From assembly GCA_020536535.1 (NCBI GenBank), contig JAHLWZ010000917.1:1-47866 (forward strand): a stretch of DNA of 47,866 nucleotides, in the 5' to 3' direction. Both the position numbers and the translations under genes were made by a program. Of this stretch, positions 1 to 47,866 are shown one piece after another (position 1 is the first letter of the stretch; the number at the start of each line of letters is the position of its first letter). Under the pieces are notes generated by a model. That model did no database searches. It was not told the origin of the DNA and saw nothing but the letters and a program-made list of their open reading frames with translations. The DNA comes from Pelomyxa schiedti (taxonomy: Eukaryota > Protista > Evosea).

Positions 1-9
1 TCCAGCATT

Positions 10-2979
10 TTAAGGGAGGGTGAGGGAGTGCCTGAGGATTTTCACGCGATTTTGAACGTGACTGGGAACAGGTTGCACGGAGGGATGCTGAAGTAAATCC
101 TGCCAAATGGTCTGTATCAGTGAGTGGTATGTGTTACCATACGCGGCATGCAACGCATCCCCAGTTATCTGTTTGTGGAGATTATTGCTGTGTTGTGTTG
201 TTGTGATGTGTGAATGCTACCTCTAAAACGGCGAGGAGCATCTCGGGACAATGTCTGTCGAAAGTGGGCATGTTCAAAAATTGCGCTATCCACTTCCAAG
301 TATCTCTCTCGGCTGAATTGGGAAGTGAGAGGTCGGATGAATGGAGGGGAAAAATACATCTATGAAGTAGAAGAGCACCCCACAAAGACAGGTACCCAAC
401 CATTTTGTCAATTGACATTGCTGAAAACACATTTTAAAGTAAATACAGATACAGGCAGCAAAACCTTGTAGTGCTTCAGTTGTGGCGGCACTAGGCCTAG
501 TGTAACAACAGGAATGCCAGAATTGCTGGTTCATAATTTCAGTGAATCTGTAAGAAGAGTGAGTAAAATAGATTACGATACCAACACATACTTTGGGTGG
601 CTTTTAGAGACATTGTGTACTACGGCTGCCACAGCATAGGCTGATTGCGGGTGCATGAATATTTGATTCTCTGCTTGATCCTGAAAGAACCCTTCAATAA
701 GGAGAAATAAAAGTGTAGGAGATAATTTAACAAAGAGGAGCAGGAGAAGAGAGGAAGATGAAAGTAAGGCATTGACATTCAAACATTTAAGAGTTGTATA
801 CCAAGAATTTCTTAGCGCATAAGTGCATTAAAATTTCAGTGCAAGTACCCATGGAAAAAACTTTATTGATTTCCATAACCTGATGTGGGAAGTTAAACTT
901 GTTTTAAGGATTGATGACTGACAAAGTACTTTTCTTTGCACTTGTATGGGGTCGTTTGAAATCTGATTGATAGCCAAATTCATACTCGCACATAATGCAG
1001 CACCCTGTGGGCTAAGTTTGGCCATGAGGTCTTCTTGAGGGGCATGAATGAACGTTGTGGACACCCCTGTCGCTGAAAGAATGGGAGCAGGGGTCGCGGC
1101 AGGGAAAAGTGGTAAATGTCCTTGTTCTGCTAAGTTCGTTGCAGTATTACTCGGAGGTGTTCGCGTACTGGCAAAAAGCTGTAAACCAGTATTTGCAGTG
1201 GAGATTGCTGGTATTTCCCTTGGAGGTTGAGATTGCGTGGGTGCGTCTCGTGTAATAGTGTTTATCTTTGTCTGGGTTTCTGGTTGGTTTGTAGTAAACG
1301 GGAATAACGTTGGCTGCTGTGGTTTGGGCTGAGGTTGTGGCTCAGGCTTCGGGATAGGTGGAGGTTGAGCTTGAGTTTGTAGTTGAGGCGGAGGTTGAGG
1401 TTGAAGTGGCGGTGGTTGGAATGGCAGTTGGGGCTGTGGGAAAAGTTGGGGTTGTGTGAACAGTGCCTCAGTTTTTGGGGGTGGCGGCTGCTTGTCTAAT
1501 TGCTGTGGGAGAAAAGAGCTTGGTGGTGCTTGAAATTGTGGCTTTTCGGTTTGTGGCGGTTTTTGTACCTCTGGGAGCACTTTTTCGCTTCTATTCTGTG
1601 TTTCGGTTAATTTCATCAACCATTGGGGTTGTTCTTGAGCTGCTGGGGGTGGTTCTGATTCTTGTGGAGGTGGATGAAGTTCTTTTGGCGGTGGTAGCCA
1701 CTCTTGTGGGGGTGGATGCAATTCTTTTGGAGGGGGTTGCGGCTCTTGTGGAAGTGGATGCCGCTCTTGTGGAGCTGGTTGTCGTTCTTGTTTAGGGGGT
1801 TCTTGTTGAGGTGGCACTTTATAGGGATGACTGAACACAGTCTCTTCCAACTGAGCAGATTGTAGGTTAGTCAGGAGTCCAGTTGTGGGTGTTCTATTGT
1901 CAACTGTACTAGCTGTTGCATTTGATTGTAACTTTGGATGTTGGAGGATTGTCCCAGGTTGTTGTAGTATTGGCCTTACAATTTGTGATGGAATATCTTG
2001 GAGTCGTGGTTGTGAACCCCCTACTGGGTGCTCAATGAAGAACGAAGGGGTTTCACAAGAGTTCAAGAATTTTTCGTGTGAGAAAGTTGTGTCTTTTAGA
2101 TACTTTCTCGCTGGTTGAATGTTATGCAATGGACTCGCCTGTGCGGGTCTTTGTGGGGGACTTATTTGCAACTTCTCCTGCTAGATAGAAGATATGAGTT
2201 ACCCCCTTCCATTTGCGAACAATTCACATACTTTTCGGGTTACAGGAGGAGACCTACGGACAAATGTCGGATTGTCACCAGCGTTGCTAGTCAGACCAGT
2301 CCTTTGGTAGTACGATGCCCGAGACTGAGGTGATGACTGCAGTGGCGCAACAGCCGCGGCGCAAGAATCACCCCTCATCACACCTTGCACAGTTGGCAAT
2401 TCCTTCACAGAGCTTGGTACCGCAGGTGATGAGTAAATAGGCGGGGGGACGGGTGTCATATTGGCATCTGTTCCTCCACGAGAAGCCCCACTATAAGAAA
2501 TAGCTTCCCCACTGGCACCGAAATTGACATGGACATTGGCATTGGCATTTGCTTTTGCATTGGCATTGGCATTGGCATTGGCATTGTCATTGTCATTGTC
2601 ATGGTGATTGGCATGTCCGCCGGTGTAGTTGGAGGTAGTCTGTTGCGAAGACATCACTGTGCCTTGGGCCGGAGTGCTCGCGATTATGGGAACCGCGTCG
2701 GGCACGTCGTCGAGGTACCGGGCTGAGCGCTGCGCCATGGCCTCGATGGACACATCAAACGGCTCTTCCTCCGGAATCGACCATGGGGGAGGCTGAGGCT
2801 GGGACTGAGACTGAGATTGAGATTGAGATTGGTCGTCGTGGCGCCTGTAACGGTGGCTGTGGCCTCCGCCTCGGTCTCGATGATGATGACGATGTCGAGA
2901 CGCACTGTCGTCGCGTGTGCCGTAGGATGGTGAAGGCACGATGGAGGACCTACGTGGGATATCTGGCGGGGGGTGTCAT
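10..2979 (-). CDS. GLE1: Gle1-like mRNA export factor with a long Pro/Gln/Thr-rich N-terminus (multi-exon)
   Basis: ATG at 2979 (MTPPARYPT) splices into ORF 2199-2939, then ORF 828-2171. Spliced C-terminal exons read LAINQISNDPIQVQRK, QAENQIFMHPQSAYAVAAVV, FWHSCCYTRP, TWKWIAQFLNMP and LLAVLE-ITGDALHAAYGNTYHSLIQTIW, the motif order of the GLE1 domain. TAA at 10-12. Confidence 0.78.
1645..1810 (-). repeat. ~21-bp coding minisatellite (7-aa units such as PQERHPL/PKELHPP) in the Gle1-like gene
   Basis: Protein reads PQERHPLPQEPQPPPKELHPPPQEWLPPPKELHPPPQESEPPP; recurring ctcttgtgg/ttcttttgg on + strand. Confidence 0.7.
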
Positions 2980-3285
2980 CGAGGCGGGAGGAAACAACAA
3001 ACGGAAAGGGGACTAGGATTTAAAAAAAAAAGGGGGGGGGGTTCATACTGATATAAACTCGCACGAGAAGCAGGAGGACCAAGGTCACTACAACGAGCAC
3101 TGCAAGGACGATCATTGCTTGGATCTGCTCAAAAAAAAAGGGACACTGGGCCAAAAACATTCCACTGCTCCCCAGGGTGAAGAAAAGCGTGTATACAAGA
3201 AGAGAAAGACAGCACTTGTTTAAGGTCTCTGTGGTGAGGAAATCTGTTCCCCATACTGAGAATTGAGATCACAAGGAAAAAACCA

Positions 3286-5863
3286 ATGGCCGCAGCTTCG
3301 TCGTTGGGTTGTTACGTTGGACGGTCTCGTACCGAAGTGTGGGCGTTGTTGTTCATCCCATAAGTGCTGACTGATTTTGCAAGGTTCCTATGTGTTTCAA
3401 GTGGGACCTCACACCTCTTTTTGTGAGCGACGACGATTGGAGAGAAGCTGTTGACAAGTTGCTTCCAATGGTAGCACCCATGCAGGAATACAAAGGTACA
3501 CTTTTGAGCTGTGCTGATCCAGTTTTTGTGAAAGTGGGTCAATAACAAATTGTGGGTTTCTTTTTAACAGGGAAGGTATGCCTGAGTGCTGAGAATATTG
3601 CTGCTGTTGTGAGAATACACGACGATATCGATAGGGCTTTGTCCCGTGTAAGAACATATGCAAACTTGAGGGCTGACGGTGACAAATCGGATTCAGCTGC
3701 CCAGGGCATGGCTGATACCATTCGTTCGTTGGAGAGCCAGATAGACGCGGATTGTTCTTGGATTGTTCCGGAAATGTTGGAACCCATCAAGGTTCCATCA
3801 TCTGAAACTAGTGCTGGGAACGCCGAATATGCCATCACTCACTGGTTGAATCACGAGCTATTAGTCCCATACCGCCGTTACATCGAACTTATATTACGTG
3901 ATGCTCCACATACACTGTCGGCAAAAGAAGAGGCGTTACTGGCTGGAATGGGTGATTTGCTGGACAATCCGCGTGTCATATCAAATCTCCTAAGAAATGC
4001 TGATATGAAATTCCCAAATCTTGTAATCTCGGACGCAAATGGTATAAAAACAACAGTCCCCCTTTCAAATGGCAATTACATCTCACTCCTTCAGGTTGGC
4101 TACCCTTCTTATTTTTTTTTTGTGCCCCATTAAAATCCCAAAAAAGAGTGGAGACCGCAATACCCGGAGAGAGGCTTACACCACACTCTACACTGTATAT
4201 GGGAGCCTGGCACATACATTCTCCGCTTGTTTGAATGCAAAAGTGAAAGCTTCTGTTTTTCGAGCTCGTCTACGTAATTACCCATCAGCTCTTGAAGCTT
4301 CACTTCATGCCGATAATGTGAAGCCAAGTGTCTACCACGCTCTAATTGATGCTGTACATCGATCTCTTCCAGATCTTTATTCGTACTTTAGCTTGCGTTG
4401 CAAGTCACTTAAATTGGAGAAACTTAATATGTAAGCATTTTAGCATATTTCTACTGTCTAAATTTCACCAGGTATGACATGCATGTATCCATAGTTCCAG
4501 ACTTCTCTATGAAGGCATCTCCTCGCTCCTAACGAAGATCTGATGCGGTTGTAGGTTCCATACGATCAAGCATGTTCTTGGGTAAGGGAGTCCCTGCAAA
4601 TTCTGGGTCCAAACTACTCGGAATTGATAAATAAAGTATGCATGCACACGCCTTGAATCTGCAACTAAGTAGTAGTTCAGGCTATTTCTGAACGATGGAT
4701 CGATGTGTAGGGCAGTAATACTATTATGACAACTCATTGAACTACCAGATACGAAAACCGAGGGAAACGGGCCGGTGGTTACTCAACGGGCTGTTACGAT
4801 GCCCACCCTTATATTTTGATGAATTACAACAATGATCTTGACTCGTATGCATAATGTCTAAATCTAGCTGCCATTGGTCTTAAATATAACAGTTCTCAAT
4901 TACAGCGCCACTACTCTTGCCCATGAGCTTGGCCATGCAATGCACAAGGCCTTCTCCTCCCGAAATCAGCCGCATCTCTATTACAGGTATTATTATGCAA
5001 TTAATTATTTGTGAGTTCACATTTAAAGCTACCGTATTTTTGTTGCTGAAGTAGCAAGCACAGTAAACCAAATGCTACTTCACGAGCACCTTATGACCAC
5101 TGCCACAGATATTAGATTGAAGGCCTATCTGTTAAATAAGAAGTAAAATTCTTCCACTGCAATTGTGAGCTTACCTAAATAACAAGGTGTGATGAGTTCC
5201 GCACAACTCTTTTCCGGTATACTTTCAATCCTATTCTGCAGAAGTAGGTAACCTGGATTAAAGGCAGACTATGTTTGCAGAATTCGAGAAGATCATACAC
5301 GAAAAGATTGAATCCGGAGTCCCACTAACAGATGAATTGCTTTGCACCGAGGTACAAAGCATTTTTTCAAGGTAGTCTCTGTTATTCACCATTTCCCAGT
5401 ATGCTTCTTTAAATACCCTATATCATGGAGACAATGTCATTCAAGATTCGCTGATTTCATTTGAGTGGGAGAGAGTCCTGCACTTCTTCCTAAATTTCTA
5501 CGTTTACAAGTAAACATCCAATTTGGAAAAAGACCACTCACTAATCAACATCAAGATACGCCACCAGCCTTTGTGCTGCCGAGAAAATTGTATTCAATTT
5601 GCTGGCACACAAGCCAGGATTCCTTGACAAGTACCTCAACTTTCTTTCCAGTGGATGCTCCAAGGATCCCCTCGATTTACTTGCCGATGTAACTCCACCC
5701 TCCACACCTTCCTTCACATTCAATGAAACCCTAATTCATTCTTCTCCTCCATAACACCCAGATGGATTTGGACCTCTCCTCTGTAGACATTATAGAAGAC
5801 AGCATATCGTCCTTCAAGAAGGCTGTCTTGGGTCTTTCTGCTGCCCTTGAGTCCCTACCTTGA
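3286..5863 (+). CDS. pepF: Oligoendopeptidase F (peptidase M3B), bacterial type, intron-containing
   Basis: Spliced N-terminus RSRTEVPMCFKWDLTPLFVSDDDW; YENRGKRAGGYSTGCYDAHPYILMNY; zinc motif TLAHELGHAMH (~4915-4945); IFVAEVAST; RQTMFAEFE; KFYVYKYAT; C-terminal LSSGCSKDPLDLL; TGA 5861-5863. Confidence 0.92.
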
Positions 5864-5905
5864 TTAACAACCGTTCCAACGACCAAAGTATCTTAACGAT
5901 CCAGT

Positions 5906-6077
5906 GAAAATTGCTGGGGCAGGCCACACTTCTTAAGTTCTTGCACGGCAAACAAAAACAAAGGCTCTATTATTTATCCACAAACCGCGAAATCAGCTCG
6001 TAGGCGTTGAGTCGTACTTCAGGGGGAGAAAAAAAAAGTACGATTCGTAAGAAGTGTGGCCTGCCCCAGCAATTTTC
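5906..6077. repeat. Perfect 30-bp inverted repeat (5906-5935 / 6048-6077), 112-bp spacer
   Basis: gaaaattgctggggcaggccacacttctta is the exact reverse complement of taagaagtgtggcctgccccagcaattttc. Confidence 0.95.
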
Positions 6078-6500
6078 TGAGTACTTGCAGTCGCAAAGTT
6101 ATGACTGCATGCAGGTGGGTGAGTGGTGTCAGACTGGCAACCCTGAACTGGCCATGGTTGCCTATATGAAGGGTTTCTGTGATGACAAAGCGGTGTAAGT
6201 AGCTCGCTCAAACTCACTTGGCTAGCCAAGTACGCCGGCTCACGAGAGAGTTCTGAGCTATGGGAAAAAGTCTGGGACATTGCTTCCGCCGATTCGTCTC
6301 TCAAGGACAACATAATCAAGTCATTCAACTCTTACACTGCCGAAGAGGCGTGCTTATCAGGAGCATTATGAAGGCAGACAAACCAATGCTCTTGATGGAG
6401 GTGCTGGGCGAGGCTCTTTTCAATACACAATTACAATGCAACAGAAACCTGGCCAACCTCCTACTCTTCACTGCAACCAGCCAAACACAAACAAGGGTCG
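6048..6500 (+). pseudogene. Clathrin heavy-chain repeat fragment, disrupted
   Basis: YDCMQVGEWCQTGNPELAMVAYMKGFCDD, LAKYAGSRESSELWEKV and SIMKADKPMLLMEVL...NRNLANLLLFTATSQTQTRV align by eye to clathrin heavy chain [42 protein letters not shown] and FMTADLPNELIELL...[20 protein letters not shown]. The alignment needs an in-frame TAA (6196-6198) and two frameshifts. Confidence 0.75.
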
Positions 6501-6613
6501 GGAAAAAGAAGCTTCTGTTTTGCTGGGGAAAGTCGAAGGCTCTTAAGAATTAAAAAAAAAAAGTCATGACAAAATGGTATTGTTTTTGTTATTACATGCT
6601 TTACAGTACTCCC

Positions 6614-9465
6614 TTACAAGCTGGGGTAATCAACAAAGTCAGCATAGACAGGTACTTCCCTCAAACTTTTGTGTTTGTGAGAAGCCGTTGTCCTATCCAC
6701 AAATTTGAGCCAGCACACCACCACCACCAAAACGGTTGCACAGCTCCCAATAAACAAAATTCCTGACACAATTGATGTATTGTCAGATGATGTCTGCCAG
6801 GTACCATGCACGTGTGGCGGGGTATCTTCCAAGCGTTCATAGAAAATGCCACCCCACCCAGAACCAGTGGTTTGAACAGAGAGCGTAAATTTCTGCACCT
6901 TGTAGTTGGGTTTATAGTCTTCGGTGCCATTTCCACTTAGAATTAGGCCCTTCGAAAATTCACAATCTTCCAATCTCATGTGCAATCGGCCTCTCACTGA
7001 GCTAGGGTTTATGAAACGAATAATTCCGCCATAATGGCACCCAACAGCTAAATTCTTCTCCCGCTTCCAGTATACATCTTGATTGTGTAAGTTGCCATTG
7101 ACCTAGAGATGGAACACACATTCCGGGAGATTGTGCAACTCTATGTCTGCAGCAATCAATGCATCCAGTGGCCCGCTGAATAGACGGGAATCACTTGGAG
7201 TCAAGGGCACATACTCTGGGAAAACCTTTTTTTCGTGTAAGGAATTGTGTTGGGAGAGTTCTTTGGGGGTACGCTAATTTCACAGTAAGTAGTTTCCGAT
7301 TCCGGCTCTTCTCCAAATAAAAAGTCGGTGACAATTGAGTCCACACATTTACTTCCAGATAAGAACCCCACATGAGGCCCACCTTTAAGTACAAGCAAAG
7401 ATGATTCAGGAATATCACCGTGAAGCTTTATTTAATTAGTTGGTTTCTTGCTGTACTTTTTTTCCTTTCTTCCTACCTGCAAGGATTGCTCGAAGGGAGT
7501 AGAGGGATCTACATCAGATGTAATAAGTAAGCAGGGCACATTCGAGGGAAGAGGCATTGGCTCATTAGAGGGAACAGGGCTGTGAGTCTCAGCATGAACA
7601 AAAGCCTCCGCAATATCAATAAACCACATTACCCCAAAGGGGGATGTCCAATATTGAGAACCTAATTTAGTAAGGAAAAAACCAGAGTGAAGAGAAGAAG
7701 TCTACCTTGTTCAACGTAATCAGAAACCCACAATTGTACATCATCTCCACCCTTATTCAGTACATCAAAGCTGTAATCGCAACCACAGATTGCTAGATAT
7801 GAAGCATCTGAAAAATCTTCCTGTTCCTCTGTTGACTGGACTCCAAGTGTTAGACTGTCAACCCCAGCTGAGAGGTAGAAAAGCCTAAGTAAAGACAGGA
7901 AGTTGCGGTGCACAGAAGCTTGAAGGAGGGCCCGAAGAAGCTGACTGCGGCCATGGGGTGAATAAAGTAAATCCTCACTTACAGTTTGGAGGGCAGTATC
8001 ACTGAAGTAGCGTATGGGATTCTGTGGAAATGGAGGTGTAGATGTGGGAAGTGGAAAATCGACCACAGCATAACTTTCCTGCAGTTGCGAATTGAGTTTA
8101 TCAAACAGTGAGGTGCAAGAACTGCCACTGCAGGCGGCATCATGATTGCATGATGGATCGCGTTCACATGCAGAAAGGGTATCTCGAATTACTGCTTGAA
8201 GCCCTCTCACTTGAGAGGAGGTATAGGAAGAAATGTTGAGTGCAGGATTGACGCTACAGTCCAGGATGATTGAAGCTACCGATTCAGGGAAAGATGACGC
8301 ATAGGCTTGCATGAAATACGTGCCATAAGATGCTCCATATAACCACAATTTTGATGTATTGGTAAGAACTCTAAAGACTTCTAGATCACGTATGGCTTGT
8401 TGTGTTCCAAGAAATGGAAGTAACTTGGTCAAGTCAGAGTAAAAATAGAGGCACACAGACTCACGCTTCTACGTTGCTGTGCTGGTGTCTCATTTGAACC
8501 AATGACGCACTGAGCTTCTACAAAGGAATTAAGGTGATGTACGCAATCTGTGGCGAATTGGTATGTCCTATTCACTGTCTCTGCTCTTCCCGTGTCATCA
8601 TCAAGGTTCATGTCATACTGGGAAGGGGTTAGTCCCTGTAGTAATATATTACACTGATACTTTGTAAAATTCTGTGGAGTCTTCAAGGCACCACAAGCCA
8701 CATGAATCACCCACGCCTCGTTGATCAAAGAAGACCAAATCAAAGGCCTACTGGAGTTCGATACGCAATGGAGGAACAAAAAAGGGTACCTCTCTCACTG
8801 GAACGGGCATTTCTAGGATCCATTCAGTCAAAGAATTGTGAGCAACAACACCAGGTCCCCCAAGGTTAAAAACTAGGGGTCCCACAAGAGAACCGTCACG
8901 CTTGCTTGCAGGAAGGATTTGGAAATGAACTAAAAAAAAAAACCAGTGAGAAGAAGAAGGAAGTGGTTGTGCAAGTCAGACAAAGGTTTGGTTTTTTGCA
9001 AAATTTGGGCATACCCATGATATTCCCTGAATCAGATTGAGCAAAATGATCCACTGGAACAACCACGTCAAGGCACAGAAGCCCAGGCACGGCTCTCCTG
9101 CTGAGATCACATTCAACAGCACCCGCCGCTGTGTATTTTGCCAGGCTCCCATAGTTCGGTTGCACCGGTTGGTTCTGCACGTGCTTCACGCGGACGTTGA
9201 TTGGGTGCGTGCCCGACGCGGCCACGGCCTGCGAGCTCGGCGTCTCCACGACAAAGGGATCGCCCGCGGGGGAAAAACGCAGCGAAAACGAGTTGAGGCC
9301 GCTGCGCCAGTCGCATTGCTCGTAGTCGTCGGTGGCGACGGGGCTGAGAACGGCGTCCTTGAGCGAGAGGGAAGCCCGTGATCGAGCCCACACAAACACC
9401 GCGAGAGGCCCCAAAACTACAACACAAGTGGCAAACACCACGCCGCAACGACTCCAAGACACCAT
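6614..9465 (-). CDS. TAP-like/Hip1-type alpha/beta-hydrolase (serine peptidase) with N-terminal signal anchor and C-terminal TM helix (multi-exon)
   Basis: Spliced motifs CLDVVVPVDH, PLVFNLGGPG, FDLVFFDQRGVGDS, IRDLEVFR...YGASYGT (nucleophile Ser ~8325), DVDPSTP, GGPHVGFLSGSKCVDSIVTDFL; hydrophobic ends; tail ...VYADFVDYPSL. Confidence 0.88.
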
Positions 9466-9791
9466 CCTTCAATGAGCTTCCGGGGAAAAAAAAGGGATGA
9501 TACACCTTATGAGAATGTCCTGATGGCGCTGTGGAGTTCGTTCTCCAAAATCATTTTTCCCAGAACCCTCCTGTGAGAATGCACTGTTTATCAAGCCTTC
9601 ATGTGCCCTGAGGGTACTACAACAAGGCCTTGTTCCAAGGCAACCCTCTCTTGTACCAACCAACTCCAGAGAAAACAGACCAACTTCTTTTTCCGCTTCT
9701 GTTTGGGAAATCCTGATTGGGGACGTGCCAACGAGTTGGTGGGCTGTGGCATTTTTAAGGGTAACCATGCACACACAATCAACTCGAAAAA

Positions 9792-11392
9792 ATGGATAGA
9801 CTAAGAGCCAGTGTGTTGAAATTCCAGCAGCAACATGAGGAGGCCCCCTCCGTGCAACAAGCCGAAGAAGACCTCCGCGCCGCCCAACAACAGTCCCGAG
9901 ACGCCAGCGCCGAAGTAGACACCATCACCAAGCAGCTCAACTTCCACACCGCCACCCTCGACCGCCACGAGGCCGACCTCGTCCCCATCCAGCAGAAGCT
10001 CTCCCGCGCCGACGACAACTACGTCCGCAGCGTCGCCCTCCAAGGAGACCGGCAGCTCGTCCAGAACCGGGCGCGCGTCGCGGCCGAGGAGGCGCAGGCG
10101 GCCCGCCGCAGGCTCGACGCCGAGAGGGAGAACACCGCGAGGCTGTGGGGCCAGTACGCCAGGGCGCTGGCGGCCGCGCTGGCGGCGGAGGACGCGAGGG
10201 CCTACGAGGCGGCGGAGCAGCACACCGTGGAGGCGACCGTGGTGCACGACGAGTGGGGCGACGCGGTGGACGCGGAGCAGCGCGCCCGCGTGGCCTGCGA
10301 CGCCGCCGAGCAGCAGGAGAGGCAGGCCCGGCGGGCCGCCGAGGACGCCGCGCAGAAGGAGGCCGACGCCGCCGCCGAGTGCAACGTCGCCAGGCAGCAG
10401 GAGACGTTCGTGAGGGACGCCATCTTCCAGACGCGCGCCCGGCTGCGCCGCATCGGCGGCGACCTCGAGGCCGCCCGCGCCCAGGCCGAGCTGTGCGCGC
10501 AGCAGGTGGCCGTGATGGAGGCCAGGCTGGAGACTGCCAAGATTTCAGAGGCAATCGCGGGCGTGGGGCTTACGAACAGCGGTATCGAGGAGCTGAGGAA
10601 GCTGGTCAATTCGCAGAGGGACACGGCTTCTGCTCAGGCGAAGCTCGAGTCTGTGATCAAGGTGGTGAAGAGTTTCAGCCAGGCCAGACTGGCCTCTGCT
10701 GACGCTAATGGCATGAAATACATTGCTATCATTGCGCACAACCTCTGCAAGCCTGCTATGAAGGCTTGGCTGATCAAGCATAAAGCAGTGCTTGACAAGT
10801 TCAACATTGTGGCAACTGGAACAACTGGGGATGTAGTTACACTTGGTGCTGGCCTAAAGCTGGCAAAGCATTGTAATTCTGGCCCGTTGGGAGGTGATCA
10901 GGTAAATTCTTCTTGCATCTTTTTTATGCTATGTACTTATGTACTTCATAGGAAATTGGCGCTCTTGCCGCTAGGCATCAGTTGCTTGCTTTAATCTTTT
11001 TCCGTGACCCCATGTCCGCACATCCTCACGAGCATGACGTGGAAGCCCTTTATCGGCTTTGTGATGTACATATGGTACCTTATGCCACAAATCCTGCCGC
11101 CGGGGATGCCATCATTTCACTACTCACTTCCAAGGTATGTGGTTCTTTTTTTCAGGGTTATTCATCAACTAATGGTATTGCACAGCCAAACAACTGGGAT
11201 CAACTTGACGAATTCCGTGAAAGAAACCCGGAGTGTGTTACTCCATTTGTAAAGAAATATATCGAAGAGCAAGACACAATGCTGCGCGACAAAGTTGACA
11301 TTGACAGGGTCGGCACCAGGGGAACACCACAGGCCCGAAACGGGGAGGCAAATCTGGTGAAAGTACCATCAAACATATATTCAGCAAGCTGA
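9792..11392 (+). CDS. mgsA: Methylglyoxal synthase domain fused to a ~305-aa N-terminal coiled coil
   Basis: From 10713: IAIIAHNLCKPAM...VATGTTG...NSGPLGGDQ, intron 10902-10951, EIGA...LIFFRDPMSAHPHEHDVEALYRLCDVHMVPYATN, all MgsA signature motifs. The upstream Ala/Glu/Arg-rich helical region is in the same ORF. Confidence 0.9.
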
Positions 11393-11998
11393 ACACCTCA
11401 ACAATTGTTTTATTTGTAAAGGCAATAGGACCATTTTTTTTTGAATTCTTGAGCACTGAAAAGAAACAACACAATAACTCGAAAAGAAAAGGCCTTTTCT
11501 AGTGCTTGGTTTGGTTATGAGATCCTCAAGAGGCACACAAGGAAACTGCTGTTTTGCGTCACGTCGCCCAACAGTCCAAGAACAAAAAAAAATCCTTCGA
11601 TGAAACCTCAAGTTGTTGGTGGTCAAGACAAAATCAGGCACCTCGGAGACATGTCTGCTGTGTTGTGATCCCCTCGACCATTCCAACTCATAGTCGCCAA
11701 CGCACTCTTGGTAAACCTCCAACAACAAAACCACTTTCCAACCACAATACAACACAAAGTACCAACGACACGCAAACTTGTGTGGAGCTATTTTCTCCAC
11801 GGGGATGTTTGCCACAATAATGATATTGTTTATTGTTTCCTGCTACCACCCACCATCCTGTTGGTGCCTTCTCGTTGAAGAGAATTTACTTTCTTTGAAA
11901 TAGGGGCCAGGTGGATTTTTCATGGACAAAAACGGACAAAAAGTTAGGAAAAAAAAAGAAACCAACGACACACTTCGAAGTCACAACAGCGGTTTGGG

Positions 11999-14768
11999 AT
12001 GGGAGCGTCACATGCCAAAGGGATGGACCAGACGTTGGATCTGCTGGGTCAACTAACGTGAGTAGATCTGCACCTGGACTTCCACTGCGTGCTTGTTTTG
12101 TTGTTTTTCCCCCTCAGTACAACACTCTTTCTTGGCCCTAATGACAGCGTAAATAAAGGTCGACACAGCCAAGATCCAAAACACCAAAAAAACCAAAGAA
12201 GGCCAAGACCCCAAAAAAGAAAAAAGACAAAGGAGGCAAAGAAAAGGCTGCTAAACCACCTACCTCTTCTTCTTACGGGGGTTAGTATCTTAGTGTATGT
12301 CAGTTTTCCTACCCATATTACAGGGTCAAATTACTGGGCAAAGGGAACTGGTTACGGACATGGTTCTAGTTCAGCTTCTAAAGTTGTTCCCATTTCCCCT
12401 CTTCTGTATTAATAATTGCCAGTGGAACATAAATGAATACCTGACAACTCAAGCAGAGAAAGACAGAGCACTAGAACAAATTCTTGAGAGTAAGTTGGGG
12501 TAGAACCCTCGTAAATCAGTAACTTCAAACAGAAATACAGACTAAAATTGCAAAATCCAATACAAAGGTGGGTTATGAGGAACTGGAAGAATCTTGTCTT
12601 GTACCTGTCCTCGACTCTTATTTGAGAAATGACTCTCTCCTTGATATGGATAGGTACAAGCCAACTTATTCTGTTTCCAATTCAAATGTCTTATGCCAGG
12701 CATAACTCATTGTATACCCATATATTCTCAATTTGTCGAGGTTTAGCCTCCCACGACCAGCTTGCTCCCCTGCTAGGTGCCCTTCCAAATCAGGTTTTCC
12801 TCTTTAAACACACAAATATTTTCATCCAACTCGTGTTCAGACCACACCCTTGATAGACCTTCTTAAAAAACAACACACTCAAGCTTCTGTTTTCATTAAG
12901 CGGGCACCAGCTGACGCAAACGAGCCTGTAATTACGGTAGGTTTGCGCAATACTGGAAATCAATTAAAAACCGCCAGCTGGCAAAAACTATGATTTCTGC
13001 CTATGAGGAAGGCAATACTGCTCTCCAGAAGAGTGCGGTTAAGGCTCACGAACCCAGTACAGCAGCTACAGGCACGGCAGAAAAAAGTCCTGAAGCCACA
13101 ACATCAGAAACAGCAACAGAAAAACCTGGCACATCTACAACTGGAGAGCCTGAAACAGCAACAACATCAACCACAACAACAGAGCCAGCCACAAAAACAG
13201 AACCAGCATCAGCTGAAGGGGAAACATCAACAGCAGCCTCTACAACAACAGAAACAGCTTCTGCATCAGCACCAACAAGCACCACAGATTCTGCAGCCGC
13301 AGAGGCGTCTTCTACTACAGCTTCAGCTGCAGCAACTTCAGTTTCATCACCTCCAGCTAGTTCACCTACTGTAAGCCTCTTCTCCGTAAGAGCTTTGTCC
13401 TCACATATTTCAGGGTGAATCAAGTGAGAAATTTTATGTAACCGAGATGACACCTCTTACCTTTGAGGTATTCCTCTTCATCTTTCCGTTCTCTAAAAAA
13501 AACCGCAGGCTGTAACAATGGATCTTAGCAGCCACCATTTCTATAAGTATAGGGCCTTTCACCAAACTCTTTTGTCTTAACCTTTCTCAGCTCGTCATCG
13601 TCAGTAACAGCAAGTAAACAGAAGGTAATGAGACTTGCCCAAGAACAGGGAATGTAAGCCCTTGAGGTTCCCAAATCATTGCCAAAAGTTTTTGAATTTC
13701 TTCAGATTTGCTACTGCACTACCTCTTGATTGGCAGTCCAGTGTTTTTGTTAGAGCAGATGAAAACAATATGGATTTCCTACGAGCCCTAATAACTGGTA
13801 CCCGGTGTGAAACTTCAAATGGTTTGTCACCATGTTCAGGGCCCATGGCTGCGGACTATGGTTCTACAAGTACACCGTATGCTGGAGGCTGCTTTATGTT
13901 TGATATTTTTATCGTACTAAACTTTTTTCTCTTTGAAGTGAAAATCCCTTACCGTCTATAGCCTCATAACTACCCCGACTCTCCACCGCAAGTAAATTTG
14001 CAAACAACAGGCAATGGCGCAGTGCGCTTCAACCCCAATTTGTACAACTGTGGCAAAGGTAAACTGGTTCAACTTATATTCAATTTTAATACATAACTAG
14101 TGTGCCTATCCTTACTCGGGACATGGTCTGGGGCGGAGGTACTTGTCTGACAGTTGAGTTTTTCTTCAATTCTAACAATTTCAGGGGGAGACTTGGAATA
14201 GAAGCACAAGCACACTGCTTCAAGTACTTTCAGCCATACTTGCCAATTTTAACACCAATTTCAGGTTTTTGTGTCTGTTCAATCTCTCATCTTTGTCCCC
14301 ATGCCTTATTTTAATGAACCAGGCTATGAATCACAAATAGGTTGCCAACTATTGAGGTTACATTTCACTCACAACACAAACAGGATCATCATCAGGAGAT
14401 TCCCAGAACCGATCTTACAATGAAGTATTTTACTTTGAACATTTCTAAAACATCCAACTCCACGCAGGTTATCCGTATGGGTACACTTGATCACGCCATA
14501 ATCGGTCAACTTCAAAACCCATCCCCCGGGTTTGAGGTGACCCCACTCTGTACTTTTGTTCCTTCCTCACCCCAAACAATAACAGGAAGTTATCAGGAAG
14601 CACTTCTACCTTCTGCAACACCGCATTGTGGAGCAAGTCAATAGGTGGATTGCCGAAGATGAGAAATTCGGCAGCACTTCGCATGCTGCCAAACTCAGAG
14701 AACGCTTAGCCACAGCCAAAACCCTTTTTGCTGGTCTCAAGTACAGCTTTCCCCCACTGAAAGCTTGA
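11999..14768 (+). CDS. BIRC6/BRUCE-type ubiquitin-conjugating (E2) protein without BIR domain (multi-exon; start uncertain)
   Basis: [80 protein letters not shown]|VCLSLLGTW (catalytic Cys after intron 14059-14100), [20 protein letters not shown]; TGA 14766-14768. Confidence 0.87.
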
Positions 14769-14914
14769 TGTAAAAACTATTTTTTTTAAATGCAACTTGG
14801 CCTCCTGCCTAATTTTGGTCTCGCGTTTTCACGATAAATGCACCAACGCTTTTTAAGTACAACGATCTGGAAAAAAACAAAAAAAACAAAAAAAACCTGA
14901 AAAACAAATAAACG

Positions 14915-17440
14915 ATGTCGCTTGGTTATACTTTGCCGGACGTCAACCAAAACGAGGTTTGGCTACGAGTATTTCTCCCTTTTTACTTATTAATCCGGGT
15001 CAAACAGGTCAAGGCAACAATCGATCCCCCAACAACGAAACTCGATACCCCTGCTCTGTCTTCAGTTGTGCAAGTTGAGCCTACGTCGCCAGTTCCCGTC
15101 ATTCAGCACGTGAAAGTACCCTGGAACCGAAACAACACCGCGTCAGTTAGGACTCACCGCCCTGCTGGTTCCAGGCAGCCGGCATCTGTTTACCTATCCA
15201 TGCTTAAGGTGGGCCTATCTGCCGGAATCGTACGCCAGAGAATGACCGTTGATGGGATGTCTGTGGCCGAAATAGACTCACTTTTCAGAGGTGTCACTTT
15301 GGATCCTGGCTGTGCCGCTACCACTGGCACGACTACTGCGACTACAACTCCTACTGTTTCTGTTTCCGAGTCTGACGCCAAGTCCACTAATACTGGTTAT
15401 CATACAGTAACATCGAGCGGAGCTATTTCCAATCCTGTTGCTCACAGGGGAAGTTGCATTAGAGTGGGCCTCACTAACACCAACACAAATAAATACATGA
15501 CTATGCTGAAAGCTGGTCTTTCAGAAGATGTTGTGAGGCAAAGAATGACTATCGTGGATCACCTTACTCCCGAGGCAGTAGAGGCTTTCTTCCAGAAGCT
15601 CGCTAATGTACCCTCAACCGATACCAAGTGCGATGCTGCTCCTACTACCGTTACAGAGAACACCGACCAGGGGATAACTCTTTGTAAATATACCAGTATG
15701 CTGAAGGCTGGTCTGTGTGCTGAAGTAATACAGCAGAAGATGGCCCTTGACGGTGTTGCACCTGCTCAGATTGAAGAATTTTTCAAGGCACACCAACTGC
15801 AGAGCACTATTGTCATTGACAGGGCAAATTCTTACTCATCTGTCACCAAGAGAACCATGTCCCCGGAGATAAACAAGCCCGTTGTTAACACATCGAGGTA
15901 CATTAAGATGCTCAAGGCAGGGGTTTCCGAGCCTCAAGTACGTCAAAGGATGACAATTGTCGACCACCTTTCAGCTGAGCAAGTTCAGCACTTCTTCCAA
16001 TTAATCCGTTCATCACCTATGGCAACAGCAATTCCTTGTAGCGGTGCAAAGTGCGGCTTGTATAGGTTCACTGAGATGATCAAAGCAGGGGTTCCCATTG
16101 AAGCAGTTCGACAGAAGATGGCTATTGATAAGGTCGCTCAGGAAGTCATTGATGCATACTTCTCTCAAGTACAAGAGCAATCTTGCCACCCAGTCTTCCT
16201 GAAGAAATACAAATCAATGTTGAAAGCTGGTTCTTCGGCGACCACTGTAGAACAGACCATGCGCCTCGATGGCATCAGTGACACGCAAATAAAAGAAATA
16301 AAGTTTCCGTCAGCCACATCTTCACTCGTACAAACACCTCTGTGCAATAAATGCGTGTATTCAACGATGCTACAAGTGGGTCTATCTGAGGCTGCAGTGC
16401 GGCAAAGGATGTCCGTGGATGGGGTCCCTCTTACTCAAATAGATCAATTTTTCAGCACCCATTCCACTCCAGCTTCCTTGACAGAATCCAGGAATAAGAC
16501 TTGCTCAGCCAAATACTCCATGATGATTAAAGCGGGCATTTCTGAAGGAGCAGTACGGCAGAGGATGATGGTGGTTGATAACCTCTCCCCGCCACAAGTC
16601 GATGCCTTCTTTTCTAAAATTTCCTCTGGTGTCAAGGCAACAGCGTTAGATCAGAGGCCGTTGAATACCACAGAGACTTTCAAGTTGACCCATAGGTGTA
16701 TCTATTCCAGAATGCTGAAAGCTGGACTGTCTGAAGCAATGGTGCGCCAGAGAATGCATGTGGATGGCGTTACACCTTTCGATGTAGATGCCTTCTTCTC
16801 TGAGGGGCTCACTGACCGGTGTTGCTGCACATTCTCTAGTAATTCCAGGGCAAACAGAGATGTAAGTTTGTATATTGCAATGCTGCATGTTGGTGTGCCG
16901 GAAGCCGCAGTGCAACAAAGGATGCTCCTAGATGGTATTGATAAGGCACAAGTAGACGCCCTTTTCCAATCTCAGACCTACAAGTCCGCATGCGCCTCAT
17001 GGCCCATTACAAGCCCATCATCTAACTCAACTTCCAGTTCCGCGTCTTGCACTTCCCCCACTGCAACTACAAAAACAGAAGAGGGTACCGCTCAACCAAC
17101 AGCCGCGGCACCAGTAACTGCGAAGCCGAGTGCACCAGTAACACTCTACACCAAGATGCTGCAAGCCGGAATTCCGGCCGAGGCCGTTCGTCAGCGTATG
17201 CTTGTGACAGACCACCTGACAACCCAGCAGGTAGAATCCTTCTTTGCCTGTGGGAATTCTACTGCTACTGGAACCGAGGAGCTTCCCATAATCACAGAGC
17301 CGCCACCCGCGGATGTTTCCATCTACACCGCAATGCTCCACGTGGGAGTCTGTGCCTACGCCGTGCGCCAAAAGATGGCCATAGATGGTATCCCCGAGCA
17401 CCAGATTGAGGCTTTCTTCGACTCTCATCTGGACCATTGA
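14915..17440 (+). CDS. Protein built of 12 copies of a CCDC53/WASHC3 C-terminal-like motif
   Basis: 12 copies of Y-x-x-M-L/I-K/Q/H-x-G-(L/V/I)-x4-V-R/Q-Q-R/K-M-x2/3-D...FF separated by Ser/Thr-rich linkers. Probable in-frame intron at ~14957-15007. Confidence 0.8.
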   Translation: MSLGYTLPDVNQNEVWLRVFLPFYLLIRVKQVKATIDPPTTKLDTPALSSVVQVEPTSPVPVIQHVKVPWNRNNTASVRTHRPAGSRQPASVYLSMLKVGLSAGIVRQRMTVDGMSVAEIDSLFRGVTLDPGCAATTGTTTATTTPTVSVSESDAKSTNTGYHTVTSSGAISNPVAHRGSCIRVGLTNTNTNKYMTMLKAGLSEDVVRQRMTIVDHLTPEAVEAFFQKLANVPSTDTKCDAAPTTVTENTDQGITLCKYTSMLKAGLCAEVIQQKMALDGVAPAQIEEFFKAHQLQSTIVIDRANSYSSVTKRTMSPEINKPVVNTSRYIKMLKAGVSEPQVRQRMTIVDHLSAEQVQHFFQLIRSSPMATAIPCSGAKCGLYRFTEMIKAGVPIEAVRQKMAIDKVAQEVIDAYFSQVQEQSCHPVFLKKYKSMLKAGSSATTVEQTMRLDGISDTQIKEIKFPSATSSLVQTPLCNKCVYSTMLQVGLSEAAVRQRMSVDGVPLTQIDQFFSTHSTPASLTESRNKTCSAKYSMMIKAGISEGAVRQRMMVVDNLSPPQVDAFFSKISSGVKATALDQRPLNTTETFKLTHRCIYSRMLKAGLSEAMVRQRMHVDGVTPFDVDAFFSEGLTDRCCCTFSSNSRANRDVSLYIAMLHVGVPEAAVQQRMLLDGIDKAQVDALFQSQTYKSACASWPITSPSSNSTSSSASCTSPTATTKTEEGTAQPTAAAPVTAKPSAPVTLYTKMLQAGIPAEAVRQRMLVTDHLTTQQVESFFACGNSTATGTEELPIITEPPPADVSIYTAMLHVGVCAYAVRQKMAIDGIPEHQIEAFFDSHLDH

Positions 17441-17696
17441 ACTCCCAGCACCTTCAATCGCTCTTTAATAAAACTTCATTTTCTTCATCTTTTTATTTCA
17501 AATCGCCCACAGACAGCGCTATGTTTAGACATCAAGGTATTCGGTGCGAACGGGGAAAACGCCCACGGAAACACAAAATTAGCCAAAGAGAAAATATTAC
17601 CCCAATAAACAAAAAAAAAGGAGCCCGACCAGGCAACAACAAGCGGATCTCGGCGTAACCTCCATCTCCTCAGCAACACCACAAAGCACAGAGAAT

Positions 17697-19298
17697 ATGA
17701 TCCGAGACAATTCACGTGGTCAGACGCACCAAGTCGACTGCCACTTTTCTTCCAGCAGCGTTACGAGCCACAACAACGGCGGCCCCGAGGCAAATCACGG
17801 GCCAGATCTATCGCCCATCATCGCGGAGGCTGAATCAGGCAACATCGGCGCGATGAAGAAAATGGGCACATATTTGCACAAGGGATGGGGCGTCGCCGTC
17901 GATCACGCAAGGGCGTTCAAATACTTCAAGATGGCCGCCGATCTGGGCGACGTTGACTCCCTCAACACTCTCGGCGAGATGTATCGCGATGGAGAAGGCG
18001 TCGGGAAGAATCCCGCTGCTGCTTTCAGGTGCTTTGAGAGTGCTGCTGCTCGCGATCATGTTGGCGCCACGTACAATCTCGCATGGTGCTATGTCGAGGG
18101 CGTGGGAGTTGCAGAAGACACAGCGAGAGCTGTTCCTCTTCTTGAAAAGGCTGCTGCTGCTGGGAAGCTCGACGCAATCCAGACACTTGGTCGCTGCTAT
18201 CTTCTGGGAAGCGGTGTTGCCAAAGACTTGCCGAAGGCGTTTGAATTGTTTCAGAAGGCTGTCAGCAACGGGAGGGCTCTGTCAAAGTTCGACCTCGCCA
18301 AGTTTTACCGGGATGGAATACTTGTGCCCCAGGACACGGCGAAGGCACTCAGTCTGCTTCGGGAGGCTGCGGATGCAGGAAGCATCGAGGCAGTGGCCGA
18401 CTTGGGCCAGCATTATCTGTTAGGGGATGGTGTCGTGAAGGATGTCAGAAAAGCAGCCGAGCTACTCCAGCAAGCAGCGGTCGCAGGAGAGCCATCCGCG
18501 CAGTTCCTACTGTTTACAATGCATAAGTGTGGAGAGGGAGTTCCTCGTGATTGGAAAAAGGCAGGGTCTCTTCTTACCCTTTCCGCAAGTGGAGGGTATC
18601 CACCAGCAATGCGTGAACTGGGCCAACACTTCCTCAGGGGTCAAGGAGTTCCAAAAGATCCGGCTAAAGGCGTTGAACTGCTTCAAAAAGCTGCAAGTGC
18701 AGGGGATTTGGAGGCAAAGACCATCCTGGCTCAGTTGAATCACCAAGATGTGGCTGCCGATTCCAGCACACTGAACTTTATTACCGAGCAGAAGAAAGCA
18801 GCAGAGAGAGGCACACCCAGTTCCTTGAGGAGCATTGGGCTCATGACGCTATATGGGAAATGGGTAGACAAAGACCCCGAACTTGCCGTTTCATATCTCC
18901 AGAGAGCCGCTGCAGCGGGAGATCCCAGCGCGGTAGCTCATCTTGCAGTATGCTACGAATACGGAGAAGGTGTTTCCAAGGACTTGGCCAAAGCAGAAGA
19001 ACTTTACCAACAGCTCGGCGAAACTGAAAGAGGCGCTGCGCTACTGAGTATAGCGAAGACATATGAATGCGGAGACCCGGCGTTCAACATTGAAAAGGAC
19101 CCAGTGAAAGCCATTGCAATTTACCGCAGAGCAGCGTCACTCGGGGTAGCGACTGCACGGGCCAGGCTACAGTACATCTCAGTCGATGCCGATGAATTCT
19201 GGGAGCACATTCTCCCCGTTATACTGCCCTCCTTGTTCCCCATGCTACGTGGCAGAGGTTTCCCGTACGACGAAACGAAGCCCTTTTCTCTCTACTAA
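17697..19298 (+). CDS. Sel1-like repeat (SLR) protein, intronless, paralog A
   Basis: 533-aa ORF with about 11-12 repeats of the type A..LG..Y..G.GV.KD...A...F..AA..G. Confidence 0.93.
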   Translation: MIRDNSRGQTHQVDCHFSSSSVTSHNNGGPEANHGPDLSPIIAEAESGNIGAMKKMGTYLHKGWGVAVDHARAFKYFKMAADLGDVDSLNTLGEMYRDGEGVGKNPAAAFRCFESAAARDHVGATYNLAWCYVEGVGVAEDTARAVPLLEKAAAAGKLDAIQTLGRCYLLGSGVAKDLPKAFELFQKAVSNGRALSKFDLAKFYRDGILVPQDTAKALSLLREAADAGSIEAVADLGQHYLLGDGVVKDVRKAAELLQQAAVAGEPSAQFLLFTMHKCGEGVPRDWKKAGSLLTLSASGGYPPAMRELGQHFLRGQGVPKDPAKGVELLQKAASAGDLEAKTILAQLNHQDVAADSSTLNFITEQKKAAERGTPSSLRSIGLMTLYGKWVDKDPELAVSYLQRAAAAGDPSAVAHLAVCYEYGEGVSKDLAKAEELYQQLGETERGAALLSIAKTYECGDPAFNIEKDPVKAIAIYRRAASLGVATARARLQYISVDADEFWEHILPVILPSLFPMLRGRGFPYDETKPFSLY

Positions 19299-19554
19299 GT
19301 GAAAAATACCCAGAAAAAAACCTTTCTTTGTCTTCCTGTTTTCTTTCATTCTTGTTGGCCTGCCCAACCCTTAAAAATCATCTTCTGAAACGACACCCTC
19401 GGAGATGCCACTGACCTTAGGTCAAAAATAAAATGAAAAGTTGGATCTTTTTTTTCAAAACAAAAATAAAGTAAGACATCGAACCACGCGCGGATCTCGG
19501 CAGTACGTTTCCCCGTTACATAGCGAAACCTAACACAACAGAGTAACAGTAAAG

Positions 19555-21132
19555 ATGAGACGAAGCAACAAAACAGACAGTGTTGACTTTCACTTCGCTT
19601 CAAGCAACGTAACAAGCAACAACGAGGCAAATCACGGGCCAGATCTATCGCCCATCATCGCGGAGGCTGAATCAGGCAACATCGGCGCGATGAAGAAAAT
19701 GGGCACATATTTGCACAAGGGATGGGGCGTCGCCGTCGATCACGCAAGGGCGTTCAAATACTTCAAGATGGCCGCCGATCTGGGCGACGTTGACTCCCTC
19801 AACACTCTCGGCGAGATGTATCGCGATGGAGAAGGCGTCGGGAAGAATCCCGCTGCTGCTTTCAGGTGCTTTGAGAGTGCTGCTGCTCGCGATCATGTTG
19901 GCGCCACGTGCAATCTCGCATGGTGTTACACTGATGGTGTTGGAGTTGCAGAAGATACAGCGAGAGCTGTTCCTCTTCTTGAAAAGGCTGCTGCTGCTGG
20001 GAAGCTCGACGCAATCCAGACACTTGGTCGCTGCTATCTTGTGGGGAAGGGTGTTGCCAAAGACTTGCCAAAGGCGTTCGAATTGTTTCAGAAGGCTGTC
20101 AGCAACGGGAGGGCTCTGTCAAAGTTCGACCTCGCCAAGTTTTACCGGGATGGAATACTTGTGCCCCAGGACTCGGCCATGGCAGTCAATTTGTATAGGG
20201 AGGCAGCTAACGCCGGAAGCACCGCGGCAGTGTACTGCTTGGGCGTCTGTTTAATGATGGGGGATGGTGTGAAGAAAGATGTCACAAAAGCAGCCGCGCT
20301 GTTCCAAGCAGCAGCAAATTCAGGAGATGAGAATTCGATGTTCATCCTCTCTGTACTGTATGAAGTTGGGGAAGGTGTTCCGCGGGATGCAAAGAAAGCA
20401 CTGTCACTTCTGATCTGTTCTGCAAATGGAGGGTGTCCAACGGCTATGAGTAAACTGGGAACAATGTACTTCTATGGTGACAGTAGAGTGCCAAAAAACC
20501 CCCAAAAAGGCCTTGGGCTGCTTCAGCAAGCTGCAAATGCAGGAGATTTGCAGGCAAAGACTTTCCTTGCTGCAATAAATCACCAAGATATGCCTGGCTG
20601 TTCCCTGAGGAACCTTGATATTCAAAGCGATGAAGGTGATGAAGTGAATACAATTACCGAGCTCAAGAAGTTAGCAGAGAGGGGTGCACCTATGGCACAG
20701 GAGGTACTTGGGATAATGGCGAAATATGGGAGATGCGTTGAGAAAGACCCTGAGCTTGCCTTCTTATATTTCCAGAGAGCCGACGCAGCAGGAGAAGCCG
20801 CGGCAACAGCCCAGCTTGCGTTGTGCTATGAATACGGCGAAGGTGTTACCAAGGATTTGGCCAAAGCAGAGGCTTTGTACAGAAAGCTTCTAGACACTGG
20901 AAAAGCCTCGGAGCTCATACCCATTGCCCGAGCATATGAGACGGGGGAGCGAGAGCCGCCCATCATTGAAAAGGATAAAGCCAAGGCCACTGCCATTTAC
21001 CGCAGAGCAGCATCACTCGGGGTCACGATTGCACAAGTCAGGCTGCAGTACCTCTCAGTCGACGCCGATGTCTTCTGGGAGACTATTGTTCCCACCATCG
21101 AGGCTTTGCTTCCTAAGACAGTTGGTTATTGA
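19555..21132 (+). CDS. Sel1-like repeat (SLR) protein, intronless, paralog B
   Basis: 525-aa ORF colinear with paralog A, with the same repeat consensus. Confidence 0.93.
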   Translation: MRRSNKTDSVDFHFASSNVTSNNEANHGPDLSPIIAEAESGNIGAMKKMGTYLHKGWGVAVDHARAFKYFKMAADLGDVDSLNTLGEMYRDGEGVGKNPAAAFRCFESAAARDHVGATCNLAWCYTDGVGVAEDTARAVPLLEKAAAAGKLDAIQTLGRCYLVGKGVAKDLPKAFELFQKAVSNGRALSKFDLAKFYRDGILVPQDSAMAVNLYREAANAGSTAAVYCLGVCLMMGDGVKKDVTKAAALFQAAANSGDENSMFILSVLYEVGEGVPRDAKKALSLLICSANGGCPTAMSKLGTMYFYGDSRVPKNPQKGLGLLQQAANAGDLQAKTFLAAINHQDMPGCSLRNLDIQSDEGDEVNTITELKKLAERGAPMAQEVLGIMAKYGRCVEKDPELAFLYFQRADAAGEAAATAQLALCYEYGEGVTKDLAKAEALYRKLLDTGKASELIPIARAYETGEREPPIIEKDKAKATAIYRRAASLGVTIAQVRLQYLSVDADVFWETIVPTIEALLPKTVGY

Positions 21133-21418
21133 CGTGTTCCCTACCACGAAGCTCAATGTCCACCACACTAACTAATCTATAAGGGAGAATAAAAATANNN
21201 NNNNNNNNNNNNNNNNNNNNNNNNNNNNNNNNNNNNNNNNNNNNNNNNNNNNNNNNNNNNNNNNNNNNNNNNNNNNNNNNNNNNNNNNNNNNNNNNNGGG
21301 AGACTATTGTTCCCACCATCGAGGCTTTGCTTCCTAAGACAGTTGGTTATTGACGTGTTCCCTACCACGAAGCTCAATGTCCACCACACTAACTAATCTA
21401 TAAGGGAGAATAAAAATA
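21077..21418. other. 100-N gap (21198-21297) flanked by an exact 121-bp direct duplication
   Basis: 21077-21197 is identical to 21298-21418. Confidence 0.92.
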
Positions 21419-21487
21419 CATTTTCTCTATCCATCACCATCCGATCAAACCCGTTTTCAGCAAGCGAAAAAAACAAACAAACAAAAA

Positions 21488-22942
21488 ATGGACCCACTGG
21501 ACGCGGCGGTATGGTTACATAGATCTTGGTTGTGGTGTTGTTGAGATGAACCACAGACTGCAGTGAGAGTAACAAACATAAACCCGACAACGGAACTTAA
21601 GACTGTAGTCGATTTCTTTGCCTACTGTGGTACTGTGCGCACGGTCACATTCCAACAGTGTGTGGATCTACGTGGTTGCATGCACTAATGGTTTCTCGCT
21701 TTTTTTTGTTTTTTTATTTTGACTAAAAGAAACCCTGATGTGGACGACGGAACCAAGGAGGCATATGTTTTTTTCGAGAACCCCTCTGCCGCTAAGGCTG
21801 CACTTTTGCTCACAAATACAATTCTTTCGGATTCTGCCATAGTCGTACTGCCCCATGTAGTGAAGTTACCTGAAGAAGTCCCCCGTACTCCAGATACTGT
21901 AACCTTTACGTCTCATCCTGAGGTGATATATGCCTTCCACAGATTTAGCATTCTAAATTATGCTAGGTGGAGAAACCAGAACCAACAAAACCCCCCACAG
22001 CTGTAATGCCCTTTTTTTGTGTGTAGTGATTACTATCTTAACCTTCCAAAGAATAAGGGTTTATTCTCTTCTGTAATTTCAAATACCTACACGTTTGGCT
22101 CTGGACTCCTTCGTACAGCAAAAGGAATTGATGGTAGGTTTCCCTATTTCCTAGTTTTTCTAGCTAAACTTCACAAGAAAAACACAATGTGAGTGGTAGT
22201 GTTCAAGCTACAGGGGACCTTCTAAGAAATAAAATCACAGAGCTGGACAACAACTACCTTCATTTGAGGTATGTTATTGAACATCGATATAATTACCAAT
22301 AAACTGCCTATTTCAAGTCAAGTTGTCAATCAGCTTACTGCATCCTTAAACTCATTTGATAACGCCCATGGAATCTCTAAGGCTACATATGGTGGGATGA
22401 AGACACTAAGCACAACTATTGGTACTCAGACTGACATTGCACGTGAATCGGCTTCGAAACTTGCATCCACTGTAAGTACACCAGCTTTGGTCGCCAAACA
22501 ATTTGATTGCAAATTGCAGGTTGGTGATTCGGTCAATACGGCCCCAGTACTTGGGCAAGGAGTAAAGGCTATGGTTTCAGTGGGACAAACTCTTGGGCGG
22601 TCCATTAACAATGTTTCCAAAGAAATTTCTGCCGAGATAGATGCCGCCGACCCTTCTACCCGTGTTGACAAATCGGAGCACCCAACCACATCACCAACAA
22701 GTACAACAACACCAACAGAGCTGCTACCTACAACAATGTCCTCCGTCATTCCCACAGAAGAACCCTTAATCCCACTTTCCACGTCTCCGCATGAGGAGCT
22801 TCTCCAACCAACAACCACACCAGACGAGATATTATTGATTTCTCCAGAAGAAGGACAAATCACAGAGGGGCTACTCACCTCTGCAGCCACAACCACAACC
22901 ACAACAACCACTTCAGCATTCCTTTCCGAAGGTGGTCTTTGA
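21488..22942 (+). CDS. Vip1/BPA1-like RRM protein with Thr/Pro-rich tail (multi-exon)
   Basis: Spliced MDPLDAA|TAVRVTNINPTTELKTVVDFFAYCGTVRTV...EAYVFFENPSAAKAALLLTNTILSDSAIVV matches the Vip1-like RRM pattern; ends with ORF 22271-22942. Confidence 0.78.
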
Positions 22943-23140
22943 CATCCACCATAAGTCACCCCACTTCTGTGTACAAACTAAGCATAATTCAATTTTGGAC
23001 TCTTGCCCATGGGCTCCCACCCTTTGTTGTCTCCTTCGCGGTCCCGCTCACTGTTTCGCAGCACCGAACAGTTTTCTTCTTTTCTGGGTTTCTGCGTTGG
23101 AAAAAAGCCCGATTGGCAACACCAAAGGACAGGGCAGGCA

Positions 23141-24849
23141 ATGTGCAAGTGGTGCCGAATATTCCGTCAGTACGAGGGCAAGGTGCCAAAGAGGCACATA
23201 GTGAACGTGGTGTGCTGCGACGACGCCAAGTTCGACCGCGCCACGTCGCTGCTGTGCCGCGAGCTGGCCTACCGCGCCTCCGCCCCCAAGCCCATAGTGC
23301 CGTCGCGCCCCCTCCTCCCTCCCAGGGAGCGCACCCCTCCCCCTCGCCCTGTTGATGGTGATGACGAGGACGAGGACGCCGAGGAGGAGGACGACGACGA
23401 CGAGGACGCCGAGGAGGAGGACGACGACGACGACGACGACGATGACGATGATGATGACGATGACGACGACGAGGAGGAGGAGGCGGCGCGGGCCGAGGCG
23501 GTGGCGGAGATGGAGGCGGCGCACGTGGACGCGGGGATGATGATGATGGAGGCGGCGCAGAGGCTGAGGCCGCTGGACCACGTGGTGGCGCTGGCCTGGT
23601 CGTCGTTCTACTGGCGCCGCGGGCTGCGAGACGAGGCCGTGGCCTACGCTAGGAAGGCGGTATGCGAAAGCTTCCTGGGTTGTATGGCAATGTATATCTA
23701 CTACANNNNNNNNNNNNNNNNNNNNNNNNNNNNNNNNNNNNNNNNNNNNNNNNNNNNNNNNNNNNNNNNNNNNNNNNNNNNNNNNNNNNNNNNNNNNNNN
23801 NNNNNCTAAATGCAATCGAGGGTTTGTACTTCAGCATTCATATTTCGCAGATAGTAACACAACCCAACAGAAATCGCTTTTTATCAAACTCCTTTTACTG
23901 TGGCAGATATGAGGCGTGTATGTAGAGGTAGTACGCTCTCTCAGCATTTTCCTAGCTACTCATTGACACAGACTGGTACTATGCACTCTCCACACGTGAT
24001 TTCAAGCGGGACTATCTCATTCAACAGCACATGTTCAAGCCAGATGTTACTGATCCAACAATTGACTGGCCACATGAATTTGATACCTTCAATTCATCAT
24101 TCCTTCAGCTTCGTTCGCTGCTCCGATTTGAAAGAACAGAAAAAGTATTAAAAACAGGCTTCTTAGTTCCAATCTTCCATACACCCCTGTGTACCCTTGA
24201 TGGTAATCCACATTACGTTATTAGGCATGCCACATAGTGACCTGACCCTCACAGATATTTGCACCTTTGAGGAAAAGAATCACGTTTCAATGCCTAATGC
24301 GATGCGCTATCACATCTTAATTCAAAATGGAATTCAAATGGAGCTAAAGGATGTGACCTTTGTACTGCTTCGGCTGGAGGACTTCACTCCTTACAAACTG
24401 TTCAATGTGTGCTTTGGTCCATTTCGGGCGAAAAACTTTTTATTAGCTTACAAATTCAAAAATAGATTTCGTTCCAAAGCAATATCAAACAGCAGAAAGT
24501 CTGTAGCACCCCTGAGCACAAGTTTTACGTGGGCAGAGTGTACAGAGGATTGGATTGGTCAGAGGAGATAATTCTTGTTGTAAACTTGGATCCTACAGAT
24601 CCTGCTTTGTACGGGCAAATTATATGCCTTTTACCTGTAAGTGTCAGTAATTACCCTTTGGCCAGCCCTCTCACTTGGTTCTCAAACCAGGGAAACACCG
24701 TTTGCGGTGTTTACAAAGATTATGCCGAGTTGATTTCCAGTATGCTCCGTCTTTACTATTCTTATTTTGTTGGATTCTTTGAAGAGACAGAACAAAGGTT
24801 TCTTTCCTCTTTTTCAGAGGTTTTTTTTACATTGACTTCCTGCAAATAA
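23141..24849 (+). CDS. Putative F-box + SMI1/KNR4-domain protein with poly-Asp/Glu tract (spans the N gap at 23706-23805)
   Basis: Acidic tract 23355-23480; F-box-like end ADMRRVCR|DWYYALS; SMI1/KNR4-like ICTFEEKNHVSMPNAMRYHILIQNG...ILVVNLDPTDPALYGQII...VYKDYAELI. Confidence 0.6.
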
Positions 24850-24972
24850 AAAGGAAAAAAGAAGCCGTAGCGGAAAGAAAGAAGAATAAGTTCGCCAATA
24901 TGACAAAGAAGGTGGGGCTACCTCACTATGGCCGTTTCCGCCTTCCACAACCACACCACTCGTGAGAGAGCA

Positions 24973-25322
24973 TCAATCAACGTTTTCGACTTTAACTTCT
25001 TTGCTTGGCTGCTCGCTTTTGTTCGTTCTTAGGGCGATTTCCTCTGCATTTGTGTTGTTAAGTACCACAATAAAGACACTTTAACAGGAGTACACACTCT
25101 CCACATGTGCCATAACAGAATGAACATCTTCCAAAAAGAAAAGATCTCCTTGTCTCACATACACCTCCTCAAATAATAAAATACAATGTTTCAGTGCCAT
25201 CGAAAGTAAACGAGCAGGGGAAGTACTCTGCCTGGCTTGACAGATTTCAGTTCTTGCATTTGGGCTTTGAATATTCGTAACTGCTGCTCCCTCATCCCCG
25301 ACGATTCCGGTTTGGACGCCAT
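24973..25322 (-). CDS. 78-aa beta-prefoldin-like microprotein resembling ASDURF (3 exons: 25322-25227, 25167-25098, 25043-24973)
   Basis: Two GT..AG introns (59 and 54 nt) give an open frame MASKPESSGMREQQLRIFKAQMQELKSVKPGREVYVRQGDLFFLEDVHSVMAHVEKEIALRTNKSEQPSKEVKVENVD*. EL..K..R.VY..Q...FFL.D resembles ASDURF. Confidence 0.72.
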
Positions 25323-25451
25323 CGCAATTTGATCAAAAGACTGCTATCAGATCTCTGTCGAATTCAGGACTCTTTGAGTAGTACCCGTGGAATCTGAGAA
25401 CTACCGTCGGGGGGACCGGCCCCTTCCACAGCACAAATGCCCCAGAGACCA

Positions 25452-25471
25452 CATGTCAAGTGCTTGACATG
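25452..25471. promoter_or_regulatory. Perfect dyad CATGTCAAG-TG-CTTGACATG in a bidirectional promoter
   Basis: 9-bp inverted arms, near-centred between divergent ATGs at 25322 (-) and 25579 (+). Function is inferred. Confidence 0.4.
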
Positions 25472-25578
25472 GGGAGACAAGGTCACATCACATTTCGGTG
25501 CTTAAAAAGAAAAGTCGAACCAAAGAAACATAAAATTATTAAAAATCCTCACTCACCTCAACATCCAAGAAGATCTTC

Positions 25579-28500
25579 ATGGCTAACACCACAAGTTGTG
25601 AGGGACCCACGGATGGAACCAAGATCATACAATGGGACTCGTGGCTGGCTCCCTACGCAGAGATCTTACGTTCAAGGTAGGAGAATTTATTTTTATTGTT
25701 ACACCCGACGAGATTTCGTAACTTACGACCGTAACAAAAACCAGGTACGCGCGGTATTTGGAGTTAAAGGACAATTTGGAGAGGAGCGAAGGAGGATTGG
25801 TGCAGTTCGCTCATTCGTGAGTTTCATTTTTTCGTAGTTCATTTCCCTTCTCAGTACTTTGTAGATACCAGCGTTACGGATTCAACCGCACACGAGACGC
25901 GAACAATCAAGAGGGAATAAGTTTCCGGGACTGGGCACCTGGAGGTACGGCGCTGTGATTTGTTCATTCGTTAATAATCCTTCAGCGCATTCGCTTTCTC
26001 TTATCGGCGAGTTCAATCACTGGGACAGAAGCCTAAACCCTTTGGAACGGTTTGCGTTGCATGTCTCCTTGTTATCGTTTATTATTTACCAGGGACCAAT
26101 TTGGTAATTGGTCTACATTTCTTCCTGACCGAGATGGAACCCCAGTCATTCCTCATGGGTCCAAAGTGAAGGTTGGTTTCTCTATCAAACTTCAACCTTA
26201 CACCTAACAGTTGGCTCTGCAATTCGCTGACGGACACTGGGAGACAAGAATACCGTGTTGGATAAGAAGAGTAGTGCAAGATACATGCCCAGAATTCGAT
26301 GGTACATTTGCATTACGTTGTCTTCTTTTTCTTAAATAGGCGAAGGCGTTTACTGGAAACCACCCTCTCCATATCACTGGCTCCATCCCTCTCCGGCAAG
26401 GCCAAGTAGCTTACGAATATATGAAGCCCATGGTAGTAGTTTTTTTTCTCTGCATACTCCCTAAGTGAAATTCCAGTTGGAATGGCTTCCGGGGAGCCTA
26501 AGGTGGCAACATATAAGGTAGATATGTGAGTCCACAACTCCGTAGGATTCTTATTCTTGTAGGAGTTCACTCGAAATATTATTCCCTATGTATCTCAATT
26601 AGGATACAACTGCATTGAGCTAATGGCTATCATGGAGCACGCTTATTACGGTTCTTTTGGCTATCAGGTTATACAATAGTTGTTTGCCGACCCTGGAATT
26701 GACTTATCCACAAAGGTTACTAACTTCTTTGCTGTAAGCAGTAGATATGGCACACCGGAAGGTAATAACTTTCCGAAGCTCGAATTTGTATCTTACACAA
26801 TGCAGATTTGAAGGAACTCGTAGATACATGCCATTCGTACGGCATTCTAGTTTTCCTTGATATTGTACACAGGTAAGAGTCTCCTTGCCTAAGTTCGCAA
26901 ATAACGAAAATTAACCAGTCACGCCTCCAATAATGTCATGGATGGCACGAACCAGTTTGACGGAACCGACAGTCACTTCTTCCATGGAGGAGGCAGAGGA
27001 AGACATGATGTATCCCTATACTCTAATAGTTTTTCCATCTCTTTCTTATGTGTCTCACAGATTTGGGATAGTCGCCTATTTAACTATGGTAAGAATATCA
27101 CTCATTGGGGTATTGATTTATGGTTTTAGGTAATTGGGAGACCCTACGGTTCCTCTTGTCGAATGTCGTTTGGTTCCTGGAAGAGTACAACTTCGATGGC
27201 TTCAGGTCATCCTCTACAGCATTAATCTCACTGACGTACGACACTATAGGTTTGATGGAGTAATGTCAATGTTGTATCACCACCATGGGATCGGAAACCA
27301 TTCTTACAACTACGACCACTTCTTTGGGGGTTCTGTAGACTCCGACGCACTTGCATATTTAATGCTGGTAAGGTCGCAAGCGTAAAATCTTTCCCCAATA
27401 ATTCATAGGCAAATGACGTAATTCATGCAGTCAGACCCAGCGCCCTAACTATTGGTTAGCATTACGTCCCTCTAAAACTGGCAATCTCATATTCCCATAG
27501 CAGAAGAAGTAAGTGGATTTCCAGGTCTTTGCAGGCCCCTATCAGAAGGTGGAGTTGGCTTTGACTACAGGTTGCAGATGGCCTGTCCCGATCTCTGGAT
27601 TTCTCTTCTTAAGGAGTTTAAGGTACAGCAGTATCTCCTCTTCATTAAAACTGAAATAATTGAGGATGATGATTGGAGGATGGACCGCATTGCATGGACT
27701 CTTGGTAACAGGTGAGTCCCATGATACATGTGATCTACATTAAACAACTTATTCCAAGGCGATGGAAAGAACCTTGCATAGCTTACTGTGAATCTCACGA
27801 TCAAGCCCTTGTAGGAGATAAGACTATATCATTTTGGCTTATGGATAAAGGCATGGAAGCTATGAAACTTTTATTCTAACCCGCATAGAAATGTATGACT
27901 GGATGTCAGTTACGCAGCCTTTGACTCCAATCATTGCTCGAGGCATTGGTCTCCATAAATTGATTAGGTTTATTACCTTTGTCATTGGTGGAGAAGGCTA
28001 CCTTTGCTTTATGGTTTCAAGTTCTCTACCAGAACTTTTTCTTACTCCTCTTCAGGGAAATGAGTTCGGGCATCCAGAGTGGGTGGACTTTCCAAGAGCT
28101 GGGAACAATGAAAGGTTGGTACAGTCCTATTTATTGGCTTTTCACAAAAACACTCAGTTACCACTATGCCCGTCGCCGATGGGACCTTGCCAAAGACACA
28201 CTATTACGTTATGCTCACCTTCTCGAATTTGATAAAGGAATGCTGTCTCTTGACATGAAATTCAACCTGTTATCTTCAGATCCTGTAAATTGCACTACAA
28301 ATGTGCGTGTGTTCTAACCCAGATGTTAGGCCTTCATAACTTTGACCCACGAGTCGGACAAAATTATTGTTGCCGAGAGGGCTGGGCTCATTTTTACCTT
28401 CAACTTTCATCCGACCACAAGTTTTGTGGATTACCCAATCCCAATGCGCCAGACTGGACAGTAAGCCAGCTTAACTGGTCACCTTTTAAAGCAACTCACC

Positions 28501-28725
28501 TTGTTCCAGGTTTGAAATTATCTTCCACAGCGACCTTGCAGGTAGCCAATGGATGGTGTTCAATTACCTCCCTAATTCCATCACGCAGGTTACGGGGGAC
28601 ACTGCCGAGTCTGTGACTCTATTGTCTATCACACGCAACCATTTGGAGTACACGGCCACCCTTACTCCATGAGGACTTACCTTCCCAATCGCTGTGCCAT
28701 CGTTTGGGCCAAGAAGAAGCACTAA
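25579..28725 (+). CDS. GBE1: 1,4-alpha-glucan (glycogen) branching enzyme, GH13, highly intron-split
   Basis: [107 protein letters not shown]; TAA 28723-28725. Confidence 0.96.
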
Positions 28726-28794
28726 AAAAGAATTCCGATCGGCTTTCATTCGCCGATTCTTTGATTTTTCTTTTCTGCCAATAAATTTGCTCCG

Positions 28795-31302
28795 ATGGGC
28801 GACGAACACCACGAAGCCAGCGAGGCTCCACCTGCAAGTAGCACGGCCGCCGTCGTCGTGCAAGGCAGGGGGTGCTGGGGGGCCTATTCTCTGGGCGCCC
28901 TCCTGAGAGTGAAGGACGTAAGCCACTGCGAGCCCGACACCATCGAGGCCGACCTGGGAGACGTGGAGATGGTGGCCGCGCCTTCTCCTTCCTCCTCGTC
29001 TTCGGTGCCTGAGGGGCCTCCTGCCACTGGCACTGGCACCGGCGGTGGGACGCCCAGCGATGGTAGCGGGGCGATGGTTGTGGAGGGGCCGGCGCCGCCG
29101 GAGAGAGCGCAGGGAGAGGCCGCGGGGGCCGAGGGGGTGGTGGTCACGGGGGAGGCAGGGAAGAGGTCGCTCAAGAGGAGACTGGGTATCTGGGATGTGA
29201 TCGTGTGCGGGTTGGGGGCCACGGTTGGGGCCGGGGTTTATTCACTTGTGGGAATCGCCGCCCAGGAAGCTGGTGTGCCTAATTTTTTTTTTTTTTTTCC
29301 CCCTTTTTTTTCTTTATGGGAAACCTCTCGCTCTCCATTTTTGCTTCTTGTTGGCGTTGGATTGAGTTTATTGGGGCTGACTTCGAATATCAAAAAAGGG
29401 CCAGCAATAGTGGTTTCTTTTTTGGTTGGAGGAATCGCTGGCTTGTTCACAGCATTTGTGTATGCCGAGTTTGCTGCCAGAGTCCCTGTGGCGGGAAGTG
29501 CATATACTTATGCATATGCAAGTTTTGGGGAGATTGTTGCATGGACGTGAGTATGGTCATTTTCATATCCTTCACCTCTACTTCAAGAGAGTAAAGTTTC
29601 TTATTTAACTTTGGTTTTTGAGAATTGGATGGACTCTCACACTTGAGTATGCAATATCTGTAGCTGTTGTGGCACGGGCATTTGGCGATTATTTTATACA
29701 ACTACTCCTTTCTTTTGATGTCCATGTACTCATTCTTACTTCTGTTATGTGATGACCTTCAACAGGTTCCGTCATGGATAAACTCGTGGTCGGCACTCTC
29801 GTTCAATTGCAGTCCTATTGCTGCAGTGTTAATAATGTTGTGCACGATCATTCTTACGACTGGAATTAGATATACAGCCATATTCAACGCTGTTGTAACA
29901 TGTATAAATGTAACCGTGTTACTTTTCGTAATCATTACAGGTTTCAGACAAGGTGTCAATACCTTTCACTTACATCATATTAAGGAAGTATACACGTGGA
30001 TCCCAGCAACTGGAAATGTGTAGATAATACTTTCTTCCCCTATGGTGTAAACTCTGTTATAAGTGCTGCTGGGCAACTTTTCTTCGCTTACATCGGATTT
30101 GATGCTGTATGTGGAAATGAAGGATATTACAATACAAATAGTGACTACCCTTTTAGGTGACAACAATTGCTGAAGAAGTAAAGAAGCCTTCCTATCTTCC
30201 TATTGGAGTTCTATCAACCCTGGGAATTTCTTGTTCATTATAGTTGTGTATTGGTAACCAATGTTGTTATTAACTCTTTAGTAGCATGGGGATATCCCTT
30301 GTGGTTACTGGCATGGCACCTTTTACTGCATTGAACGGTAATGCCTCGGTGGCACAAGCCTTTGATGTGGTAGGACTGCCTTGGGCTTCTAAAATTGTCT
30401 CAGCAGGAGCACTGTTTGGCTCCTTTGCGTCTGCTTTCACAGCATTACTGGGTCAGAGCAGGATATTTTTTCGAATTTCTCGTGATGTACTAGCTTTCTT
30501 AAATAAACTAAAGTGACAATCAGCAGGGTTTGCTCATACCAGCCTTTGGCAGTGTATCGAAGCTCACAAGAGCTCCAGTTATTGGCATTATATTAACAGG
30601 TTGGTTACCTTACCCGAAGTATTTCAAATCAAACACTCAACAGGTTTAATGACTGCATCAGTGGCCTTTTTTGCCTCTCTTGATCTATTGTCCAAGACAA
30701 TTTCCATAGGGACACTCTTAGCCTTTTGCGTTGTCAATGCTGGTGTACTGCTTACACGATATCACCATCAAAAACCCTGGATTACATACTGCCTCATTCT
30801 TTGGTTTTCAGTAGCTTTCTTCACCGGATGTATATCCCTTCACTTCAAGTATGTGCCATTTTCCCGTGCTCAGGAAATACAAACCAACAACTTGCAGTGC
30901 CCCCCTGTGGGTGTATATTCCACTATTGGTGATCTCAATACCACCCGTTTTTCTACTATGGTGGTTTGTGCCAAAGTTCACGCCAGCGTCCGCATTCTTA
31001 TGTCCGCTAATGCCCTTTACTCCCTTCATGGGTCTTGGTGTGAACCTGTTCCTTATTGTAGGTTTCTCCCATTCCACTTTTTCCACTGTCTAACCCGACA
31101 TTTTAAACCTTCAATTTAGTCAGGACTTGATGGGGGTGCTTGGTTGCGGCTTGTAGTGTGGACTGCAGTTGGGCTTGTAATTTACTTCACCTATGGAATA
31201 AGATACAGCAAGCTTAGGAAGCCACTTGAAATTCCTTCACTACGGGGTTTCTTCTGTTGCTCACCACAATACGGTGTGCTGTGTCCTTCTGTCCCTTCTT
31301 AA
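28795..31302 (+). CDS. Cationic amino-acid transporter (APC superfamily, SLC7/CAT type; multi-exon, 3' end approximate)
   Basis: GLGATVGAGVY, GPAIVVSF, YAEFAARVPVAGSAYTYAY, FFAYIGFDA, GQSRIFFRISRDG, SIGTLLAF, FLCPLMPFTP, IYFTYGIRYSKL. Confidence 0.92.
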
Positions 31303-31467
31303 CTCTCTAATCATCACCCACAGAAAAAATGACCGAGTAGAGCATGACACTAAGGTGCGTGTCTCTGGTTTTATTCTCGCCTGTGAATTGGACCGTAAAT
31401 AGAACAAACAGTAGATCTTTAAGAAACACAGTTACCGGAAATCGGCTTTTCTGTCTTTGGAGCGACG

Positions 31468-31725
31468 ATGAGCACGGACGCGCCGGCACAGGAAGGCACA
31501 GCGGGGACCGAAGCGGACGTCGACATTATGGGAAGCTGTGGCACCACGGAAAGCGAAACCGGCGACCAGAACAGCCCTGTCGTAGTCGGCGACGCCGTCG
31601 CCACCGAGAACGACGCCAGCACAGAGGGCGCGGACGAAGAGGAGGCAGCAGGCGAGGAAGCCGGCGAGGCCGAGGCTGAGGCCGAGACAGAGGGTGCCGG
31701 GAGCCCCGGGGGCGCGGAGCCTGGG

Positions 31726-31756
<31 letters not shown>

Positions 31757-33866
31757 ATGGGCAGGAGGGGGACGCAGAGGGCGAGGCGGAGGAGGCCGAC
31801 GCCACAGGGGCGAATGGAGAAGAGACCACAGCGGAGAGTGCTGGTGCTGGGGATGGGGCAGGGGCAGGGGCAGGGGCCGAGAGCGCCGGGGTGGGTGGTG
31901 TTGCTGATGTCGGTGGGGGGGCGGAGGCTGCTGCTGTTCCCGTGGTTGTGGGGCCAAGGACACCAGAGGGGTGTAAGTCGTTGGCTCAGTTGGTCGCTGA
32001 TGGTGACACTAAAGGATTGAAGAACGCTATAGAGGTAGAGGGCAGGCCTGCTGATGAAATGGACGTGGAGGGTGATACTGCTTTGCACATCGCCTCTTTC
32101 AAGGGCCTCATCAAGTATGTTCCCTTTTTTTTTTTTTACCCATAATTGTATTCTTTTTCTTTATTTGTGATGTTTAACCTATAGTGTGTTGCGGTACTTG
32201 CTGGATAAAGGAGGTAATCCCAACTGCAAGAACGGCTTGGGGTCTACGCCACTTCATCGTTTGGCTGTTAGCCCATTGCAAGATATACCAATGGCGACCT
32301 CACGAGTAGCAGACTTACTGTCACTGCTATTGTCAAAAGGTTTGTTTTTTTTTTTTTTCCCTCACAACTTAAACCTGTGTTAGGGGCAAACCCACTTGCT
32401 GTTAATAAATCTGGTGTTGTTCCACTTGACATAATGCCCCCAAAAGTTCGTTATCTTATGGAACCTTATATTCCTAAGATGGAAATGCAAGTGGGCCAAC
32501 AGTATGTGGCACTTGTAATTGGTATAACCCTACAACGATATTGTCATTAACAACGTACAAAGGGAGTGCTGGTAGTGTAATGCACTCGATTGAGGCCCAA
32601 TGTGGTGTGAGGCTTGTAGTTGGTGAATCCATCAATCACAACTGCACTATTACGATAATGGGCCCTGATGATGCCAGGAACAAAGCAAGACTGAGCATTC
32701 TCGAAATTGTTGATGTAAGCACCTAATCTGCTTTCACTGTTGTCCTTATTTTTGGAAGGCGTGCAAAAGAAGAGAAAAGCAAGTTGAGGACTGTCGTCGA
32801 ATGATTGCTGAAAAGGAAAGAAAAGAGAGGCTCCTCAGGGAGCAAGAACAACAGGAACGGGCAAGAAAAGAGAAAGAGCGCAAGGCTAAACAAGATATAG
32901 AAGTAACCCTCCCGGTGCCAACATCGAAACGTGAGGTACGAATTTCCGTCTCGTACTGATACTGAAAACACCTAGTATCTTGCTAGTTATCAGCTCACAC
33001 TGAGAGATAAATACAATATGGATTTGAATTTCGTCGAAGGTAAAGCAATGAATATGGTCTCCAAACTCACCTCAATGACAGACGAAACTGGACTGCAAGT
33101 TGTAGCCAAGGGAATGAGCACCAATTTTGGCAAAGCAGTAGAAGAAGTGAAGTCAATTATATCCTCAAAAAAGTTGGTGCCCCCGCCACCCACCATAGTC
33201 ACAACCACTGTGGAGTCAAAGGTGACAAACACCAAAATAACAATTCAAGTGACAAAGAATGCACCCGCAATCCCAGCCACAACTGCCGCACCAAAGGACA
33301 AAAAGAAGAAACAGCCCTCTTCAAAAACTCCGCAACTTTCCACATCCCCTCCTCCACAAAAAGCAGCTTCACCAACCCCAAGTAAGTCCCCTGCCTCACA
33401 GCCCACTACACGATACCCTCCACAGCAAACAGGCCCAGTGAAAACCGCACAAATTCACTTGCCAGCCTTTATTCAGACTCTCCCCACGACGTCAACAACA
33501 ACCGCTTCGTCGTCCTCACAATCACCAGCCCAAAAGAAAACAGCTCCTCCTCAGCAACAGCAACAGCAGCATCATCAACAACAACAACAGTCCGCCCCCT
33601 GGGTTTTCTGGTCTCCTTTTGTCAACTCTCAATATTTTTGGGAGGTGCCGACGCAAAAGAACGTCATCTCGGATCTTGGTATGTGGGCTGTATGCTTTTT
33701 TCCGTTATTTACCATTCGCAGCCTGACCTTGGTGTTACGTCGCCAAAGTGCGACTGGATGCAGCCATTGCAAAAGCAAAAGCGCTGCACCCTACAGCATC
33801 CATTAGGGTACTTCTCCTTTTTAATTGAAAATGTTACTATGCACCATTTAGGCGGTGGCTTCCTGA
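31468..33866 (+). CDS. Ankyrin-repeat + KH-domain protein with acidic N-terminus, coiled coil, P/Q-rich region and terminal FrnE-like UxxC segment (ends 33726 if TGA is a stop, 33866 if recoded)
   Basis: Ankyrin repeats GDTALHIASFKG...GSTPLHRL...GANPLAVNKSG; KH domain VALVIG|SAGSVMHSIEAQCGV...ITIMGPDDARNKARLSI. Hand-splicing is continuous through KERKERLLREQEQ into ORF 33018 and on to NVISDLA-TGA. Confidence 0.75.
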
Positions 33867-33980
33867 GAAAAGGAAACCCCCACCAAGTCTTTCCCTCGTC
33901 TTTTTTCTCTTTCTCACTCCTTCGCGGGGGCGAGAGTTGTGAACCGAGGCCGCGGTGGCTTCCTGATCCAAGGAAACCCC
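33852..33980. repeat. Two copies of a 29-bp hairpin-forming motif GCGGTGGCTTCCTGA-nnn-AAGGAAACCCC, 100 bp apart
   Basis: 33852-33880 and 33952-33980 are 26/29 identical and differ only in the loop. Confidence 0.85.
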
Positions 33981-34452
33981 GCCTCCTTTCATGCTTTTAA
34001 AAAAAAAAAGAAATTGGTGAAAGTCTACCTTTGTTTGGCGATAAATAAAAGAATGGAGAGGTTATGCTGCGTCTTCTTTTTTGTGTATGGTATCGTGCGC
34101 TCATTGTGGGTCCGGGTAAAAAGGTCCAGACTCTTTGTCCCTGAGGCATCCCACAAAGATACAAAGGTACAGTGCACTTCAGGTTTTTTCTCTGTTGCGG
34201 TGCTGTGATTGGGTGGTTGTAAAAAGGTTGGTGTTGTCGTTTCAACAAGAGAAAACAAGGGACTCCAAGGGCACAGGGGAAAAAAACCAGTGTACCCTAC
34301 CACCCAAAGAATCAAGAAAAAACCTTGTTGAAAAGTAAGAAAATTTTAAGTTTTTCCTTTGAGGGTGGTGTTTTGTTGTCCACTGGATTCCTTGATATTA
34401 CATTTCCTTGTGCATAACACGGTTGCTGTACATATATATGTTCACACCAGCT

Positions 34453-36380
34453 TTACATCAGTTTTGTGGCTTTGTCTTGCTGGAACTTCTTCCAAGTAAA
34501 CACGCCAAAGAGAACTGCAACCTGCAGTGCCATGATTGTCAGCCATGGGCCAAAGGATGTGGAGTTGAAAAATTTGTTGACTGTAGTATCAGCAGTGGAA
34601 CTTATTTGGTTGTGCAAGCTTTCAGTTGCTGAAGAGAGATGCTACAAAATACATCTTAGATGAGCAACAACTAAGAGTATATACATGTGCTGCTGACTGT
34701 ATGTGCGTGAGAGTGGCGTCCTGTGCATGAAGTTTGTCAGTAATCATTGATGTAGTCTTCTCGACTTCTGCCACATGTTTCCTACAAAGGAAAAAAGGTA
34801 TGATAAAAATCAATTGGACGGTGGTACATACATCAGTGAGTCAATGGCTTGCTGGTGAGGCACTGCCGATGTGGATAACCGCTTGGATAGAGCGACGAGC
34901 GAATTACTCAACGTGCTCTTTGGTAGAGAAGCTGCATTTAAATTTTGTTGCCCAGCGACAAGGGAGCTCATGAGGGTATCGATGTGCTTCAGGTGTTTAA
35001 GGATAAAAACCTGAGGGATTAATATACTTCCGAACCTCAAATTGAAGGGAAAAAGTTGTTGTAAGCATCTCAAGAGCAAGTTGCTCAGGAATATCTTTGG
35101 GTGCACCTTAAAGAAAATCAGGCTAAAAAAAAATACTGTGCCCATGGTACTTGGAAACGTGGGAACGGGTTCAGTAAGAGATAACTTAGCTCTATCCACA
35201 AGCTCCTTTGGTGCTTGTTAGTACTGATCACTATTGTGTACTGCAAGGAACCCTGAAAGAAAGCTTAGATGCTCCAGATACTTCTGCGGCCTTGATGGAT
35301 ACAACCTCTGGTTGACTAGGTGGTTGGGGTTCAACTGCCCTCTATAAGTGTGAAAAAAAAAAAGGAAGGAAATAGTGAAAGTACTTTTCTTGGTGACAAG
35401 TCCCGCATTTGAAAGGAGTACACATCATGGTTATCTGGTTGTTCATGTGGAAGTACTAAAGTAAAATTGCACAAGCACACCAGCAAGAGCCCCTGTAGTA
35501 GCACTAAGTCCAAAGTAGTAACCAGTGGGGAGTTTAATCTCATGAAGCTCCACACATTGTGTCCACCGATCATCATGTGAGGTGTCCATCCAGACCTAAC
35601 ACGAGTTACGCACAACCGTTTCAATCAAATTAGGTACAGATAATGTTTGTTGTTCCCCTTCATAGCGGATCCTGGCTTTTGGGTTCTTTGCTGTATTTCG
35701 GAAGAAACTTTGGCAACCACCAGTCTGAATATCCTGGCCATCTGTAGCTGGATTGTAAACTTTGCTTTCATCATTCATAATAATGCTGACATATGGATTG
35801 TTCCTCTTTTCAAATGTTACAGGAGAAGCAATTCTACCTAATTACCTTTCCATCGTTATCATAAGTGTCAAAGGAAATCATGAGCCCGGACCAGGTTTCC
35901 TTTGAACCAAAGGCAGGACCCTGAGTTGAGGGAGTTTCTGCGTACCAAAATGCGAATCCGTCGGCGCCGACTCGGCCGCCTCCATGTATCTTGTATTCGA
36001 GGGTTACCTCCCAGTCAATAGCTTCAACTTTCTAGAGGTGCAGTCAATGAAAAAGTCACTACAACATAGGAGTATGTATCAATACCGCAACGTTCCAAAT
36101 GTTTCCCGTTCGAGACGGCGTTGAAGGAGTCAACCGGATGTAATCGTCAGAAACCACAGTAGAACCCCCAAAGTTCCAGAATCGAATAGAACCGTGTCCT
36201 AGGGAGCAGTAAATAACCCCACGTCCCGTAAGTAAAGAGCGTGTTACCTTTCAGAAAGGGCTTTGCAAAAGAGTGCAAACGCACAACCGGCGTATCACGT
36301 TCTTCGGCTACAGTTTGTACGACACATAGGTCAACGCACACGAGAACAACGAGCGCTATAAAAACAACGCCACGCCGCAT
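34453..36380 (-). CDS. LMAN1: ERGIC-53/VIP36-like L-type lectin cargo receptor (multi-exon)
   Basis: Signal peptide; HSFAKPF, YIRLTPS, GADGFAFWY, GLMISFDTYDND; helical stalk; TM WLTIMALQVAVLFGVFTW and short tail KKFQQDKATKLM; TAA 34453-34455. Confidence 0.88.
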
Positions 36381-36650
36381 GGTGGTATTACAGGCAAACA
36401 ACAGACGGCTCCGGAAGGCCTTGTGATACAAGGGATTTGTTGTGGTTTTACAAAAAAAAGACGATCTCGGAAAACAACACTTGAAAAACAAATAGACGCA
36501 GGGCATCACTGCCCAGGAATAGAAAATTAGAACAGGCATCTGCCAAGCTTAGACACAAAATATACACTTGTCAAGGTCGTGGTCCAAAATCGGGACGGCG
36601 AATTTTATCCCCGTCCCATTGGGGGAATTTTGTTCCCCTATATCTCAGTA

Positions 36651-39600
36651 TCAGTTGACAAGCTCCTGGAGTGCCAACTCCTGTTCCAAGAGGGGAGAAA
36701 CATCCTCGAATCCTGGTGGTTTTGTGTTGGATTGGTTTTTGTTGATAATGGGACGAAAAAGGGAAAATACTGGGTCGGTCATGGTGGTCCTGTGCCCAGC
36801 ATTTCTCTATGATAGATTTCAAACCAGGAGAGTTAATTTCCTCCAGTGGAGGTCGCTAGGGATTGGCATTAGATTTTTAGACACCCTAGTAGCAGGAAAG
36901 GTACATTCCCGTTAATCACAAACTCAGTTATCTCTGATGGCTTGTAAATAATAAAGAAGAGGGAGAAATTCAGGCACACTCCAAAATGACTGAAGGTCAC
37001 TAAAAGGATCCCTTCTAGTCACGATTTCCCACGCCAATATTCCAAAACTACATTGTTTTTACAAAGAGGGTTGGTGGAAATTGCCTTACCTATATACATC
37101 TGCACTTTCTCTGTACTTTAGAAATTGTTACATGAATATTATGGCATGAGTAACTACCTTTCCACTTGCTAGAAGTTCCTATAAATAACTTCAGAACGAG
37201 GAATTGAAAAGGGGAAAAAATACCGGGGGCATATACATGGGAGTCCCCACCTTTGTAAAGAAATTAAAATCATTTCCCATTAGTTAAAACATACTCCAGT
37301 AGTAAAGTTTTGCGTTTCCTCTGTTTGAGCTGGAGAAAAATGTTAAAATTTTGGGTCTCTTTGTATAGTAGCCTTACTGAAGTTTCGGCTTGTTCCAAAA
37401 TCTTAAAAAAAAGTTTAAAAAAATCAATAAAGCACCTATTGCCCACCAGTAATTTTACAATTCACAGGCGCCCCAATATCGAGAGTCAATACCTGCAAAA
37501 GGGAATGAGATAAAAGACATTATACCAATCAAATCATAAACCAAAAGATTGTCAGGTTTGAGGTCTCGATGGAGGACATTGGCCTGCTTGTGTTAAGAGT
37601 TAACATTGAATAATCAGACATACTTGATGCAAAAATGTCATGCCTATGGAAGGAATAAGAATAGTAATAAAACAAGAGTGTTACCTCGTGTGCAGTCGAG
37701 AAAGCACTTCAATATTAATTGATACGAGAAGGGATGTTTATTTATAGCGGATTTGAGGCTGCCATATGGGAATAACTCCTGATGAACAAATTGTTAAGAA
37801 CAGCAGAGTAAATTGGAGATTGTACAGTAACGAGTGCCAGCTTTCCTGGTGTCCTTACTTCAAAAAATGAGTAATAAAAGAAATGATAGTTTGGGACCAC
37901 CTGCTCCAATGAAGGAAACAATCTAGAATGGAAAGGATAGGATAGTTAAGAAGTGTCAACAATGAAAGGTATTACCTGGGGACATCGTATACTTTCAAGA
38001 ATTCTCACCTCTTGTTCGAACTCAGTTATTACTTTCTTCCCTTCTTGACTCTATGGTGTGTGCTGAGTATGTAGTAACAGACCTAACCTTGCTTACTTTA
38101 ATTATTTTTACTGCCACAGGCTGTCCTCGCCTAAAACGATAAATGAAACATAAAAATAAAATACAAGTACCAGGTAGCTTTATACACGATACCAAAGGCA
38201 CCTTCCCCAATAGCAGTATCAAGCTTTTTTTTTTTTTTTTTTTTTTGAGTTAGGGGTCGAATTCACCAATCAAATCAACCATAAGTTCTTCCTGATCAAG
38301 GTGGGTAGACAACTTACTACTTAAATTAACATTCAGAGCCAAAAAAGTCTGAAAAAGTGGTTTACAAGGACAGTCTATTTAGATAGAGTTACATGAAGGT
38401 TCTCCAAATCTTTCGAGGCTTGAATTATGATATTTGTTTCCAAGACAGTAGTGCATAAAACAGTCAAACTTATACTCAACTCTAGTTGATGTTTCTTAGC
38501 ATGTTAGATCATATATTACGGTCCTCAACATACCGGTTTTAGTGAGCCAGACTGTGGGCTTATTGTCGCATTATACTTGTGGCTCTTAGGTATAATGCAG
38601 TTGAAATAAATCACGGTCTTCCTAGAGTTGCTCAAGGTTATTGTATCAGTGAGTTCAACACCAACGGGTGCCTGGTGTGTGTCCAAGCCAAACTCCACCT
38701 TTTCCTCTGGTATTACCTTAGTGACAGAAATGTAAATTTCATAGTATTTTGTTACGGTAACAACAAACCTGCAAAAGGAAGTTCGCAGAGGTTTTCTGGC
38801 TTTGGGACAGTGAAAAAGTGTTCATAAAACAAAGAGGAGACCACTTACTGGCATCCTTCAAGAGAAATCGATTTATCAAAACGGACTGTACTGGATAAAA
38901 GTGACATCGGGTTCATTTCTGTCTCCCTTTCTTCTAGATCTTGAGAAACGTACTTCCTGGCAAACAAAATGAGGTGAGCACGATAGTGGAAAGATGATAA
39001 ACCGTTTCAGGAAGAAGAAACCAAGGCAAAAAGCACCTGCCAAAAATGCCAAACCAAACAGCCCACCAATAACTCCTCCAGCAATTGCTTTTTTGTTCCT
39101 ACCAGAATGAGAGCTGGACGTGGACAACAATCTTGATGCATCACTTGAAAGGGAGGATGACAGTGCAATTGAATTTGACTTGAGTTCAGAATGTGAAACG
39201 GACTGGGTTGAGCTATAGGAAGAAATACTCCAACGAGACTCAGAAGACGATACTGAAGAAGAGTCAATAGTTGCAGGCAAGGATGAACTAGAAGAAAACA
39301 CTGAAGAGGAACTGGAGGGTAAGCTTGACGAGGAAGAAGAGCGAGACGAAGATGAGGACGAGGATATTTGGGACGAAGAAAATGAGGAAGAGATAGAAGC
39401 GGAGGACGAGAGAATAGATGACGATGAGGAAATGGAAGCTGAGGGTGAGAGAGAAAAATACACCGATGATTCCGAAGATGAGAAGGATGCTGAATGTGAC
39501 AAAGAACATGAAGATGACGAACCTGATGACGATATGGAAGAAGAATCTGAAGAAGACCTGGAATACGATTCTGATGAAGATATGGAAGAAGAATCTGAGG

Positions 39601-40891
39601 AAGAGTGTGACGATTCTGAAATAGAATATGAAGAAGAATCTGACAAAGAGGAATCAGATGAAGACAGTGATGCTGACTCTGATGAAGAAGAGAATGACTC
39701 TGACGAAGACAATGACACTGACTCTGATGAAGAAGAGAATGATCCCGATGAAGAAGAGAATGAGTCCGACGAAGACAGTGAGGATGATTCCGACGAAGAA
39801 GAGAATGACTCTGACGAGGACGAGAATGACTCGGATGAAGAGAGTGAATGGGAGGAAGACGATAGAGACTCTGATGATGAATAGGACGGGACGTTGTAAC
39901 AGGAGCAAGAATAGGAAAAAAGGGTCCTGTACCAGTATTTTGGGGTTTTGACAATCTGTGTTATTGCTGGGGCTTCACCCAGTACATCTGATATCTTGTA
40001 GATCCAGGTAGTTCCATTAAAAACAGACTGATAAATTCCGCCATCATTGCAATCTGTCACTATCCCCGCAAAAATTGCACTCGAGCCAAAAAGTGAGGAG
40101 CGGGCAGCCAGTTCGGTTGAATTAAGCCTCGTAGCATGCGAAGTATTCGTGTTCAGCTTGTAGAACTTTCCACTGGCCTCAGATATAATCACCGCATTAG
40201 GCTCACACAAAGCAGTAGCATCCTTATAATCCTCAGTAGAACTCAGTCCCGTAATTGTGGCCAGCATCTTTGTGGAGGTTGGTGCAGTAGTGTGCTGATA
40301 CATCCGATGTTTTTGCACGGCTGGATCCCAAACAAAAGAGTACAGGATGCCTGCCGTTATATTCGAGGGGTCGATCCACCACGCCGTGACTAGGCCCAAA
40401 ACAGAGCAGTTGGCAGTTATGGGAGTCAACTTGGAAGCTGCCGCGGGGTCGCATTTGGCATTAGTAAAGGTGAGGGACAAGTTGGTCGTGCCCGTCGCGC
40501 CGAATTGGTAAAGCGAAATGGCGTTGGTACCAACTGTCTCGGCGGCCCGCATGGCCGGGGCTAGGCACCACTCGCCCTCGGTCGCTGTTATGGGAGAGTC
40601 GCCGGACTGTGCGATAACAACTTCGACGGCTTTTACATTCTCGGTACTTCCTCCATATTGGACCCAGTTGGCGGGAAAGCCGAAGGATTTAAACTCAAAG
40701 GTGCTTCGTGATGCCATGCTCCGGGAAATGGTGTTGCTCGGGATGGTAGAGTGGAACTGAGTTGTGGGAGAAGTAGCGGGGACCGTGACAGGAAGGAGAG
40801 GGAGAATTGTGGGAGTGCACAGCGAGGCAACGAAGAAGTACTGGACCAGTAGAAAGGACCAGAGTAGCACTGTGCTGGCTGTATGGAGCAT
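36651..40891 (-). CDS. Receptor-type transmembrane TKL protein kinase (ectodomain, Ser-rich stalk, TM, Ig/MSP-like juxtamembrane domain, kinase)
   Basis: Signal peptide; ~260-aa Ser stalk; TM AIAGGVIGGLFGLAFLAGAFCLGFFFL; FGLDTHQAPVGVELTDTITL; IGEGAFGIVYKA, VAVKIIK, HRDLKPDNLL, DFGTSR, GTPMYMPP, CWAQDHHDRP; TGA 36651-36653. Confidence 0.9.
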
Positions 40892-41259
40892 CAAAGACCC
40901 TGGGTGCTTTTCTTCTTTTTTTGATGATACAAGTACGGAACGCTATTTTCACGGAGGGTCCCATAAAGCTAGGAACTAATGAACGAAGATCACCTCCCGG
41001 ATCAAAGATTTCTGGAAATGGGGACTAGTGCACAGGTGGTTTCCTTCCTTTCAGTCCTCTTGAAGTGGTATTTCAGCCCAGGGCACTTTTCGTCGCGTTT
41101 AAAAGGAACGGGACAAAACGGTTTCCGGGTCCCCCATTTTCAATTGATGATTGTTCAAAGTCGAAGCAGGGAAGGAGAAAGCAACACAAACTCGAAAGAA
41201 CAAAGGATTAAACAAAACAAAACAAAAAAAAAAAAAACGCAGACACGAGTGTGCGCCGT

Positions 41260-44200
41260 ATGTCGGGATCTCTGCTTTGGATCTTTCTGCTGATCGTTGT
41301 GGTCAGTTCAGCAGACACATACACCGCGATGGCTCTTTGGGACCGTGGATCTGCAGAGGTGCAGAGGGTCAACTTTGCTACTGTAAACTACAGTGCCCCT
41401 GGCTCGCCGGTCGCGGTGTCTCAAATAGCGTGCACAACCGACACTGACTCAATAAAAACCATGGAAGCAACAGCAGGCATTCACGTCACGATTAACGAGC
41501 CTCCTGCACTTCCTCCGGGCTTCCCCACGCTTTACTCGTCGTACACCAACGAAGCTTGCGACACCACCTACTTTGAATGTGGGGTTCCTAGAAATGCCGT
41601 CTATGGAGGAATGGCTGTTAACTTTTGGTCGAACAACGTGTCTTACTCGATTGCATATGATAATGACACTTCTCAATGGCTTTTGTTCAAACAAGCTCCT
41701 TATTGGACCTATTCCGCTGTTGCTGGGGCCATCACTGGACTACCTACTGTTACTTCCGGTCTGGACTCAGCAACTACGTGCCAGCAAAACCTGATGTACG
41801 TTCTATATCCAGATGGAAAGGTGTATAAGCTCGACCTTGTAACTAGAGTTGCCACAGTGTGTGAAAAAATTACAACCGCCCTGGCCAACTCCCCAAGTAA
41901 TACAAATAAAAGGTGGAGTGGCATTGTCTATGACCCAGATACAACTACTTTTATTTTGACAAGGACGGATAAGTCTGCTACAACCGTAGGAGAAGCCTTC
42001 ATTGGATACAGAGATGAGCATCCTGCATGGATATTGGCAACTACTGCGGTTCATTTTAGGATATTATATTCACGGGACTTCTCCTCTGCAGCTTGCAGTG
42101 CAACACCACAACCGTCTGACTTTTGTACTGTACTGTCATCATCTGAGTCTTCATCTTCGGACTCCCTTTCCAGCTCCAGCTCTCAGTCCCTGTCTTCTTC
42201 TGAGTCTTCATCTTCGTACTCCCTTTCCAGCTCGCAGTCCCTGTCTTCTTCTGGGTCCTCACATTCATTTTCTTCGTCCCAGTCTTCATCTAGTTCGCGC
42301 TCTCTCTCGTCCTCTATGTCATCTTCATCGGCCTCCATATCATCATCCCTTTCTTTGTCCTCCTCACAGTCTGAATCTTTGTCATCCTCATCCCTGTCGG
42401 AATCCTTGTCGTTATCGTCATCCTGGTCCACATCTTCTTCTGTTTCGGAGTCCACATCAGTATCACAATCCATTTCACGATCTAGTTCCGGGTCCAGGTC
42501 AGATTCTCTCTCCCAATCACTCTCCGAGTCCTCCTCGGCGTCTGACTCTACGTCGCAGTCTGTATCTACATCGGAGTCTGTGTCTAGGTCAAGCTCAGAC
42601 TCCTCTCAGTCTGACTCCTCCTCAACTTCTCAATCATATTCCTCTTCACATTCCCAATCCATATCCCACTCGTATTCTGTTTCACAATCTTCCTCAGCAT
42701 CTCTCAGCTCCTCTCATTCCCTGTCTCAGTCTTCAAGTTTGTCTGAATCACAGTCCTCTCCTTCACTGTCCTTCTCTTCATCTTCAAGTAAATCAATAGC
42801 CTCATCCAGTGAAGAGAGCCTCCTTGATCCATCTCGATCTTCAAGTGACCATAAAAAAAAGAGTCATGCTGGTGCTGCGGTGGGTGCCGTTTTTATCGTT
42901 CTTGTATTTGGAGCATGTACTGGAGCATGCATTTTCTTTGTACTGTGGCGACGGTAGTTCAAAATTTCGTTTCTTTGCATTTACTATTGCCAGGAGGTCA
43001 CTCCCTGATTCCATAGAAGAGAAGATTGATAAATTACCTGAAGTGCCAGCTCCAATTGCACGGATTGGGTTTGTAGCTGCATTACTACAAAGGTCGGAGA
43101 GAGGTGATAATGAGGCTCACGACGAGCATGCCGCCGCTGAAATGTCCAGTTCTCTTGTGAAACTTTCCCCTCTGTGCCGATTTGACAAAAATATTGATTT
43201 AACTGGTTGCAGGTAGCTACATTCATGAAATTCTCTTTAACTAAAGAGTTTTAGACAAGTACCGGCAGATTCCTTTGATCTAATGGCATTCTTTTTCACC
43301 AGATAAATATAAGAATGACACAGCCCAGGTAACACCAAATCGCAAATTGGAATTCGATCTTGGTTCTAGACAAGCACCAGTTGGTGCTGAACTTGTGGAT
43401 ACTATAACCCTATGCAATAATTACCGCAGAGCAGTTGAATTCAAAGTTGTCTCTCCTCAAAGTCACCAGTACAAGATCTCCATAGATCCTCCTACTGGAT
43501 TTCTTAAAGAGGTACTTCTTGGCAGTACTTTCTGTTGCTCAAACTGGGAAAGGGAGAAGAGTGTACAATTGAATTAAAGATGACCGTTCTTTGTACAACA
43601 AAAATTGACACTGATGTCATAGTCACAGCAAGGAGAGGTTTGTTCTCGACTTAACACTAAAATCTCAATCCTTCCTACAGATAAATCTGATAGGGCACAG
43701 GTTTCATGCAACTTAGTTTCTTCGAATTTCCTAACAGACTACAGACTTATATCGTCGTAAAAATCAATACAAGTTCCATGCTGTCGACGAGTATTGATCC
43801 AGATGATCTCATGGTAGAATACCAAAACATTCCAAGAGCTCACTTTAGTTCAGCTGGGAAATCAAATTGGAGAAGGTGCCTATGGAATCGTCTATCTGGG
43901 CAAATGGTTTCCTCCCCCTTTTTTTTTTGGTAGCTTTGCATTCATTTTTGTAGGAGAGAACAAGAGGTAGCAATAAAAGTAGTAAAAGTATGTACCACTG
44001 GAATTTAAATTAGGGAACTTAAGAAAATAATAGAACCAGGAGGGCAAAAATGCCACCACAGAATTCTACACCGAAGTACAAATGATGGAAAGTATCAGAT
44101 GTCCTCAAGTATGTTAAATTTTTATTGATGCTACTTACGCACTGCCTAGATAGTCAATTTTGTTGGTGCAGGTATTTCTCTTACTTCAAATAAAAAATGC

Positions 44201-45551
44201 ATTTTTCAACTTCGGCAGTAAAAATTCCTGGGCGCCTGGCTCTTGTGACGGTTCACAGCCCTATTACTTTCGTTTCTTTTAACGAATTCAAAGGAATACT
44301 TCCCATATGGAAGCTTGAAGTCTGCAATGAAGGTATTTACTGCTCAAAAAAAATGCATTCTGTTTAACAAAAAACAGAAACACCCATTTCCCTATGAATT
44401 GAAGGTAAAATGCCTTCTTGATTGTGCTCGAGGTTGTCCTTATTAAGTATTTGTTTAATACTAATATTTTGCCAATAGGGATGAAATTCCTTCATCAAGT
44501 TTGTAAATTTTCTCGCAGTTCATCGTTTTTATTTTCTTTTTAAAGGCTAGTGTGCTTCACCGAGATTTGAAGCCTGACAACCTTCTGGTACCTTTCTGGA
44601 ATTTCCAATTAACTGAGACCTGCAGGTTCTGACCCTTGATGCCTGTCCTGTAAATTGTAAAATTACTGGTATTCCCTCCCCTTTTTTTTATTTTATCTTC
44701 CTTACCTGACACAGATTTTGGAACAAGCAGAGATGTCAGTATGGTTCCCAGTTTTGTTGTCAGTTTTGCTTATTCCCGTAGATCACGTCAAAGAAACTCA
44801 ATGTTATACAACCGGCGTACGTACAGTTTTCTGCTGGTTATCTCTAACCAATCTCTCAGGTTGGTACTCCTGTGTACATGCCTCCAGTGAGTTTCCTCCA
44901 CTCTCTAAGTTAAAATTAACATATCAAAAGGAATTACTTTCCTCTGGGAAGGTAACACTCTGAGACTTATTCCTTTTTATCCTTAAGTTTTTCTTCTCAC
45001 AATGATAGTATAATAAAAGTGCCGACGTTTACAGGTAGACGACCATCGTTGAATGTTCCGTTTTTCACCTTTCCACCAGTTTTGCGATTCTTGGGCACGA
45101 AGTTCTCACTGGAGAAGAGCCTTTCTCCTCGTTGAGACAATCTCTATGGAGTGTGTTGTTTTTCTACTTTACTTTTCTGAAGAATGTATAGAAGTCACAG
45201 AGTACGTTATAAGTGGAAATGTAAGGTTCTTGCACTTCTACCGTTGAATAACTACTTTATATTCAGAGGCTTCCCTTAGACAACTTAACAGCAGGCATGG
45301 CTTCTCTCATCTCGTCCTGTTGGGCACAGGACTACCACGAGAGGCCCGGTAAAATCAATTATGTATCCCAACCTTTTTCTGATCTTCCGCTACCAGCTTT
45401 CGAAGCTCTTTGTCCACTCCTAGAGCAGGAGTGGTCGCTTGCCCAAACATCCACACTCACCACACCAACTACCATTACTACCACTACCACATCCACAATA
45501 ACACCTGTTGATAGGCAACCAGCTGATTCCACTACCAACAACCAGAATTGA
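41260..45551 (+). CDS. Receptor-type transmembrane TKL protein kinase, paralog of the divergently transcribed neighbour
   Basis: Signal peptide; Ser stalk; TM AAVGAVFIVLVFGACTGACIFFVLW; FDLGSRQAPVGAELVDTITL; IGEGAYGIVYLG, HRDLKPDNLL, DFGTSRD, GTPVYMPP, CWAQDYHERP. Confidence 0.9.
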
Positions 45552-45685
45552 ATTTTGGTTGACTGTCCACACCGTTATAAATGTGATTTTGTACCACCAT
45601 CCTCTCGAAAGGCGGTCTTTCATTGCGTTATTGAAATGAAAGCCAAAGATAATGAAAAACACCAAACATTTTTTTAGGGTATTTT

Positions 45686-47709
45686 TTAATTCCTCTTCAC
45701 CCACAGTAACTGGAATGATTCTGGTAGAGCATCACCAGGGTTACACAATGCCAGGTCCTCAACCACACCACTACAGTGTGAACACACACAGTGTTCCATT
45801 TTCATTGCTTCTATCAGTGCAACTGTCTGCCCTGGTGTGACAACATCCCCTTTCTTGACTGTGAACTGCACAAATTTGCCAGGCAACGGGGTGACAACTG
45901 CTGAAGCTGAAGCTGAATTGGTGGAAGTTGTCGATGTAAGTGAGGGTCCAGTTGTTGTGGTGGTGGTGTTTTGAGGTGATTTGGTGTGGGGCCGGAATTG
46001 GAATACTGGGTCTCCTGGTACTGACACAATTGTGGTGTTTGTGGCAGTGTCGTAGTGGGATATTCCATCTCTAGATTGAAGAATGTGATCATACACTTTA
46101 ACTCTAAGCAGGTTGTGACCACTGTCTGATAGAACTCCGCTAGTCAGAAGACAATCTCCAGAGGGCAACTTGATACTGAATTCTGGGTTTTTTTGGTGTG
46201 GTTTTGTACAGGTAGCATTAACAGTACATATATTCAAATCCCCTTCTACCCAGTCAAAGGGAATAGTTTCTGGCAACTCGCACGCTCCAGCATGAAAATA
46301 GGCCAGAGAAGACCAAGGAGATTCTTCCCCCGTGTGTTTGTACAGTTTAGCATGGTCATATAAGAGATTGTGTAATGTGGCTATCGCAAGTGCCCTGCTT
46401 TTAGCTGGTGATAAAGTGCTTGGCTCCAGGGAAGGTTTTTTTATCAGATTTTGAAGCTCACTAGTCACAAAGGAAGTTATAACTGGTCCGGATTTGTAAG
46501 ATGGATGTTCCAATGTATTCTTGAGGAAATCTAGATTTGTCTTCACTCCATGAACATGAGTGTTGTCCAAGGCACGCCTAAGTTCATGTACAGCATCGGC
46601 TCGGTTTTCCCCCCATGCAACAACTTTTGCAATAAGCGGGTCGTAGTGTGAACCTACAGTATCCCCCTGTCTGACACCCCTGTCAACGCGCACTCTGCCC
46701 TCAACTTCCTGTGGTAACTTCAGCACTGACAATCTGCCTGTGCATGGCGTGAAGTTATTTGATGCATCTTCCGCATATAGTCTTGCCTGAACAGCACATC
46801 CCTTCAGTTGGGGGCTCTTCGGCAATTTCAATCCGGCGGCAACTCTTAATTGCCACTCCACTAAGTCCTCTCCACACACCATCTCAGTAACCGTGTGTTC
46901 TACTTGCAATCTTGCATTGGTCTCCATGAAGTAGAACTGCCCTCCGTCGTCATCTACAATAAATTCAACAGTGCCTGCCCCCTTGTATCCTTCCACTCCT
47001 CTGATAACATGTATTGCGGCGTTGTGCAGTTTTTCTCTGAGGGAGTTATCCAGGTTGGGTGCTGGACATTCTTCAATAACTTTCTGGAATCTTCTTTGAA
47101 CACTGCAATCGCGATCAAATATATGCTTTATTCCCCCTTGTCCATCTGAAAAGACTTGAACCTCGATGTGCCGTGCCCGAGGTAAAAATCTCTCCAAAAC
47201 CAGCTCAGTACTTTTTTTCTCCTTGCTCCCAGTGTTTGAAAAGGCTGAAGTAGCTTCACGATGTGATGATGCAATAGCTGGAGTTAAGTCTTCCTTCCTA
47301 TGAACTACGCGCATCCCCCTCCCTCCACCACCATTAGCTGGCTTTACCAAAAGGGGAAAGCCTACCAATTTGGCAATCATTTCATGGTTTGGTGCTGCTG
47401 ATGTTGTGATCCAAGGTAGAACGGGAACACCAATTCTTTGAACCAGTTTTTTTGCTTCGCTCTTAGAAGCAATGCTGCGCATTGCTGAGGCTGAAGGACC
47501 CACAAAAATAAGACTTGCATTCGCACATTCCTCAGAAAAAGATGCGCTCTCAGACAAAAAACTATCAGTCCCGTCAGAATTTGTACACCCGTCACAGTCA
47601 TGCATACCCATATCCAGGGTGAACAGACTTTGCACCACACTTCCTGGCCGCATCAATAATTGCAGCGCCGTTAAGATAACTCATCGTAGCTGGAGCTGGC
47701 CCTATACGA
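45686..47709 (-). CDS. Biotin-dependent acyl-CoA carboxylase alpha subunit (BC + BCCP; MCC/PCC-alpha-like), 5' end beyond window
   Basis: RIGPAPATMSYLN...VHPGYG (intron 47562-47607) FLSE, GFPLLVKPANGGGGRGMR, RHIEVQV, RDCSVQRR, FMETNARLQVEHTVTE, YDPLIAK, biotinylation motif EAMKME. Confidence 0.93.
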
Positions 47710-47745
47710 CTAAATATAAATACTTATAAAACAAAAGCACATTAT

Positions 47746-47866
<121 letters not shown>

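Follow-up and report, generated by a model that had tools for sequence, protein, structure and literature searches.

Does the in-frame TGA at the end of this ankyrin-KH gene encode selenocysteine (Sec), as its place in a FrnE/DsbA-like active-site motif would suggest, or did it arrive with a fragment of another gene? We examined it in the context of the whole 47,866-nt stretch of DNA analysed here (the window). The first-pass annotation had reported the peptide NVISDL, a 43-nt intron and then A-TGA-PWCYVAKVRL, with RWLP one frame off behind a further intron-like segment, and had offered two readings: a new redox-tipped RNA-binding selenoprotein, or a fragment captured from the gene of a FrnE selenoprotein. 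All of these elements were found where they had been placed. On the plus strand, 33660–33678 reads NVISDL, 33679–33721 is a 43-nt segment of the form GTATGT..CGCAG, and 33722–33807 behind it reads (A)-TGA-PWCYVAKVRLDAAIAKAKALHPTASIR, with the TGA at 33724–33726. The second segment, 33808–33851, starts with GT and ends with AG. On its 3′ side the in-frame reading is AVAS-stop, and RWLP does stand one frame off. The long last-exon open reading frame (ORF), which runs from 33018, is in frame with 33660.

The motif is that of a UxxC active site following the first strand (VISDLA-U-PWC-Y), and the in-frame UGA occupies the position at which homologues carry Cys or Sec. The TGA is in the frame of the host ORF only if 33679–33721 is spliced out and 33382–33425 is not. 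The peptide 3′ of the TGA gave a weak match to the Pfam DSBA profile (PF01323, 191 positions), covering profile positions 11–28 with an E value of 0.14 and 12.4 bits, against a cut-off of 25.6 bits. A complete domain is not present: we counted about 35 residues of a domain of about 190, which agrees with the earlier description of a small remnant, although the figure given there was about 40 aa. A scan of the genome with PF01323 returned no DSBA match at the place of the fragment, and it also missed the related gene on contig C582 described below. We do not take the motif for a chance resemblance, because 33661–33850 matches a real gene at another place in the genome with 97% identity.

That gene was located by a DNA search of the organism's own genome. 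The match lies at G000:C582:30691-30883(-), with 97.4% identity over 194 aligned positions and homology confined to 33661–33850, and the 28-residue peptide is 100% identical at the C582 locus. The C582 gene is complete, with an ATG, six exons, GT..AG introns and a TGA stop, and is the full-length paralogue for which the first-pass annotation had proposed a search. It begins at the ATG with MAANKVVQVDVISDL, and its protein starts MAANKVVQVDVISDLA-U-PWCY. A 46-nt intron 1 is followed by A-TGA-PWCY...ASIR, a 115-nt intron, VKWFPFMIDTG..., three more exons and the TGA stop. Later exons contain NTFHAHRL and GVDGVPFF, which we take to be the usual FrnE/DsbA landmarks. Searches of single exons gave a weak Pfam DSBA match for exon 2 and, in the Atlas search, a thioredoxin-like lead for exon 6. 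The Atlas search with exon 3 returned nothing, Pfam and NCBIfam searches with the exons one at a time returned nothing past the weak exon-2 match, and PDB sequence searches with exons 3 and 6 gave chance matches only. Judged by its motifs, the weak Pfam match, the exon-6 lead and these exon-by-exon searches, the C582 gene looks like a full member of the FrnE/DsbA family.

The copy in the window begins at donor codon 10–11 and lacks the donor start codon and first 10 codons. Its exon pieces and its part of intron 2 are identical to the donor, and every difference falls at one spot in intron 1, where there is a complex indel. blastn of the C582 locus against the window found nothing outside 33661–33850, tblastn with donor exons 3–6 found no match in the whole 47.9-kb window, and the donor 3′ untranslated region (UTR) is likewise missing from the copy. 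High DNA identity, the inclusion of introns, truncation and a lack of flanking homology are together the marks of an unprocessed partial duplicate. Since introns were copied along with exons and homology ends inside intron 2, these features argue for a young partial gene duplicate made at the DNA level, and for neither a retrocopy nor a second gene. With a single mutated spot, the copy is too young for decay or selection to show. We conclude that 33661–33850 probably arose at the DNA level as a partial, non-functional copy of the C582 FrnE/DsbA-like UxxC gene, restricted to its 5′ portion and set in a patchwork behind a truncated copy of the ankyrin-KH gene (Table 1). This bears out the second reading offered by the first-pass annotation, that of a piece captured from a FrnE selenoprotein gene, with its donor on C582, its introns copied and its end inside intron 2.

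Table 1. Features at and around the TGA at 33724–33726, in window positions unless another contig is named.
Feature	Position	Strand	Basis or remark
Ankyrin-KH gene copy, annotated protein P0001	31468..33600	+	Mapping of P0001; 31780-33600 duplicated on C505
Ankyrin-KH last exon in the first-pass frame, S/T/P/Q-rich tail	32976..33678	+	ORF from 33018 in frame
Unique filler, 60 nt, reads (W)VFWSPFVNSQYFWEVPTQK	33601..33660	+	Between the end of ankyrin-KH homology and the FrnE piece
Captured FrnE/DsbA-like fragment	33661..33850	+	97% identity to C582
Fragment: tail of exon 1	33661-33678	+	
Fragment: intron 1	33679-33721	+	
Fragment: exon 2	33722-33807	+	
Fragment: first 43 nt of intron 2	33808-33850	+	
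TGA copied from the donor Sec codon (U-P-W-C)	33724..33726	+	Alignment to C582
29-nt direct repeats	33852-33880, 33952-33980	+	First starts right after the fragment
Decayed transposon piece (family positions ~25-241)	34104..34338	+	70% identity to four near-identical copies elsewhere
Full transposon copy	L015 1428-2105 = G000:C718:14380-15057		15-nt inverted ends and TAA flanks

We then asked what kind of gene the fragment has joined. The protein search had a single match, P0001. This protein of 656 aa combines ankyrin repeats and a KH domain with a long tail rich in S, T, P and Q; a KH_1 Pfam match falls on the exon at 32541–32726. The public model of P0001 splices three introns in this region, namely one of 42 nt, a frame-shifting one of 44 nt (33382–33425) and the 43-nt intron copied from the donor. 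In this model the FrnE exon is translated in the +1 frame (CLTLVLRRQSATGCSH...) up to a TAG stop at 33804–33806, and the TGA at 33724–33726 is therefore not a codon in the public model. A second copy of the gene, C505:1299-3086(-), stands at the end of a 235-kb contig and is 95% identical over 31780–33600 and 100% identical over 32788–33600, with no synteny beyond. Its last exon forms a single, unbroken ORF of 360 codons in the frame of the first-pass annotation. By sequence comparison, this ORF supports that frame over the annotated 44-nt intron at 33382–33425, and since it runs through both 33049–33090 and 33382–33425, these two introns of the P0001 model are probably spurious. The 44-nt segment is C-rich (GC 0.59), and codon-usage log-odds did not discriminate between the two frames of 33426–33678 (0.19 versus 0.16). 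A word search with the last exon returned no match.

The C505 and window copies diverge exactly after 33600. Past this point the C505 ORF runs on to a TAG that lies about 160 codons further, with frame and composition unchanged, and the short contig C2453 has the same extension. Because C505 runs on past 33600, we conclude that the window gene is a copy that breaks off at 33600, with patchwork behind it. The ankyrin-KH gene has at least three copies, each differently rearranged: the window copy (31780–33600), that on C505 (G000:C505:799-3086, L024) and that on C2453 (G000:C2453, L021). The C505 copy has a full last exon but carries frame-breaking deletions of 16 nt, 17 nt and 1 nt upstream of it, and the C2453 copy has an internal deletion of about 220 nt together with a 2-nt indel.

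The patchwork consists of short pieces of different origin. Immediately behind the 33600 breakpoint are 60 nt (33601–33660) that have no other copy in the genome, and the FrnE piece starts at their end, 60 nt past the breakpoint. It is followed by 253 unique bases, including the two local 29-nt repeats, and then by a transposon relic. A genome search with the 29-nt repeats matched these two places only, and they are not a dispersed family; each can form a small hairpin. The transposon family is about 678 nt long; its terminal inverted repeats measure 15 nt (CTTTGGGACTCACAC) and are flanked by TAA on either side. It has at least four copies, 88–97% alike, on C718, C806, C4 and C1347. Its sequence features make it look like a non-autonomous transposon of the Tourist/PIF type. 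The inverted repeats are present in the family; the relic in the window, at 70% identity, is without these ends. We considered a transposon enclosing the FrnE fragment and rejected it, as only 34104–34338 matches the family and its end points towards the fragment. Elsewhere in the window there are two 100-N scaffold gaps (21198–21297 and 23706–23805) and an internal duplication of about 1 kb with 86% identity (17786–18756 and 19623–20596).

A Sec codon can be read only where the machinery and an insertion signal exist, and we looked for both. The genome contains tRNA-Sec (67.9 bits, anticodon TCA), SelD (125 bits) and SepSecS, the exons of which cover profile positions 28–388; eEFSec was not separated from other GTPases in the genome search. 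A literature search on Sec use in this amoeba group found no paper. The first-pass annotation, which had suggested searching for such genes, had also taken the locus itself to imply Sec usage in this lineage. Sec usage is indeed supported, through tRNA-Sec, SelD and SepSecS, which are evidence independent of the TGA at 33724–33726; the support does not come from this locus.

Rfam SECIS models gave no match in the window, at the donor locus or in the whole genome. Since they match nowhere in this genome, Rfam is uninformative here, and the absence of a SECIS element rests on a custom pattern scan. Our first two pattern scanners found nothing even behind the donor gene and were replaced by a compact GUGA/AUGA hairpin pattern, tuned to this genome on a hairpin in the donor 3′ UTR and checked on two elements only. 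Besides that tuning case, the compact pattern independently detected a hairpin behind a SelD-like gene on C4. The SelD-associated hairpin (L011, minus strand, ~1052–975, downstream of the SelD-like match at G000:C4 373694–374017) is of the compact GUGA type and folds as a classic SECIS, with helix I, the core, an 8-bp helix II, UAUAAAU and a small top stem. On the plus strand of 33727–35300 the compact pattern had no match, in agreement with the earlier remark that no canonical SECIS is seen downstream, and we found no convincing SECIS in a 3′ UTR belonging to the same transcript as the TGA. A SECIS-like pattern match on the minus strand near 33917, with GUGA..GA around an A/U-rich helix, is probably due to chance, the pattern matching about once per 9 kb. 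A looser scan returned one plus-strand candidate, a hairpin at 34177–34325 with its GUGA at 34205, 480 nt downstream.

Because neither the rest of the gene nor a convincing insertion signal accompanies it, the TGA at 33724–33726 is most likely a plain stop, or is not read as a codon at all. It corresponds to the Sec codon of the donor, cut off from its downstream exons and 3′ UTR. Should the host be transcribed across the piece and the 43-nt intron be removed by splicing, the TGA would end a truncated protein at ...TQKNVISDLA. If the intron is kept, or if the frame of the public model is the true one, translation would stop at the TAG at 33804–33806 and the TGA would never be a codon. A DsbA domain would be made in none of these cases. 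With read-through, at most 27 copied codons and 4–6 more would follow the TGA, and homologous coding sequence does not extend well past it; 27 plus 4–6 codons are far short of a thioredoxin fold.

Three other explanations were weighed against a captured, non-functional fragment. An assembly artefact would mean that the junctions 33600/33601, 33660/33661 and 33850/33851 are absent in the organism, having been created by chimeric whole-genome-amplification products or by wrong path pairing across the 813-nt stretch common to C917 and C505. The history of the assembly invites this suspicion, as it was built with SPAdes from amplified single-cell DNA together with Nanopore reads and then scaffolded (PMC8887013). 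The 813-nt stretch is also identical between the two contigs and reaches exactly up to the breakpoint, and the three junctions fall inside 250 nt. However, the fragment is separated from its donor by the complex indel in intron 1, whereas a chimera of the same sequence would be identical to C582, which speaks against a simple chimera. The products of seven independent amplifications were pooled, and wrong pairing would alter only the upstream exons that precede the shared last exon, not the patchwork behind the copy of that exon. We regard an artefact as unlikely.

The other two explanations accept the junctions and differ over what the fragment does. In one, the truncated ankyrin-KH copy is expressed and its TGA is read as Sec with the help of the transposon-derived hairpin at 34177–34325, giving the protein a short U-P-W-C redox tail. 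The Sec machinery is in the genome, the TGA falls in the best-supported frame once the 43-nt intron is removed, and the hairpin combines its GUGA with a 9-bp helix II, an 11-bp helix I, a 3′ GA and an A-run (AAAAA) that lies 12 nt past the UGA. Its top, however, measures about 82 nt, compared with 18–22 nt in the two compact SECIS-like hairpins of this genome; it lies in the transposon relic, and the four good copies of the transposon read GUGG where the window reads GUGA; and its fold is unremarkable (z −1.2). We therefore took it for a chance look-alike. Only about 35 residues of the domain are present, with no further FrnE exons in the window, the tail would end 4–6 codons after the copy, and the annotated model is in another frame. 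A new redox-tipped RNA-binding selenoprotein, the other reading offered by the first-pass annotation, is thus not supported, and we consider it highly improbable. In the remaining explanation, the fragment would be the initial exons of a FrnE paralogue in its own right, complete and with its other exons further downstream. Genes here consist of many short exons, and exon-wise Pfam scans miss them, as they missed the C582 gene. Yet the donor start codon and first 10 codons are missing, homology stops in the middle of intron 2, and the tblastn search with donor exons 3–6 found nothing in the window, which makes a second complete gene scarcely credible.

The captured, non-functional fragment thus stands as our reading of the locus. 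As a selenoprotein the candidate fails, and it should be kept out of the selenoproteome of this amoeba. The fragment is of use in that it points to a real FrnE/DsbA-like Sec gene on C582; the case for Sec use in this lineage is made by the machinery genes. It also offers a case of a Sec codon parted from its SECIS, which is most likely an ordinary stop and is able to end the host ORF. The ankyrin-KH gene deserves a flag in its own right, as it exists in several rearranged copies and its public model probably contains spurious introns. Were the TGA read as Sec after all, a gene fragment and a repeat would here have given rise to a newborn selenoprotein, an RNA-binding protein with a short U-P-W-C redox tail.

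DsbA/FrnE-like selenoproteins with a UxxC motif are known in bacteria, green algae, Ciona and amphioxus (PMC2874816). The fragment shares with them the N-terminal strand of the family and U-P-W-C, with TGA at the first Cys, and automatic annotation of such genes is prone to lose the Sec exon. Unlike them, the fragment is limited to about 35 residues of the domain and lacks a start codon, downstream exons and its own SECIS; it is part of a selenoprotein gene of this kind, not itself a family member. The hairpin at 34177–34325 resembles a eukaryotic SECIS in its GUGA..GA core, in the length of its helix II, in having a helix I and in the usual spacing of its A-run, but differs in its oversized top, in belonging to a repeat family the other copies of which are without the UGA, and in having no Rfam match. 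The fragment is also like unprocessed partial duplicates, such as pseudogene fragments and templated filler DNA at rearrangement breakpoints, in which introns are copied with exons, both ends are truncated and flanking homology is lacking; as in those, the fragment is one element of a mosaic that also includes a second truncated gene copy and the relic of a transposon. It departs from the usual partial duplicate in that the stop-like codon it took over stood for Sec in the donor, and in that the piece happens to lie in the frame of the host ORF and may supply its stop. What we have found is most likely an ordinary gene fragment, the small curiosity being a Sec codon demoted to a stop.
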